Positions 1-64,000 of a DNA stretch of 64,000 bases are shown here, piece after piece. The stretch's first letter is position 1. Every line of letters starts with the position of its first letter. Location: the IMG/VR virus record IMGVR_UViG_3300005613_000004; one strand, written 5' to 3'. The notes beneath the pieces are model-generated. The model made no database searches, was not told where the DNA came from, and was given only the letters and a program-made list of their open reading frames with translations. This DNA comes from a virus. Position numbers and translations under genes: made by a program.

Positions 1-83
1 AGTTATGATGCCTGCCAATGATGAACTTATACGAATACACACTGAGGATAATAACGAAGCATCATAAGTTTATTATTTTTCTT

Positions 84-171
84 GCTCGTGAGACTTGGTA
101 GTCAGAGTCGTCTTATAAGCGATTTGCACCAGATTAGTGCCTTTGAGATGGTTCGAATCCATCCACGAGTA
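84..171 (+). tRNA. Atypical tRNA, anticodon TAT (Ile, AUA), long variable arm
   Basis: Acceptor GCTCGTG/CACGAGT; T-arm GATGG-TTCGAAT-CCATC; loop CT-TAT-AA at 112-118; V-arm GCAC/GTGC; reduced D-arm. Confidence 0.75.
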
Positions 172-172
172 T

Positions 173-246
173 TAGTGTAGATGTGATGTAAGGAAACACG
201 CCTCTTCGGAGAGTATTGCAGGTATCAAACCCTGTCATCTACACTA
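173..246 (+). ncRNA. tRNA-like structured RNA or pseudo-tRNA
   Basis: 11-bp terminal stem TAGTGTAGATG/CATCTACACTA; T-arm-like GCAGG-TATCAAAC-CCTGT; cUUCGg hairpin where the anticodon arm would be. Confidence 0.5.
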
Positions 247-263
247 TTATACATATACCATTT

Positions 264-271
264 TATAAATA
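264..271 (+). promoter_or_regulatory. T4-type late promoter
   Basis: TATAAATA directly upstream of the HNH ORF. Confidence 0.65.
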
Positions 272-272
272 G

Positions 273-731
273 GTGTATGTATACTTTCATATCACCATAA
301 TGTTTACTACTATTACTACATGTCAAGGTTGTGGATGCGACATTCTAAATGAAAGAGTGACGAAAGGGCGACTAAAAAAATGGTGTAGTAACTCTTGCAG
401 ACAAAAATGGAGGTATAAAAACGATCCTGTAATCAAAGACAGAAACACTTATACCGAACAAAAAGCAAGGGGATATTCCAATAAATGGAAAGCACTTGAA
501 TATAAAGGTGGTAAGTGTCAAACTTGTGGTGAAGATAGACCAGCAACTCTATGCTTTCATCACAGAGACCCGTCAAAAAAATCATTTAATCTTGATGGGA
601 GAACCTTTGCAAATAGGAAGTGGAAATTTGTTAAGGAGGAAGTTGATAAATGCGACCTTCTTTGCCATAACTGCCATCATATGCTACACTATGGGGACAG
701 TTGGGAAGAATTCCTAAACGAGCAGGTTTAG
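273..731 (+). CDS. HNH homing endonuclease with Zn-binding motifs
   Basis: CxxC pairs, CQTCG...LCFHHRDP...CDLLCHNCHHMLH; sits inside the tRNA cluster; start codon uncertain (GTG). Confidence 0.85.
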   Translation: MYVYFHITIMFTTITTCQGCGCDILNERVTKGRLKKWCSNSCRQKWRYKNDPVIKDRNTYTEQKARGYSNKWKALEYKGGKCQTCGEDRPATLCFHHRDPSKKSFNLDGRTFANRKWKFVKEEVDKCDLLCHNCHHMLHYGDSWEEFLNEQV

Positions 732-795
732 CAATCTGGTTGAATGCTCGGAACTCATAATTCCGCGAAGGGGAGTTCGATCCTCCCAACCTGCA
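722..795 (+). tRNA. tRNA with CAT anticodon (elongator Met or Ile2)
   Basis: GCAGGTT/AACCTGC acceptor; CGGAA-CTCATAA-TTCCG anticodon arm; TTCGA T-loop; lacks initiator GGG/CCC. Confidence 0.9.
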
Positions 796-796
796 C

Positions 797-825
797 TTGA
801 CAATCAACACTCTGAGTGTTATGAT
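797..825 (+). promoter_or_regulatory. sigma70-like promoter
   Basis: TTGACA-N17-TATGAT upstream of tRNA-Val. Confidence 0.8.
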
Positions 826-834
826 TGTCTCATC

Positions 835-906
835 GGGTGATTGGCGCAGAGGTAGCGCAGTAGATTTACATTCTATTGGTCACTGGTTCAAATCCAGTAT
901 CACCCA
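835..906 (+). tRNA. trnV: tRNA-Val(TAC)
   Basis: GGGTGAT/ATCACCC acceptor; GTAGA-TTTACAT-TCTAT arm; ACTGG-TTCAAAT-CCAGT. Confidence 0.9.
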
Positions 907-910
907 CCTT

Positions 911-995
911 GCGAGTATGGTGGAATCGGTAGACGCACCAGACTTAAAATCTGTTGACCATCAAGGTCGTGGGAGTTCAAGTCTCCCTACTCGCA
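911..995 (+). tRNA. trnL: tRNA-Leu(TAA)
   Basis: GCGAGTA/TACTCGC acceptor; CT-TAA-AA loop; long V-arm; GGGAG-TTCAAGT-CTCCC. Confidence 0.95.
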
Positions 996-1090
996 CTCAG
1001 GGGAAGGAGTTTGCCCCACTATTAGTAAAGTCACTCTGCGAGAATCGATGATTATATTATAGATTTCTCCTGTGGGTAAGTGGTGTATGT

Positions 1091-1120
1091 AAGGTTTCTG
1101 GTGGTGCGGAAACCTTTTTT
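1091..1120 (+). terminator. Intrinsic terminator after the tRNA cluster
   Basis: AAGGTTTC...GAAACCTT stem followed by a T run. Confidence 0.6.
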
Positions 1121-1151
1121 CTTGGAAATAAATAAGATTAAACATAATGTA

Positions 1152-1460
1152 ATGTCTTATACAGTAAAAACAAAAAATTGTTGGTATAACGATCATCAAG
1201 TTATAGTGAAAATGTTTTTCTTAAATGATATTCCATTTACCTTTGATGATTTACCAGAGGGTTATATGTATGACCACGATATTGTAGAAGAAGCAAATAA
1301 TAATAGGACATATTCTGTAGACGATATTTACAAAGGATCTAACTATCTTATTATGGAATGTTGTCATCCTTGTTTTGATGTCATGGAGATAACAAATCCA
1401 GAAAATTTGCCAGAAGATATTCAGACTTTTTATAATGGGGAAGAAGATTTATTGGGATAA
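1152..1460 (+). CDS. Hypothetical protein
   Basis: ATG at 1152 after an AATAAATA late-type motif; in frame with track ORF 1080..1460. Confidence 0.75.
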   Translation: MSYTVKTKNCWYNDHQVIVKMFFLNDIPFTFDDLPEGYMYDHDIVEEANNNRTYSVDDIYKGSNYLIMECCHPCFDVMEITNPENLPEDIQTFYNGEEDLLG

Positions 1461-1495
1461 ATAAAGCATAAGAAAGTGTAAATGAGGACAGAAAA

Positions 1496-4400
1496 TTGCC
1501 CCTTAACAAGTTAGATAATTTCATCAAAAACACTGAAGGTCGTATTTTATATGTAAGTCCAGCAGATCTGGATGCGACTGATAGTATCGGCAATACAGGA
1601 AATTCACTTGCTCGTCCATTTAAAACCATCCAAAGAGCATTAATTGAATCAGCAAGATTTTCTTATATAAAAGGAAATAATAATGATGAGACTGAAAAAA
1701 CTACGATTCTTTTGATGCCTGGTGAGCACGAAATTGATAATCGTCCAGGATATTTCATTTTTCAGAGTGGGTCAGAAGCTAGAGTAACTTCTCCCGATGG
1801 GACTGTTAATAATGAAAATGCATCAAACTATCTACCACTAACACTCAATTCTAATTTTGATTTAAATCAATCTGATAATGATTTAGTTAAGTTCAATAGT
1901 ATCAATGGTGGAGTAATTGTTCCGAGAGGAACTTCTATTGTTGGTCTTGATTTAAGAAAGACCAAAATTAGACCAAAGTATGTTCCTAATCCCACTGATA
2001 ATACACCAAACTCTGCTATTTTCAGAATTACTGGTGCATGTTACTTATGGCAGTTTTCGATATTTGATGGGAATGAATTTGATACTGTTTATACACAGTA
2101 TGATAGTTCCACAATTAAATCTTCTCCGACATTTTCACATCATAAATTAACTTGTTTTGAATATGCTGATGGTGTTAATAATGTAATTTCAAATAGTGTT
2201 GATCTAAATCTTACTGATTTGGAAATGTATTATGCTAAATTATCCATTGGATATGGTACAGGATCTGGAAATCCTGCAAGAGATATTGATGATAAATTTC
2301 CTAGTGATCCTGAAGGATTTGCTCCACAAAGACCCGAATTTGAAATTGTTGGTGCATTCGGATCTGACTCTTTAACAATCACTGATATTGAATCTGGATC
2401 TGGTGGAGTTCCATCTAATTTGATTACCGTAACTACAGAACTCCCTCATGAATTAAATGCGGGAACACCAATTCGTATTACTGGTGTAAGTGATAATGCA
2501 TATAATATTTCTACAAAAGTAGTTGAAGTCGATGATACAAATAATAATGTATTTTATTATAATATTTTATCTGATCCATCTTTTATTACTCCACAACCAT
2601 CAATTTCTGGAAATGAAAGAGTAACCATTGAAACTGATACAGTTTCTGGTGCATCTCCATATATTTTCAATATCTCTTTGCGTTCTGTATGGGGTATGAA
2701 TGGAATGCATGGAGATGGAAGCAAGGCAACTGGTTTCCGATCAATGGTTGTTGCACAGTTTACTGGAGTATCTTTACAAAAAGACGATAGAGCATTTGTG
2801 AAATATAGTCCATCAAATAGAGATTATAGTGATAATATTGAAATTACACCCACTTTTGGTGCAGATTTATCGGCAGAATCATCTTCTTCTGGTACAGCAT
2901 ATCATTTAGATTCTCAGGCAATTTATAGAAGAGGTTGGGACAATACACATATTAAGGTAACTAATGATGCAATCATGCAGATTGTTTCTGTCTTTGCGAT
3001 TGGATACAATAACCACTTCCTTGTAGACACTGGTGGTGATGCTTCAATTACAAACTCAAACTCTAACTTTGGTCAATTATCTTTAGTATCAAAAGGATTC
3101 AAAAAAGAAGCATTTGAAAAAGATAACAAAGCATATCTCACCCACATCATTCCACCAAGAGCGATTACATCAGAAGAAGAGGATATCGATTGGTTAAGAA
3201 TTGATATTGATAAAACTTTAAGTGTTGCAAACAATACGAGATTATATATTGATGGATTTGAAAATGAATCTATAAAACCACCCATATTAAGTCAAGGATA
3301 TCGTATCGGTGCAGCAGTAAATGATAAACTTTTCTTAGATATTGATGGCACTATAAGATCTGCAAATATTTTGATGTCTAATGCATCTGGTAGTTCCTCA
3401 TTCAGAAAAGTATCAGTAAGTCAACCAAGTTCAAATATATTTACTGCAAATGGACATGGATTTACAAATAGAGAAAAAGTAATTATCATTAGTGATGATG
3501 GAGATTATCCAGAAAACTTAGACACAAATACTGTCTATTATGTAATTTTTGTTGATGCAAATAGATTCAAATTAGCAGGATCTGAACCGGAAGCAGAAAA
3601 TGGTGAAGAAATTACTGTTTATAAAGGCACTAATTTAAGTGTCATTAGTCGTGTCTCTGATAAAGAATCTGGTGATGTGGCACATCCAGTTCAATATGAT
3701 GGAGATCAGTGGTATATCAATACAGATGCAAATAGTGAAATTTATCAAAATCTTACGAGTGGAATATCTGAACCAACATTTGTCAGAAGAATTGAAGACA
3801 ATAGAAGTTTAGATGAAAAGATTTATAAATTAAGAGTTGTTGTACCAAGACAATTTACAAATGGTAAAACTCCAGAAGCAGGATTTATTATTCAAGAATC
3901 TAGTTCTACAGGAGCGGTAGATGCGTCTGAGTTTACGGATACTACTATCACTAGAGATGATGTAGAATTTAAACGCAATCCAAGATTTATTAGTACTTGC
4001 TCTCGTAGTTCTTCTACTGTTACAGTTATCACTGAACTTCCACATAATCTCAATGTTGGAGATTCAGTTCTTATCAAAAATGTAACTGATAGTACTATTA
4101 ATACTGGAGTTGGTACTTTTAATAAGGGATATAATGGAACATACACTGTTTCCACAATTGATGATGATTTGACCTTTAAGTATACTACAACCCAGACACC
4201 GGGTAGTTTTACAAATGATACTTCTGTAAGAGATACTGATCTTCCAAGATTTGAAAGAAATAATTTACAATCAAATCTTTATGTCTATAGAAATGAAATC
4301 ATTAATGAATATGATGATGGACAACAAAGTGGTGTTTATCACATTTATGGATTAAAATCTGATGAAGCAATTGAAACAGAATTTACAAATTTAGAATATA

Positions 4401-7042
4401 GTCAAAATGTCGTTAACCTGTATCCACAACTTGATAGGGATAATGAAGATGACAATCCACTTTCTGCAAACTCTTATGCAAAAAGATCTCCTATTGGTGA
4501 AGTTGTAACTAATGATCTCAAGAAGAGTATTACTAGAGAATCTGTCGATTCTTTAATTACAAATTTTGGAATAGGTCTTGATATTTCTTCTGTCTCCAAT
4601 TCTGCTACAAGTGCAGATATTACATTTACAAGAAGACATGGATTTGCCGGTATTGTAACGGGTAATTATTCAGCACTTACGGCAAATTTTACTCCAGGAA
4701 CTTATCAAAATACAAAAATATTTAATAACTCTGGTTTAACACAATGGAATGGTGCAACAGCTACCATTGTTGTTGCTGGTGGTGGTAATATTAGTAATGT
4801 TACTATTGTTTCCAATGGTTCTGGTTATTCTGCAGGAACTTATTATCTTGATGAAAATATCATTGGCAATGGTAACAATAATCAATTCACTATTACTTCT
4901 TCAGGTATTTCAAGTTCTATAGGAGATGTTATTCAATTTACTGGAGCAGGAAAACCTGATACTTATCATCGTATTACTGCTGTAGGAAGTGATACTCAAA
5001 TTTCTATTGCAAAAACATCTGGTGATCCCACAATAGATAATTCTCAATATGCAATTTTAATTTCTCCAAGTGCTGAAATTGATACAAATACTTATACTTC
5101 AGATATTTCTACAATCACTACTATTTCTCCACACTCATTAAGTGCAGGAAATAGATTTAGAATTATTGATAGTAATAATAATAATCAAGGTGATTTTATT
5201 ATTGAAGAAGTTATTGGTATCAATACATTTACATATAAGTCAACAAATGACCTTGGGGCATTAAGCAATGGATACATTCTAAAGCATGGTCTTTCTGCAA
5301 ATAAAGGAATATCAGATTCTTCTAATGAAAATCTTGATTCAAGATCATTATATTTTTATGATAAAGAAACTCTTACTCTTAATGAATCAGTTACATCATC
5401 TGACACATCATTTAAAGTTTCGAGTGCTGGCATTGGAACTGCATTAAGATTTCCGTTAGGATCTTATATTCAGGTTGGTAGAGAGATTATGAGGGTGTCT
5501 TCCTCCTCATTAGGTGGTATCAATGATGATGAAATTAGTGTTATTCGTGGTGTTTTATCTACAAAAGCAGATTCATATGCGAACGGAGAATTACTTAAAA
5601 AAGTAAATATTCCTGCTATTGAATTCCGCAGACCATCTATCATTCGTGCTTCTGGACATACATTTGAATATCTTGGATATGGTCCTGGTAATTATTCAAC
5701 TGCACTTCCACAAGTACAGGATATTACTTTAACCGAAAGAGAAGAATTTTTAACGCAATCTCAAGAAAGGTCTGGTGGAATTGTTGTTTATACCGGTATG
5801 AATAACAAGGGTGATTTCTTTATCGGAAATCAGAAAAAGTCTTCTGCAACTGGTGAAGAAATTACATTTGATACTCCTATCCCAACAATAACTGGTGAAG
5901 ATCCATCAAGATTGAGTGCAGTTTTTGATGAAGTTACAATTAAGGAAAGATTAGTTGTAGAAGGTGGTTCTTCCAATCAAGTTCTTTCACAATTTGAAGG
6001 ACCTGTTAATTTTAGTTCAGAAGTGAGATTTTCTGATAATGTTAGAATTGTTGAAACTGAAGATTCTACAAGTTCAACATCAGGAGCACTTATAGTTTCT
6101 GGTGGTGTTGGTATTGGCAAAACACTTAATGTCGAAGGAAAAGCAAACATTGGAAACATAGGAATTGATACAAACACTATCAGTTCAACTAATACTAATG
6201 GAGACATCAATATTGATCCTATTGGTACGGGTGAAGTTAATATTTCCTCTAATACATCAATTACTGGAATTTTAAATATCGACAATGTACGTATTGATGG
6301 TAATACCATTGACGTAACGAACACTAATGGTGATTTAAATCTTAGTGGAAATGGAAGTGGTTCTGTTAATGTAACTAGTGACTTAGATATCACTGGTAGT
6401 TTGAATGTAACTAGTGACTTAGATATCACTGGGAATTTGGGTATAGGTGGTTCGGCTACAATAGGGAACGATAGAGACACGGATACTCACACAGTCAATG
6501 GTTCTTTTACTATCAATGGTCGTGGTAGTGGATTTGTAGTAATGGGACAGGATACTAATGGTGGTTCAATAGAAATTTTAAGATCAAGTGGATCTTTTAT
6601 AGACCTTAAAAGGTCCGAAAATGAAGATTATAATGTTAGATTAGATAATTTTACAAGTAGAGAACTAAAAATTAGTGCTGAAGGAAGTAATACTGCAGAA
6701 TTAAAAGTTACTGGAGATATTACTGCCTTTGCTTCTGATGAAAGATTAAAAACTGATATTAAACCTATAGAAAATGCTCTTACTAAGACATTATCTTTGA
6801 ATGGATTTACATATAAGTTTAATGAAATTGGTGAGAAACTCGGTTTTAACTCAAATATTACTTATTCTGGTGTATCTGCACAAGAAGTTCAGAAAGTGTT
6901 GCCTGAAGTAGTTAAACCGGCTCCTGTTGATGAGAATTACATTACAGTTCAATATGATAAAGTTATTCCACTCCTAATAGAAGCAATCAAGGAACTCTCT
7001 AATAAAGTAGAAAGACTTGAGAGGCAGTTGGAAGATAAATAA
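1496..7042 (+). CDS. Large tail fibre/virion protein with C-terminal intramolecular chaperone (peptidase S74-like)
   Basis: 1848 aa; MPLNKLDNFIKN N-terminus typical of cyanomyovirus fibres; SDERLKTDIKPIEN...coiled-coil C-terminus; TTG start after GAGGA. Confidence 0.85.
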   Translation: MPLNKLDNFIKNTEGRILYVSPADLDATDSIGNTGNSLARPFKTIQRALIESARFSYIKGNNNDETEKTTILLMPGEHEIDNRPGYFIFQSGSEARVTSPDGTVNNENASNYLPLTLNSNFDLNQSDNDLVKFNSINGGVIVPRGTSIVGLDLRKTKIRPKYVPNPTDNTPNSAIFRITGACYLWQFSIFDGNEFDTVYTQYDSSTIKSSPTFSHHKLTCFEYADGVNNVISNSVDLNLTDLEMYYAKLSIGYGTGSGNPARDIDDKFPSDPEGFAPQRPEFEIVGAFGSDSLTITDIESGSGGVPSNLITVTTELPHELNAGTPIRITGVSDNAYNISTKVVEVDDTNNNVFYYNILSDPSFITPQPSISGNERVTIETDTVSGASPYIFNISLRSVWGMNGMHGDGSKATGFRSMVVAQFTGVSLQKDDRAFVKYSPSNRDYSDNIEITPTFGADLSAESSSSGTAYHLDSQAIYRRGWDNTHIKVTNDAIMQIVSVFAIGYNNHFLVDTGGDASITNSNSNFGQLSLVSKGFKKEAFEKDNKAYLTHIIPPRAITSEEEDIDWLRIDIDKTLSVANNTRLYIDGFENESIKPPILSQGYRIGAAVNDKLFLDIDGTIRSANILMSNASGSSSFRKVSVSQPSSNIFTANGHGFTNREKVIIISDDGDYPENLDTNTVYYVIFVDANRFKLAGSEPEAENGEEITVYKGTNLSVISRVSDKESGDVAHPVQYDGDQWYINTDANSEIYQNLTSGISEPTFVRRIEDNRSLDEKIYKLRVVVPRQFTNGKTPEAGFIIQESSSTGAVDASEFTDTTITRDDVEFKRNPRFISTCSRSSSTVTVITELPHNLNVGDSVLIKNVTDSTINTGVGTFNKGYNGTYTVSTIDDDLTFKYTTTQTPGSFTNDTSVRDTDLPRFERNNLQSNLYVYRNEIINEYDDGQQSGVYHIYGLKSDEAIETEFTNLEYSQNVVNLYPQLDRDNEDDNPLSANSYAKRSPIGEVVTNDLKKSITRESVDSLITNFGIGLDISSVSNSATSADITFTRRHGFAGIVTGNYSALTANFTPGTYQNTKIFNNSGLTQWNGATATIVVAGGGNISNVTIVSNGSGYSAGTYYLDENIIGNGNNNQFTITSSGISSSIGDVIQFTGAGKPDTYHRITAVGSDTQISIAKTSGDPTIDNSQYAILISPSAEIDTNTYTSDISTITTISPHSLSAGNRFRIIDSNNNNQGDFIIEEVIGINTFTYKSTNDLGALSNGYILKHGLSANKGISDSSNENLDSRSLYFYDKETLTLNESVTSSDTSFKVSSAGIGTALRFPLGSYIQVGREIMRVSSSSLGGINDDEISVIRGVLSTKADSYANGELLKKVNIPAIEFRRPSIIRASGHTFEYLGYGPGNYSTALPQVQDITLTEREEFLTQSQERSGGIVVYTGMNNKGDFFIGNQKKSSATGEEITFDTPIPTITGEDPSRLSAVFDEVTIKERLVVEGGSSNQVLSQFEGPVNFSSEVRFSDNVRIVETEDSTSSTSGALIVSGGVGIGKTLNVEGKANIGNIGIDTNTISSTNTNGDINIDPIGTGEVNISSNTSITGILNIDNVRIDGNTIDVTNTNGDLNLSGNGSGSVNVTSDLDITGSLNVTSDLDITGNLGIGGSATIGNDRDTDTHTVNGSFTINGRGSGFVVMGQDTNGGSIEILRSSGSFIDLKRSENEDYNVRLDNFTSRELKISAEGSNTAELKVTGDITAFASDERLKTDIKPIENALTKTLSLNGFTYKFNEIGEKLGFNSNITYSGVSAQEVQKVLPEVVKPAPVDENYITVQYDKVIPLLIEAIKELSNKVERLERQLEDK
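6368..6432 (+). repeat. 36-bp-period intragenic duplication (NVTSDLDITG x2)
   Basis: Identical 29-mer AATGTAACTAGTGACTTAGATATCACTGG at 6368 and 6404. Confidence 0.95.
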
Positions 7043-7058
7043 CTAAAAAGTATATAAT

Positions 7059-8738
7059 ATGGCAAATATACGAAAGTCATTTAATTTTAAATCTGGACTT
7101 CAAGTTGATAGTAATAATTTCGTAGTTAATTCAAATGGTTTAGTAGGAATTGGCACTTCAATTCCCACAACATATCTTTTAAATGTTTATGGTGATATAA
7201 GATCTACTGGAATAGTCACATCATCTGAATTATTTACTGGAGTGGGAACTATTACCAATTTATCAGCAACTAATGCAGATATTGGTATTATTACAGCATC
7301 TCAATTACAACTTGGATCTAATGAACTAGTTGATGAATTAATTGGATATGCTCGAACTACTTTTATCACTGATAATTCTGGAATAGGACTACATACAACA
7401 TCAAAACTTGGTATTAATACAACAATAAGTCCCGGAACAACCGATCCAGAGTTTAGTGTTTTTGGTGATGTAAATATCACTGGAATTGTCACTGCCGAGT
7501 CTTTTGATGGAAGTTTGAATGCTACAGATTTAACATCTGGAACTATTGACAATGAGAGATTTCCATCCAATATCAATGTTACTGGAATTATTACTGCTTC
7601 TTCATTTGAAGGTAATTTAACTGGAGATGCAACTGGATTATCAGGAACACCAAACATTACGGTTGGTATAATAACTGCTGAAAGCATTGTTGCCACTGGA
7701 ATTATTACTGGCAGTAGTATTGATGTTAATACTGGTTCTATTACTGGTGGTAGTATTGATGTGAATACCGGTTCTATTACTGGTGGTAGTATTAATGTCA
7801 CTGGAATTATCACTGGTAGTAGTATTGATGTTAACACTGGTTCTATTACTGGTGGTAGTATTGATGTTAGTGGAATTGCAACAGTTTCTACATTGAATTC
7901 TACAAAAATATCCTCATCAAATATTAATGCATCAAGTTACATTGGTATAGGAACTGATGATTCAAATTATGAACAACATATACGTAAAAATGGAAATGCG
8001 ATTTTAAAAATTACAAGTGATGAAAATGAAGCAATTATTGCTATTGGAAGGAGCACATCAACATCAGATGCAAATAATAATAATACTTTAATAAAAGTTG
8101 GAACTGTTGGTGGACTATACCCATACAGCTCTTTTGATTCTTTGAATATCATAAATCAAGGAGATGGCAATTTCAATTCTTATATTGATAGTAATGGAGT
8201 AGACAATTATTTCATGTGGTTACGTGGCACTAATGTTCCATTACTAACATTAACTCGTGATGGAAATCTTGGGATTGGAATTACAAATCCAACACACAAA
8301 TTAAATGTTCAAGGCATTTCTACCTTTACGGGTGATGCACATTTTGATACTAATGTAACCATAGGTAGTTTATTAACTGTTGATTCTATTAATGTTTCTC
8401 AATCTTTAAATGCAGATGTAACTGGAAATTTGACTGGGAATGTAACTGGAAATCTAACAGGTGATGTAAATGGTGATGTATTGGGAATTTCTACATTTAA
8501 TGATATTCAATCTGGTCGTGTCGGTATCGGTACTACACTTCCAAGATGTGCTTTGGATATTCTTGACTCCACTTCAACTAGCAAAGGATTTGTACTCCTA
8601 CCATTTCAAGATACTTCTAATCGAAATGAGATAGGTGCTGGTTCAACTATTGAGGGGTCATTAATATACAATAGAGATAATAACAGATTTGAATATTTTA
8701 ATGGAACTGATTGGGTTGGTTTATCTACGGAGGCATAA
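7059..8738 (+). CDS. Tail fibre-like protein
   Basis: G/T/S/I/N-rich; fibre-type IGIGT motifs; YNRDNNRFEYFNGTDW C-terminus. Confidence 0.75.
   Translation: MANIRKSFNFKSGLQVDSNNFVVNSNGLVGIGTSIPTTYLLNVYGDIRSTGIVTSSELFTGVGTITNLSATNADIGIITASQLQLGSNELVDELIGYARTTFITDNSGIGLHTTSKLGINTTISPGTTDPEFSVFGDVNITGIVTAESFDGSLNATDLTSGTIDNERFPSNINVTGIITASSFEGNLTGDATGLSGTPNITVGIITAESIVATGIITGSSIDVNTGSITGGSIDVNTGSITGGSINVTGIITGSSIDVNTGSITGGSIDVSGIATVSTLNSTKISSSNINASSYIGIGTDDSNYEQHIRKNGNAILKITSDENEAIIAIGRSTSTSDANNNNTLIKVGTVGGLYPYSSFDSLNIINQGDGNFNSYIDSNGVDNYFMWLRGTNVPLLTLTRDGNLGIGITNPTHKLNVQGISTFTGDAHFDTNVTIGSLLTVDSINVSQSLNADVTGNLTGNVTGNLTGDVNGDVLGISTFNDIQSGRVGIGTTLPRCALDILDSTSTSKGFVLLPFQDTSNRNEIGAGSTIEGSLIYNRDNNRFEYFNGTDWVGLSTEA
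7704..7875 (+). repeat. Tandem ITG(G/S)SIDVNTGS coding repeats
   Basis: About five imperfect 33-36 bp units. Confidence 0.9.
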
Positions 8739-8742
8739 TAAA

Positions 8743-9813
8743 ATGACATTACAAAACACTGGATCAATCTCATTTACAAATATTTCTAATGAATTTGGAA
8801 ACCAAGGAAGTATTGGTGCATATAGATCAACTCAATCTATTGGTGGGAGAAATTGGCCTCTTGATGAAGGATTTCCTACATCTGGTGCAGTATCTTTCTC
8901 AGATTTTTATGGAAAACGGAGAAATATTATAATTGATTGCTATACTAGTGGTGGAAGTAGAGTGAATGCAGGAGACCGTGCCAGGACAACAGTGGGAGGT
9001 GGTCCTACGAATGTAACTGGTTCACGACTTATCATTTATGTCAATAATACATTTAAAGGAAATAAAGGGGGAAATTCTAGAACGAGATATTCATTAAGAA
9101 CGGGAGGATTTGCCAATGCTGCAAAAATGGATATTATTTTAGGAAATTCTGCAAGAATTTTAGGTGCAGGAGGAAATGGTGGTGCTGGTGGAACACGTAA
9201 CGAAAATGGAGCTAATAGTGGAAAATCTGGAGAACCTGGACAAAGTGCATTAGCACTTGATAGAAATGTTGAAGAAATAGTATTGAGTAGTGGAGCAATT
9301 ATCAGAGCAGGTAGTGGTGGTGGCGGCGGTGGCGGCGCTGCTGCCGGAGAAAGAGATAATAGCAAAGAACAAGCCGGAGGTGGTGGAGGTGGAGGTGGAT
9401 CTGGAACTCCGGCAGGAAACGCAGGAGCAAAAGCAGGGGAAGGATCCGCAGCAGGAAATGCAGGAAATTCCACTAAAGGTGGTAATGGTGGAAAAGGTGG
9501 AGATGCTGGTGGCAACGCTTTTGGTGGAGGAGGTGGTGGTGGTGGATCATGGGGTGCAAGTAATGGTGGAGAAGGTGGAAAAGGTGGCGAAAATGATGAT
9601 AATCAAGCAGAAAATGGTGACGACGGAAACACTAGTGGTACAGGAGGAGATGGTGGTAAAGGTTTAGCAAGAGGAAGTGGACAGTCGGAGAAAGATGGAG
9701 GATCCGGAGGTGCTAGTGGATACTCAATTACTTCAGTATCTGGTGTTGTAATTCCAACACCATCGGGAGGAACCGTTCAAGGACCCCGTGCAAGTGGGGG
9801 AGGAATATCATAG
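8743..9813 (+). CDS. Glycine-rich fibre-associated protein
   Basis: ATG at 8743 (MTLQNTGSISF); poly-Gly tracts; follows the fibre genes. Confidence 0.7.
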   Translation: MTLQNTGSISFTNISNEFGNQGSIGAYRSTQSIGGRNWPLDEGFPTSGAVSFSDFYGKRRNIIIDCYTSGGSRVNAGDRARTTVGGGPTNVTGSRLIIYVNNTFKGNKGGNSRTRYSLRTGGFANAAKMDIILGNSARILGAGGNGGAGGTRNENGANSGKSGEPGQSALALDRNVEEIVLSSGAIIRAGSGGGGGGGAAAGERDNSKEQAGGGGGGGGSGTPAGNAGAKAGEGSAAGNAGNSTKGGNGGKGGDAGGNAFGGGGGGGGSWGASNGGEGGKGGENDDNQAENGDDGNTSGTGGDGGKGLARGSGQSEKDGGSGGASGYSITSVSGVVIPTPSGGTVQGPRASGGGIS

Positions 9814-9840
9814 ATAGATAGATTAGAATATTATAATATT

Positions 9841-10452
9841 ATGGAAAAAATAGAAGTTGTAATATATGAATCTCCTTTTCCGCATATGATTGTGGAAAAT
9901 TTTTATAATAAAGAAGAATTGAATCTTATTTGGGAAGAATTAAATTTTTATACAAAACCAGGAAAATTTTTAGAAGCAAAATATTATGGTGGAATAGTTG
10001 ATTACACAAATTCTAAAGCACTTCATTTGGATTCATTATATGATGATAAGTATAGATCAATTTCAAATATTTTAACTGTAAATAGAAAATTATTTAATTG
10101 TGGAGTATTGGATCATTTCTCAAATATACATCAGTGTTGTATCTTAGCAAATAAATCTAATTATGATATCACTAAAGTTAGATACTATCATGATGGAGAA
10201 TATTACGACCCTCATACCGATAGTTCAATGCAATTTTTAGCATTTTCATACTTTTATAGAGAACCAAAAAAATTTGTAGGAGGAAATTTAGTATTCCCAC
10301 AATATGATCACGAGATTATATGTAATAATAATTCTACGATTATCTTTCCTGGATGGGTAGAACACGGAGTTTCTAAAGTTGAAATTAATGAATCCGATTA
10401 TTTTGATGGATTTGGTCGTTATGCAATTACTTCATTTTTTGGATGTAAGTAA
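9841..10452 (+). CDS. 2OG-Fe(II) oxygenase (prolyl-hydroxylase-like)
   Basis: YDPHTD, GGNLVF, FPGWVEHGV, GRYAIT motifs. Confidence 0.85.
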   Translation: MEKIEVVIYESPFPHMIVENFYNKEELNLIWEELNFYTKPGKFLEAKYYGGIVDYTNSKALHLDSLYDDKYRSISNILTVNRKLFNCGVLDHFSNIHQCCILANKSNYDITKVRYYHDGEYYDPHTDSSMQFLAFSYFYREPKKFVGGNLVFPQYDHEIICNNNSTIIFPGWVEHGVSKVEINESDYFDGFGRYAITSFFGCK

Positions 10453-10458
10453 ACAGAC

Positions 10459-11028
10459 ATGATAAATCAGAATTTTATATCAATTTATGATGATATTTTA
10501 TCAAAAGAATACTGTGATATTATCATCAATGAATATGAAAATAATACAGAAAGACATCAAAAAGGTTTAGTTGGGAATGGCAAGATTAAATCAGAAATTA
10601 AAAAATCTACAGATATTAATTACTCTATAAATGAAAAATGTGATACTGTCTCAATTATCTTAGATACTTTAGAAATTGCCATGGATGAATATAAAAATAA
10701 TTATCCTGATGTAGATATGATTAATAAATGGGGTATTGAAACAGCATTTAATGTGCAGAAATATAAACCAGGTGAAGGATTTTTTTCTACTCATTGCGAA
10801 TCTGTGGATCTTGTCTCATCAAATAGGGTTCTTGTTTGGATGTTTTATTTGAATGATGTTTATGATAATGGTGGAACTAGATTTCCTACTTATGATCTCA
10901 CTATAAATGCAAGAATGGGTAGATTAGTTGTTTGGCCTGCATATTGGACTCATCAACATCATGGTATTTCAAGTGAAACTGAAACAAAATACATTGCTAC
11001 AGGATGGCATGTATTCAAAGAGTCTTGA
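10459..11028 (+). CDS. 2OG-Fe(II) oxygenase
   Basis: QKYKPGEGFFSTHCE, MFYLNDV..GGTRF, WPAYWTHQHHG, KYIATGW. Confidence 0.85.
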   Translation: MINQNFISIYDDILSKEYCDIIINEYENNTERHQKGLVGNGKIKSEIKKSTDINYSINEKCDTVSIILDTLEIAMDEYKNNYPDVDMINKWGIETAFNVQKYKPGEGFFSTHCESVDLVSSNRVLVWMFYLNDVYDNGGTRFPTYDLTINARMGRLVVWPAYWTHQHHGISSETETKYIATGWHVFKES

Positions 11029-11053
11029 CAGGACTCTAAAAACCCTGTAGACT
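11025..11053 (+). promoter_or_regulatory. sigma70-like promoter
   Basis: TTGACA-N17-TAGACT. Confidence 0.65.
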
Positions 11054-11093
11054 ACCTTTGTCTGGGTTGAAGATGAGATTCTAAGTTATTAAA

Positions 11094-11147
11094 GACAGTT
11101 CTAGAACCGTCCACTGGGTCGCACTGGGGACGGTTTTCTGCTATAAT
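11094..11147 (+). promoter_or_regulatory. Early-type palindrome + -10 element, copy 1
   Basis: GACAGTT-CTA-GAACCGTCCAC, 27 nt, TATAAT. Confidence 0.75.
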
Positions 11148-11170
11148 AACAAGGTATTCGACAGGAACCG

Positions 11171-12364
11171 ATGCCCATCACACTGCGTCCTCACCAGCAA
11201 GATGCTTTGGATGCAATGCTGGTCAATGAGAAAGGTCAGATTGTGATTCCGACTGGTGGTGGTAAAACTCCAGTTATGTTCCACGATTTGATTGTCAACT
11301 GCCAGTATATTGACAATGGTATGACTACCGTTGTTGTTGCTCCTCGTATTCTGCTGGCAGAACAACTTTGCTCTGAGTTTCTGGAGCACATTGATACTAC
11401 CAACACTCACATTATGCACGTTCATAGTGGTGAGACTCATCACTTTAGCAGCACGAATCCTTCAAAGATTCATTTGTTTGCTAACACTGCACGAACTGCT
11501 GGTGAGAATGTTATTATCTTCACCACCTATCATTCTCTGCATCGTCTGATTGATGCAGATATTGAAGTCAACACCATTTACTTTGATGAAGCGCACAATT
11601 CCGTTCAACGTAACTTTTTCCCTGCTACGGAACACTTTGCTTTTGATGCTGATCGTTGCTACTTCTTCACTGCTACTCCTAAGCACTCTGTTACTATTTC
11701 CAAACCAGGGATGAATGATCCTGAGATCTACGGTAAAGTTATTTGTAATGTTCCTGCTCCTAAGTTGGTAGAAGAAGGTTATATCCTTCCTCCTAAGGTT
11801 GTTGTGAAGCAACTGGATATGGTACAGGACAAGCAGATGATTGCCGATCGTGATTCTCAGAATCTTCTTGACACCATCGATGAAAATGCACTGGATAAGA
11901 TTCTTATCTGTGCTCGTTCTACCAAGCAGATTATCAAACTTCTTGCAGAATCTGATTTCCGTAATGAACTTACAGAACGTGGTTATTCTGTGATGTATAT
12001 TACTTCTAAGACTGGTGCTATTATTGATGGTCAGAAGGTCAATCGTGAGGTATTCTTTGACACTCTGAATACTTGGGGCAAGGATTCTTCTAAAAAGTTT
12101 GTGGTTCTTCATCACAGCATTCTGTCTGAAGGTATCAACGTTTCTGGTCTGGAAGCAGTTCTGTTTATGCGTAATATGGACTACATTGGATTGAGTCAAA
12201 GTATTGGACGGGTTATCCGTCTGGGAGGATCTCAGAAGACCTTTGGATTGATCTGTGTGCCCGTTTATGATAAAGTGGGTATCAGCACCGCCAAGTCCGT
12301 TCAGGCAGTCGTTGACACCGTGTTCAAGCAGGGACAACCTGCCATCTCCGTTATCCGTCGTTGA
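11171..12364 (+). CDS. SF2 DEAH helicase (ResIII/UvsW-like)
   Basis: PTGGGKT Walker A, DEAH, TAT motif III, LSEGIN, QSIGRVIR. Confidence 0.9.
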   Translation: MPITLRPHQQDALDAMLVNEKGQIVIPTGGGKTPVMFHDLIVNCQYIDNGMTTVVVAPRILLAEQLCSEFLEHIDTTNTHIMHVHSGETHHFSSTNPSKIHLFANTARTAGENVIIFTTYHSLHRLIDADIEVNTIYFDEAHNSVQRNFFPATEHFAFDADRCYFFTATPKHSVTISKPGMNDPEIYGKVICNVPAPKLVEEGYILPPKVVVKQLDMVQDKQMIADRDSQNLLDTIDENALDKILICARSTKQIIKLLAESDFRNELTERGYSVMYITSKTGAIIDGQKVNREVFFDTLNTWGKDSSKKFVVLHHSILSEGINVSGLEAVLFMRNMDYIGLSQSIGRVIRLGGSQKTFGLICVPVYDKVGISTAKSVQAVVDTVFKQGQPAISVIRR

Positions 12365-12367
12365 CCT

Positions 12368-12985
12368 ATGAAAACCACTATTGATTTGGTTCAGGAACTT
12401 CGTTCTCTTCCTGATGCCATTTACCAAAATTTCTGCAATCAGGCAAAGATGGTGGCATTGGAGTACCCTTCTGCACACGGAATTGACTGTTTTGCACGCG
12501 GTGAAACGATTGAATTCGGTTTCATTGATATTGTGGGGCAGTATATTGACCTGAAACCTAACAAGAAAGAAGATTTCAACGATCCTGATGGTCAGTACTA
12601 TCTAGAGCACCTGACTGACGTGAAAACGCAAGGAAATGGGTTTTTACCACGTAAGGACAAAAAAGCTTTGTTTTATTCTAAACAATGGGACATTAAGAAA
12701 ACCGCTAGTGGTGCATCACAGTTTGAATCTAAGGCACACTCTTATATCTTAATTGATCCGATTTGTGCTCGCATTGCAGTGGTAGATACTAGTGTTTTCT
12801 ATCGCAAACCATTTCGCAATAACTCTGCACGTATTTCATTCAGTGTAAAACCACAGGATGTTTATATGATCTATGATGGTATCAGCAGTGTGATTGATAC
12901 TTCGATTGTTCCTGATCCTAATGCAATCTATCGTGAGATTTGGAAGAAAGCAGGAGATAAACTAGAAGCACTGACCACCTGCTGA
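12368..12985 (+). CDS. Hypothetical protein, possible PD-(D/E)xK nuclease
   Basis: RGETIE...DPDGQYYLEHLTDVK pattern. Confidence 0.5.
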   Translation: MKTTIDLVQELRSLPDAIYQNFCNQAKMVALEYPSAHGIDCFARGETIEFGFIDIVGQYIDLKPNKKEDFNDPDGQYYLEHLTDVKTQGNGFLPRKDKKALFYSKQWDIKKTASGASQFESKAHSYILIDPICARIAVVDTSVFYRKPFRNNSARISFSVKPQDVYMIYDGISSVIDTSIVPDPNAIYREIWKKAGDKLEALTTC

Positions 12986-13028
12986 ACTGGCACACTGCTT
13001 CCCCACACCACTCCAACTCTGCTATAAT
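12973..13028 (+). promoter_or_regulatory. Early-type element, copy 2
   Basis: GACCAC..GAACTGGCAC, 29 nt, TATAAT. Confidence 0.7.
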
Positions 13029-13054
13029 ACTTAAGTAATCAAGGGAACAACCCC

Positions 13055-13198
13055 ATGAAATGCAAAGTCAAACTCTATGTTGCTGGCACGGTTTTCACTG
13101 AGACTGTTTATGCTCGTGACTATCAAGAAGCCCGTCAAGTTGCATTGGCACGTAATCCTAACGCACAAGTTGTAAGTGTGAATGCCAGTTTCTTCTAA
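13055..13198 (+). CDS. Small hypothetical protein (47 aa, not in ORF track)
   Basis: MKCKVKLYVAGTVF...NASFF directly after promoter copy 2. Confidence 0.75.
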   Translation: MKCKVKLYVAGTVFTETVYARDYQEARQVALARNPNAQVVSVNASFF

Positions 13199-13443
13199 TG
13201 TCTGTGTTTCTTAAACCACATATAGAAACTCCGGGAATCCTCAATCCAAAGATTGGGGATCCTTTGGGGTATGTATCCAATGATGGGACATGGGCTGCTA
13301 TTCCTTTCGTAAATGGTAAAGAATTTGCAATTATACATAACGGTGAGCATGTGCATCAAGCAAAAACTTATAAGCAGGCACTTGCATATATTAAAAAATC
13401 GTCCAAAGTAAAGAAAACATCATCTCTTGAAAAGTTTCTATGA
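13198..13443 (+). CDS. Hypothetical protein
   Basis: Stop/start overlap with the upstream ORF. Confidence 0.7.
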   Translation: MSVFLKPHIETPGILNPKIGDPLGYVSNDGTWAAIPFVNGKEFAIIHNGEHVHQAKTYKQALAYIKKSSKVKKTSSLEKFL

Positions 13444-13495
13444 AAGTGATTTCAAATCCAACTATCAAAAGTAAGGTTTTATTTAAAAATTTAAA

Positions 13496-14173
13496 ATGAC
13501 AAACTACATGTATCCCAACTTTACTATCATAGATAATTTTTTGGATGATCCAGATGCTGCCGTAGAATTGTCGAAAAATTTAAAGTGGACTTCCACTTCA
13601 GATGGTAGATGGCCTGGAGAAAGATCTGAAAAACTTCATGAAGTTAATAAAACATTTTTTAACTATGTTTGCAATAAAATCTATAACATTTTTTATGAAT
13701 CGCAACCAAATTATTGGAATACTTCTCTAAATTTTCAGAGAATAAAACCATTTCATACTGATCAGTATGACAAAAAGAATCGTGGATGGATTCACATGGA
13801 CAATGGTTGTCATTTTGGAGGAATTATATATCTCAATAAAAATCCAGAACCTGATACAGGAACTTCCATGTATCGTATGAAAGATGGTTATTCCATGCAA
13901 CATAGTATGAGTGTTAAACAAAATCTTTATATTGGTAATATGAGTTCTGAAAATGATGAACAATATTATAAGACATTCGATGAAGTAAATGGACAATACT
14001 TAGAAACTGTTAAAGTTGAAAATGTATATAATAGATTAGTTTTCATCGATTCCAGAACTTATCATGGAGTTCAAACGTTTGGAACAAAGGAAAGATTAAC
14101 ACTATGTTTTTTTGGGAATGACATTGGAGGTAAAATGCAACCTATGCTTAGACAATCAAATTGTGTTAAATAA
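13496..14173 (+). CDS. 2OG-Fe(II) oxygenase-like protein (DUF6445-like)
   Basis: GWIHMD, YLNKNPEPDTGT, NRLVFIDSRTYHG, RLTLCFF. Confidence 0.7.
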   Translation: MTNYMYPNFTIIDNFLDDPDAAVELSKNLKWTSTSDGRWPGERSEKLHEVNKTFFNYVCNKIYNIFYESQPNYWNTSLNFQRIKPFHTDQYDKKNRGWIHMDNGCHFGGIIYLNKNPEPDTGTSMYRMKDGYSMQHSMSVKQNLYIGNMSSENDEQYYKTFDEVNGQYLETVKVENVYNRLVFIDSRTYHGVQTFGTKERLTLCFFGNDIGGKMQPMLRQSNCVK

Positions 14174-14204
14174 TGCAAGAAAATAATTTAAAAAAGTCCT
14201 TAAT

Positions 14205-14447
14205 ATGACTTATCAGGCAGTAATTTATTCTGATGGCAATCAAGAATGTCAAAGAATGATTCATCTTCTTCGCAATTTTGGTTGGGAATTGCATGAATAT
14301 TTTTTAGGTATTGATTTTAGTGATAGACAGTTTCGTATGGAGTTTGGATCAGAAGCAACATATCCACAAATTGCCATTAATAATAAGCATATTGGTGATA
14401 TGAAAGAAACTTTAAACTATATGAAAGAAATTGGGATGTTTCAATGA
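14205..14447 (+). CDS. Glutaredoxin-like protein lacking CxxC
   Basis: TYPQI..NNKHIG glutaredoxin motif; single Cys (NQEC). Confidence 0.65.
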   Translation: MTYQAVIYSDGNQECQRMIHLLRNFGWELHEYFLGIDFSDRQFRMEFGSEATYPQIAINNKHIGDMKETLNYMKEIGMFQ

Positions 14448-14866
14448 AAAAGAATGATACCGTGGAGTACATTGGATGCTCTCAAGAACAAATTAATTGG
14501 GGCAATAATAATGATCCACGGTCAGTTCTTGTCATTGGCAAAGAATATATTGTCGAAAAAGTTATTGTTCATTCTCAACATACAAAAATAAAGTTATATA
14601 ATAAAGTGGGGATGTTTAACTCAGTTTGCTTCAGAGTTAAAAATTCGCAGTTAAATAACTCTTTACAGTATATTACAAAAATGGATCCATCTAGTATAAC
14701 ATTATCAACACCATCAAAGTCATTTGCTTATGAACAGCAGGCTAGAGAAATTGAAAAATGTTCTGATTTAGAAGAACTTCGTAATATTTGCAAATGCTAT
14801 GTTAAACTTTATTATAAGCAACAAGAAACATTAAAAGGACTGGGAATTCCAAATGAAACTAATTGA
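14444..14866 (+). CDS. Hypothetical protein; C-terminal 61 aa (ATG 14681) NblA-like
   Basis: MDPSSITLST..F.YEQ..REIEKC..LEELRNICKCYVKLYYKQQE two-helix pattern resembling phage NblA-like proteins. Confidence 0.45.
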   Translation: MKKNDTVEYIGCSQEQINWGNNNDPRSVLVIGKEYIVEKVIVHSQHTKIKLYNKVGMFNSVCFRVKNSQLNNSLQYITKMDPSSITLSTPSKSFAYEQQAREIEKCSDLEELRNICKCYVKLYYKQQETLKGLGIPNETN

Positions 14867-15062
14867 AAAGTCAGATCCTCAATATTTTGAGGTTACATCT
14901 GATGAACCATATGATAGACACAAGTACAAGTTGACTTTACCTCATGGTCGTACTATAATCTTAGAAAGTTATGAACAAGTTCAATCCATGTGGTTTCAAA
15001 GTATACACAATTGGAAGGGTGCAACAATTGAAGTAATTGATCGTAAAAAAGGATTTCAGTAA
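14853..15062 (+). CDS. Hypothetical protein
   Basis: Tightly packed ORF. Confidence 0.7.
   Translation: MKLIEKSDPQYFEVTSDEPYDRHKYKLTLPHGRTIILESYEQVQSMWFQSIHNWKGATIEVIDRKKGFQ
14931..14959 (+). promoter_or_regulatory. sigma70-like promoter inside an ORF
   Basis: TTGACT-N17-TATAAT. Confidence 0.65.
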
Positions 15063-15072
15063 ATTTGAAATT

Positions 15073-15216
15073 ATGACTAATAAAAAATATACAACTAAAT
15101 CTGGTGACACTTGGGAGTGGGAAGAAACCGAAGAAATTCGTAAGGCAGTAGAACAACTGCACAATACTATTCGTGAACTTGAGACAAAAGCACCTGATTA
15201 TGGAGTTGGTAAATGA
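15073..15216 (+). CDS. Small hypothetical protein (47 aa)
   Basis: MTNKKYTTKSGDTWEWEE...; ATGA overlap with the next ORF. Confidence 0.65.
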   Translation: MTNKKYTTKSGDTWEWEETEEIRKAVEQLHNTIRELETKAPDYGVGK

Positions 15217-15425
15217 AACTATTGACACTTGAAGATTATCAAAAAGCAGGAGAAACATTTTGGCCAAAGTATTGGTATGTTGCTAAAGAACTTGGTGAAG
15301 ATGCTAAAACTGAAGATATTTTGAAAGTTATGGAAGCAGTTGGTGGTGTTGCACTAAAACTGGCACTTGAAGAAAAAGATGGTCCTTTTGGGTTTAATAA
15401 AAAGGAAAAGGATACTAATGACTGA
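15213..15425 (+). CDS. Hypothetical protein
   Basis: Translationally coupled ORF. Confidence 0.75.
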   Translation: MKLLTLEDYQKAGETFWPKYWYVAKELGEDAKTEDILKVMEAVGGVALKLALEEKDGPFGFNKKEKDTND

Positions 15426-15654
15426 ACATCCAGAAATTACTGAATATGAATGGATTGATAATTGTTTCCGTGTATGGGAGACGAGATTTGGTCTTTGGTC
15501 TAGTGAAACAAAAGAAGGTCGTAAAATGCTCACAGGATTGACAAAAGAATCAGTTGTTAAAATGACACGATGGCATCTTAAATGTGAGCAAGAAGGATGG
15601 CCAGAAGGTAGTGTACGTGTCGTAGGATCTGCTAGTGTAGGAGGTAAATTGTAA
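15418..15654 (+). CDS. Hypothetical protein
   Basis: ATG at 15418 (MTEHPEI). Confidence 0.75.
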   Translation: MTEHPEITEYEWIDNCFRVWETRFGLWSSETKEGRKMLTGLTKESVVKMTRWHLKCEQEGWPEGSVRVVGSASVGGKL

Positions 15655-15833
15655 TGTACGAAGAATTAAATTGTTTTGAAGAAGCACTCAAGCATTTTGG
15701 AACAAGAGTTGAAATTATTACTGCTATGGAAATAGCACGTAAATTAACTGCTGAAGATGCCTATCAAATGATCAAGAATGAACTGAAAGAAGTTAAAAAG
15801 TGTCGCAAACAATTTCAGAATGATGACTGCTGA
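15654..15833 (+). CDS. Small hypothetical protein (59 aa)
   Basis: MYEELNCFEEALKHFG...; coupled to both neighbours. Confidence 0.7.
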   Translation: MYEELNCFEEALKHFGTRVEIITAMEIARKLTAEDAYQMIKNELKEVKKCRKQFQNDDC

Positions 15834-15984
15834 TTCACTTAAAATACATCAGAATGATGATGGATCTTATAGCATGGAATGGGACAAAGAAGATCCTAAC
15901 TGGAAGTGGCTCAATGGGTTGACAAGCAAGGAAATTCAATCTATCATAGAGGAAGCAATCAAAGATTATTCAAATGACATCTGA
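15823..15984 (+). CDS. Small hypothetical protein (53 aa)
   Basis: MTADSLKIHQNDDGSY... Confidence 0.65.
   Translation: MTADSLKIHQNDDGSYSMEWDKEDPNWKWLNGLTSKEIQSIIEEAIKDYSNDI
15919..15947 (+). promoter_or_regulatory. sigma70-like promoter inside an ORF
   Basis: TTGACA-N17-TATCAT. Confidence 0.65.
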
Positions 15985-16405
15985 CTCTGATTATAAAAAA
16001 TATTCTTTAGAAAAATTTGATGAATGGTTTCTAGATGCTCTTAATTGTGATGAAATTTCTCCGAAGGACATCTATGATACGATTACAAAATCTTTGCATA
16101 GTAGTATTGAGTATCATAAAAAGCAATTAGATAAAACCAACGAACTTCTTTCACTTTTGAGTAAAACTTCATCCCCTATTTCTAATGAAGAGAATATCAC
16201 TATTGCGACAAAGAAGGACATTGATGATTTTTGGAATTGTCAAAAAGATTTTAAAGATGAAATAGAATTAACTGGTGAAATAGAATTAATTGAAGAAATA
16301 GAATTGGCTAAAGAAATCGAATTCATTAAACAATCAGGTGGATTTGAATGGACTCCAGAATCGAAACACTCTAATTATTATTACGAAACTGATAGGAACA
16401 AATAA
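15974..16405 (+). CDS. Hypothetical protein
   Basis: 143-aa ORF. Confidence 0.7.
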   Translation: MTSDSDYKKYSLEKFDEWFLDALNCDEISPKDIYDTITKSLHSSIEYHKKQLDKTNELLSLLSKTSSPISNEENITIATKKDIDDFWNCQKDFKDEIELTGEIELIEEIELAKEIEFIKQSGGFEWTPESKHSNYYYETDRNK

Positions 16406-16630
16406 ATGGCACTTACAAAACAAGTAGAAGAATCACTCAATGAAGCACAGGGTAATCTAAGAAATGCCCTACATTGGGCAGCAAAGAATGAAAGACCAAT
16501 GGTATGTTCAGTCATTGCAGATATGATTCAAAGAATTGATACTGTTATTCATACAGATTCTATTTTGGATAAACTAGAAAATCGTGAACCGGGAGATTCT
16601 GGACTATTTGGTCCTTCTTTTGAAGAATGA
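16406..16630 (+). CDS. Hypothetical protein
   Basis: 74-aa ORF abutting the upstream stop. Confidence 0.75.
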   Translation: MALTKQVEESLNEAQGNLRNALHWAAKNERPMVCSVIADMIQRIDTVIHTDSILDKLENREPGDSGLFGPSFEE

Positions 16631-16665
16631 TAAATTAATCTAGAAGAAAATACTGCAAAAAATCT

Positions 16666-16836
16666 ATGACTCTTCCATTCGATGGTAAAAAATTGACCGA
16701 AAATGAAGAAAAAAGCATAAAAAATGCAATAAAAGAATCGGATATCCGTGCTATTCACCCTGAAAGAATGGAAGCTTTTGCTCAACATTTAGTTGAAAAA
16801 CTAAAGTCAACTTTTCATAATGCAAAAAATCAATAA
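16666..16836 (+). CDS. Small hypothetical protein (56 aa)
   Basis: MTLPFDGKKL...IRAIHPERMEAFA. Confidence 0.6.
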   Translation: MTLPFDGKKLTENEEKSIKNAIKESDIRAIHPERMEAFAQHLVEKLKSTFHNAKNQ

Positions 16837-16864
16837 TAAATAAGTATCATAACAATACAGAACC

Positions 16865-17080
16865 ATGGAAAAATCCATCGAAGATCATATTGAAAAGGAC
16901 AAACAAATTTTAGAAAATCCTACTATTTCACCACAACAACGTCGTCATATTGAATCTGAACTTCATGATTTGGAAGAATATCATGAACACAATCCCAATG
17001 ATCATCATGACCCAACACCATTAGAAATGTATTGTGATGCCAATCCTGATGCAGATGAATGTAAAATTTATGAGGACTGA
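16865..17080 (+). CDS. cp12: CP12 Calvin-cycle inhibitor (auxiliary metabolic gene)
   Basis: C-terminal YCDANPDADECKIYED signature; ELHDLEEY core; AATAAATA upstream. Confidence 0.9.
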   Translation: MEKSIEDHIEKDKQILENPTISPQQRRHIESELHDLEEYHEHNPNDHHDPTPLEMYCDANPDADECKIYED

Positions 17081-17137
17081 ACCACTTTAAGAACTGTCCA
17101 CTCTGCCCCCTGACTCTGCCCCACTCTGCCCTATAAT
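17081..17137 (+). promoter_or_regulatory. Early-type element, copy 3
   Basis: GAACTGTCCAC, 30 nt containing ACTCTGCCC x3, TATAAT. Confidence 0.75.
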
Positions 17138-17162
17138 AACAAGGTAATCAAGCAAAGGCACC

Positions 17163-17567
17163 ATGGGCACCCGTTCCCGCATTGGCATTGAACTCAAGGA
17201 TCAGAGCATTCTGAGTGTATATTGTCACTATGATGGTTATCCTTCCTTCAACGGTCGCATCCTGCGTGATAACTTTGATACCATTGAGAAAGTAAAGGAA
17301 TTGATTGATGGTGGTGATATGTCCTGCACTTGGACTAATGCAGGTTGGAACAATGAAACTCTGCCCGAAACTGGCCCACTATACTACTCTTCCCGTGGTG
17401 AAGATTGCCCTCCTCGTCTTGATAAAGATATGGAAGAGTTTTTCTCTATGGGTGAAGAATACTCTTACATCTTCCGCAATGGTAACTGGTTTGCCTATGA
17501 TATGCACCAGTTTGGAAATAATGTAGCACCTGAACCTGTGGAGATCCCTGTTGGTCCAGTTGCATAA
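17163..17567 (+). CDS. Hypothetical phage protein
   Basis: MGTRSRIG...SVYCHYDGYP. Confidence 0.8.
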   Translation: MGTRSRIGIELKDQSILSVYCHYDGYPSFNGRILRDNFDTIEKVKELIDGGDMSCTWTNAGWNNETLPETGPLYYSSRGEDCPPRLDKDMEEFFSMGEEYSYIFRNGNWFAYDMHQFGNNVAPEPVEIPVGPVA

Positions 17568-17610
17568 GTGTCACAGAGCATCCTGAAACCCCATCAGGAT
17601 GCCCTATAAT
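17554..17610 (+). promoter_or_regulatory. Early-type element, copy 4
   Basis: GTCCAGTT..TAAGTGTCAC, GCATCCTGA/TCAGGATGC inverted repeat, TATAAT. Confidence 0.75.
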
Positions 17611-17635
17611 ACATTCATACACAAGGGAACCACCC

Positions 17636-17833
17636 ATGACCATTGACACTGAAACTAAAAAAGTTCTTGATGATCTTTTGATTCGTATTGCTCAAGAAAA
17701 CTTTCCAAGTGTCGAAACATTAGAAGTCAGAAACTCTGATAGTCTGGATTTTCATGAAGTTCATGTGGAGTCAATCAGAGACGCACTTAAGGATGCTTTC
17801 ATTGCTGGTTTGTCGAGTGGCATTCAGTTGTGA
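17636..17833 (+). CDS. Hypothetical protein (DUF6900-like)
   Basis: ETLEVRNSDSLDFHEVHV..IRDALKDAF.AG. Confidence 0.65.
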   Translation: MTIDTETKKVLDDLLIRIAQENFPSVETLEVRNSDSLDFHEVHVESIRDALKDAFIAGLSSGIQL

Positions 17834-17888
17834 CGATTGAGGAACTTGCACAGCAGGGCATCTGCTGATCGCATTTCTACCCTATACT
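17830..17888 (+). promoter_or_regulatory. Early-type element, copy 5
   Basis: GTGACG..GAACTTGCAC, CAGCAG/CTGCTG, TATACT. Confidence 0.7.
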
Positions 17889-17910
17889 AACTTCAGTTCA
17901 AACAAAGGAC

Positions 17911-18372
17911 ATGACTGCTACTGCAACCCGTCAGGATTTCTCTGATTTCTGTGCTCAACGTGATGCACAGAATACCATCCAACTGAATGTCACAAAGTGG
18001 TGCTATATGCTGTGTGATGCACTGCTGAAAAACTACATTGATTACAGCATCAAGTCTCATGAACGTCATTTATTTCGTGATTTTGATCAGACTTCTGTTG
18101 ATTATCATGAAGCATGTATTGAAGACCTAAAGAATGGTCAGTGTGGTTATGAGTTTACTGTAGAGTCTGGACGTAAGTATCACAAAATCATGATGAGTGC
18201 CAATGGTTCTCTCTCCGTTCATGCTTTTGTTGATAAGAAGACTGGTGAAGTGTATAAACCTGCCAGTATCAAGTCTCCTGCGAAAGGTGTACGTTTTGAT
18301 CTACGATTGATTGAACAACGTGAGTGGTTGTTGGAGAATGCAACCTGGCACGGGTCCTATCTTTACAAATGA
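17911..18372 (+). CDS. Hypothetical protein
   Basis: 153 aa; VHAFVDKKTGEVYKPAS..SPAKGVRFDL. Confidence 0.8.
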   Translation: MTATATRQDFSDFCAQRDAQNTIQLNVTKWCYMLCDALLKNYIDYSIKSHERHLFRDFDQTSVDYHEACIEDLKNGQCGYEFTVESGRKYHKIMMSANGSLSVHAFVDKKTGEVYKPASIKSPAKGVRFDLRLIEQREWLLENATWHGSYLYK

Positions 18373-18572
18373 ACTACAATAGAGAACAACTGATTGATGC
18401 ACTTGTGGCAGAGTGGGAGCATCTCTGCCATGATGATTGTGATCTTGAGAAGGATTATACTCCAGAAGAGTATCGTCTCAAACTTGAGTGCTATAGTGAT
18501 GAAGATTTGATTGAAGAGACTTTTACTGGTGATGGTTATACACTTGATGAATACATGGAGGATTATGGATGA
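18369..18572 (+). CDS. Acidic hypothetical protein
   Basis: ATG at 18369, ATGA overlap. Confidence 0.7.
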   Translation: MNYNREQLIDALVAEWEHLCHDDCDLEKDYTPEEYRLKLECYSDEDLIEETFTGDGYTLDEYMEDYG

Positions 18573-18703
18573 CTGCTAAGGAGAAACTTATCTTTATCGG
18601 TTCTTTTATTTGGTTAATGCATTGGGGAACATGTCTTTCATCTCTCATTCTGGATACGGTTATTCTAAAAGGCTCTGTGAGGATGTTACCTCCTGGTTTC
18701 TGA
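18569..18703 (+). CDS. Small hydrophobic peptide (44 aa) overlapping the next gene
   Basis: MTAKEKLIFIGSFIWLMHWGTCLSSLILD...; ATGA coupling to the upstream gene. Confidence 0.5.
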   Translation: MTAKEKLIFIGSFIWLMHWGTCLSSLILDTVILKGSVRMLPPGF

Positions 18704-19107
18704 ACAAGTATTATCCACGTCATAAGATTGATGTGGATATTGTTCATCGTGGATTGAAACGTGAGAGTGTGCTGGGTTATTGTGATATTATTGGTCTTTC
18801 TTATCGACCAAGACACTTCCTGATTGAACTTCAGACCAATATGTGTAAGGAGATTTATATAAAAATCCTTTTGCACGAACTGACCCATCTGGCACAGTGG
18901 GTGGATGGTTCTCTGCGGTTTCGGCATGGAAAAATGTGTTATTGTCAAGAACCGGTCGAAAATTATGATTATGAGTATCAACCTCATGAAATTGAGGCAC
19001 GGGATAGTGAAACAATCCTATATGATCTGTATATGAGTGATAAAGAGGGTGTGCCAGTCAAACAGGTGGCACAGTGGTCGTTTCAGAACCGTCTGACTGC
19101 CCTATAA
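18631..19107 (+). CDS. Zincin (HExxH) metallopeptidase-like protein
   Basis: ILLHELTHLAQW and downstream PHEIEA. Confidence 0.75.
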   Translation: MSFISHSGYGYSKRLCEDVTSWFLNKYYPRHKIDVDIVHRGLKRESVLGYCDIIGLSYRPRHFLIELQTNMCKEIYIKILLHELTHLAQWVDGSLRFRHGKMCYCQEPVENYDYEYQPHEIEARDSETILYDLYMSDKEGVPVKQVAQWSFQNRLTAL

Positions 19108-19108
19108 T
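19051..19108 (+). promoter_or_regulatory. Early-type element, copy 6
   Basis: GTGCCA-N10-TGGCAC, 30 nt, TATAAT. Confidence 0.75.
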
Positions 19109-19133
19109 AAGTTCATACCAAACGAGGTACACC

Positions 19134-19421
19134 ATGATCACAGTGAATCTGACTGAGCAACAACTCTCACTCCTCGAAGAACTTGTAGGTGAAAAGTTCA
19201 ATGAAGTTGCACAGGCATGGTTGCCTGCTAGTGAAACAAAAGACATGAACAAACTTTGTTATGATACTTTGCTGAATCTTCGTTGTGTTCGTATGTCTAA
19301 AGAGTTTGATGAAACTTATGCTAACTGGGACAAAAATTTCTATTCTTTTGATAAGAAAGAATTCTTGCGTGAGGTTGGTCTTGTGACGGATGAGGAACTG
19401 GACCAGCAGGGCATCTGCTGA
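19134..19421 (+). CDS. Hypothetical protein
   Basis: ATG at 19134 after GAGG. Confidence 0.7.
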   Translation: MITVNLTEQQLSLLEELVGEKFNEVAQAWLPASETKDMNKLCYDTLLNLRCVRMSKEFDETYANWDKNFYSFDKKEFLREVGLVTDEELDQQGIC

Positions 19422-19440
19422 GTCCATCCTACTCTATAAT
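19383..19440 (+). promoter_or_regulatory. Early-type element, copy 7
   Basis: GTGACG..GAACTGGAC, CAGCAGGGCATCTGCTG, TATAAT. Confidence 0.75.
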
Positions 19441-19467
19441 AAAGACATCAACGCAAGACAAGCACTG

Positions 19468-19656
19468 ATGCAAACAACGACTGCAACTTATCAAATTGAA
19501 GTCACAACAGATGAAGGATATTTGTCCTTCATCAAAGTGATGCCAACCAAACCAAAAACACACAAAGGAGTTAAATCACAGAACACAAAGTTATCAAAAT
19601 GGGTAGAAAAACAATACCCCAACTTTACATCCTACGAAATTTCTCCTCTCGACTGA
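19468..19656 (+). CDS. Hypothetical protein
   Basis: ATG at 19468. Confidence 0.7.
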   Translation: MQTTTATYQIEVTTDEGYLSFIKVMPTKPKTHKGVKSQNTKLSKWVEKQYPNFTSYEISPLD

Positions 19657-19805
19657 TGATTTTAGATCCAACTAATTCTCAACACATTGATTTTAACGAT
19701 TGGTTAGCACAATGCCCTGTGCAATGGTTTAAGTTAGATTCAGATGATGACCAACAAAGTTATCAATTTATCATCGACACATCAGAAGATGATGATGAGG
19801 ATTGA
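19656..19805 (+). CDS. Small acidic hypothetical protein
   Basis: TGATG coupling. Confidence 0.6.
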   Translation: MILDPTNSQHIDFNDWLAQCPVQWFKLDSDDDQQSYQFIIDTSEDDDED

Positions 19806-19848
19806 TTACAATCATTCACATTAACTTTCAACAACTCACTCTCTACTG

Positions 19849-20049
19849 ATGAACATTTTTCCTCTTGATGATCAACTGGTGATGTTAATTGACCGATTGA
19901 ATAATGCGGTTAATGTTTGTTATGAAGCACCTGAAAATGAGGATCAGGGTTATCCTTATGCAACAGGATATTCACGGTCTGCGATGACTGATGTGGCAAA
20001 CGATTTGAGCAAAATTGTTAAACAAATGCGAGAGGAGGTGGACGGTTGA
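19849..20049 (+). CDS. Hypothetical protein
   Basis: 66-aa ORF; YPYATGYSRSA. Confidence 0.7.
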   Translation: MNIFPLDDQLVMLIDRLNNAVNVCYEAPENEDQGYPYATGYSRSAMTDVANDLSKIVKQMREEVDG

Positions 20050-20096
20050 TCGAACTGTCCACTATCGGTTGAAACCGACCCGTTTTCCTGTATTAT
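20038..20096 (+). promoter_or_regulatory. Early-type element, copy 8
   Basis: GTGGACGGTT-GATCG-AACTGTCCAC, 28 nt, TATTAT. Confidence 0.8.
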
Positions 20097-20121
20097 ATAA
20101 GAGTCAAAGGGATTTCACTTC

Positions 20122-20388
20122 ATGCAACTGACTAATTCTGCTACTATTGTTGACTTCTTCCCTGAGGCATTTATTGCCGAGGCATGTGAGGAGAAAGGTA
20201 TGAAAGTTGTGATCAAACGTTTCATCAAACGTGTTACTTTCCGTGCCACTGGTCAAAAATCTTATAGTGTGATTGGTATGATTGATGCCAAGCACGAATG
20301 GGCATCACGAATTGCAAAAGGTGCTGAGGTTACTGGTTACAATACTGAAAAGATGCCTTCTTCTGAATACATGCCCCTTTATTGCTGA
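20122..20388 (+). CDS. Hypothetical protein
   Basis: 88-aa ORF after promoter copy 8. Confidence 0.75.
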   Translation: MQLTNSATIVDFFPEAFIAEACEEKGMKVVIKRFIKRVTFRATGQKSYSVIGMIDAKHEWASRIAKGAEVTGYNTEKMPSSEYMPLYC

Positions 20389-20404
20389 TTTTGTTTTTTC
20401 AATT

Positions 20405-20560
20405 ATGGAAACCGTAACACCAATCACCAATTCAAATCTTTGGTATCTTTGGTATGAAATCATCAAACAAGATGCTCCTGAAATTATGGATGAATTTATT
20501 GAAAATACTGCATCAAAAATGGAACTCACTGTTGATTATTTCACTCAGGAGTTTCTATGA
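20405..20560 (+). CDS. Small hypothetical protein
   Basis: ATG at 20405. Confidence 0.6.
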   Translation: METVTPITNSNLWYLWYEIIKQDAPEIMDEFIENTASKMELTVDYFTQEFL

Positions 20561-20706
20561 AAGAGAGGGAGAGACTTATTATTGCTATTCAACAATTGTC
20601 GAATCTGATTTCTCTTTTAAAAGGGAATGAAGAGGAGCAATATATAAACATCAAACTCACCAGTGTGTATTATGAACTCCAACGACAAATTTCTTTATAT
20701 CATTGA
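20557..20706 (+). CDS. Small hypothetical protein (49 aa)
   Basis: MKERERLIIAIQQL...; ATGA overlap. Confidence 0.6.
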   Translation: MKERERLIIAIQQLSNLISLLKGNEEEQYINIKLTSVYYELQRQISLYH

Positions 20707-20914
20707 TTATTGGGTGCCATTTCCATCATCTGAATATGGTGGATTGATTAACCTAATTGCAGAAAATGATCAACAAGCCTTTGATCTTCTTATATCTGAA
20801 AAATCATTTGATGATCGTCATGGGCACTTGATTATGGAAAGAGTCATCAATGCTCAAAAGTTTCGGTTGGCGGATGATTATGAATGTGATATAATTGATG
20901 CATTTCTTACATAG
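20672..20914 (+). CDS. Hypothetical protein
   Basis: YIIDYWVPFPSSEYGG. Confidence 0.75.
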   Translation: MNSNDKFLYIIDYWVPFPSSEYGGLINLIAENDQQAFDLLISEKSFDDRHGHLIMERVINAQKFRLADDYECDIIDAFLT

Positions 20915-20943
20915 TTGACAGATGATTATGTGAGTAGTATAAT
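20915..20943 (+). promoter_or_regulatory. Consensus sigma70 promoter
   Basis: TTGACA-N17-TATAAT. Confidence 0.85.
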
Positions 20944-20968
20944 TAACTTGTTTTGCATTAAAAGACTA

Positions 20969-21127
20969 ATGAATGAACGTTATCAAATTGAAGAAGAGGG
21001 AACAAGTGGATGGTTTATTGTTGATGATAAATTTAATCTGACAAAAGAACAGGCTAAGGAAAGTTATAATTTGTTAGTTTTAGAAGGATATAATCCAAAT
21101 CGTCTCAAAATTGTTCGTACAAAATGA
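20969..21127 (+). CDS. Small hypothetical protein
   Basis: ATG at 20969; LVLEGYNPNRLKIVR. Confidence 0.65.
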   Translation: MNERYQIEEEGTSGWFIVDDKFNLTKEQAKESYNLLVLEGYNPNRLKIVRTK

Positions 21128-21417
21128 TTGAACTTCCTCCTGATTTCATACATTCTGCACCTGAAGGATATAGTTATGAAGTTATCAAATTCAAACGTAA
21201 TGTTTCTGGTATCTGGATTGTTAATCACAGGAAGTTTTCTTATACAGATACACCTCCAAAAAGTATATGGGGATTCTGGTGTAGTAAAAAGAAAAAATAC
21301 TATTCACCTATTAACTCCAAAACAATTGGTAAAGAAGTCATTATAACTGATACTACTGCATTTACTGCAATGCAACTTAATCTTAATCCATTAGAACGAT
21401 GTATGTACCAAAATTAA
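21124..21417 (+). CDS. Hypothetical protein
   Basis: 97-aa ORF, coupled. Confidence 0.75.
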   Translation: MIELPPDFIHSAPEGYSYEVIKFKRNVSGIWIVNHRKFSYTDTPPKSIWGFWCSKKKKYYSPINSKTIGKEVIITDTTAFTAMQLNLNPLERCMYQN

Positions 21418-21617
21418 ATGATTATGTAAAATGGAATAAAATTCATTTCCCAGTAGAAGGATGGGTTTATTTTATTGATAATGATTATATTACAATTGAG
21501 ATCGCAGTTAAACCAAAGAATTGTAATAAAGGTACATCACATCAAATGGACCATACTTTAGTTTTATGTCATAGACAATATTGGAATGAACTGATTTATG
21601 TGAAGAGTAGAGATTAA
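21399..21617 (+). CDS. Hypothetical protein
   Basis: 72-aa ORF; stop overlaps the stop of the convergent gene (TTAA). Confidence 0.7.
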   Translation: MYVPKLNDYVKWNKIHFPVEGWVYFIDNDYITIEIAVKPKNCNKGTSHQMDHTLVLCHRQYWNELIYVKSRD

Positions 21618-22318
21618 ACATATTTCCACATGTATCCTTTCCAAGTATAACGTCCATTACTTTTAAGTGCTCTGTAAAGACCACTTTTATCATCAGTTCC
21701 AACATCTCTTAATGCTGCGGCACAACTTTCAAAATAGTATTCTTTCCATGATTGTTTGTGTATTGCTTTAATAGGACGTTTTCTTGTTTTACCATCTACA
21801 CGTTTCCAACGATAACCATATGCTTTATATCCATGTTTTAATGCACGTATGATGTTAGTGTAACCAGTATTCTTTCCTGATACTTCTAATGCAGCTTCTT
21901 TAATACTATCCCAATAAACTTCTTCTCCAGTTTCTACATTTAATCCCATAATTTCAATACCAGTTCCTTTACCATTACCTCTGTATTCTGGATTCTGCCA
22001 ACCAATTAATTTCTTTTCTTTTGGTTCTTCTATTATAATTTCTTCTTCTATTTCAGTATCAACATCATATGCATTCAATTCTTTAATATAGTATTCTTTC
22101 TTTTCTTCTAACTCTATTTCAATACAATCACATATCTCTTTAGGCATAAAATTATGATTTTTATGTTTTCTCATTTCTCTATGTAAGAGTAAAGGTGACA
22201 TTCTCATTGCACTATCAATGTGTTGTTTCCATACTTTATTGATTGCTAATGTTGTCGCACCCACATAAGTTGTTCCATCTACTTTGTTGATTAGTTGGTA
22301 GATGATTCCCTGAGACAT
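21614..22318 (-). CDS. GIY-YIG domain + two NUMOD1-type DNA-binding repeats (Seg-like, probably degenerate)
   Basis: GIIYQLINKVDGTTYVG; C-terminal WDSIKEAA...GYRWK and FESCAAA...GYMWKY repeats. Confidence 0.8.
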   Translation of the reverse strand: MSQGIIYQLINKVDGTTYVGATTLAINKVWKQHIDSAMRMSPLLLHREMRKHKNHNFMPKEICDCIEIELEEKKEYYIKELNAYDVDTEIEEEIIIEEPKEKKLIGWQNPEYRGNGKGTGIEIMGLNVETGEEVYWDSIKEAALEVSGKNTGYTNIIRALKHGYKAYGYRWKRVDGKTRKRPIKAIHKQSWKEYYFESCAAALRDVGTDDKSGLYRALKSNGRYTWKGYMWKYV

Positions 22319-22407
22319 GGTTTTTTGTATTGAAGTGTCGTATAATATGTATTATAGAGTTTGCTCATGTGTTATGTTATTAGGATAAATCAGTCCCTGA
22401 GAACCAA

Positions 22408-22415
22408 TATAAATA
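22408..22415 (+). promoter_or_regulatory. T4-type late promoter pointing into the repeat array
   Basis: TATAAATA. Confidence 0.45.
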
Positions 22416-22493
22416 ATGGGTTTTTTGTAGTTGAAGTAACTCCGGATATACTTGTGAGTAACTGTCAAGTAACCTCTGAGGAACTTTCTGTCT

Positions 22494-22577
22494 TTATCTC
22501 CTAAACCTCCGATCTTATCTCCTAAACCTCCGATCTTATCTCCTAAACCTCCGATCTTATCTCCTAAACCTCCGATC
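22494..22577. repeat. Perfect 4 x 21-bp tandem array
   Basis: TTATCTCCTAAACCTCCGATC at 22494, 22515, 22536, 22557. Confidence 0.98.
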
Positions 22578-22596
22578 TCATGCAACCTAAGTCCGC

Positions 22597-22625
22597 AGGC
22601 TATCACACTCAGAGCACTTTGTCAA
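22597..22625 (-). promoter_or_regulatory. Leftward sigma70-like promoter
   Basis: Minus strand TTGACA (22625-22620)-N17-TAGCCT (22602-22597). Confidence 0.6.
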
Positions 22626-22675
22626 TACCCCCCCACGAAAAAATTACAAAACCCACACATAAATTTTATGAATCT

Positions 22676-22683
22676 TATAAATA
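22676..22683 (+). promoter_or_regulatory. T4-type late promoter
   Basis: TATAAATA. Confidence 0.45.
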
Positions 22684-22703
22684 TTGCTTATAAGAGACCC
22701 CCC

Positions 22704-22732
22704 TTGACGTGTGGCGGGTGATCGGTTATAAT
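22704..22732 (+). promoter_or_regulatory. sigma70-like promoter
   Basis: TTGACG-N17-TATAAT. Confidence 0.8.
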
Positions 22733-22762
22733 AACAAAGTACGAGATTCACCTACGAGACCT

Positions 22763-22951
22763 ATGTACGAGCACGACTACGAGTTTTCATACGAGTATAA
22801 CAACGAGTCTTATTCATACAATCTCGACGAGATGTGTGAGTACGCATCACAAGATATGCAATATAACATACAAGATTCATACGAGATTGATGATGAGTAT
22901 GCACGAGATTCATGTGATTACAACGAGATGGCATACAGACATTATGCATAA
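22763..22951 (+). CDS. Tyr/Glu/Asp-rich small protein (62 aa)
   Basis: MYEHDYEFSYEYNNESY...; downstream of the promoter at 22704. Confidence 0.55.
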   Translation: MYEHDYEFSYEYNNESYSYNLDEMCEYASQDMQYNIQDSYEIDDEYARDSCDYNEMAYRHYA

Positions 22952-22961
22952 CATATAGTGC

Positions 22962-22990
22962 TTGCGAGCATTATACATCTATGCTACAAT
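22962..22990 (+). promoter_or_regulatory. sigma70-like promoter
   Basis: TTGCGA-N17-TACAAT. Confidence 0.6.
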
Positions 22991-23018
22991 ACGTATTATC
23001 ATCACACGAGATTCACAC

Positions 23019-23177
23019 ATGTACACACAAGCACACAAACGTATGGTGAATGTAACACTTAATATCGAGTGTTATGAAGATCTAGACTTGGAGAATATCA
23101 ATTGGAATGATATTCTTGGTCTAGAAGGAGATGAGAATGTTGATATTAGCATCAAAGAAGTAGCAGATATCTTTTAA
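23019..23177 (+). CDS. Small acidic hypothetical protein
   Basis: ATG at 23019; ILGLEGDENVDISIKE. Confidence 0.6.
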   Translation: MYTQAHKRMVNVTLNIECYEDLDLENINWNDILGLEGDENVDISIKEVADIF

Positions 23178-23202
23178 ATTACCAGTTCCCCAACTGTCAC
23201 AC
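23143..23202 (-). promoter_or_regulatory. Early-type element, copy 9 (leftward)
   Basis: Minus strand GTGTGACAGTTGGGGAACTGG; possible -10 TAATAT at 23148-23143. Confidence 0.5.
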
Positions 23203-23249
23203 GATGGTATTAGAGACCCTTATATAAGGCTTATAGAGAGTACTTATGA

Positions 23250-23310
23250 GTGTGACAGTTGGGGAACTGGCCTAAAACCCCTTGTAAACGCATTCGTGAT
23301 GGTTTATATT
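23250..23310 (+). promoter_or_regulatory. Early-type element, copy 10
   Basis: GTGTGACAGTTGGGGAACTGG, TATATT at 23305. Confidence 0.7.
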
Positions 23311-23369
23311 GGATTCGTGGTCGGGAAAGTAACATTTTTCTAACCACAAGTTGTTAACACTAACTGATC

Positions 23370-23651
23370 ATGAACTACACTCTCGAACAACTTCAAGAAC
23401 GAGTCAACACTTTGATCGAATTGCAGGGTAAAGATGCACCTTGTGCCGCATGGATTTACACCAAAGAAGATTGTCATCTGAAGGATGAAGATGGTGAGTT
23501 TGATTATGATAATGTTGTAGAAGATGCTGAAGTTCTTGAACGAATCTTCGATGATGTTGGCAACATTGATTACATCTATCAGGTAATTCAGGAATGTGTT
23601 GATGAAGTGACTGAAGAGCAACTTATGCAACAACAACAGGAGTTAGTTTAA
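23370..23651 (+). CDS. Acidic hypothetical protein
   Basis: 93-aa ORF. Confidence 0.75.
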   Translation: MNYTLEQLQERVNTLIELQGKDAPCAAWIYTKEDCHLKDEDGEFDYDNVVEDAEVLERIFDDVGNIDYIYQVIQECVDEVTEEQLMQQQQELV

Positions 23652-23658
23652 ACAATAT

Positions 23659-23715
23659 GTGCCAATAGTTTTAGTGGCACAGTAAATGAGCACTGTGCCC
23701 AGAATCGTGTATTGT
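23659..23715 (+). promoter_or_regulatory. Early-type element, copy 11
   Basis: GTGCCA-N10-TGGCAC, 29 nt, TATTGT. Confidence 0.75.
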
Positions 23716-23740
23716 AGTTATGTCGTCAGGAATTCATTCA

Positions 23741-24007
23741 ATGCAAACTCTCTACAAAGTGATTGGTTTCGGTGAGAATGAGTTTGGTTTCTTCAATCAA
23801 AAGGCAGTAAGTTCTACCATTGGTTATGCTTCAGGAATCTACAGTGGAATGATTAATGACCCCGACTATATGGGTGCAGTGATTATTAAACAGGAGCATG
23901 AATCCTGGCAAGTGATCCTGGAGTTTGGCACTGAGAATATGTCAATCGAATGCGACACTTTTATGAGTTTCAGTGTCAAGAAAGCACCTGCCCTTGTGAT
24001 GGTCTGA
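23741..24007 (+). CDS. Hypothetical protein
   Basis: ATG at 23741. Confidence 0.7.
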   Translation: MQTLYKVIGFGENEFGFFNQKAVSSTIGYASGIYSGMINDPDYMGAVIIKQEHESWQVILEFGTENMSIECDTFMSFSVKKAPALVMV

Positions 24008-24011
24008 CCAT

Positions 24012-24068
24012 GTGACGGTCTGCAAGGTGTCCACTGTTTCCCCCACACCGTCCAATCCCGTGTATATT
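24012..24068 (+). promoter_or_regulatory. Early-type element, copy 12
   Basis: GTGACGGT..AAGGTGTCCAC, 28 nt, TATATT. Confidence 0.75.
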
Positions 24069-24093
24069 AAAAGAGTCAAAGCAAACGACACCA

Positions 24094-24285
24094 ATGAGCC
24101 CCAACTTCATCGAAACCAAGAATGTTATGACCCTCAAGGAGGGAATTGCACTTGTTGAAGCAAAAGGTTACACCTACCAAGGTATCAACGACCGTTACAA
24201 TCACTGCTACTATCTCCAATTCCGTTCTCCTGAGGGCATTAATACACTCCTCAGCAAGTGGGATATTGAGAACGACAACTTCTGA
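24094..24285 (+). CDS. Hypothetical protein
   Basis: 63-aa ORF between promoter copies. Confidence 0.7.
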   Translation: MSPNFIETKNVMTLKEGIALVEAKGYTYQGINDRYNHCYYLQFRSPEGINTLLSKWDIENDNF

Positions 24286-24340
24286 GACAGTTGGGAGAGT
24301 GTCCACCATTCTCCCACAGCACCCCAGGATCGTGTATTGT
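24284..24340 (+). promoter_or_regulatory. Early-type element, copy 13
   Basis: GAGACAGTT..GAGTGTCCAC, 28 nt, TATTGT. Confidence 0.75.
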
Positions 24341-24365
24341 ATTCAAGTCGTCAGGAATCGAATCG

Positions 24366-24536
24366 ATGAAGACCATTCGGATTCAAGTTGAAACTTATGA
24401 CGGTTGTCGAACAATTTGGTATGAAAAGTCACGATTGAAGAATCCAACTGATGCAATTTGTAAGCGTGTTAATGAGCAACTTGCTGGATTGAATATTAAG
24501 CGAGTTGAAGTTAGTTTGGCTCCCGATACCGTGTGA
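24366..24536 (+). CDS. Small hypothetical protein
   Basis: ATG at 24366 (MKTIRIQVET). Confidence 0.7.
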   Translation: MKTIRIQVETYDGCRTIWYEKSRLKNPTDAICKRVNEQLAGLNIKRVEVSLAPDTV

Positions 24537-24591
24537 CGGTCTAGAAGGTGTCACAAGGGGGATTGCGGAATCCCCCGATTGCTGCAATACT
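24531..24591 (+). promoter_or_regulatory. Early-type element, copy 14
   Basis: TGTGAC-N12-GTCACA, GGGGGATT/AATCCCCC hairpin, AATACT. Confidence 0.7.
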
Positions 24592-24615
24592 ATCAATGTC
24601 GTCAGGAGTTCACCA

Positions 24616-24819
24616 ATGATTGTTCCTTTCTCTGAAGTTTGCGTTGGTTGTTCACTTGTTCTCAACAGAGAAGCAGGTGTGAAAGTATCATCTCGCACCG
24701 CAGATATTATTGTCGGTGAAGTCAATGGCAAGTCTATTTGGAAGAAAGTATGGGTGAAGCAGAAACAAGATGTAGTCATTGCTGATCCTAACGGCAATGG
24801 AATTGTCCTCACATTCTGA
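24616..24819 (+). CDS. Hypothetical protein
   Basis: ATG at 24616 after AGGAG. Confidence 0.7.
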   Translation: MIVPFSEVCVGCSLVLNREAGVKVSSRTADIIVGEVNGKSIWKKVWVKQKQDVVIADPNGNGIVLTF

Positions 24820-24847
24820 ACACTAACTGTCCTTTTGCTATTTGATT

Positions 24848-24982
24848 ATGTTTGACGAAACTTGGACTGAGATTGTTGAAGCACCGGGTGAAATCTTCGA
24901 TGTCATTGAATATAAAGAAGAATGGGAGAAAGATGATAAGTTTGACGTAGAATCTTACATCAAAGGAAACACTGACTATTGA
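24848..24982 (+). CDS. Small acidic hypothetical protein (44 aa)
   Basis: MFDETWTEIVEAPGEIFD... Confidence 0.6.
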   Translation: MFDETWTEIVEAPGEIFDVIEYKEEWEKDDKFDVESYIKGNTDY

Positions 24983-25014
24983 TGTCTTTCGTATCAACTT
25001 TCTCCTATTCTAAA

Positions 25015-25173
25015 ATGAACACTAACCTGGAAATGCTGACTGCTCGTGAACAACTGATGGAGGATATTGATTGTATCATCACTGAATACTTTCAGGGTAT
25101 CGATGATGCTGAACTGAATCAAGTTACAGAGATTCTCTGTGATGCCGTCTGCCGTAACTTTCCCACTAACTGA
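25015..25173 (+). CDS. Small hypothetical protein
   Basis: ATG at 25015; ILCDAVCRNFP. Confidence 0.65.
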   Translation: MNTNLEMLTAREQLMEDIDCIITEYFQGIDDAELNQVTEILCDAVCRNFPTN

Positions 25174-25178
25174 CAACA

Positions 25179-25379
25179 ATGCAATTCCAAGTTACTGAAA
25201 TCGAGTTTGATTTTGATGATGAATTTGGACCTTATCCTGAAGAGGAAAAACAGGGTGCAATCAATCAAACGATAACAACAATTTGGGAAGCAGATGATGA
25301 AGATGATCTAATCGAAGAGATCACATCTGCATCAGGTTGGTGCATCAAGTCCATCGATTACCGTCACATTCTTAACTGA
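25179..25379 (+). CDS. Acidic hypothetical protein
   Basis: WEADDEDDLIEEIT..SGWCIKSIDY. Confidence 0.75.
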   Translation: MQFQVTEIEFDFDDEFGPYPEEEKQGAINQTITTIWEADDEDDLIEEITSASGWCIKSIDYRHILN

Positions 25380-25384
25380 AACTC

Positions 25385-25558
25385 ATGAACCGTTCCGAAC
25401 TTCAAGATCAACTTATTCAACAAATCCTGGATGATATGGACATCAAAACAATGATGGCAATGTTGTATGATATGATGGATGAGAGTTATGATAAGTATTC
25501 TGAGAAAGAATTGATCGCAGAGGTAGAAGAATACTATCCACATATTCTGGAGGATTAA
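25385..25558 (+). CDS. Small acidic hypothetical protein (57 aa)
   Basis: MNRSELQDQLIQQILDDMD...YYPHILED. Confidence 0.65.
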   Translation: MNRSELQDQLIQQILDDMDIKTMMAMLYDMMDESYDKYSEKELIAEVEEYYPHILED

Positions 25559-25582
25559 TGTCACAAACTGAGTCGGGCGCCC

Positions 25583-25639
25583 GGACCAGTTGGATAAGTG
25601 TCACACAAAATGGGCACGACCCCCAAAATCGTGTATTGT
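25583..25639 (+). promoter_or_regulatory. Early-type element, copy 15
   Basis: GGACCAGTT..TAAGTGTCAC, 29 nt, TATTGT. Confidence 0.75.
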
Positions 25640-25665
25640 ATAGAAGTCGTCAGGAAAGAAACGCA

Positions 25666-25902
25666 ATGGCAACTCCAATCTTCACTCTCTCTCCCGAAAT
25701 GCAACAGTCTTGGGATTATGTCATGGGTCAAATGTTGTCCTTCGTTAATGACACAAATGCCGATGTAGATAGTGCCTATGATTTTGTATGTGAGCAACTG
25801 GATATTGATTCCTTTGTTGATAACGAAGCAGCATGGAATGACTTCTACACTTACTGGGAAGCAGCAGACAATCGTAACTGCACACAATACAACTTTGCCT
25901 GA
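25666..25902 (+). CDS. Hypothetical protein
   Basis: ATG at 25666. Confidence 0.7.
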   Translation: MATPIFTLSPEMQQSWDYVMGQMLSFVNDTNADVDSAYDFVCEQLDIDSFVDNEAAWNDFYTYWEAADNRNCTQYNFA

Positions 25903-26162
25903 TGATAAGTTACACTGACCCCTGCACAATCGCACTTCAAACTGACAATCAACTTATGGCAATTCACGAAACCAAGTTTATTATCTCCGGTCGTTTTGAA
26001 CGTCCTAACGGTCACATTATGCGTGATGAGTTAGGTTACATTGCTACCACTAAAGAGGAGGCAATTGCTACATGCCAACGCAACAATCCTAACTTTCACA
26101 TTCACACTGTGAGAGAGGATCATAGTGTACCTGAAGTCGTGAAATTGCAACCCCTTTGGTAA
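25902..26162 (+). CDS. Hypothetical protein
   Basis: 86-aa ORF; the start may be further downstream. Confidence 0.6.
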   Translation: MISYTDPCTIALQTDNQLMAIHETKFIISGRFERPNGHIMRDELGYIATTKEEAIATCQRNNPNFHIHTVREDHSVPEVVKLQPLW

Positions 26163-26195
26163 CACTAACTCATTCATTCCTTCATTAACATCATC

Positions 26196-26357
26196 ATGCG
26201 TTATTCTGTTCACTGTCCATCTGCACCCTACGAAAATTCTTCTTTTGTTGATATCGACGATGCATGGAGTTTGTGTTTAGATCTCTCTGAAGAATTTGGT
26301 TATGCCGAAGTTCGTCAGGGTGATCATCTTCTAGGAAGTTACACAAACGGTCAGTGA
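26196..26357 (+). CDS. Small hypothetical protein (53 aa)
   Basis: MRYSVHCPSAPYEN...LCLDLSEEFGYAEVR. Confidence 0.65.
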   Translation: MRYSVHCPSAPYENSSFVDIDDAWSLCLDLSEEFGYAEVRQGDHLLGSYTNGQ

Positions 26358-26386
26358 GTTTCTAACATCAACAATACTTACAAATC

Positions 26387-26518
26387 ATGCTCGAATTTCT
26401 TCTTTCTGTTGCAACTTTGGTCGGTCAGGTTGATATTAATGCAACACAAACTCAATATGAGTTTTTGAATAACGACAACGTGATTACGACCATTGTTGTT
26501 GATAACTACACTCCATGA
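26387..26518 (+). CDS. Small protein with hydrophobic N-terminus (43 aa)
   Basis: MLEFLLSVATLVGQVD... Confidence 0.5.
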   Translation: MLEFLLSVATLVGQVDINATQTQYEFLNNDNVITTIVVDNYTP

Positions 26519-26579
26519 GTTTCTAACACTAACCGTATCGGTTCTCAAGTATTTTTATTATTGAGAACCGCGGCCGTAG

Positions 26580-26637
26580 GTGGGCAGTCGGCAAAGTGGC
26601 ACAATTTTTTGGCACGACCCCCAAAATCGACTATCTT
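26580..26637 (+). promoter_or_regulatory. Early-type element, copy 16
   Basis: GTGGGCAGT..AAAGTGGCAC, 29 nt, TATCTT; spacer shares GGCACGACCCCCAAAATCG with copy 15. Confidence 0.7.
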
Positions 26638-26692
26638 AAGGAAGTGGAGGGGACAGCACCCCTCACGACCTCAGTCCTTTCTCTTCTCTCTC

Positions 26693-27040
26693 ATGCGTAA
26701 GATCGAATCCGAAATGATTGCTGCCGTTAAAGGTAACATCAACTGGAGCAAAGATAACACTTCCGTTATCATTGAAGATGGCGTTTCTAAGGTGTATCTT
26801 CATGGGAACAAAATTGCCGAGGTTGGTGATAACTTCCTCAAATTGTTCGATGGTGGATGGCAATCTAACACCACTAAGTCACGTTTGAATGCACTTCTCT
26901 CTGAGTTTGGTTACACTTGCGGAACAAAACGTGAGTATATTTTCCAGAAGCAATTTGAGTGGTTCATTCAAATGTTCGACCTGACAGAAGAGGCAATGCG
27001 GACTATTCCTTTCACCGACGGAATGCGTCTGGCAGGATGA
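26693..27040 (+). CDS. Hypothetical phage protein
   Basis: MRKIESEMIAAV...LFDGGWQSNTTKSRLNALL. Confidence 0.8.
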   Translation: MRKIESEMIAAVKGNINWSKDNTSVIIEDGVSKVYLHGNKIAEVGDNFLKLFDGGWQSNTTKSRLNALLSEFGYTCGTKREYIFQKQFEWFIQMFDLTEEAMRTIPFTDGMRLAG

Positions 27041-27092
27041 CAACTTTGGGGGTTAAATTCCCCCTCAATTGTCTTCACCTTTCTTCTTCATT

Positions 27093-28007
27093 ATGACTCA
27101 AAACCTTCACATCGAACACCCCGAAGATACCATTCTCACAGGTGATCTTTCTGTCTTAGATTCTTTCCTCTCTGAGGGTCATCTTTCGGTCAAGATTGAT
27201 GGTGCTCCTGCTATTGTTTGGGGGACGAATCCTGCTAATGGAAAGTTCTTCGTTGGCACCAAATCTGTCTTCAACAAAGTTAAAATCAAAATCAATCATT
27301 CTCATGAAGAAATTGATCAGAACCACGTCGGTGAAGTTGCAACAATTCTGCACGATTGTCTTGATTGGTTGCCTCATACAGATGGCATTTTCCAAGGGGA
27401 TTTTATCGGTTTCGGTGGATCTGATGAATATACTCCCAACACAATCACATACAAGTTTCCAACAGTAATCGACCAAAATATCATCGTTGCTCCTCACACT
27501 TACTACACTGCAGAGAGTGACTTAAGGGATGCAATTGCACACCCGATGAAGTTCACTATCACCGACACAGTTTACTGTAAGTTCGTGAAACCCGTGGCAC
27601 GTATTTTCACTGGTGATTATGATGCCTGTGCGGGTGACTTTGGTGATCTTTCTGAAGTCATTCAGTTTGCTAAGGTAATGGCACAAACTGTGACCTTCGT
27701 GGATGATAAACAAGCAAAGAAGATTAAGCAACAATTGAATAAGTGTATTCGTGAAAATGCACCGATTGATGATAATGCTTTTGACTGTGATTACACACTA
27801 ATTGCATTCTGGAAATTAGTGCAATCTATCAAAGATGATGCACTCTATCTCTGCCGTAATAATGGTCCTGAAGCATACATCGGTCAGGATCGAATTGACT
27901 CCGAAGGTTATGTCTACTCCAATGAGTTCGGTACATTTAAGTTGGTCAATCGTCAGTCCTTCAGTGTTGCTAACTTCAACAACACTAAGTTTAAAACAGT
28001 ATCATAA
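27093..28007 (+). CDS. Ligase-fold nucleotidyltransferase-like protein (DUF6267-like)
   Basis: SVKIDG (motif I), FQGDF (III), SEGYV (IV), FKLVNR (V). Confidence 0.6.
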   Translation: MTQNLHIEHPEDTILTGDLSVLDSFLSEGHLSVKIDGAPAIVWGTNPANGKFFVGTKSVFNKVKIKINHSHEEIDQNHVGEVATILHDCLDWLPHTDGIFQGDFIGFGGSDEYTPNTITYKFPTVIDQNIIVAPHTYYTAESDLRDAIAHPMKFTITDTVYCKFVKPVARIFTGDYDACAGDFGDLSEVIQFAKVMAQTVTFVDDKQAKKIKQQLNKCIRENAPIDDNAFDCDYTLIAFWKLVQSIKDDALYLCRNNGPEAYIGQDRIDSEGYVYSNEFGTFKLVNRQSFSVANFNNTKFKTVS

Positions 28008-28033
28008 GTCCATTCGTTCGTGAATCACCAGTT

Positions 28034-28060
28034 GGGGGGTATGTGCCCCCCTTATGTGTT
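28034..28060 (+). terminator. Terminator-like hairpin closing the early region
   Basis: GGGGGG-TATGTG-CCCCCC followed by TTATGTGTT. Confidence 0.55.
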
Positions 28061-28256
28061 GCCCGCCGTGCGTGATGCCCCCCCGTATATAAAAACCCCT
28101 AACTTCCCTAAGCTATAAACGACCCAATTAGACCTTTAAATATGAAATTCAAAGTTTTTTTTACAGTCCATAAAAAAAATCCGAGTATAAAAAAATCATC
28201 AAAAAGGTTCGATATTTAAAAATTCATATATAAAATCGAGAATAAAAAATATAGAG

Positions 28257-28427
28257 ATGGAAAAAAATCCGCAGGAAAATTTCACGACCATAGAGATCGA
28301 TCCAATAAGTGGGGAGCACTATATAAAAATTCCCGAGTGGATTTGTGATGAGAAGGGATGGTATGAGGGAGTAGAAGTAAACATCGAGGTTGAGAATGAT
28401 TGTATTATAATTCGTGATATTGACTGA
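28257..28427 (+). CDS. AbrB/MazE/SpoVT-like small DNA-binding protein (56 aa, not in ORF track)
   Basis: GEHYIKIPEWICDEKGWYEGVEVNIEVENDCIIIR fits the swapped-hairpin pattern. Confidence 0.6.
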   Translation: MEKNPQENFTTIEIDPISGEHYIKIPEWICDEKGWYEGVEVNIEVENDCIIIRDID

Positions 28428-28448
28428 TTATAGATAGAGTGTTATGAT
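28420..28448 (+). promoter_or_regulatory. sigma70-like promoter
   Basis: TTGACT-N17-TATGAT. Confidence 0.75.
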
Positions 28449-28470
28449 ACTGAAGTAACGACACTGAATT

Positions 28471-29232
28471 ATGGCAAAAGGATTTACTGTAAAAGCAAAG
28501 ACTCCACAAAAGTCTGATAATACTGAATCAGAATGGGATTACGATAGAGCAAAAGAAATGATAAAGGGTAAGGCTATTGTTTTTTGCCTACCTGGTAGAG
28601 GAGTATCTTATACTTATCTCAAAAGTTTTGTACAACTTTGTTTCGATTTGGTACAAGCAGGAGCAAGCATTCAAATTTCACAAGATTACTCCTCAATGGT
28701 CAATTTTGCACGTTGCAAGTGCCTTGGAGCAAATGTTCTCAGAGGACCGGATCAGATTCCCTGGGATGGAAAACTGAAGTATGATTATCAATTATGGATT
28801 GATAGTGATATTGTTTTCAATACTGAAAAATTCTATCAACTGGTTTTGATGGATCAAGACATTGCTGCTGGATGGTATTGTACTGAAGATGGAAAGACAA
28901 CATCCGTGGCACATTGGTTAGAAGAAGATGACTTTCGTAACAATGGTGGAGTCATGAATCATGAAACAATTGAGAGTATTTCAAAGCGTCGTAAGCCGTT
29001 CACTGTAGACTATACAGGATTTGGGTGGTTATTGATTAAGCACGGAGTCTTTGAGCACACTGAAATGAAGTATCCATGGTTTGCACCCAAGATGCAAGTC
29101 TTTGAGTCTGGAGAGGTTCAGGACATGTGTGGAGAGGATGTAAGTTTCTGTCTGGATGCAATCTCAGCAGGATTTGAGATTTGGTGTGATCCTCGTATTA
29201 GAGTTGGTCACGAGAAGACAAGAGTTATCTGA
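28471..29232 (+). CDS. GT-A fold glycosyltransferase-like protein
   Basis: LWIDSDIVF (DxD), VDYTGFGWLLIK, GEDVSFC, RVGH. Confidence 0.75.
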   Translation: MAKGFTVKAKTPQKSDNTESEWDYDRAKEMIKGKAIVFCLPGRGVSYTYLKSFVQLCFDLVQAGASIQISQDYSSMVNFARCKCLGANVLRGPDQIPWDGKLKYDYQLWIDSDIVFNTEKFYQLVLMDQDIAAGWYCTEDGKTTSVAHWLEEDDFRNNGGVMNHETIESISKRRKPFTVDYTGFGWLLIKHGVFEHTEMKYPWFAPKMQVFESGEVQDMCGEDVSFCLDAISAGFEIWCDPRIRVGHEKTRVI

Positions 29233-29396
29233 TGAAAGATCAGACAGAATATACAATTCTCTATCAGGGAAAAGTTTTGCATAAAAACTTGACGGAGGAA
29301 GAATATTTTGATATTATGGAGGACCTTTCGGTAGAGTATTATCAGAAAGGTTCTCCAAGACCTCAAGATCTTGAAACAAAAATCATTAAAGTATAA
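29232..29396 (+). CDS. Small hypothetical protein (54 aa)
   Basis: MKDQTEYTILYQG...LTEEEYFDIMEDLSVEYY. Confidence 0.7.
   Translation: MKDQTEYTILYQGKVLHKNLTEEEYFDIMEDLSVEYYQKGSPRPQDLETKIIKV
29289..29317 (+). promoter_or_regulatory. sigma70-like promoter inside an ORF
   Basis: TTGACG-N17-TATTAT. Confidence 0.6.
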
Positions 29397-29404
29397 GGAG
29401 TATT

Positions 29405-29554
29405 ATGGCAGTTCGTTCTAAGGTTGGTTTGATTCGTGATGGTTTTGTGTCTGGTAAGCCTAAGAAATCTCGTCAAGGATCTGGTAAGCATACAAAGTAT
29501 GCTGCTACTTCTCGTAATGGAAAGCGTAAGGCTTATAGGGGTCAAGGACGTTAA
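29405..29554 (+). CDS. Small very basic protein (49 aa)
   Basis: AAGGAG RBS; PKKSRQGSGKHTKYAATSRNGKRKAYRGQGR. Confidence 0.8.
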   Translation: MAVRSKVGLIRDGFVSGKPKKSRQGSGKHTKYAATSRNGKRKAYRGQGR

Positions 29555-29654
29555 AATAGCACGTTGGATACATAAAAATGGTAAGTCAAAACCTGACAAA
29601 CGATGTAAAGGTATTTTGACACCTAAAAAATCCGCAAAACGCAAGAAGAAAAAA

Positions 29655-30323
29655 ATGAGTTGTTTAATAGCAAATCTTCCTTCTCAAGAAGTATGGGTTC
29701 GTAAAGAATATCTTACAGATCATCAAAGTGGACATGGAGAATTTGTAAAGGGCGTCTGGGTATCGATCAAATCGATTCCTGGACGTGCTTTTTATTTTGA
29801 GACTTATTTGCCAGAGTATGCGGCAATGTATGATAAATTGCCTATCAGTGCCTTTTTATCTCGTCCAGAACTACCAGATCCTGATATGAACTTACCAAAC
29901 CTACAGTTTTGGAACTGTATGGACTACGGGGTCGTCTCGGTGGATAAGAAATTTATTGGATCAATGGATTTTGAATGTTATACAAGAGATCATAGTAATG
30001 TGAAAGGAACTTATATTTGCACAATTGATAATTATCATCATGATCCTGACTATGTTGATTGGGCTACAAGTGAAAATCCTGCAGAACACAAGTCACATAA
30101 TCTGATTGAACTTGAAAATGGTCAATATGCACTATATCCAAACAATAGATTGCGAATTTATGATAATAGTCTCACACCTGTAGAACCAAAAATGCCAGAT
30201 TTTAAGGTTTCAACTCAATATTATCAAGTTGAAAATGGAAATGATCGTCTTGGAATGGGTCGTGAGGATGAATATTTCTGGAAAACGGCAAAAGAACGTT
30301 ATCTTTTAGTTGAAGAAGACTGA
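29655..30323 (+). CDS. Hypothetical protein
   Basis: ATG at 29655 (MSCLIANLP); YDKLPISAF, YALYPNNR. Confidence 0.8.
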   Translation: MSCLIANLPSQEVWVRKEYLTDHQSGHGEFVKGVWVSIKSIPGRAFYFETYLPEYAAMYDKLPISAFLSRPELPDPDMNLPNLQFWNCMDYGVVSVDKKFIGSMDFECYTRDHSNVKGTYICTIDNYHHDPDYVDWATSENPAEHKSHNLIELENGQYALYPNNRLRIYDNSLTPVEPKMPDFKVSTQYYQVENGNDRLGMGREDEYFWKTAKERYLLVEED

Positions 30324-30385
30324 AATAAGAAAAACAGGGATAGTAACCCCTTAAAAAGTTCTGATTACAATAATCAGGAGTAAAA

Positions 30386-30565
30386 ATGGGAAATTCACAA
30401 GTCGATAGAAATAAAAAATTCATGAGAGAAGTATGGGGAACAACCAGTTTAACAACAGATTACTGGTCACTTCCACATAAAACTAATGATGACCCGGAAG
30501 AAAGGGTAATTCAAGAGATTATGCATGATGATTTAGAAGAAGGTCAGAAAAATCTTCAAGAATAA
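30386..30565 (+). CDS. Small hypothetical protein (59 aa)
   Basis: AGGAG RBS; MGNSQVDRNKKFM... Confidence 0.7.
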   Translation: MGNSQVDRNKKFMREVWGTTSLTTDYWSLPHKTNDDPEERVIQEIMHDDLEEGQKNLQE

Positions 30566-30567
30566 GG

Positions 30568-30575
30568 TATAAATA
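30568..30575 (+). promoter_or_regulatory. T4-type late promoter
   Basis: TATAAATA upstream of gp25. Confidence 0.8.
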
Positions 30576-30596
30576 AGTTAAGAAAACTCTTTTCCA

Positions 30597-30998
30597 ATGG
30601 CAGTTAGAAGGATATCAAGGGCATTTAAAGACATTAGTTTGTCTTTTGTGCCCCATCCTGTAACAAAAGATCTACAGATATTAAAAAACGAATCTGCAAT
30701 TCGTCGAGCAGTGCGAAATATTGTCGAAACAATTCCGACAGAAAGGTTTTTTAATCCTATACTAGGTTCTGATGTAAGAAGAAGTCTATTTGAATTTGTT
30801 GATTTCGGTACAGCATCAATTATTCAGGATCAAATTCAAATTGCCATCGAAAATTTTGAAGAAAGGGTTGAAAACTTAGTTGTTAATGTTGAACCACGAG
30901 TAGATGAAAACACATTCAATGCAACAGTTATTTTTGATATCGTAGGTCAAGAGTTTCCAACACAAGAGTACTCATTTCTATTAGAGGCGACAAGATAA
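30597..30998 (+). CDS. gp25: Baseplate wedge subunit gp25
   Basis: AIRRAVRNIVETIPTERFFNP..GS; gene order. Confidence 0.9.
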   Translation: MAVRRISRAFKDISLSFVPHPVTKDLQILKNESAIRRAVRNIVETIPTERFFNPILGSDVRRSLFEFVDFGTASIIQDQIQIAIENFEERVENLVVNVEPRVDENTFNATVIFDIVGQEFPTQEYSFLLEATR

Positions 30999-30999
30999 A

Positions 31000-32895
31000 A
31001 TGCCTTTTACACAATTTTCAAACTTAGATTTTGATCAAATAAAGACATCAATTAAAGATTATCTTCGTGCTAACTCTACATTCACGGATTTTGATTTTGA
31101 AGGATCTAACTTTTCTGTTTTAATTGATACACTCGCCTACAACACCTATATTACCGCATTTAACTCAAATATGATAGTTAATGAATCCTTTTTGGATTCT
31201 GCAACTCTTCGTGAAAATGTCGTTTCTCTTGCAGCAAATATAGGATATTTACCAAGGTCTAGAAATTCGGCAAAAGCAGTTATTTCATTTGAGGTTACGA
31301 CAGCAGAAGATACAAATACTTTAACTTTGAAAGCTGGTATTGTTTGTACTGGATCTACTGGTGATACTACATACACTTTTGCAATTCCGGAAGATATTAC
31401 CGCAAATGTTGTAAATGGTATCGCATCTTTCAATGATATTACCGTCTTTCAAGGGATATTTTTAACAAAAAAATTTAGATATGATGGATCTCTTGATCAA
31501 AGATTTATTTTAAATAATTCATTTATTGATTCTTCAACATTAAAGGTATACATATCAAACTCTATATCAAATCTAGGTATTGAATATTCACAAGTCAATA
31601 ACATTTTTAATATCGATTCAAAATCAAGAATTTATTTTTTAAGAGAAATACAAGATGAAAAATATGAATTAATTTTTGGTGATGATATAATTGGTAAAAA
31701 ACTTGGTGAAGATAATGATGGGACAATTATCACTGCCAATTATATTATTACAGATGGTAGAGATGGCAATGGAGCATCTACATTTAGTTTTTCAGGAACT
31801 TTAGAAAACTCATCAGGTTCAATTATTGATCCTGGAACAGTGCTTGTAACAACATCTCAAAATGCTCAGAATGGATCTGAAATTGAATCAATTAACTCAA
31901 TCAAGTATTATGCACCAAGAATATATTCATCACAATATAGAGCAGTTACGGCAAGAGATTATGAAGCAATCATAAAATCAATTTATCCAGAAACTGAATC
32001 AGTTTCTGTCGTTGGTGGTGAAGAATTAGATCCTCCAGAATTTGGAACAGTTCAAATCAGTATAAAACCTAAAAATGGTACTTTTGTATCGGACTTCAAT
32101 AAATCGATGATTCTCTCAAATTTAAAGCAATATTCTATTTCTGGAATAAATCAAAGGATTGTAGATCTTAAAGTTCTTTATGTTGAACTTAACAGTTCAG
32201 TATATTACAACTATTCACAAACATCAAGTCCAAATGATTTACGTAGTAGAGTAATTGATTCTTTAACTTCATATTCAAATTCATTAGATATCAATAAGTT
32301 TGGTGGTAGACTAAAATATAGTAAAATTCAACAGATAATTGATAATACAGATACTAGTATAACATCAAATATTACTAAAATTATTATTAGAAGAGATTTA
32401 AAACCTTCTTTAAATGTATTTGCACAGTATGAACTATGTTTTGGTAATCGTTTTCATATAAATTCGGAAGGATTTAATATTAAATCAACTGGATTTAAGA
32501 TTTCTGGAGAGCAAGATACTGTTTATTTAACTGACATTCCAAATTCTGATAAAAAAACCGGTTCAATTTCAATTGTAAAGCCAATTGGATCTGTTGATAA
32601 TAGAGTTGTAGTTAAGTCTGCTGGAACTGTCGATTATGAAAAGGGTGAAATTCTGCTTAATACAATAAATATTGTTTCCACATCTCTTAGTAATGGATTA
32701 ATTGAAATTCAAGCATTCCCAGAATCAAATGATGTTGTTGGGTTGAGAGATTTATATCTTAATTTAAGCATTTCTAAAAGCACAATAAATATAGTGAGAG
32801 ATGTAATTGCATCCGGAGACGAAATATCCGGAACTAGATTTATTAATGAGTTCTACACATCAAGTTATTCAAACGGAAATTTAATAAGACAGTAA
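31000..32895 (+). CDS. gp6: Baseplate wedge subunit gp6
   Basis: LDFDQIKTSIKDYL..DFDFEGS, QYRAVTARDY. Confidence 0.92.
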   Translation: MPFTQFSNLDFDQIKTSIKDYLRANSTFTDFDFEGSNFSVLIDTLAYNTYITAFNSNMIVNESFLDSATLRENVVSLAANIGYLPRSRNSAKAVISFEVTTAEDTNTLTLKAGIVCTGSTGDTTYTFAIPEDITANVVNGIASFNDITVFQGIFLTKKFRYDGSLDQRFILNNSFIDSSTLKVYISNSISNLGIEYSQVNNIFNIDSKSRIYFLREIQDEKYELIFGDDIIGKKLGEDNDGTIITANYIITDGRDGNGASTFSFSGTLENSSGSIIDPGTVLVTTSQNAQNGSEIESINSIKYYAPRIYSSQYRAVTARDYEAIIKSIYPETESVSVVGGEELDPPEFGTVQISIKPKNGTFVSDFNKSMILSNLKQYSISGINQRIVDLKVLYVELNSSVYYNYSQTSSPNDLRSRVIDSLTSYSNSLDINKFGGRLKYSKIQQIIDNTDTSITSNITKIIIRRDLKPSLNVFAQYELCFGNRFHINSEGFNIKSTGFKISGEQDTVYLTDIPNSDKKTGSISIVKPIGSVDNRVVVKSAGTVDYEKGEILLNTINIVSTSLSNGLIEIQAFPESNDVVGLRDLYLNLSISKSTINIVRDVIASGDEISGTRFINEFYTSSYSNGNLIRQ

Positions 32896-32896
32896 T

Positions 32897-35800
32897 ATGA
32901 TACAGACTGGATTTGATTCTAGAGTTAAAATTCAACAAATTGTTGAAGGACAACTTCCAAGCTTTATATTGGATGAAAGTCCAAATGCATCCGAATTCTT
33001 AAAGCAATACTATATTTCTCAAGAATATCAAAGTGGACCAGTAGATTTAGCAGATAATCTTGATCAATATTTAAAGGTAGATAATTTAGTTCCTGAAGTA
33101 ATTGTAGATAGTACTACTCTTTCTTCGGATATTACTATAACAGATACTATTGTTACAGTAAGTAGTACAAAAGGATTTCCGAATGAATATGGTCTCCTCA
33201 AAATTGATAATGAAATTATTACATATACAGGTTTAACTACCAATACATTTACTGGTTGTATTCGCGGATTTAGTGGTGTAACCGATTATAAAAATAATAT
33301 TGGGCAAGGAGAGATTATTTTTTCCGAATCTGATGCTGATGCTCACAGTTCTGGAACATCAATTCAAAATTTAAGTTCTTTATTTTTAAAAGAATTTTAT
33401 AAAAAAATAAAATCTACATTTACTCCTGGATTTGAAGAATTAACTTTTGCAAAGAAAATTGATGCAGGAAATTTTATAAGAAGAGCAAGAGATTTTTATC
33501 AGGCAAAAGGTACTAATGAATCTATTCGTATATTATTCAATGTTCTTTATGGAGAAACACCACGAGTTATAAATCTTGAAGATTACTTAATTAAACCATC
33601 TGATGCTTCCTATATCAGGAGAGAAATTGTAATTGTAGAGTCTTTAACACCTGGTTCAAATCCACTAAACATTGAAGGGCAAACCATAGTAAAAAATACT
33701 GATCCTGATACAAATGCTGCGGTTTCCTCTGTAGAAATATTTGAAAGAGGTGGAGATATACTTTACAAGCTAGAACTATTCATTGGATATGATGGTATAT
33801 CTTCTGTTCAGGGTGATTTTACAATTACACCCAATAGTAAAGTTTTAGATAATGTTAGTATTGGATCTTCTATTATCAATGTAGACTCTACAATTGGATT
33901 TGATGAGTCTGGTGTAATTTTTTATAATGAAGATAGAATACCTTATACCAGCAAATCAGTCAATCAATTCTTTGGTTGTTCTGGAATAGTAACAAGTATT
34001 CCTATTGGTGAAAGTATTAGATCTAATGACACTTATTTTTCCTATGAAAATGGTGATTTAAGTAAGGTAATAGATTTCAGAATTCTTGGTATTTTATCAA
34101 GTGACATTAAAGAATTTAACAATTCATTCGCACAAGAAGATGAATTATTAAAAGTAAAAAATTTGGGAAGAAAAATAAATAATAATTCTAAAAATGAATT
34201 AGAAATTTTTGCAAATTCTTGGATATACAATACCAGCACTAGAAATGAAATATCTAATTCTAATGTTTTAACTTCTCCTATAGACAGGTCTAGTTTAAAA
34301 GTTGGTGACGAATTAAAATATTTGGAAAGAGGTGGTAAAGTAGAATTACCATCATCAAATACTTTTATTAGTGGAGTAGATATAACTTCAAATCAGTTGA
34401 CGATTGAAAATAAACCGACTATTGAACCGGATCAAAAGTATGATATAAGGAGAAAGGTAAATAGAGCTTCTAGTGATGGAACTGCAATTGAATTTGGTAA
34501 TTCGCAAGTAATTTCCGATGTATTAAACATCTATACTGACAATGATTATTATTATGTTTCATCAAATTCTTTACCATCTGAAGTTAAATCTGGTATTACA
34601 ACTACAAGTTATAGATTGAATATTCAAGAAAACATTAAAGAAGTTGGTATTGATACAACTGATAATTTGGGTGGCCTTACTAATAGTTTTTACTCTATTA
34701 TAAAATCTGATACAGATATTCCTTTTATTACTGGTGACAGGATATTTTATCAACCACAATCAATTCCTTTTGCTGGTTTAGAAACTGGTAGTTATTATGT
34801 AGAAATTTTAGAGAATCCAAAACAATTTAAATTATTTGCCTCTCCTGCTTTTATTGGATCTTCTAATAATTTGGAATTTATTCCCGATGAAAATAATTTT
34901 GGAGAACATACTTTCACATTAATTACTCAAAAAGATCGTGAAATCGGAGCACAAACTTTACTGAGAAGATTTCCATTAGAAAAAAATATTCAAAGATCTG
35001 GTGAAGAAGAAACTGTTCCAGGAACTACTGGAATGTTAATTAATGGTGTTGAAATACATAATTATAAATCAAATGATAAAATTTATTATGGACCTATTTC
35101 AAAAGCATCAGTTTTATCGAGTGGTCAGAATTATGATGTAATTAATCCCCCACATATTAGTGTATCAACTGGTGCCGGAACAACAGCAAAAATTCAACCA
35201 GTTGTTAGTGGAAAATTTGAAAAAGTATTTATTGATAAACAAGACTTTGATTTGGACCAAATTGTTTCAATTAATATTAGTGGTGGAAATGGACTTGGTG
35301 CAGTATTAGAACCAATAATTAAGAGAGAATCTAGATCTGTAATTTTTGATGCATCTAGATCTGTTGTGGGTGGCGGAATCAATACTTCTTTGAATATTAT
35401 TCAATTTACTACTGATCATAATTTTTTAAATGGTGAAGAAATTGTTTATAATTCCAATGGAAATGAGGAAATTCAATTAGAAGGAAGTTTAACGTTAGAA
35501 AATAATGCATCATATTATGCAGAAGTTATCAATAATAAATCAATTAAAATTTATAATTCATTATCGGATCAACAATCAGGAATAAATGAAATAAACATTG
35601 ATGGTGCTTCTTCAGGATTTCAAAATTTTAGAACTGCCTCCACTAAAAAGAAAATATCTTATATAAAAGTATTAAATGGTGGATCTGGATATACTAATAG
35701 AAAATTAATTGTAAATCCTAGTGGAATATCTACTACGAATAGTATCATTAAGTTTGAGAATCATGGATTTAAAAACGGAGAGTTGATAACATATACATAT

Positions 35801-38800
35801 GACTCTTCTTCGATAGGAATTAATTCAGAAAATCAATATTATGTATTAGAAGTTGATAGTGATCGATTTAGAATTTGTGATGCTGGTATTGGAGGAACAA
35901 ACAAAACAAATTTTGATAGGCAAAATTATGTTAGTTTTGCGTCATCAGGTTCTGGATATCAGTATTTTAATTATCCAAGTATTTCAGTTTCAATTGATTA
36001 TACACTTGCAGGTCTTGGAACAACTTCGCAAACAAAACAATCTTTAGTTGCAACACCATCAGTAAGAGGAAGTATTATTGATGCTTATGTATATGAAAAT
36101 GGAACTGGATATGGATCTACAATTTTAAATTATCAAAATAGACCAACTTATGAAATAAAAACAGGAAAAAGAGCTAGTGCATCTCCAATTGTAATAAATG
36201 GTCAGATTAATTCTATTATTGTACCTAACAATGGGGAAGAATATTTTTCAACTCCTGATATTGTTATTAATGGGGAGGGTACAGGAGCAGAAGCGAGAGC
36301 AATTATAGATACAACAACCCAAAAATTAACTGAAATTAAAGTTGTAAATTCTGGATTAGGATATACTTTTGGTACAACTACTATCGATGTTATTTCATCA
36401 GGATCTAATGCAGTATTAGAATTAGATGTAAGACCTCTTACGATTAATGATAATAACTTTAGATTTACTAATGGTGAAGTTATTCAAGAAAGTAATAATA
36501 AATTGCAATATTCAGTTTCTTCATATTTTGAAAATCTTAGAACTTCTTTCAACGAAAATGGATCTATATCCGGATTAATTGGATGGGCATATGATGGTAA
36601 TCCAATTTATGGGCACATTTCACATAGTGATCCAAATTCTTTAACCTCTTCGATTAAAACTTTACAATCTGGATATAAAGCAAATATATCTAATATTGAT
36701 GATAGACCAGTTGGATTTTCTAGTGGATTTTTTGTCGAAGATTATAAATTTGAAAATTCTGGGGATTTGGATGAATATAATGGTAGATTTGAAAAAACTG
36801 TAGAATTTCCAAATGGAAGATATGTATATCATGCAACTATTGATTCCACGACAAATTTACCATCATTTCCCTATTTTATTGGAAATAAGTATTATTCAAA
36901 GACAGTTAAAGATGATAATTTAAATCAATCTTTTAATTTTAATAATTCTAATCTTCAAAGAAATACTTTTCCATATAAAGTTGCAGAAAATGGATCTACA
37001 TACGAATTCTTTAATTTGGATATAAATGAAGCAAGAAATCAGAGGTCTACTGTCGAATCTATTTCATCAGGAGTTGTAGAGTCTTTCATTATCGAATCTC
37101 CAGGAAATGACTATAAAGTAGGAGACTCTTTGATATTTGATGATAAAGATACTTCAGGATCTGGTTTAAATGTAGAAGTTGGATCGATCTCTGGAAAAAA
37201 AATTACATCTATAGAATCAACAGAATTGAATTATTTTGATTCTATATTTACATGGAAATCATCGAACGAAGTTAAAGTATCTATTTTACCAAATCATAAT
37301 TTAAAAAACTCAGATTATGTCAATATTTCTGGATTTTCAACAAATTTAACAGAATTAAATGGAACTTTTCAAATAACTACACCTTCTTATCCAACTGCTA
37401 GATGCCTTTCTTCGATTACTAGTGCTTCTGCAGGGTTTACTACTGAAATATACGTTTCTTCAATACCTGATGTTTCTATTGGTAGTAGTATCATCATTGA
37501 TTCGGAGTATTTAAAGATTTTAGATATATACAAAAATGATAATATTCTCAGAATTGAAAGAGGTTCTTCCGGAGTTTCTCACACAGTAGGAACTGCAGTA
37601 ACTTTTGTTCCAGACTCATTTACAATTTCAAAATCTTTAAATAAATTTGATTCTAAAATACAAAAAAAAGTATTTTTTAATCCAAAAGAATCTTTAGGTA
37701 TAGGAACAATATCTGGAATAGGAACTAGCGTAACTTTTAATTTTGGAAATATTACAATTACTAGAGATATCCCTACACAAAAAATTTACTTAGAAAATAA
37801 CCCTTTTACAAGTAATGAAGAAATTACATACACATCTACTGGATCACTTATTCAAGTATCTACTGATGGATCCAATACTTCTAATCTAGTATCAGGAACT
37901 AATTTATTTGTAGTTAGAAAAAATAATAATTTAATTGGTTTAAAAACTTCTATATCAGGATCTGAACTATTTTTTCATACAAATGGTGATGATGTTGATA
38001 ATCAATATCAATTTGAAAGTAATTATTCTCAAATCTTAGGAGATGTTCAAAAAATAACTTCCACAATTTCTGTTTCCACTCCACATAATCTCAATCAGGG
38101 GGATATTGTTACTCTTGATGTAAAATCTGGACTTTCTACTGAAGTTAGTGTGATTTATAAATCGTACATTAATAATATTGTAATCAATCCAATCACATTC
38201 AATTCTACAGGAGTAAACACCACAACAAATGAAATCACTATTCCAAATCATAATTTAGAAACAGGTAATAAAGTATTTTATGAAGATTCTACTAATTCTG
38301 CAGTAAATAATAATTCATATTATATTTACAAAGTAAATCAAAATAAAATTAAACTTTGCGAAACTTATATCGATTCTCAGAAGAATCCGCCAACGGTTGT
38401 GAGTTTCGGTTCTACTGGAGGATCTTCCCAAGAATTATCACTAATCAATCCAAGATTGAATCCAATCAAAAATAATGATCTAACTTTTGATTTATCAGAT
38501 TCTAGTTTAACTGGATATAATTTTAAAATCTATTATGATAATGATTTTAATAATGAATTTGTATCTACAGGATCTACAAGTTCATTTGTAGTTTCCACAG
38601 GATCTTCTTCTTTAACAATAAACTATAATAATGATATTCCAGAGGTTCTATACTATACTTTAGAATCTAATGGTAAAGCATTAAATTCTGATTTTGATGT
38701 AAAAGATTACTCTCAGATAAAATATACTAATAGCATATATAATAATTCTTATGAAGTAATAGGAATTGCTGAAACAACATTTAATGTCAATCTAATCAAA

Positions 38801-41800
38801 TCTTCAGAGAAATCTTCATACATATCTTCAGAATCTGATGTTTTGGAATATTCCACCACTTCATTAACTGCAAGTGGACCCGTAAAAACCCTAAGAAAAA
38901 TTTCATCCGGCCAAAATTATAAGAAATTACCTATACTAGATTCAGTCAAAACTGATGCGGGCAGCAATTTAGTTGTAAGTTTAAAGTCCAAATCTGTTGG
39001 AAAAATACAATCCATTAAAATAATAAACAATAAGTATGAATATTCTTCTGATAATACTTTAAGACCTTCGGCAGATATTTCACCCATTTTAAAAGTTAAA
39101 GATTCTAATACTATTGGAATTATTTCAGTCACTGATGGTGGAACTGGTTATGTTAGTCCTCCTGATATTGGAATTGCAGATTTAAAAACAGGAGAAAAAA
39201 TAGATTCTGGATTTTTAGAAGCTAACTTATCTGGATCAGCAATTTCTTCTATCAATATAGTTAAACTTCCCACAGGTCTTCCGGACAGTGGAACTAAAAT
39301 TTTTGCGGCAAATAATAGTAATGGAGTAACAATTCGTGAAGTAGAGTCTTCTAATACGGGTATATTTACTTGTTTAATTCAAACACCAATTTTAGGATTT
39401 CCAACAACAGGTATTGCAACTCAACCTGTTGATATTGGTGATGAAGTTTTCATTGAGGGAATACAAAAATTAGGTACTGGTGGAGATGGATTTAATTCGG
39501 AAGATTATGGATATGCTTTTTTCCCTGTAATCAATTATACTAAAGGAATCAATGATAAAGTAACTATTGATATATCAAATCTTACTTCAAATACTGGGAT
39601 TGCTGTAACCATTCAAGATGGAACTGGAAGTTTGATTAATAAAGATAAATATCCCACTTTCTTAGTAATTCAAGAAAATAAATCGTTTTTTATTGGTGAA
39701 AAAATAATTTCTAATAATATCATAAGAGATTTAGAGGTAATTGAAAGCAGCGGCACTTCCTTAAAATTATTAGGAACTTATGAATTATCTCTAAATGAGG
39801 TAATTACAGGAAAAAACTCCGGAAATACTGCTACTATTTCATTAATAGAAGATAATTCTGGAATTTATCAAGTTAATTATTCAAATAAAAAAAATATTGG
39901 TTGGGAAACTGATACAGGAAAGTTAAGTGAAGATTTTCAAGTTACTCCAAATAATGATTATTATCAAAATTTATCATATTCTATTCAAAGCTCTAAGACA
40001 TATATTGAACAAGATTCTCCAGTAAATAGTCTTGTTCATATTTCTGGAATGCGTAACTTTGCCGATACTGGAATAACATCATCAGTATCGGCAGGAATAG
40101 ATACTAATATTCCACCAGAGAGTGCAACTACAATCTTAGTTTCTTTAGTTGATGAAAAAAGAGTAGATACTATCAATAACCTTGATTTAGTTACTGATGT
40201 AGATGTGGTAAATTCAACTTCAAAATATATTAGATTTGAAAATTTGAAATTGACTGATAGTGTCGAATTAATATCAAATGATGTGTTAAGAATTGATGAT
40301 ATTAGTTCATTATTTTCAAATAGTGAATCGGAAACTACCACATTTACTGATTTGATTAATTTCGATAATCAAAAATATCAAAGATTTATATTTAGAATTA
40401 CTAGTGAAAATAGGTTAGAAATTCAACTCATAGAAATCATCATTTTAAACGATGATGGCAGTTTTTATATTGTAGAAAAATCCTCCCTTTCAAATACAAA
40501 TAATCCTAAAGGATACGGTGATATTGATATTGTTGAAGATGAGTTTGGATCTTCTTCTTTAAGATTTAATCCAGAAGATAAGTTTAATACAAACTATGAT
40601 ATCAAATTTATTGGTGAAAATATTATAACACAAACATCTGGGATTGGGACAACAGAATCTATTGGATTTATAGACTTGTCAAGTTATGATAATACCATTA
40701 CTGGATTAGCATCAACAACGATTGTGGAATTAGATTCTGATAAATTTAAATCATTATATGTAAATACTATCGTTACAAATGATGTTACAAAGGAATTAAA
40801 CTTTGTAAGATTATATGTAAGTCATAATGATACGGATACATTCATATCTGAATATTATACGGATACTAGCAGTTTTTCATCTTTTGCTGGTAATCAAATA
40901 GGATCATTCGGATCGAATTTGACTGGTGGATTATTAACACTATCGTTCGAAAATGATATTTCTTCTGATGTCAGTATTGAAACTCAAATCGTTGGATTTG
41001 GAACTACTGCAGTTGGAGTAGGCACTTATAGATTTATTATTGATGGTCAAATTCCGGGAAATGAAAGAAGTGCAGTTTATGAGTCTAAATTTTATTCTAC
41101 ATTTTCTGCCACACCAATAACTGTTTTATCTTTAGATCAGAACTTATTCAATGCATCAAAAGCACTGATTGAAATTGGTATTGGAACTTCAAAAGCTCTT
41201 CATGAAATATATGCAATTCATGATTCTTCAGATTCTTATATTTTACAAGGACCATTTCTATCAATAAATGATTTTACCGGAATTGGGACATTTGGAGCAA
41301 ATTTAACTGCAGGTAATTTCATAATTACTTTTTATCCAGATGCATCTCAAACTGGAAATATTGATGTATCTGTTTTCAGTAAATCATTATACACCGCATT
41401 AGATAATTTAAATGATCCTGATCCCCTAAAATATGGAATAATTTCTGAAGAAATTGATTATAGATTTTACAACGCACCAAATCTCAGTAGAATTAATAGG
41501 AAGAACTTTACTCCAAATATTAACAATGTTCCGATCTTCAAAAAAACATTTAATCCCTCAGATACATCTGTATTAAATTCAGAAACTGGAATATTTACTA
41601 TCAGTAATCACTTCTTCAGAACCGGAGAAAAATTAACTTATATTCCAAAATCAACTTTTGTTGGTATTGGAACTAGTGCAATGAAATATACTTCTTCCGA
41701 TGAACTTCCATCAGAAGTGTATGCGATTAAAGTAGATGAAAATAATTTTAAGATTGCTGTTAGTGAATCTGATGCAAATAATGGAACTGGTGTTACTTTT

Positions 41801-44476
41801 TCATCTGTTGGTGAGGGAAATGCTCATAGTTTCTCTATGACAAATGAAAATAGTAAGGCAATAATAACAATTGATGATTTAGTTCAATATCCAATTGCTT
41901 TTACAAAAGTAAGTCATACTCTAGATGGTAACGATAGTGGAGGAATTGGAATAGCAAATACCTTCATTTCACTCAGTGGAATATCTACAGTTAATCCATT
42001 AGATTTTCTTAGAATTGATGACGAATATGTAAGAGTATTGAATGTTGGGTTGGGCACAACTGCTTCCGGACCAATCACAAATTCTGGTTCTTTAAATTTA
42101 GTTGAAGTTGAAAGAGGATCTGTAGGTTCTTCACCATCATCTCATACCGATTCTACAGTTGCTAGAGTATATAAGGGTGCTTATAACATTACTGACGGAG
42201 AAATTGTTTTTGCAGATGCTCCAAGAGGAAATCCACAAATTACAAAAACAAAATATAATTTAGATTTTGAAACATCATCTTTTACCGGAAGAGTATTTTT
42301 AAGATCTGATTATACAACCAATAAAGTTTATGATGATATTTCTGATGAATTTACTGGAATTGGAAGAACATTTAATTTAAAAGTTGGAGGTGCAAATACT
42401 ACTGGTATTGGAACTATCGGTGGAAGTGGACTTGTTTTTATAAACAGCATTTATCAATCTCCCGTAACTGATAATAATCCTTTGCTTAGAGATTCAAATT
42501 ACACCATTATAGAAGATACAACTGTAGGAATAACAACTCTTATTTTTTCTGGAATAACAGTACCAGATACAGATCCTTTAGAGTATATTTCAGATGATAC
42601 TGATGTTAATGTAAATGAAACTCCAAGAGGTGGAATTATCGTTTCTCTTGGATCTTCATCTGGAAGAGGTTTTGCACCCCTTGTAGGTGCTTCTGTAACA
42701 GCTACAACAACTGGTGGGGCAATTACAGGAATCAATACTGATTTTGAAGGAGGAACATATGGTTCTGGATATAATGGAATTGGTGGAATTGGTGTGACGG
42801 TATTTGAGTCTGGACATACAGGAAATACTGCACTAATTAGTGCTACCGTTGGTGTAGGAGGATCTGTAATACTTTCAATTGATGATCCTGGTTCTGGTTA
42901 TAACAATCCAGAAGTATTCATTTCAGATCCATCATATAGTAATTTAGAAGTAATTGGTGTATCTAGACTTAGTTTAGGATCGACCACAGAGTCAGGAATT
43001 GGTCTTTTAGTTGATTTAGAAGTTGGACCAGAAGTTGGAATTGGTTCTACACTATTTACTGTGTCAGACTTTAGAATTTCAAGAAATGGATATTCATTTA
43101 GAAAGGGAGATGTCATTAAACCTGTTGGTTTAGTAACCGCTGCAGGATTATCTGCTCCCATTGAAGAATTTACTTTAACTGTTTTAGAAACATTTCAAGA
43201 TTCTTTTTCTGCTTGGGAGTTTGGTGAATTAGATTATATTGATTCTATTAAAAACTATCAAAATGGTACAAGAACCAGATTTCCATTATTTTATAATGGT
43301 GAAATATTATCCATTGAGAATCCAAATGAAAATATTGATATAAAGAGCACTTTATTAATTTTTATTAATGGAATCCTCCAAGATCCAGGAGTATCTTATG
43401 ATTTTAAAGGTGGAACAAGTTTTATTTTTACAACTGCACCTCTTCCAGAAGATAATATAGAAATTTATTTCTATAGGGGTGTTGATGGTACTGATGCAAT
43501 TTTATCAACAGGAGTTGATGAAATAATTCAAAGGGGTGATAAGGTACAAATAATCAAAAATAATGAATATCCAGATATACCCACTCAAGATATTAGAACT
43601 GTATTTGATGTCTCATTCTCAGATAAAATTGAAACACAATCTTATACAAATCAAGGAATTGATGAAATTAATCCCAGACCTATTTCTCTGATTAAACAAA
43701 AAACTGATAAATTTATTAATGGAGAACTTGTTTACAAAACAAGAGATTCTATCGAAGGTCTAGTATTTCCAGTGGCCAGGATTATTGGTGACTTATCAAC
43801 AACTGATAATCAAATATTTGTTGATAACACATCTCTCTTTGAATATGAAGATGAAACTCCAGGATTTACAAATCCATCTACACCCTTTGATGCAATAGTT
43901 GTAGATGGTATTTCCACAACATCTTCCGGTTCCGTAGAAAATATAAAAACTTTCGTCAATGTTATTGGATTTTCTGGTATTGTTACTGGAATTACTACCT
44001 CTGCAGGAACAGGATCTAATCCACTTGCCATAGTATTTAATATTTATTCAGATTCATTTACTGGATTATCTACAGGATATCCAATTTATATTTTCGATAC
44101 ATCTACTATTGATGGAGTTACATCAATCTATAATTCAGATTCTGAAATTGTTGGAATTGGAACTACATTTGCTGATTGTGTATATAATATATCAGATTGG
44201 TCAGTTGATTCTACGGGATTTATTGGTATTCTTACTTGTAATGTAAAATCTGATACTAATGTTATTGGTATCGATACTTCAGGATCAGTTAATAATCCTG
44301 TAGGAAGATATTCCTGGGGAAGATTATCCAATTTAACTTCTGGTTTGGGAAGATCAAACCCAATTGCTATTGGTGTTTCTGGAAAAACAGTTTCAGGTCT
44401 TTCCTCATATCCAATAATTCAGAGAAGATCAGTTGGAATTAGAACGACTGGAGCACTTCCAAAAATTGTGGTATAA
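32897..44476 (+). CDS. gp7: Giant baseplate wedge initiator (gp7-like), 3859 aa
   Basis: Position between gp6 and gp8; FYQAKGT, IGWAYDGNPIYG, HISG motifs; many G.GY repeats. Confidence 0.75.
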   Translation: MIQTGFDSRVKIQQIVEGQLPSFILDESPNASEFLKQYYISQEYQSGPVDLADNLDQYLKVDNLVPEVIVDSTTLSSDITITDTIVTVSSTKGFPNEYGLLKIDNEIITYTGLTTNTFTGCIRGFSGVTDYKNNIGQGEIIFSESDADAHSSGTSIQNLSSLFLKEFYKKIKSTFTPGFEELTFAKKIDAGNFIRRARDFYQAKGTNESIRILFNVLYGETPRVINLEDYLIKPSDASYIRREIVIVESLTPGSNPLNIEGQTIVKNTDPDTNAAVSSVEIFERGGDILYKLELFIGYDGISSVQGDFTITPNSKVLDNVSIGSSIINVDSTIGFDESGVIFYNEDRIPYTSKSVNQFFGCSGIVTSIPIGESIRSNDTYFSYENGDLSKVIDFRILGILSSDIKEFNNSFAQEDELLKVKNLGRKINNNSKNELEIFANSWIYNTSTRNEISNSNVLTSPIDRSSLKVGDELKYLERGGKVELPSSNTFISGVDITSNQLTIENKPTIEPDQKYDIRRKVNRASSDGTAIEFGNSQVISDVLNIYTDNDYYYVSSNSLPSEVKSGITTTSYRLNIQENIKEVGIDTTDNLGGLTNSFYSIIKSDTDIPFITGDRIFYQPQSIPFAGLETGSYYVEILENPKQFKLFASPAFIGSSNNLEFIPDENNFGEHTFTLITQKDREIGAQTLLRRFPLEKNIQRSGEEETVPGTTGMLINGVEIHNYKSNDKIYYGPISKASVLSSGQNYDVINPPHISVSTGAGTTAKIQPVVSGKFEKVFIDKQDFDLDQIVSINISGGNGLGAVLEPIIKRESRSVIFDASRSVVGGGINTSLNIIQFTTDHNFLNGEEIVYNSNGNEEIQLEGSLTLENNASYYAEVINNKSIKIYNSLSDQQSGINEINIDGASSGFQNFRTASTKKKISYIKVLNGGSGYTNRKLIVNPSGISTTNSIIKFENHGFKNGELITYTYDSSSIGINSENQYYVLEVDSDRFRICDAGIGGTNKTNFDRQNYVSFASSGSGYQYFNYPSISVSIDYTLAGLGTTSQTKQSLVATPSVRGSIIDAYVYENGTGYGSTILNYQNRPTYEIKTGKRASASPIVINGQINSIIVPNNGEEYFSTPDIVINGEGTGAEARAIIDTTTQKLTEIKVVNSGLGYTFGTTTIDVISSGSNAVLELDVRPLTINDNNFRFTNGEVIQESNNKLQYSVSSYFENLRTSFNENGSISGLIGWAYDGNPIYGHISHSDPNSLTSSIKTLQSGYKANISNIDDRPVGFSSGFFVEDYKFENSGDLDEYNGRFEKTVEFPNGRYVYHATIDSTTNLPSFPYFIGNKYYSKTVKDDNLNQSFNFNNSNLQRNTFPYKVAENGSTYEFFNLDINEARNQRSTVESISSGVVESFIIESPGNDYKVGDSLIFDDKDTSGSGLNVEVGSISGKKITSIESTELNYFDSIFTWKSSNEVKVSILPNHNLKNSDYVNISGFSTNLTELNGTFQITTPSYPTARCLSSITSASAGFTTEIYVSSIPDVSIGSSIIIDSEYLKILDIYKNDNILRIERGSSGVSHTVGTAVTFVPDSFTISKSLNKFDSKIQKKVFFNPKESLGIGTISGIGTSVTFNFGNITITRDIPTQKIYLENNPFTSNEEITYTSTGSLIQVSTDGSNTSNLVSGTNLFVVRKNNNLIGLKTSISGSELFFHTNGDDVDNQYQFESNYSQILGDVQKITSTISVSTPHNLNQGDIVTLDVKSGLSTEVSVIYKSYINNIVINPITFNSTGVNTTTNEITIPNHNLETGNKVFYEDSTNSAVNNNSYYIYKVNQNKIKLCETYIDSQKNPPTVVSFGSTGGSSQELSLINPRLNPIKNNDLTFDLSDSSLTGYNFKIYYDNDFNNEFVSTGSTSSFVVSTGSSSLTINYNNDIPEVLYYTLESNGKALNSDFDVKDYSQIKYTNSIYNNSYEVIGIAETTFNVNLIKSSEKSSYISSESDVLEYSTTSLTASGPVKTLRKISSGQNYKKLPILDSVKTDAGSNLVVSLKSKSVGKIQSIKIINNKYEYSSDNTLRPSADISPILKVKDSNTIGIISVTDGGTGYVSPPDIGIADLKTGEKIDSGFLEANLSGSAISSINIVKLPTGLPDSGTKIFAANNSNGVTIREVESSNTGIFTCLIQTPILGFPTTGIATQPVDIGDEVFIEGIQKLGTGGDGFNSEDYGYAFFPVINYTKGINDKVTIDISNLTSNTGIAVTIQDGTGSLINKDKYPTFLVIQENKSFFIGEKIISNNIIRDLEVIESSGTSLKLLGTYELSLNEVITGKNSGNTATISLIEDNSGIYQVNYSNKKNIGWETDTGKLSEDFQVTPNNDYYQNLSYSIQSSKTYIEQDSPVNSLVHISGMRNFADTGITSSVSAGIDTNIPPESATTILVSLVDEKRVDTINNLDLVTDVDVVNSTSKYIRFENLKLTDSVELISNDVLRIDDISSLFSNSESETTTFTDLINFDNQKYQRFIFRITSENRLEIQLIEIIILNDDGSFYIVEKSSLSNTNNPKGYGDIDIVEDEFGSSSLRFNPEDKFNTNYDIKFIGENIITQTSGIGTTESIGFIDLSSYDNTITGLASTTIVELDSDKFKSLYVNTIVTNDVTKELNFVRLYVSHNDTDTFISEYYTDTSSFSSFAGNQIGSFGSNLTGGLLTLSFENDISSDVSIETQIVGFGTTAVGVGTYRFIIDGQIPGNERSAVYESKFYSTFSATPITVLSLDQNLFNASKALIEIGIGTSKALHEIYAIHDSSDSYILQGPFLSINDFTGIGTFGANLTAGNFIITFYPDASQTGNIDVSVFSKSLYTALDNLNDPDPLKYGIISEEIDYRFYNAPNLSRINRKNFTPNINNVPIFKKTFNPSDTSVLNSETGIFTISNHFFRTGEKLTYIPKSTFVGIGTSAMKYTSSDELPSEVYAIKVDENNFKIAVSESDANNGTGVTFSSVGEGNAHSFSMTNENSKAIITIDDLVQYPIAFTKVSHTLDGNDSGGIGIANTFISLSGISTVNPLDFLRIDDEYVRVLNVGLGTTASGPITNSGSLNLVEVERGSVGSSPSSHTDSTVARVYKGAYNITDGEIVFADAPRGNPQITKTKYNLDFETSSFTGRVFLRSDYTTNKVYDDISDEFTGIGRTFNLKVGGANTTGIGTIGGSGLVFINSIYQSPVTDNNPLLRDSNYTIIEDTTVGITTLIFSGITVPDTDPLEYISDDTDVNVNETPRGGIIVSLGSSSGRGFAPLVGASVTATTTGGAITGINTDFEGGTYGSGYNGIGGIGVTVFESGHTGNTALISATVGVGGSVILSIDDPGSGYNNPEVFISDPSYSNLEVIGVSRLSLGSTTESGIGLLVDLEVGPEVGIGSTLFTVSDFRISRNGYSFRKGDVIKPVGLVTAAGLSAPIEEFTLTVLETFQDSFSAWEFGELDYIDSIKNYQNGTRTRFPLFYNGEILSIENPNENIDIKSTLLIFINGILQDPGVSYDFKGGTSFIFTTAPLPEDNIEIYFYRGVDGTDAILSTGVDEIIQRGDKVQIIKNNEYPDIPTQDIRTVFDVSFSDKIETQSYTNQGIDEINPRPISLIKQKTDKFINGELVYKTRDSIEGLVFPVARIIGDLSTTDNQIFVDNTSLFEYEDETPGFTNPSTPFDAIVVDGISTTSSGSVENIKTFVNVIGFSGIVTGITTSAGTGSNPLAIVFNIYSDSFTGLSTGYPIYIFDTSTIDGVTSIYNSDSEIVGIGTTFADCVYNISDWSVDSTGFIGILTCNVKSDTNVIGIDTSGSVNNPVGRYSWGRLSNLTSGLGRSNPIAIGVSGKTVSGLSSYPIIQRRSVGIRTTGALPKIVV

Positions 44477-44479
44477 ATA
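44472..44479 (+). promoter_or_regulatory. T4-type late promoter
   Basis: TATAAATA upstream of gp8. Confidence 0.8.
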
Positions 44480-44499
44480 TCTAAAAAATAGTTAAAATA

Positions 44500-46038
44500 A
44501 TGGCAGCAATAGTAACTGATCAATTTAGAATAACAAATGCCAGTAATTTTATAAATGCTGTATCCGAAGATAATCAAAAATATTATGTATTTTTGGGTTT
44601 AGTAAATCCAAATATTGACAATAAATTTGGTAGAGATCTTAATTGGAATACAAATGTTCCATCTCCCGTAGATAACTTTCAATACCAAGCACATTATAGA
44701 GATACTTCACTTTTTGGAAAAAAAATTGATTCTGATAATATCAGAAGAGTTGTAAAAAAAATTGAATGGACTTCAAATACTGCCTATGATATGTATAGGC
44801 ATGATTATAGTACTTCCAACCTTGCACCAAATAGTAGTACATCTAGATTATATAATGCAAACTATTATGTAATAAACAGTGATTTTAGAGTTTATATTTG
44901 TGTTAATAATGGTTCTTCAGGATCTCTTCCAAGAGGAACTAGATCCTTATACGAACCAACTTCTACAGGTACGGCTCCATTTCAAGCAGGTCCCACTGAT
45001 GATGGATATAGATGGAAATACTTATTTTCTATAAAACCTACCGATATAATTAAGTTTGATTCTACGGAATACATTGTTCTCCCAAATAATTGGGAAACCT
45101 CAACTGATCCTGAAATTGAAGATGTTAGATTTGCTGGAGACTCATCAGTTTCTAACCCCAATCAAATAAAAACTGTTTATATTGAAGATGGTGGGCAAGG
45201 ATATTCTGATGGAATTTATGATATTGTTGGAGATGGAACTGGAGCAAGAGTTTCAATTACTACAACTAGTGGAGTAATTACCTCTGCAGTCATTGTAAAT
45301 GGTGGTTATGGTTATACATGGGGTTATGTGGATTTAAATAGAACTTCAATCACAAATCCAGCAAAATTAATACCAATTATTCCACCATCTAGAGGTCATG
45401 GATATGATCTTTATAAAGAACTTGGTGCTGATAAAGTACTAATTTATGCTCGTTTTGATGATTCAACTGTAAATTTTCCAATTAACTCACAATTCTCGCA
45501 AATCGGAATTTTAAAAAATCCGGAAAATTTTGATAATAGTAATTTATTTTCTGAAAATAATTTTTCTTCTTTATATGCAATAAAGTTAGTTGATTCGTAT
45601 TCAGGAAACCCTACTTTGGGACAAGAAATAGCACAATCCCAGAGTGGAAAAACTGCTAGAGGTTATATTGCTTCATATGACTCCGAAACTAAAGTGTTAA
45701 AGTATTTTGTAGATAGATCATTATATTTTTCAAATGGAGAAGATCAAACAGATGGTAATGATATTAGTGGAGTAGTTTCATTTTTAGGTTCTGATGATTC
45801 CACAACAAGAAGCATTTCTCTAATAGATGATGGTGGAACTATTGACATTGATAATTTTAATGAAGATGTAGTTGTTATCAATCAAAAGAGAATTAACTTA
45901 GAAGTCACATTCACAAATGGTCTTGCAGATCCCCAGATAAATAAAAAGACAGGGGAAATTCTGTATATTGATAATCGTCCTCTCGTTGAGAGGGACGTTA
46001 AACAAAGAGAAGATATCAAAATCATTCTGGAATTTTAA
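44500..46038 (+). CDS. gp8: Baseplate wedge subunit gp8
   Basis: MAAIVTDQFRI, YDMYRHDY, DGYRWKYLF, GEILYIDNR. Confidence 0.9.
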   Translation: MAAIVTDQFRITNASNFINAVSEDNQKYYVFLGLVNPNIDNKFGRDLNWNTNVPSPVDNFQYQAHYRDTSLFGKKIDSDNIRRVVKKIEWTSNTAYDMYRHDYSTSNLAPNSSTSRLYNANYYVINSDFRVYICVNNGSSGSLPRGTRSLYEPTSTGTAPFQAGPTDDGYRWKYLFSIKPTDIIKFDSTEYIVLPNNWETSTDPEIEDVRFAGDSSVSNPNQIKTVYIEDGGQGYSDGIYDIVGDGTGARVSITTTSGVITSAVIVNGGYGYTWGYVDLNRTSITNPAKLIPIIPPSRGHGYDLYKELGADKVLIYARFDDSTVNFPINSQFSQIGILKNPENFDNSNLFSENNFSSLYAIKLVDSYSGNPTLGQEIAQSQSGKTARGYIASYDSETKVLKYFVDRSLYFSNGEDQTDGNDISGVVSFLGSDDSTTRSISLIDDGGTIDIDNFNEDVVVINQKRINLEVTFTNGLADPQINKKTGEILYIDNRPLVERDVKQREDIKIILEF

Positions 46039-46044
46039 GAACAA

Positions 46045-49000
46045 ATGGCACAAAAAACAGATTTAAACATAAGTCCATATTATGATGACTTTGATCCAGA
46101 TAAAAACTTTTATAAAGTTTTATTTAAACCTGGATTTCCGGTTCAGGCAAGAGAATTAACAACTCTCCAATCAATATTACAGAATCAAGTAGAATCATTT
46201 GGCAGTAATATCTTTAAGGAAGGAAGTATTGTCATTCCAGGATCAACATCTTATGATGATCAATTTAATTCGGTAAAAGTAAATTCTACTAATTTTGGTG
46301 TAGATATTTCTTTATACATCAATAATTTTATTGGAAAAACTATAGTAGGATCAGTATCGGGTGTAAAAGCATCTTTGCAATACATAGCATTTCCCTCCGA
46401 AAGTGATCTTGTAGAAAATATTACACTTTATGTAAAATATTTAACTTCTGGTAATGATTCGGAGACTGACACCTTTTTAGATGGTGAATCATTATTTGCA
46501 GAAGAAAATGTAGTTTATGGAAATACTACAATTAACGCAGGAACAGCATTTTCATCTTTGATTGATATAGATGCGACATCTATTGGATCTGCAGTTTCTA
46601 TAGACGAAGGTACATATTTTGTAAGAGGAACATTTGTTAATGTTTCAAAACAAACGATTATATTGGATTATTATAGCAATACTCCCAACTATAGAGTTGG
46701 GTTGAATGTAAGTGAATCTATTGTTACCGCAAGAGATGATAACTCTTTGTATGATAATGCAAAAGGATTTACAAATTTTGCAGCACCCGGAGCAGATAGA
46801 TTTAAAATATCATTAACTTTAACTAAAAAATCACTAACAGATTTTGATGATACTGATTTCATTGAAATTCTTAGAATAAGTGACGGAACAATAAAAAAAG
46901 TTGTTGATAAGACGGTATATAATATAATAAGAGATTATATTGCAAAAAGAACTTTCGATGAATCTGGTCATTATACTGTAGATGAATTTAGAATCAATGT
47001 ATTAAATTCTCTCAATGATAGGGTTGGTAATGATGGATTATTTTTGGAAAATGAATCTACAGATCAGGGTAATACTCCATCTGATGATCTAATGTGTGTT
47101 CAAGTTTCTTCTGGAGAAGCTTATGTTGCTGGTTATGACATCGAATTACCATCTGAAGTAAATATTGATGTAGAAAAACCGAGAGATACTCAAAAAGTAG
47201 AGTCTATAAATGTTCCTTTTGAAATGGGTTCTTTACTTCGAGTAAATAATGTTTCTGGAGCACCAAAAGAAACGACAGAAATTGACTTGCTTAATAGATT
47301 TAGTGGAGACACTACTCCAACAACTATTGGTAAGGCAAGGGTATATACATTCAATCTTACAGATGCAGCATATTCTAATAATGCGACTCAGTGGGATTTA
47401 TATCTTTATGATATTCAAACTTATACACAATTAACATTTAATAGAAGTGTAACTACTACAGAAATTCCCACATCATCCTTTATCAAAGGTAAAAGTAGTG
47501 GTGCAAGTGGTTTTGTAGTGTTGGGAGTTAATGGAACATCTCTAAATGTCTATCAAACGTCAGGAACTTTTATTGAGAGTGAGCAATTAACCGTCAATGG
47601 AATTGATGCTTCATTATCACTATCAAGTTTTATTGTTTATAGTACTGAGGATATTAAATCAGTATCTCAAACTGTTTCCAATTTTCCAACATTTAGTGCA
47701 GATTCTGTTCTCAGTAGTAAAAAAATTAATAATATTGCACAAGCAAATCTCTCCTCTGGAGTATTTACAAGTCCAGGAAAACTTTTTACTGGAATTAAAA
47801 TTGGTGATATTATTAAGTATCAAACTGGATCTGGTGATGTAAGATATAATAGAGTTACTGCTATTGATGGAAACTTAAATAATATTACGGTCACTGCTGT
47901 TGCATCATCAGTATCTGGTGTTTTTGATGGAACCGTGACAGATGGAGACTATAATATTGAACTGGCATTTCCAGAACTTAGAAATAAAATAAATGCATAT
48001 CTTTATTCAAATCTTTTGAATGATAATGTTTCTTCGGTTAATCTTTCAAATTCTCAGTTATCAATAACAAGACAAATAGATGAAACGGAAGGATTAACTA
48101 TCACTGGAAATTCTTTAACATTTAATCTTTCAAATATAACAGGAATTACTAGTGCCACTTTTGAACCATTTGATGAGGAAAGATATTCCGTTCATTATAG
48201 TAATGGTGATATTGCAGAAATAACTTCTGATGCTTTTACTCTTAATGGAAATCAGGTAACAATTGCAGGATTAGGAAATACCTCAGATCCAGTTGTTGTA
48301 AATACAACTCTTAAGAAGAATAATATTCAAAGTAAGATTAAAGAATATACAAGAAGTGCTGTTGGTATCGTAACCTTTTCTACTTTAACAAGATCTGGTG
48401 CAGCAACTAGTGATTCTATTAATGATGGATTAACTTACAATTCATATTATGGATTAAGAGTCCAAGATGATCAAATTTCATTGAATTTTCCTGATGTATC
48501 TAAAGTTCTCTCAATATATGAATCAAAAAATACTGCAGATCCTTTTTTAGATAGGATTGAATTTTCTTCAATATCTGTAGTCGATACTGATGCAATTATT
48601 GGTGAAGACATTATTGGTTCTGATAGTGGAGCTATTGCAAGAATTGTTCAAAATTCATCTTCAGTAGCATCTCCGGCAATTCCTACAAATAATCTTGGAA
48701 TAGTTTATCTAAATCGAGAAAGATTTAATGTAGGTGAAAATGTAACATTTAAAGAATCTAATATTATTTCTACTGTACAATCTATAACTTCCGGTCAATA
48801 TAAGGATATTACTAATAACTTTACATTGGATAAGGGACAAAAAGATGAATATTATGATTATTCTAGACTGATTAGAGTTGGAAATCAAATACCAGAAAAA
48901 AGACTTTTAATAGTATTTGATCATTATACAATACCAACATCAGATAATGGTGATGTCTTTACTGTTTTAAGTTATGATGATGAAAGATTTTCTAATGATA

Positions 49001-52000
49001 TCCCAGATATAGGAAGTAGAAGTAAAAGAGCATCCGATACTCTTGATTTTAGACCAAGAGTTCAAAGATTTACTAGCACATCATCATCTCCATTCGATTT
49101 TGCATCAAGAAATTTTGGTGATGATCCAAAATTTGTATTGAAACCTGGAGAAGGGTCTTTAGTTGGATATGATTTTTATCTTCCAAGAATTGATAGAGTT
49201 TATCTTGATAAATTTTCCAATGTAATTTTAAGAAAAGGTATATCTTCAGTAGATCCACAACCACCAATAAATGAAGATCCAGATTTAATGCAATTGGGAG
49301 AAATTCAACTTCCAGCTTACTTATATGATGTTGACGATGCTTCTATCGATTTGCTTGAAAATAGAAGATATACGATGAGAGACATTGGTAGTATCGAAGA
49401 TAGAGTAGAATCTCTTGAAAGATATACATCTTTAAGTTTGCTTGAAGTAAGCACAGAATCACTTAGAGTAGAAGATTCTAATGGAAGTAATAGATTTAAA
49501 TCTGGTATATTTGTAGATGATTTTATAGATTCTTCTTTATCGGATGATGAGTTAACAACTGCAAACATTATTTCTGGGCAACTTGCCCCATTATCATTTA
49601 GAAATTCTTTACAACAAAGACCAATTCCTTCAACTGAAATTGCAGAGAGTGAATTAGATCTTTCCGAAAGTTATAGTTTACTAGACCCAAGTGTACAAAA
49701 AACAGGAAACGCAATCACATTAAAATATGATTCTATTGGTTGGATAGAACAAAATTTTGCAACTCGTGTTGAAAATGTAAACCCCTTTCATGTTATTGAA
49801 TACGTTGGTGAAATTAGACTTGAGCCAAATACTGATAATTGGGTAAGAACAATAAGACTTCCGGCAAAAGTTACTAATGTAAACATCACCAAGAATAGGA
49901 CCGTTAATATAACAGTTTCGGAAGATGATGATAGAAGACTTCAACGATTCTGGAGAAGTACACGTACAACTGCATCTGGATTTGGACTTCCATCCGGAAT
50001 AAAAAGAATTCTAAACTCAATAATAAATCCAAATGTATCAACACAAAGAAGAACTAGAGATGTTCTTATCTCTTCCGGAACTGAAAAATATATTCGTTCT
50101 AGAAATATATCATTTTATGGAAATGGTCTTAGACCTCTCACTAGACATTATCAGTTCTTCGATAGTCATAGTAATATAAATTACATTCCAAAACTTGTTG
50201 AGATTGCTACAGATTCATCCTTACAAAATTATGGAACTGCTGAGGGAACATTTCAGACTGGAGAGACAATAACTGCTTCTTTTGGTGGAAAAACAATAGG
50301 GACTTTCAGATTAGCAAAATCGAACCATAAAACTGGAAAATTTAATTCTCCAGAATTTACATATACCACAAATCCATATTTAAGTTCAGAATCTATTGCT
50401 TCTGGTTATAGTCAGTCATCAAAAACATTAAATATAGATTTGAATTCATTATCTGCAGAAGCACAAGGAAGGTTTAATGGTTATCTAAAAAAGGGTGCTG
50501 TAATAGTTGGTTCTAGCAGTGGAGCAAGAGCTTTTGTAAAAGATTTGAGACTTATTTCTGATGCAAATGGTACATTATTTGGATCCGTATTTATTCAAAA
50601 TCCACACACAAATCCAGCACCAGAAGCAAGAATTACAACTGGAAGAAAAACCTATAGATTATCTAGTAGTTCTACCAATGAAGAACAACTTCCGGGGAGC
50701 ACACTCATTTCCTCTGCTGATGGAGAATATAATGCATTTGGAACATGGAGAAAAATTCAATCTCAAACTACAGTAACTAGAACTACTACTAGAATCAGAT
50801 TACGAACTCGTGTAAGACGAAGAAGGAGGACAGATCCATTAGCACAATCATTCACTGTTGGTGGCAATATTCAAGCACCAAATGGTAATAGACAAAATGA
50901 TGATACAAATGGTGCATTTTTGACTAGTGTTGATGTATATTTTGCATCTAAACCGGGTGGAAATGAACCTCTTACCGTTGAAATTAGAACAATGGAGTTG
51001 GGCACGCCAACTTTAACTGTTATTGGTGAACCAAAAACTTTGATTCCAAGTCAAATTTCAACATCCTCAGATGCATCAGTTGCCACAAAAGTAACATTTG
51101 ATTATCCAATTTATCTTCCACCAGGAGATGAATATGCTTTAGTATTATTAGCACCAACTTCAGATCAATATGAAGTATGGACAGCAACAATGGGAGAAAC
51201 AACTATCGAAACACAAAATCTCCCATCATCTGAAGCAATTAAGTATTCTACACAATTTGCGATTGGAAGTTTATTTAAATCTCAAAATGGATCTATTTGG
51301 ACTCCTACACAAGAATCTGATCTCAAATTCAAGTTATATAAAGCAAAATTTACCGAAAACACTGGAATTGTACACTTTGGCAATCCCCCGTTAGATGAAA
51401 GTAATGGTTATTCTCCAATACTTGAAGAAAATGCACTTACTTCAGTACCAAAAAATATAACTCTTGGTATCACTACAGTTACAGATTCTAACTTGATTGA
51501 TATTTTGGGTGAAGGAAGAAGAATCGCAGGATTAACTCAAAATAGTTTTGGTAGCGTTATATCTACAGGAAGTGCTGTTGGTATCGTAACAGTTACCGAT
51601 TCGGGTGCAAATTATACCACTAGAAGTGGTTCAGAAACACTTTCCATTTTTGGTGGAGGTACGGGACTAACTATTGATATTGATTCTGTTGATGCTGATG
51701 GTTCTATTACTGGTATAACAGTTGCAAATCCTGGAAATGGATATGCCGTTGGTGACATTGTTTCTATTGTAAATGGAACTAATGAAACTGGAAGAGATGC
51801 AATTATTACTGTTTCTGCGATTACTGGTGTTGATACATTATATCTTACTAATGTTCAAGGTGAATCTGGTACTGGAAAAGCATTCCGAGTCGGTGCTGCA
51901 TTAAGTTACTATGAGTCAGATTCTACTATCATTGGATTGGCTTCAACTACAATAACTTCTGCAACTGAAGAAGGTGGAATTTTCTCTGGTAATTATTTAA

Positions 52001-53358
52001 AGGTAGATCATTTCTATCATGGAATGTATGCTAATAACAATAAATTAACTTTAAATAATATTGAACCTAATGTTACATCTACAACTCTTACCGCAGTGGT
52101 GACTTCTACTGAAGGAAATTCAATTGAAATTGGGGATTCTACAGGTTTCGAAAATTTTGAAGGACAACCAGTTAGTAGTATAAATCCAGGATATCTCATT
52201 ATTGGTAATGAAATTATTGAATATACTGATGTATCAACAAATCTCATAGAAGGATCTATAACAAGAGGAGTTAGTGACACAGTAATTCAACAGCATGAAA
52301 TAGGTGCTAAAGTTGCAAAATATGAATTTTCTGGAGTATCTCTGAGAAGAATAAATGGTATTGTTTATGATATATCTGATACTGATATTAGAGATAATTC
52401 GTATTATATTGAAATTGATAGAGGAGAGACATCAGCAGTTGAAGGAAAAACTGTAGGAGTTGATAGAACTTCTGATGGTTCTTTTCCACAGTTGTCATTT
52501 GCAACACAATCAATTGGTGGTGGTACAGAAATTACCGCAACTGAAAATATTATGTTTAATAAAATTAATCCAAAATATGATATTTTAAGTCCTGGAAGTC
52601 AAACTTCAATATCATCAAATATTAGAACCACAACGGGAACTAGTATTGATGGAAATGAAATTTCCTTTATTCTTCAAAATTCAGTTGAAGAAGTAATTCC
52701 AAATCAAGTGAATGAATTAAATTCTGTTAGGATAATTTGCTCTAGACCAAATGAATTAAATCAATCGGCATTTAATTCAGTTTCTGGAAGAAGATCTTTC
52801 AATTCTACAGTGACACTAAACACTACAGACGAAAATCTTTCACCAATGGTATTTGTTGATACTTCTACTATTGAATTTATATCTGATAATATTAATAAAC
52901 CCGTGACAGATTATGTAAATAGTTCTGCGGCAAATTCAATATTGAATGATCCACATGCAGCAACTTATGTTTCAAATAATATAACTTTAGCACAACCTGC
53001 ATCTTCACTCAAAGTTATATTAAGTGCTTATAGACCAGAAGTAGCAGACATCAGAGTTCTTTATCAATTAGTTAGAGAAGATTCTGCTGAGATAGAACAA
53101 GAATTTGAATTGTTTCCTGGATTTAATAATTTAGAATCAACTTCTGATGGTGTTCTTAGAGTGGTGGATCCTTCATTAAATGATGGGAGATCAGATATCA
53201 GAGTTCCTGCAAGTGAACGAGGACAATTTTTGGAATATGAATTTACTAATAATGATTTACCAGAGTTTATTGGGTACAGAGTTAAAATTGTAATGTCCTC
53301 TACGGATCAGGCAAATTACCCAATTATTAATGATCTTAGAACCATTGCATTAAGATGA
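46045..53358 (+). CDS. Large virion structural protein (VrlC/DUF4815-like)
   Basis: TDLNISPYYDDFD...LFKPGFPVQARELT, RFKSGIFVDDF, DPLAQSF, QESDLKF. Confidence 0.8.
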   Translation: MAQKTDLNISPYYDDFDPDKNFYKVLFKPGFPVQARELTTLQSILQNQVESFGSNIFKEGSIVIPGSTSYDDQFNSVKVNSTNFGVDISLYINNFIGKTIVGSVSGVKASLQYIAFPSESDLVENITLYVKYLTSGNDSETDTFLDGESLFAEENVVYGNTTINAGTAFSSLIDIDATSIGSAVSIDEGTYFVRGTFVNVSKQTIILDYYSNTPNYRVGLNVSESIVTARDDNSLYDNAKGFTNFAAPGADRFKISLTLTKKSLTDFDDTDFIEILRISDGTIKKVVDKTVYNIIRDYIAKRTFDESGHYTVDEFRINVLNSLNDRVGNDGLFLENESTDQGNTPSDDLMCVQVSSGEAYVAGYDIELPSEVNIDVEKPRDTQKVESINVPFEMGSLLRVNNVSGAPKETTEIDLLNRFSGDTTPTTIGKARVYTFNLTDAAYSNNATQWDLYLYDIQTYTQLTFNRSVTTTEIPTSSFIKGKSSGASGFVVLGVNGTSLNVYQTSGTFIESEQLTVNGIDASLSLSSFIVYSTEDIKSVSQTVSNFPTFSADSVLSSKKINNIAQANLSSGVFTSPGKLFTGIKIGDIIKYQTGSGDVRYNRVTAIDGNLNNITVTAVASSVSGVFDGTVTDGDYNIELAFPELRNKINAYLYSNLLNDNVSSVNLSNSQLSITRQIDETEGLTITGNSLTFNLSNITGITSATFEPFDEERYSVHYSNGDIAEITSDAFTLNGNQVTIAGLGNTSDPVVVNTTLKKNNIQSKIKEYTRSAVGIVTFSTLTRSGAATSDSINDGLTYNSYYGLRVQDDQISLNFPDVSKVLSIYESKNTADPFLDRIEFSSISVVDTDAIIGEDIIGSDSGAIARIVQNSSSVASPAIPTNNLGIVYLNRERFNVGENVTFKESNIISTVQSITSGQYKDITNNFTLDKGQKDEYYDYSRLIRVGNQIPEKRLLIVFDHYTIPTSDNGDVFTVLSYDDERFSNDIPDIGSRSKRASDTLDFRPRVQRFTSTSSSPFDFASRNFGDDPKFVLKPGEGSLVGYDFYLPRIDRVYLDKFSNVILRKGISSVDPQPPINEDPDLMQLGEIQLPAYLYDVDDASIDLLENRRYTMRDIGSIEDRVESLERYTSLSLLEVSTESLRVEDSNGSNRFKSGIFVDDFIDSSLSDDELTTANIISGQLAPLSFRNSLQQRPIPSTEIAESELDLSESYSLLDPSVQKTGNAITLKYDSIGWIEQNFATRVENVNPFHVIEYVGEIRLEPNTDNWVRTIRLPAKVTNVNITKNRTVNITVSEDDDRRLQRFWRSTRTTASGFGLPSGIKRILNSIINPNVSTQRRTRDVLISSGTEKYIRSRNISFYGNGLRPLTRHYQFFDSHSNINYIPKLVEIATDSSLQNYGTAEGTFQTGETITASFGGKTIGTFRLAKSNHKTGKFNSPEFTYTTNPYLSSESIASGYSQSSKTLNIDLNSLSAEAQGRFNGYLKKGAVIVGSSSGARAFVKDLRLISDANGTLFGSVFIQNPHTNPAPEARITTGRKTYRLSSSSTNEEQLPGSTLISSADGEYNAFGTWRKIQSQTTVTRTTTRIRLRTRVRRRRRTDPLAQSFTVGGNIQAPNGNRQNDDTNGAFLTSVDVYFASKPGGNEPLTVEIRTMELGTPTLTVIGEPKTLIPSQISTSSDASVATKVTFDYPIYLPPGDEYALVLLAPTSDQYEVWTATMGETTIETQNLPSSEAIKYSTQFAIGSLFKSQNGSIWTPTQESDLKFKLYKAKFTENTGIVHFGNPPLDESNGYSPILEENALTSVPKNITLGITTVTDSNLIDILGEGRRIAGLTQNSFGSVISTGSAVGIVTVTDSGANYTTRSGSETLSIFGGGTGLTIDIDSVDADGSITGITVANPGNGYAVGDIVSIVNGTNETGRDAIITVSAITGVDTLYLTNVQGESGTGKAFRVGAALSYYESDSTIIGLASTTITSATEEGGIFSGNYLKVDHFYHGMYANNNKLTLNNIEPNVTSTTLTAVVTSTEGNSIEIGDSTGFENFEGQPVSSINPGYLIIGNEIIEYTDVSTNLIEGSITRGVSDTVIQQHEIGAKVAKYEFSGVSLRRINGIVYDISDTDIRDNSYYIEIDRGETSAVEGKTVGVDRTSDGSFPQLSFATQSIGGGTEITATENIMFNKINPKYDILSPGSQTSISSNIRTTTGTSIDGNEISFILQNSVEEVIPNQVNELNSVRIICSRPNELNQSAFNSVSGRRSFNSTVTLNTTDENLSPMVFVDTSTIEFISDNINKPVTDYVNSSAANSILNDPHAATYVSNNITLAQPASSLKVILSAYRPEVADIRVLYQLVREDSAEIEQEFELFPGFNNLESTSDGVLRVVDPSLNDGRSDIRVPASERGQFLEYEFTNNDLPEFIGYRVKIVMSSTDQANYPIINDLRTIALR

Positions 53359-53558
53359 AAAAACTGATAAAAGTAAAAGATCATCCTCATCTTTATCGAG
53401 ATGAGGATACTGGAGCCATTATAAATTATGACACAATTGGATATAATCAAAGAATTAAAAAAATAGAATTTGAAAAATCCCAAAAGGAAGAATTGGATAC
53501 TATGAAAAAAGATATTGAAGAAATTAAATCTCTACTCAAAGATTTTTTGAATAAATAA
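53355..53558 (+). CDS. Small coiled-coil hypothetical protein
   Basis: LYRDEDTGAIIN; C-terminal heptads. Confidence 0.8.
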   Translation: MKKLIKVKDHPHLYRDEDTGAIINYDTIGYNQRIKKIEFEKSQKEELDTMKKDIEEIKSLLKDFLNK

Positions 53559-53582
53559 ATTTTTTCCTTATTTATTTGATAA

Positions 53583-53590
53583 TATAAATA
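53583..53590 (+). promoter_or_regulatory. T4-type late promoter
   Basis: TATAAATA. Confidence 0.8.
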
Positions 53591-53617
53591 TTTAAAGAAA
53601 ATATGCTCATCTGAATA

Positions 53618-53956
53618 ATGGCAGTATTTGTATCAAATATAGTAATTGAGCAGGGATTTGATTTTGATACTACTTTTTTGCTTGCAGACACAGTGACAAA
53701 TAACCCATTAAATTTAACTGGTTATAGTATAGAATCTCAACTCAGAAAGACTTACACCAGTACAAATTCATCTACCTTCATTTCTTCTATAACAAACCCA
53801 TCTAATGGACAAATTGAAATATCATTAGGAACAACAGCAACAAGTTCACTTAAAGAAGGTAGATATGTGTATGATGTGAAGTTAACTTCGGATGTTGGAG
53901 TTGTCTATAAAGCAGTAGAGGGATTAGCACTTGTCAGACCGGGAGTTACTAGGTAA
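53618..53956 (+). CDS. Virion structural protein (baseplate/fibre connector-like)
   Basis: IEQGFDF...GRYVYDV...VEGLALVRPGVT. Confidence 0.6.
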   Translation: MAVFVSNIVIEQGFDFDTTFLLADTVTNNPLNLTGYSIESQLRKTYTSTNSSTFISSITNPSNGQIEISLGTTATSSLKEGRYVYDVKLTSDVGVVYKAVEGLALVRPGVTR

Positions 53957-55083
53957 TGGCCAATATAAATGATAGAATAGGATCTCAAAATGTAATTCGA
54001 GTTTTATCGAATGCATCTAGTCCCCCGGCAAATTTAATTAATTTAAATGATGTAGATAGTACTCTTAGAACTGAGGATGGAATGATCCTCGTTTGGGATT
54101 TACCATCTGAAAAATTTATAATGACGAGTGTCATTGACTCGTCATCAACAACAATTGAAGGTATTGCATATTTTACAAATGATACCGATTCAACAAACAC
54201 AACAAATGGTGCAATAATTGTTAGTGGTGGAGTTGGAATTGCTAAAAATTTAACTGTTGGTCTTGGATTATCCATAACCGGTATTGCTGTATTTGAATCC
54301 AATGTAGATATTAATGCTGCGGTTAATATTTTAAATGATCTAGTTGTTCAAGATTCAGTAAGGATTGATGATAACTTAAGAGTTGCGGGATTATCGACAT
54401 TTAATTCTAATGTTGATATTAATGCTTCTTTAGATGTATCATCGACATCCACTTTTAATGATAATGTTAATATTTTAAATGATCTAGTTGTTCAAGATTC
54501 AGTAAGGATTGATGATAATTTAAGAGTTACGGGATTATCAACATTTAATTCTAATGTTGATATTAATGCTGCGGTTAATATTTCAAATGATCTGGATGTT
54601 CAAGATTCAGTAAGTATTGACAATGATTTAGTAGTAAGTAGAAATGTATTTGTATCTGGAATTACTACTTTAGCATCATCAGGAGGAATTACAACAACTG
54701 GAGGAGATGTTTATGTTGGTGGTGACCTTTATGTTTCTGATGATCTTGTAATTGATGAGTTTGATTCTAGAAGAGGAACAATTCGAGAAGATCTTAATGT
54801 TCTGGGTTTAACCACAACTAGAAACCTTATAGTAACAGGTGTATCAACATTTCAAAATAATGTCAATGTAAGTGGATTTGTAACCGTTACAGAGGGATTA
54901 TATTATGATGAAGATGATTATAGTGGACCAAATGGAATCGCATACTTCGATAATAGTGGAAAACTTGTTAGTGCTGCAAGCACTGTAGGTTTTATAACCA
55001 CAAGTAATTATATATTAACAACTGAAACAACAGGAATTGGAACTCCTGTATGGACAACTACTATTGATGGAGGAGAATATTAA
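53956..55083 (+). CDS. Fibre-like structural protein with internal duplications
   Basis: VSGGVGIAKNL, GLSTF repeats, TIDGGEY end. Confidence 0.7.
   Translation: MANINDRIGSQNVIRVLSNASSPPANLINLNDVDSTLRTEDGMILVWDLPSEKFIMTSVIDSSSTTIEGIAYFTNDTDSTNTTNGAIIVSGGVGIAKNLTVGLGLSITGIAVFESNVDINAAVNILNDLVVQDSVRIDDNLRVAGLSTFNSNVDINASLDVSSTSTFNDNVNILNDLVVQDSVRIDDNLRVTGLSTFNSNVDINAAVNISNDLDVQDSVSIDNDLVVSRNVFVSGITTLASSGGITTTGGDVYVGGDLYVSDDLVIDEFDSRRGTIREDLNVLGLTTTRNLIVTGVSTFQNNVNVSGFVTVTEGLYYDEDDYSGPNGIAYFDNSGKLVSAASTVGFITTSNYILTTETTGIGTPVWTTTIDGGEY
54322..54570 (+). repeat. About 105-bp near-identical duplication, period 144 bp
   Basis: VNILNDLVVQDSVRIDDNLRV(A/T)GLSTFNSNVDINA at 54322 and 54466; third degenerate copy follows. 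Confidence 0.9.
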
Positions 55084-55922
55084 TGGCTAAACCAACTACA
55101 AGACAAGAATTAATTGATTATTGTTTAAGACAGCTAGGTGCTCCTGTTTTAGAGATTAATGTCGCTGATGAACAAATTGATGATTTGGTAGATGATGCGA
55201 TTCAATACTTTAATGAAAGGCACTTTGATGGTGTCGAAAGAATGTATTTAAAATATAAAGTTAGTCAAGATGATATTGATAGAGGAACTGCAGGTGGAAC
55301 TGATGGAGTTGGAATTGTAACAACTACAGGAACTTCAAATATTGTAGGTACTGCAACAACATTTAATTTTTATGAGAATTCGAATTACATTCAAGTTCCA
55401 GACTCAGTAATTGGTATTGAAAAGATATTTAAATTTGATACTAGTAGTATTTCTGGTGGAATGTTTAGTATTAAATATCAGTTATTCTTAAATGATCTAT
55501 ATTATTTCAACTCTGTTGATTTGTTGACTTATTCTATGACTAAATCATATCTCGAAGATATTGATTTCTTACTGACAACGGATAAGCAAATAAGATTCAA
55601 TAAAAGGCAAAATAGACTATACCTTGATATAGATTGGAAATCTCAGGATAAAGATACTTTTTTTGTCATTGATTGCTATAGAGCTTTAGATCCAGCAGAA
55701 TTTAGTAAAGTATATAATGATAGCTTTTTAAAGAAATATTTAACTTCAATGATTAAGAGGCAGTGGGGTCAAAATTTAATTAAGTTTAATGGTGTCAAAC
55801 TTCCTGGTGGAATTGAGTTAAACGGAAGACAAATATATGAAGATGCACAAAGAGAACTTGAAGATATTAAATCGAGAATGATGAATGAGTATGAATTACC
55901 ACCTTTGGATATGATCGGTTAG
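55083..55922 (+). CDS. gp13: Neck protein gp13
   Basis: LRQLGAPVLEINV, LPGGIELNG. Confidence 0.92.
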   Translation: MAKPTTRQELIDYCLRQLGAPVLEINVADEQIDDLVDDAIQYFNERHFDGVERMYLKYKVSQDDIDRGTAGGTDGVGIVTTTGTSNIVGTATTFNFYENSNYIQVPDSVIGIEKIFKFDTSSISGGMFSIKYQLFLNDLYYFNSVDLLTYSMTKSYLEDIDFLLTTDKQIRFNKRQNRLYLDIDWKSQDKDTFFVIDCYRALDPAEFSKVYNDSFLKKYLTSMIKRQWGQNLIKFNGVKLPGGIELNGRQIYEDAQRELEDIKSRMMNEYELPPLDMIG

Positions 55923-55924
55923 TC

Positions 55925-57361
55925 ATGGCATTAAATCCATTCTTCTTACAAGGTTCATCAAACGAACAATATCTTGTACAAGATTTAATCAACGAACAGT
56001 TGAAAATCTACGGAATTGAAATATATTATCTTCCCAGAAAATTTGTTAATACTGATGATATTTTTAGAGAGGTACAAACTTCCAAATTTGATGATAATTT
56101 TATTATCGAAGCATATCTTGATAATTATGAAGGATATTCACCTGGAAGTGATTTAATGACGAAATTTGGTTTGAGACTTAAAAATGAAATTAAATTAATT
56201 ATTTCTAGAGAAAGATTTGAAGAATTTATATCACCATTTTTGGATGGAATACAGACTGGAATTGATAAGGGCAATATTACTGATCATGAAATTTTATTAA
56301 CATCTAGACCAAGAGAAGGAGATTTAATTTACTTTCCTCTTGGAGAAAGATTATTTGAAGTTAAGAGAATTGAACACGAAAAACCATTTTATCAATTAGG
56401 TAAAAATTATGTTTACGAACTTGATTGCGAACTTTTCGAATATGAAAATGAAGATATCGACACTTCTATCGAGGAAATTGATAAAACTATAGAAGATGAT
56501 GGATACATCACTACATTAACTTTAGCAGGTGTTGGAGTGACAGCAACAGCAACTTCAACAATTGGAGATGGTGTTGTTAGTAAGATTGTACTTACAAATG
56601 ATGGTTCATTTTATTCCGCAACTCCAACTGTAACGATTACTCCATCTCCAAGTGGAAATCCTGCAGATGATGCAAAAGCTGTAGCAATCACAACATCCAT
56701 TGGTAATGTAAAATCCGTAGAATCTATAAGACTCACATTTGGTGGTCGTGGGTATAATGTAAATGAACCCCCATTAGTTACTATCACTGGAGGAAATGGA
56801 AGTGGAGCTGCTGCAACGTGTATAGTTGCTGATGGTGCTGTTAATCAATTCACTGTCACTAATTCCGGGGAATCTTATTATGAAGAACCTAATGTAATTG
56901 TTTCTGGACCTTCGATTGGACAAACAGCAACTGCAAGAGCAGAATTCAATCCTATTAATGGAACAATATCATCAATTCAAATTGTAAATGCCGGATCTGG
57001 ATATACTGAAGCACCAACTGTTCAAATATCTTCTGCATCTACTGTGAGTATTGGTGGAACTTATGCTTATAATGAAACTGTTATTGGATCTCTTTCCGGT
57101 ACAACTGCAGAAGTTAGATATTATAAACTTCGCAGTGATCTTAATGTTATCAATCCTTTAGGGGAACTTAGAGTTGCTATCAATGATGGACAATTTTCTA
57201 TAGGAGAATCTATCATTGGATCTGCTTCTTCTGCTACCTATATACTTAAATCATATGACAATGACAATTATGATGATTCTTATGATAGAAATGAAATATT
57301 CGAAGAAGAAGGAGACGATATCATAGATTTTACTGAAAGCAACCCATTTGGAGAAGTATAA
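55925..57361 (+). CDS. gp14: Neck protein gp14 with inserted repeat domains
   Basis: PREGDLIYFPLG, FYQLGKNYVY, FTESNPFG. Confidence 0.9.
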   Translation: MALNPFFLQGSSNEQYLVQDLINEQLKIYGIEIYYLPRKFVNTDDIFREVQTSKFDDNFIIEAYLDNYEGYSPGSDLMTKFGLRLKNEIKLIISRERFEEFISPFLDGIQTGIDKGNITDHEILLTSRPREGDLIYFPLGERLFEVKRIEHEKPFYQLGKNYVYELDCELFEYENEDIDTSIEEIDKTIEDDGYITTLTLAGVGVTATATSTIGDGVVSKIVLTNDGSFYSATPTVTITPSPSGNPADDAKAVAITTSIGNVKSVESIRLTFGGRGYNVNEPPLVTITGGNGSGAAATCIVADGAVNQFTVTNSGESYYEEPNVIVSGPSIGQTATARAEFNPINGTISSIQIVNAGSGYTEAPTVQISSASTVSIGGTYAYNETVIGSLSGTTAEVRYYKLRSDLNVINPLGELRVAINDGQFSIGESIIGSASSATYILKSYDNDNYDDSYDRNEIFEEEGDDIIDFTESNPFGEV

Positions 57362-58161
57362 TGTTGGGAACTTATTTCTACCATGAAATTATAAGAAAAA
57401 CAATCGTTGGATTTGGAACACTTTTTAATAACATTTACATTAGACATTTGGATAAAGATGGAAGTGTAGTTGATGAAACTAAAGTTGGTTTATCTTATGG
57501 TCCAGCGCAAAAGTTTCTTGCAAAAATTCAACAGCAAGAAGAATTATCAAAATCGATTGCAATTACATTACCAAGAATGTCATTTGAAATGATTGGCATT
57601 CAATATGATCCGTCAAGAAAAACAAGTGTTACTCAAACATTTAAGGCATGTGATGATGATGGAAGTGTAAAGAAAGTATTCATGCCTGTTCCATACAATA
57701 TTACATTTGAATTGAGCATATATTCAAAACTTAATGATGATGCTTTACAAATTATTGAACAAATACTTCCGTTTTTTCAGCCATCCTTTAATTTAACTGT
57801 TGATTTAATTGATTCTATTGGAGAAAAGAAAGATATTCCAATTGTAATGGACAGTATTGATATGCAAGATGATTATGAAGGTGATTTTAGTACAAGAAGA
57901 GCACTCATTTATACTTTAAGATTCACTGCAAAAACATATATGTTTGGTCCTATCGCAGAATCTACAGACGGTCTCATTCGTAAGGTTCAGGTTGATTTAT
58001 ATACTAGTACAGATACTCAAACTGCTAAACGTGAGATGAGATACACTGCTGTCCCTGATCCAATTGATGCAGAACCTGATGATGACTTCGGATTTACAGA
58101 ACAGTGGGAATACTTAGGAGATTCAAAAGAATATAGCCCAACTAAACAGATTGACATTTGA
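57361..58161 (+). CDS. gp15: Tail sheath stabiliser/completion protein gp15
   Basis: YFYHEIIRK..FGTLFN, LPRMSFE, QILPFFQP. Confidence 0.92.
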   Translation: MLGTYFYHEIIRKTIVGFGTLFNNIYIRHLDKDGSVVDETKVGLSYGPAQKFLAKIQQQEELSKSIAITLPRMSFEMIGIQYDPSRKTSVTQTFKACDDDGSVKKVFMPVPYNITFELSIYSKLNDDALQIIEQILPFFQPSFNLTVDLIDSIGEKKDIPIVMDSIDMQDDYEGDFSTRRALIYTLRFTAKTYMFGPIAESTDGLIRKVQVDLYTSTDTQTAKREMRYTAVPDPIDAEPDDDFGFTEQWEYLGDSKEYSPTKQIDI

Positions 58162-58166
58162 TAAAT

Positions 58167-58592
58167 ATGTCCAATAATTATGAATCAATAGATAATGCAC
58201 TTAATACGACAAGTGACATTGTTGAAGTAGAACACACCAAATCACTCTCTAAACCCACAGAAACCTTTCGTGAGGGGCATTTAGATAAAGATTATGAATA
58301 TAGTCGTGCAAACCTTTATTCCCTTATAGAAAAGGGTCAGGAGGCAATTAACGGCATTATGGAAGTAGCAAGTGAAGGAGGTAGTCCAAGAGCATATGAG
58401 GTTGCTGGGCAGTTGATTAAGAGTGTTGCTGATACTACCGATAAGTTGATTGATTTGCAAAAGAAACTTAAGGATGTTGAGGAAGATTCTAGAAAGACTA
58501 CAAATAATGTTACTAACAATGCAGTCTTTGTAGGTTCTACTTCAGAACTTCAAAAAATGCTAAAGCAAGGTTTTCTAAATAATAAAGAGTAA
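58167..58592 (+). CDS. gp16: Terminase small subunit gp16
   Basis: ATG at 58167; DYEYSR, PRAYEVAGQL, VFVGSTSELQK. Confidence 0.9.
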   Translation: MSNNYESIDNALNTTSDIVEVEHTKSLSKPTETFREGHLDKDYEYSRANLYSLIEKGQEAINGIMEVASEGGSPRAYEVAGQLIKSVADTTDKLIDLQKKLKDVEEDSRKTTNNVTNNAVFVGSTSELQKMLKQGFLNNKE

Positions 58593-58607
58593 TTTACTTT
58601 TTTATTA

Positions 58608-60272
58608 ATGAAAAAGTGTAGGCAGGGATATTATTACTGTTATACTGATGAGAAATGCAAGCCCATTCCTCAGGGTTTGAAGATGACTGCCAGATTTTCT
58701 GGTGGTGGAAAAGAACCTGAAGAAACCGGAATAGACGTACCTACAAATGGAAATAACCAGAATGGCAATGGAAATGGGAATGGGGACTCTAATGGGGGTT
58801 CTAATGGTGGAGGCGTCAGTGAAGGCACTTTACACAAGTGGTTCAAAGGATCCAAGTCTAAAGATGGTAAAGGTGGATGGGTCAATGTCGTTACTGGAGG
58901 AACATGTGCAAGTGATGAGCCAGGAGAAGGAACTCCAAAATGCGTTTCCTCTGCAAAAAGAGCATCGATGACAAAAGCAGAACGACTTTCTGCACAAAGA
59001 AGAAAAAAAGCAGCAGATCCTGAACAACAAGCAAAGTCAGGTGCAGCAAAACCAACTTATGTTTCGACCGATAAACCCAAGAAAAAAATGAACGAAGCAA
59101 AAGAAAAAGACCATGAGTATTCTATGGCACGTTCACAACTTTCCACAGTTATAAATGCTGCCAATAGACTCAAGAAAAAAATGGAAAAAGGTGAAGGTGA
59201 AGTTGAAGCATGGGTTCAATCTAAAATTACTAAGGCAGCAGATTACTTAGATTCAGCAGCAGATTATGTTGATAGTGGAGAAATGAAAAAGGAAGAAGTA
59301 GAAGTAACAGAGGCAAAGGATAAACCAGGTAAAGGTAGTGGTAAAAAGGATGCTTGTTACCATAAAGTGAAGTCACGTTATTCCGTTTGGCCTTCTGCTT
59401 ATGCATCTGGAGCACTTGTAAAGTGCCGTAAAGTTGGTGCTTCTAACTGGGGCAATAAGTCAGAATCTTATGATTTCTCTAACTGGAGAGATGATTTTCA
59501 AGCAACTGAATATGAGTTTACTGATATCATCAAACCAGAACCTCTAAAAGGAGAAACACTGGAAGAGAAAAAAGCACAAAAGTGCTGGCCTGGATATGAG
59601 AAGAAGGGAACTAAAAAGATGTTTGGAAAAACTTATAATAACTGCGTGAAGAAAGAAGAAAAAGAAGAAACTAATATTGGTGGAGGTAACTTAAAGAAAC
59701 TTACAAAAAAAGCAGTGAAAAGGATTGATGCTGATGTAGATGGTGACGTAGATAGTACAGATATGAAGTCACCAGAAACTGGAGAATTTATTCCTTCACC
59801 AGATGGAAAGAAAAAGATAAAACCAAAAGTAAGATTTGAACAATCTGATTGGAGAACTGAATTTGATGAGAGTGTAATGCCAGCAGCAATTGATCCAAAA
59901 GCACATAGACAACAACAACGTGCCGCAAAAGTGAGAAACCTTGCTCAAAAAGGTGCTACCGAAGGTGAGAGAGAAGCAGCAGAAAGAAAAACAAAAGGTC
60001 CAAAAATGTTTGGTGAAGATTGGCAGAAAGTCAATAAGTCCGATAAAACTGATGGTATGAGTCCTGCAGCAGTTAAAGCATATCGTCGTGAAAATCCTGG
60101 TTCAAAACTAAAAACTGCTGTGACTGGTGATCCAAAACCAGGAAGTAAAGATGCCAAACGCAGAAAGTCCTTCTGTGCCCGTTCTAAGGGTCAGCAAGAT
60201 ATGCACAACATTGATTGCTCTAAGACCCCAGATAAACCCGTTTGCAAAGCCCGTCGTCGTTGGAAGTGCTGA
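58608..60272 (+). CDS. Modular basic/Cys-containing protein, candidate internal head polyprotein
   Basis: Short unrelated modules separated by xxE junctions. Confidence 0.6.
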   Translation: MKKCRQGYYYCYTDEKCKPIPQGLKMTARFSGGGKEPEETGIDVPTNGNNQNGNGNGNGDSNGGSNGGGVSEGTLHKWFKGSKSKDGKGGWVNVVTGGTCASDEPGEGTPKCVSSAKRASMTKAERLSAQRRKKAADPEQQAKSGAAKPTYVSTDKPKKKMNEAKEKDHEYSMARSQLSTVINAANRLKKKMEKGEGEVEAWVQSKITKAADYLDSAADYVDSGEMKKEEVEVTEAKDKPGKGSGKKDACYHKVKSRYSVWPSAYASGALVKCRKVGASNWGNKSESYDFSNWRDDFQATEYEFTDIIKPEPLKGETLEEKKAQKCWPGYEKKGTKKMFGKTYNNCVKKEEKEETNIGGGNLKKLTKKAVKRIDADVDGDVDSTDMKSPETGEFIPSPDGKKKIKPKVRFEQSDWRTEFDESVMPAAIDPKAHRQQQRAAKVRNLAQKGATEGEREAAERKTKGPKMFGEDWQKVNKSDKTDGMSPAAVKAYRRENPGSKLKTAVTGDPKPGSKDAKRRKSFCARSKGQQDMHNIDCSKTPDKPVCKARRRWKC

Positions 60273-60275
60273 TCA

Positions 60276-60581
60276 ATGAAAAGTTTTCAACAATTTCTCT
60301 CAGAAAGTATCACCATCAACGGTGATTTTAATGGAACTCTCAATGTAGGAGGTTCCCAACCAGCACAACCACAAGAATCTTTCTTTGCTGATGTTGTCTG
60401 GGAAGGAAAGATCTATCGTTTGGAAATCGAAGGTAAGATGATGAGTAAAAGTGAATTAGCAGAGGAAATTTTAAAAGAATATCCTGGAGCAATTATTCAT
60501 AACATTTATCCCGGTAAGGAATTTACAAAAATTAAAAGTGCTCAAAGGTATCGTCCAGAAAGATTATCATGGAGTGATTAA
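60276..60581 (+). CDS. Hypothetical protein with capsid-targeting-like N-terminus
   Basis: MKSFQQFLSE resembles T4 internal protein MKTYQEFIAE. Confidence 0.6.
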   Translation: MKSFQQFLSESITINGDFNGTLNVGGSQPAQPQESFFADVVWEGKIYRLEIEGKMMSKSELAEEILKEYPGAIIHNIYPGKEFTKIKSAQRYRPERLSWSD

Positions 60582-61936
60582 TGGCTCAGTGGAATAAAAA
60601 TACTCAAGATTATCTAAACCAGGAAAGAACACTCCACGAAGTTTTTATGTGTGCCGATAGATACGGTAACATTGGAGATTGTGGAGTAACTACTGGTACA
60701 AGTGGTGGAGGAGTTGATGCTTTTGGAAGATCAAGAACATCAGAACCATTTACACTTGCCGACTATACACACATTTATGGTGAAGAAGTAGAACTTCTTA
60801 CGAAAGTTGTTGGTGCTGGTGCCACAACCGAAGTAAATCCAAATACAGCATCTATTGCATTAATTGTTGGAACTGGTGCAACGGATCAGGTTATTCACCA
60901 ATCCAGAATGTATCATCATTACATGCCTGGTAAGTCTCAATTTATAATGGCAAGTTTTAATTTTCTTGATGTAAGAGAAAATACAACAAAGAAAATGGGA
61001 TATTATGATGATAGAGACGGAATATTCATTCAACAGGAAGGAGACGGTACTGTTTCTGTTGTAAGACGATCACATAACACAGGAATTACTAGTGATACAG
61101 TAGTCAATCAGGATAATTGGAATTTAGATCCTATGAATGGTACTGGGGTTACTGGTGTATCTTTGGACTTCACCAAAACACAGTTGTTTGCAGCAGACTT
61201 TCAATGGTTGGGTGTGGGTAGGATAAGATGTGGATTTGTTGTAGGTGGGCAAACTATATACTTCCACGAATTTAATCATGCTAATGTGGAAGAACATGCA
61301 TATTGGTCACTTCCATCACTTCCAATTAGATGTGAAATTGCCAATACAGGAGCTGCTGTTGGTATCACATCAATGGAACAAATCTGCTCCACTGTAATGA
61401 GTGAAGGTGGATATGTTGAAACTGGTGTTGAGTTTGCTGCACATAATGGACCAATAACTTTATCAAGAAATACACAAAGCACATTTAGACAATGTGTAGG
61501 TGCTATTAGACTATCTAATACATTCAAAGGAATTCCAAATAGAACAACAGTTAGATTGACTGATATTGAAGTATTGAGTGCTTCCACAAGTTGTAGACTT
61601 GAGATTTGGAGATTACCAGGCAATAGTAATATTACAGGTGGAACTTGGGAAGATGTTAACGATGATTCTGCAGTTCAATATAATGTTGGTATCGGAACAA
61701 ATTTTACAACAACTGGTGGAGACTTGAAAAATTCAACATTACTTGCTGCAAATAATCCATCAGGAAAACAAGCATCATCTACGGTTGCATTTAATCCGAC
61801 TAGTGCAAGAAGATCTTATATTGCACAAAACATTGATGCTAATGATAGTAATATTTTTGCTATTATTGTAGAAAATTTATCTGATAATAGTGACACAGAA
61901 ATTTTCAATGCATTTCAGTGGAGAGAAACTAGATAG
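60581..61936 (+). CDS. Hypothetical protein (probably structural, beta-rich)
   Basis: 451 aa; VDAFGR motif; late gene block. Confidence 0.65.
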   Translation: MAQWNKNTQDYLNQERTLHEVFMCADRYGNIGDCGVTTGTSGGGVDAFGRSRTSEPFTLADYTHIYGEEVELLTKVVGAGATTEVNPNTASIALIVGTGATDQVIHQSRMYHHYMPGKSQFIMASFNFLDVRENTTKKMGYYDDRDGIFIQQEGDGTVSVVRRSHNTGITSDTVVNQDNWNLDPMNGTGVTGVSLDFTKTQLFAADFQWLGVGRIRCGFVVGGQTIYFHEFNHANVEEHAYWSLPSLPIRCEIANTGAAVGITSMEQICSTVMSEGGYVETGVEFAAHNGPITLSRNTQSTFRQCVGAIRLSNTFKGIPNRTTVRLTDIEVLSASTSCRLEIWRLPGNSNITGGTWEDVNDDSAVQYNVGIGTNFTTTGGDLKNSTLLAANNPSGKQASSTVAFNPTSARRSYIAQNIDANDSNIFAIIVENLSDNSDTEIFNAFQWRETR

Positions 61937-61946
61937 GTAATTAATT

Positions 61947-63593
61947 ATGAGTGAAGTATATCTTGGTAATCCGTTATTAAAAAAAGCAAATACTGCGATT
62001 GAATTCACCAAAGAGCAGATTATTGAATTCCTTAAGTGTAGGGAAGACCCAATTTATTTTGCTAATAATTATGTGAAGATTGTTTCTCTTGATGAAGGTT
62101 TAACACAGTTTCACCCATATCACTTTCAAGAGAAACTAATTGAGAACTTTCATAATCATAGATTTAATATCTGCAAAATGCCAAGACAGACTGGTAAGTC
62201 TACTACGGTGGTTTCTTATCTTTTACACTTTCTCATCTTTAATGATAGTGTAAATATAGGTATTTTGGCAAACAAGGCAGCAACAGCAAGAGAATTGTTA
62301 GGAAGATTAGCAACTGCCTATGAAAACTTACCTAAATGGATGCAGCAAGGTATTATATCTTGGAACAAAGGTTCTATTGAATTGGAAAATGGCAGTAAGA
62401 TATTGGCAGCATCTACGTCTGCAAGTGCTGTCAGAGGTATGTCATTTAACATCCTCTTTCTTGACGAGTTTGCATTCGTTCCAAATCACGTTGCCGACTC
62501 ATTTTTTGCCTCTGTTTATCCTACTATTACTTCTGGCAAAAACACTAAAGTGATTATTGTATCTACTCCACATGGTATGAATCACTTTTATCGCATGTGG
62601 CACGATGCAGAAAATAAAAAGAATGAATATATTCCTACAGAAGTTCATTGGTCTGAAGTTCCTGGTAGAGATATTGCATGGAAAGAGCAGACAATTGCAA
62701 ACACTTCTGAACAACAGTTTAAGGTTGAGTTTGAATGTGAATTTTTAGGATCAGTTAATACTTTAATTAATCCAGCAAAACTCAAAACTCTTGTATATGA
62801 AGATCCGATACAAAGAAATGCTGGGTTGGATATATATGAGAAGCCAATTAAAGAGCATAATTATCTAATTACGGTGGATGTTGCCCGTGGTCTTGGCAAT
62901 GATTATTCAGCTTTTATTGTTTTTGATATAACAGAATTTCCATATAAAGTAGTTGCTAAGTATAGAAATAATGAAATAAAACCAATGCTATTTCCTAGTA
63001 TTATTTTAGATGTTGCAAAAGGATATAATTATTCTTGGTTACTAATTGAGGTCAATGATATTGGGGATCAAGTTGCAAGTATTCTTCAATATGATTTAGA
63101 ATATGAAAATATTCTTATGTGTGCAATGCGAGGTAGAAATGGTCAGATGGTTGGTTCTGGATTTAGTGGAAAAAAATCACAACTTGGAGTCAGAACAACA
63201 GCAGCAGTTAAGAAATTGGGATGCTCTAACCTTAAAACACTAATTGAAGATGATAAGTTACTTGCATCAGATTATGAAATTATTTCAGAACTAACTACTT
63301 TTGCACAGAAGGGAAATTCTTTTGAAGCAGAAGAAGGTTGCAATGATGACTTAGCAATGTGTCTTGTAATTTTTTCTTGGTTAGTTGCTCAAGAATACTT
63401 CAAGGAAATGACAGAAAATGATATAAGAAAAAGAATATATGAGGAGCAAAGGAATCAAATTGAACAAGATATGTCCCCATTTGGATTTATTTCTGATGGA
63501 TTGGATAATTTGGAAAGTTTTGTAGATAAAGATGGAGATAGATGGCATATTGATGAATATGGCGATCGTTCTTATATGTGGGATTATATGTAA
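61947..63593 (+). CDS. gp17: Terminase large subunit gp17
   Basis: PRQTGKST, LFLDEFAF, VSTPHG, TVDVARG, NDDLAM. Confidence 0.97.
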   Translation: MSEVYLGNPLLKKANTAIEFTKEQIIEFLKCREDPIYFANNYVKIVSLDEGLTQFHPYHFQEKLIENFHNHRFNICKMPRQTGKSTTVVSYLLHFLIFNDSVNIGILANKAATARELLGRLATAYENLPKWMQQGIISWNKGSIELENGSKILAASTSASAVRGMSFNILFLDEFAFVPNHVADSFFASVYPTITSGKNTKVIIVSTPHGMNHFYRMWHDAENKKNEYIPTEVHWSEVPGRDIAWKEQTIANTSEQQFKVEFECEFLGSVNTLINPAKLKTLVYEDPIQRNAGLDIYEKPIKEHNYLITVDVARGLGNDYSAFIVFDITEFPYKVVAKYRNNEIKPMLFPSIILDVAKGYNYSWLLIEVNDIGDQVASILQYDLEYENILMCAMRGRNGQMVGSGFSGKKSQLGVRTTAAVKKLGCSNLKTLIEDDKLLASDYEIISELTTFAQKGNSFEAEEGCNDDLAMCLVIFSWLVAQEYFKEMTENDIRKRIYEEQRNQIEQDMSPFGFISDGLDNLESFVDKDGDRWHIDEYGDRSYMWDYM

Positions 63594-63832
63594 TGTCTTT
63601 TGATGAAGATATTGAATTGGGGCATTTATTATTCTTTGATCGTAAATGTAGAGTTTGTGGAAAAGTAAAAAATTTATTAGATGACTTTTACTTATCTAGA
63701 AAAGGCAAAAAAATTCTAGCATCAGCATATTCTTACGAGTGTAAGGATTGTACAATAAAAAGAATTACTGAGAAGAGGAAAGAAGAATACAACCCAGTTC
63801 CTAGAATAAAAGATGTATATCCTGACTGGTAG
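63593..63832 (+). CDS. Small Zn-finger protein (CxxC...CxxC)
   Basis: CRVCG...YECKDC; ATG at 63593. Confidence 0.7.
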   Translation: MSFDEDIELGHLLFFDRKCRVCGKVKNLLDDFYLSRKGKKILASAYSYECKDCTIKRITEKRKEEYNPVPRIKDVYPDW

Positions 63833-63915
63833 TTTGTTCGTGTGTTGTTTCCCCACTGAAAATACACCTTTTCCTAAATATTTTTAGATAAATTTGGATT
63901 GCGAGGACAGATAAG

Positions 63916-64000
63916 ATGCCACTAAACTTAGCATCTCCTGGTATTGTAGTAAGAGAAGTAGACCTAACAGTTGGTAGGGTTGATCCAACTTCTGCCGGTA
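63916..64000 (+). CDS. gp18: Tail sheath protein gp18, 5' end (truncated by the window)
   Basis: MPLNLASPGIVVREVDLT; gene order. Confidence 0.9.
   Translation, partial: MPLNLASPGIVVREVDLTVGRVDPTSAG

Follow-up and report, generated by a model that had tools for sequence, protein, structure and literature searches.

A structurally divergent phage tRNA family with a UAU anticodon, and its possible part in reading AUA codons

The tRNA cluster at the start of the window

The DNA analysed here (the window) is a 64,000-nt stretch of IMG/VR record IMGVR_UViG_3300005613_000004, from a T4-like cyanomyovirus with 34% GC whose nearest relative is S-SRM01, at 74% identity. Four tRNAs are called by ARAGORN at its start: Ile(tat) at 83-172, Met(cat) at 722-796, Val(tac) at 835-908, and Leu(taa) at 911-996. 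The first of these is our subject. An earlier reading of the letters alone (the sequence-only reading) had singled it out as a non-canonical tRNA with a UAU anticodon on a long-variable-arm body, and the ARAGORN call, tRNA-Ile(tat), agrees. In a local search of 1.3 kb with RF00005, 84-171 scores 30.4 bits, the gathering score being 29; a scan of the whole window with Rfam at gathering thresholds reports the three other window tRNAs and omits 84-171.

Two elements separate the UAU tRNA from the CAU tRNA (722-796, plus strand; found by both ARAGORN and Rfam) that follows it; in most relatives these two tRNAs abut. One is an HNH endonuclease ORF (300-731, plus strand; PHROG 2255, E = 9e-24), for which there was no Pfam match. 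The other is a tRNA-shaped RNA directly 3′ of the UAU tRNA (177-243, plus strand; 26.3 bits with the Rfam tRNA model), with an acceptor-like stem, D-like and T-like arms, and a tetraloop hairpin, CUC-UUCG-GAG, in place of the anticodon loop. An unannotated copy of this RNA, 93% identical, lies in the tRNA-Leu/tRNA-Thr interval of S-CAM9 (locus L003, 1501-1571).

Structure of the UAU tRNA

The minimum-energy fold of 84-171 is the cloverleaf that the sequence-only reading described (z = -2.9), and RNAalifold, run independently on 121 homologues, returned the identical structure. All of its parts lie on the plus strand. The 5′ strand of the acceptor stem (84-90, positions 1-7) begins with G84, which forms a G1.U72 wobble with U170; the 3′ strand (164-170) is followed by A171, the discriminator A73 (A in 121 of 121 homologues). 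A single A at 91 (A in 120 of 121) stands where canonical tRNAs have positions 8 and 9. The D-arm (92-103) is a 4-bp GACU/AGUC stem with a 4-nt UGGU loop, and an unpaired, position-26-like A at 104 (121 of 121) separates it from the anticodon stem. The anticodon arm (105-125) has a 7-bp stem (105-111/119-125) and a CUUAUAA loop (112-118), with UAU at 114-116. Directly 3′ of this stem, with no spacer, begins the V-arm (126-140), a 4-bp GCAC/GUGC stem (126-129/137-140) with a 7-nt CAGAUUA loop; a single-stranded linker (141-146; CUUUGA, the form in 60 of the 121 sequences, with (U)CUUGA in 51 and CUUUGG in 9) leads from it to the T-arm (147-163), a 5-bp stem with the loop UUCGAAU. After A73 the window copy has UUA, where 60 of the 121 genes encode CCA.

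The particulars on which the sequence-only reading had based its description (G1-U72, A73, the one-nucleotide connector, the GACT-TGGT-AGTC D-arm with its 4-nt loop, the 4-bp V-arm, and the 6-nt linker to the T-arm) are therefore all present. So is its extended, 7-bp anticodon stem, although only the inner four pairs of this covary; the sequence of the outer three (G.U, A-U, G.U) never varies.

A family in cyanophages and other large phages

Homologues were collected by two motif scans of IMG/VR, one keyed on the D-arm and the other on the anticodon/V-loop region, and from isolate phages. The resulting alignment, A2, has 121 distinct sequences (88 nt in 69, 89 nt in 51, and 90 nt in one), so that the family has at least 121 members; it is common to well over a hundred cyanophages and other large phages. 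Carriers include marine and freshwater cyanophages, a Sinorhizobium jumbo phage, and unknown large phages; one contig of the 89-nt subfamily has no resemblance to any cultured phage. The V stem of this subfamily reaches 5 bp through an inserted A that pairs with the first linker nucleotide.

Among isolates, BLAST found unannotated copies in Synechococcus phages S-SKS1 and S-SRM01, and compensatory changes in four stems could already be seen with the first isolate copies. The 469-kb Sinorhizobium phage Phosso has a copy that is annotated, as tRNA-Ile(tat); in the S-CBWM1 copy, 1 nt of the anticodon arm is deleted. Both of these phages also have HNH genes close to their UAU tRNA. An annotated tRNA-Asn(gtt) of S-CBWM1 (MG450654.1, L324; 10009-10097), at 86-89 nt, is long for an Asn tRNA, and the same cluster includes two annotated pseudo-tRNAs and a tmRNA-like call.

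S-CRM01 (HQ615693.1, L184) has an unannotated, divergent full copy at 1400-1489 (51.7 bits), followed at 1505-1550 by the 3′ fragment of a second copy. The D stem and the anticodon stem of the full copy are 5 bp each, and three bases ahead of its V-arm are unpaired; this copy retains the one-nucleotide connector, G1.U72, A73, UAU, and a V-loop of CCGAUUA. Its form suggests that the family is descended from a more ordinary class-II-like tRNA(UAU). Rearranged copies were seen on two IMG/VR contigs, L086 (about 4408-4536) and L113, where V-arm, T-arm, and acceptor 3′ strand are deleted and the 5′ half of the UAU tRNA, complete through the anticodon stem, is joined to a CAU tRNA.

In each complete phage genome a covariance model built from A2 (R1) finds one strong copy, scoring above 100 bits; the scores of ordinary class II tRNAs are just 25-42 bits. 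R1 found no copy in the related cyanophages ACG-2014f, S-8S55, P-HM1, and S-RIM2, and none in 151 genomes of the cyanobacterial phylum, where the best match had 35 bits against more than 100 for members. Scanning 596 Gb of genome contigs with the anticodon/V-loop motif, a loose pattern, gave 120 listed matches, all of them chance and none tRNA-like. As far as tested, then, the family is phage-specific. A literature search on phage and cyanophage UAU tRNAs with a long arm found no description of it. ARAGORN calls the family tRNA in 104 of 120 loci, and the published S-SRM01 annotation has 11 tRNAs by tRNAscan-SE 2.0, none of them at the position of the UAU tRNA (PMC8557907). Since annotations based on tRNAscan-SE omit the gene, cyanophage tRNA counts and the codon-adaptation analyses that use them are incomplete.

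The gene sits within phage tRNA arrays, often with ordinary tRNAs within 15 nt on both sides. In 53 of 120 loci the tRNA that follows downstream has a CAU anticodon, and in 29 the gap to it is no more than 15 nt. This partner has A3-U70 in the window copy and A3-U70 or U3-A70 among L001, L002, and about 50 other loci; tRNAMet and tRNAfMet usually have C3-G70. According to the rule of Silva et al. (2006; PMC1635315), A3/T70 is indicative of a lysidine-type tRNAIle2. The partner may thus be such a tRNA, in which case these phages would carry two AUA decoders side by side. A BLAST search found no tRNA similar to it in 61 genomes of the cyanobacterial phylum.

Covariation and invariant positions

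The fold is far beyond chance, and all five stems are backed by compensatory changes. In A2, 99% of the 3440 pair cells hold standard pairs and 20 of the 29 pairs have changes on both sides; none of 500 shuffles reaches any of these measures, and no register shift comes close either. Covarying pairs include all seven in the acceptor stem, the inner four in the anticodon stem, three in the V stem, and four of the five in the T stem, the first (147:163) among them; two D-stem pairs are compensated, GACU/AGUC being replaced by GAAC/GUUC in 9 sequences. The D-loop has a G18G19-type GG, and its third base faces the third T-loop base as G:C in 113 sequences and as A:U in 8, never unpaired, so that the G19:C56-type elbow contact itself covaries; in T-loops of AUCGUUA and AUCGUAA the 54:58 pair is swapped. 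With these two elbow contacts kept, the molecule folds as an L-shaped tRNA.

Other positions hardly vary. U33, the UAU anticodon, and A37 are found in 121 of 121 sequences, with C or U at position 32 and A38 in 108. G1.U72 is present in 116 and C2-G71 in 104. The outer anticodon-stem nucleotides, G-R-G and U-U-U, are invariant; the D-loop has 4 nt in 120 sequences and 5 nt in one, the connector is a single nucleotide in every one, and the linker follows the pattern C/U-U-U-(U)-G-A/G. The V-loop is CAGAUUA in 118 of 121, and its central GAU never varies. The invariance of the anticodon is not circular, since the 67 members retrieved through the D-arm motif alone all carry UAU (other matches to this motif were unrelated chance occurrences).

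Several other pairings were considered and rejected. The ARAGORN coordinates (83..172) imply an 8-bp acceptor stem, as in an 8/5 tRNASec-like or 8/4 allo-tRNA-like body, but the additional U83:A171 pair is not conserved: opposite the invariant A73, the -1 base is U in 92 sequences, A in 22, C in 4, and G in 3, so that 76% are paired and 29 of 121 unpaired, with no compensation. The acceptor stem is therefore 7 bp long and A73 is the discriminator; CCA directly after A73 in 60 genes fixes the same 3′ end. The first T-stem pair covaries (GC 84, CG 29, UA 7, AU 1), so the branch is 7/5, and 8/4 is excluded; the connector A is unable to pair with it. A helix between UCAGAG (102-107) and the linker CUUUGA (141-146) could pair in 93% of cells, but without real covariation; in the 89-nt subfamily it meets 50 mismatches, and it is incompatible with the D stem, which does covary. 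The complementarity could reflect an alternative conformer or be coincidence. Pairing between the V-loop and the T-loop was discarded as well: T-loop positions 59-60 vary, and the V-loop is fixed.

These data bear on one rival explanation of the element, that it is a decaying tRNA pseudogene or a chance cloverleaf. Its low general tRNA score (30.4 bits) and its absence from tRNAscan-SE-based annotations would fit, and clearly broken copies do exist (the L086/L113 fusions, the S-CBWM1 deletion, and the S-CRM01 3′ fragment). However, 121 distinct sequences from varied phages have constant length, invariant loops, and compensation in every stem, and this covariation refutes the idea, which we regard as scarcely credible. 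The sequence-only reading had held that a pseudogene would lack conserved V-arm and D-arm pairing among homologues; in the covariance alignment of the 121 homologues both are conserved, together with the rest of the structure. To judge from these patterns the gene is clearly functional and under selection, not a pseudogene.

Relation to known tRNA classes

General tRNA features are present: the 7/5 acceptor/T branch, the 54:58 and G19:C56 contacts, and a 7-nt anticodon loop with Y32, U33, and R37. The canonical pair of connectors and a D-loop of at least 7 nt (positions 14, 15, and 21) are absent, and the 8-14 and 15-48 contacts are impossible in this body. Nor does the family fit class II of the Leu/Ser/Tyr type, given a V-arm without a spacer, 5-6 unpaired nt 3′ of it, and a D-loop of only 4 nt. 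The sequence-only reading had confined long V-arms in bacteria to Leu, Ser, Tyr, and Sec tRNAs; this list is incomplete, as both allo-tRNAs (PMC5389517) and nematode nev-tRNAs (PMC3333845) combine them with UAU.

Allo-tRNAs (Mukai et al., 2017; PMC5389517) were compared with the family by their published description. In both, the extra arm is long, the D tetraloop is like that of tRNASec, and the anticodon stem is lengthened; both are bacterial or phage tRNA-like genes overlooked by general tRNA finders; UAU is the commonest allo-tRNA anticodon (PMC5389517). However, the allo-tRNA branch is 8/4 or 9/3 (a 12-bp acceptor branch) rather than 7/5, position 73 is mostly G or U rather than A with G1.U72, and the D stem is long rather than 4 bp. 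The phage family also differs in its invariant 7-nt extra-arm loop and 5-6-nt trailing linker, and is found in phage tRNA arrays, whereas allo-tRNAs lie beside toxin-antitoxin and transposon genes of Acidobacteria.

Bacterial tRNASec (selC) likewise has a 4-nt UGGU-type D-loop, a long extra arm, and a longer anticodon helix, and the 8-14 and 15-48 core contacts are impossible in it too, but it is 8/5, with a 6-bp D stem, UCA, and G73, where the family is 7/5, with a 4-bp D stem, UAU, and A73. The nematode nev-tRNAIle(UAU) (PMC3333845, PMC4300185) is class-II-like, has UAU, is conserved within its lineage, and raises the same question of Ile or Leu. The nev-tRNAs are eukaryotic, derived from tRNALeu, and weakly expressed, with a normal tRNALeu body in place of the reduced core and distinct extra arm seen here; they are charged with Leu in vitro, and mistranslation in vivo was not detectable (PMC3333845, PMC4300185).

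With Mycoplasma mobile tRNAIle2(UAU) (PMC3575796) the family would share bacterial-type reading of AUA, independent of TilS, by an unmodified-type UAU. That tRNA has a canonical class I body and works with a co-adapted IleRS (Arg for Trp) and ribosome, whereas a phage tRNA must use host enzymes, which have kept the Trp in those sampled. The canonical tRNAIle2 of bacteria and phages (CAU, converted to lysidine) also has AUA as its target, and can also be a phage-supplied tRNA for a host-rare codon, but needs TilS and has a class I body. The most apt description of the family is a new structural variant of tRNA that, within what was tested, is confined to phages.

AUA codons in the phage proteins

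AUA occurs 327 times in 38 ORFs of the window (17,304 codons), a frequency of 18.9 per 1000, and makes up 22% of Ile codons; the Val(UAC) and Leu(UAA) tRNAs of the cluster likewise match abundant A-ending codons. AUA usage showed no difference between carrier contigs and unrelated viral contigs (11-18 vs. about 20 per 1000).

The meaning of AUA was examined by aligning the window proteins to the syntenic regions of five relatives (four non-carriers and one carrier) and tallying the residues opposite each codon. Opposite AUA the aligned residues are I 0.39, V 0.20, and L 0.12, compared with I 0.42, V 0.20, and L 0.12 opposite AUU and I 0.38, V 0.22, and L 0.14 opposite AUC; Leu codons align with L at 0.50-0.55, and Ser codons with S at 0.33-0.38. 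AUA does not differ significantly from AUU/AUC (p = 0.09 and 0.73) but is very different from Leu codons (p about 1e-57). Ile is the best-fitting meaning; Leu fits worse by 189 log-likelihood units with the non-carriers and by 141 with the carrier. Ser is found opposite 4.4% of AUA codons and 2.1% of AUU/AUC codons, far below the expectation for Ser decoding. Since the residues at AUA are Ile-like, AUA is an Ile codon in this phage, and any delivery of Leu or Ser at these 1.9% of residues has left no mark on codon placement.

What the tRNA might carry

The sequence-only reading offered three possibilities: that the tRNA carries Ile without needing TilS, that it is mischarged with Leu, or that it is a decoy for host anticodon nucleases. 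The evidence leans to the first (an invariant anticodon loop and A73, location in tRNA arrays, encoded CCA, and the placement of AUA), and an Ile-accepting AUA decoder for which TilS is not needed is the reading to which we give somewhat better than an even chance. It would be an elongator tRNA of a phage-specific structural class, L-shaped, with a normal 7/5 branch and D/T elbow but a reduced core, its anticodon helix lengthened by G.U/A-U/G.U and its extra hairpin adjoining the 3′ strand of that helix. Host RNase P and 3′ processing would excise it from the phage array, with CCA encoded or added; IleRS would charge it by way of A35, U36, (t6)A37, A38, and A73; and it would deliver Ile at the AUA codons common in a 34%-GC phage, supplementing host tRNAIle2 without lysidine formation by TilS. 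Expression, processing, charging with Ile, any modification of U34, and acceptance by EF-Tu and the ribosome are all steps that we infer.

In E. coli, IleRS identity rests on A73 and on A35, U36, A37, and A38 of the anticodon loop (PMC9976931). This core set is present in the family (A73, A35, U36, and A37 in 121 of 121; A38 in 108 of 121), and it counts for Ile that the determinants are exactly the invariant positions. The other elements of E. coli tRNAIle are G34 or lysidine-34, D-loop G16/D20/D21, C4-G69, U12-A23, and C29-G41 (PMC9976931); the family has U34, lacks the D-loop positions, and has A-U at 4-69 in 95 of 121 and C-G at 12-23 in 112 of 121. The absence of the minor determinants (G16/D20/D21, U12-A23, C29-G41) counts against Ile. 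So does the enzyme itself: E. coli IleRS charges UAU poorly, with a wobble-stacking Trp as the cause (W905, in the R-C-W motif), while the M. mobile IleRS, which uses tRNAIle(UAU), has Arg at this site (PMC3575796), and the five IleRS that were sampled, from small genomes of the cyanobacterial phylum, all retain the R-C-W motif. Also to be set against this reading are the misreading of AUG by unmodified UAU on E. coli ribosomes (PMC3575796), the inactivity in an E. coli reporter of six allo-tRNA(UAU) species converted to CUA amber suppressors (PMC5389517), and the invariance of the V-loop CAGAUUA, for which an Ile decoder gives no account.

Charging by the host LeuRS, which takes no account of the anticodon and relies on A73 and the elbow, would instead put Leu at AUA, as in the nematode nev-tRNAIle(UAU), charged only with Leu in vitro (PMC3333845). 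The core elements for E. coli LeuRS are kept (the invariant A73, the D-loop GG, G19:C56, and 54:58), so that A73 and an intact elbow come near its minimal identity set, and tRNALeu truncated of its anticodon and V arms is still leucylated (PMC9976931). Apart from family members, what R1 matches best in each phage is tRNA-Leu(UAA) or some other class II tRNA of the ordinary kind, and the commonest acceptor strand, GCGAGUG, differs at one position from the GCGAGUA of this phage's own tRNA-Leu. However, A15-U48 and A20a, required by E. coli LeuRS, are absent, and are impossible with a 4-nt D-loop and a 1-nt connector; invariance of the whole anticodon loop is what recognition by IleRS would lead one to expect; and Leu at 1.9% of all residues would be costly. 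AUA stands where Ile is expected, and Leu is no more frequent there than at AUU/AUC (L 0.12 both); the model fit is worse by the 141-189 log-likelihood units given above. The Leu option is thus biochemically possible, through A73 and the D/T elbow, but leaves no trace in codon placement, and we think it distinctly unlikely. Serylation through the long extra arm, giving Ser at AUA, has its own precedent in the active allo-tRNAs, some of which, with Leu anticodons, insert Ser in E. coli (PMC5389517); the long arm and the tRNASec/allo-like D tetraloop point the same way, as does the slight excess of Ser opposite AUA over AUU/AUC (4.4% vs. 2.1%). Against it, position 73 is A rather than G, G1.U72 replaces G1-C72, C2-G71 (104 of 121) is an antideterminant for E. 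coli SerRS (PMC9976931), the V stem is just 4-5 bp with a 5-6-nt trailing linker, and AUA-aligned residues are 4% Ser compared with 33-38% at true Ser codons. This is very improbable.

The molecule might also have no part in elongation at all. As a tRNA mimic it could titrate or recruit some host factor that binds tRNAIle, or absorb a tRNA-targeting defence, as has been proposed for allo-tRNA(UAU) (PMC5389517). In its favour, the core is very unlike that of canonical tRNAs; the fixed sequence of the V-loop hints at a partner that binds it specifically; poor charging of UAU is predicted for host-type IleRS; the six amber-converted allo-tRNA(UAU) species, linked to toxin-antitoxin loci, were inactive in the E. 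coli reporter (PMC5389517); and the RNA immediately downstream (177-243) is itself tRNA-like and anticodon-less. Against it stand a textbook decoding loop (Y32, U33, A37, and in most members A38), an anticodon that matches a codon heavily used by the phage, an acceptor end like that of a chargeable tRNA (A73, with CCA in half of the genes), and a place among ordinary tRNA arrays. The decoy proposed in the sequence-only reading finds no support, and no nuclease or defence system directed at a UAU anticodon is known to us. On balance a role as mimic seems unlikely, if less so than misdelivery of Leu.

The V-loop allows a further proposal within an Ile-accepting tRNA, namely that the extra hairpin is a second, synthetase-facing anticodon mimic: IleRS would read or need GAU there, while the ribosome reads UAU on hairpin 1. 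The V-loop is always C-N-GAU-N-A, and GAU, the major tRNAIle anticodon, is well recognised by Trp-type IleRS. With a 5-bp stem and a 7-nt loop, the hairpin of the 89-nt subfamily matches an anticodon arm exactly in size, and the 5 nt that come after it resemble a class I variable loop. The idea that the hairpin helps IleRS is motivated by the GAU in this loop, by G1.U72, by the GAG/UUU stem extension, and by the UCAGAG/linker complementarity; if true, it would allow lysidine-free decoding of AUA by a phage tRNA although the host IleRS rejects UAU. We nevertheless consider it improbable. Use of hairpin 2 as the decoding arm was rejected: its loop has A or C at position 33 and U or C at 37, and deletion of hairpin 1 in silico leaves no ARAGORN tRNA, whereas deletion of hairpin 2 still leaves tRNA-Ile(tat).

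Implications

AUA is alone in the bacterial code in that reading it normally calls for a dedicated and essential enzyme, TilS. If the tRNA does accept Ile and read AUA, it would be a third natural solution to this problem, beside lysidine and the adaptation of IleRS and ribosome in Mycoplasma, and would do so with host enzymes that have not adapted to it. This is directly testable in carriers that are in culture (S-SRM01, S-SKS1, and Sinorhizobium phage Phosso). It would also be a new natural tRNA architecture that ribosomes may accept, with a 7/5 branch, a one-nucleotide connector, a D tetraloop, and an adjoining extra arm, and as such would be relevant to the limits of tRNA structure and to the engineering of orthogonal tRNAs.
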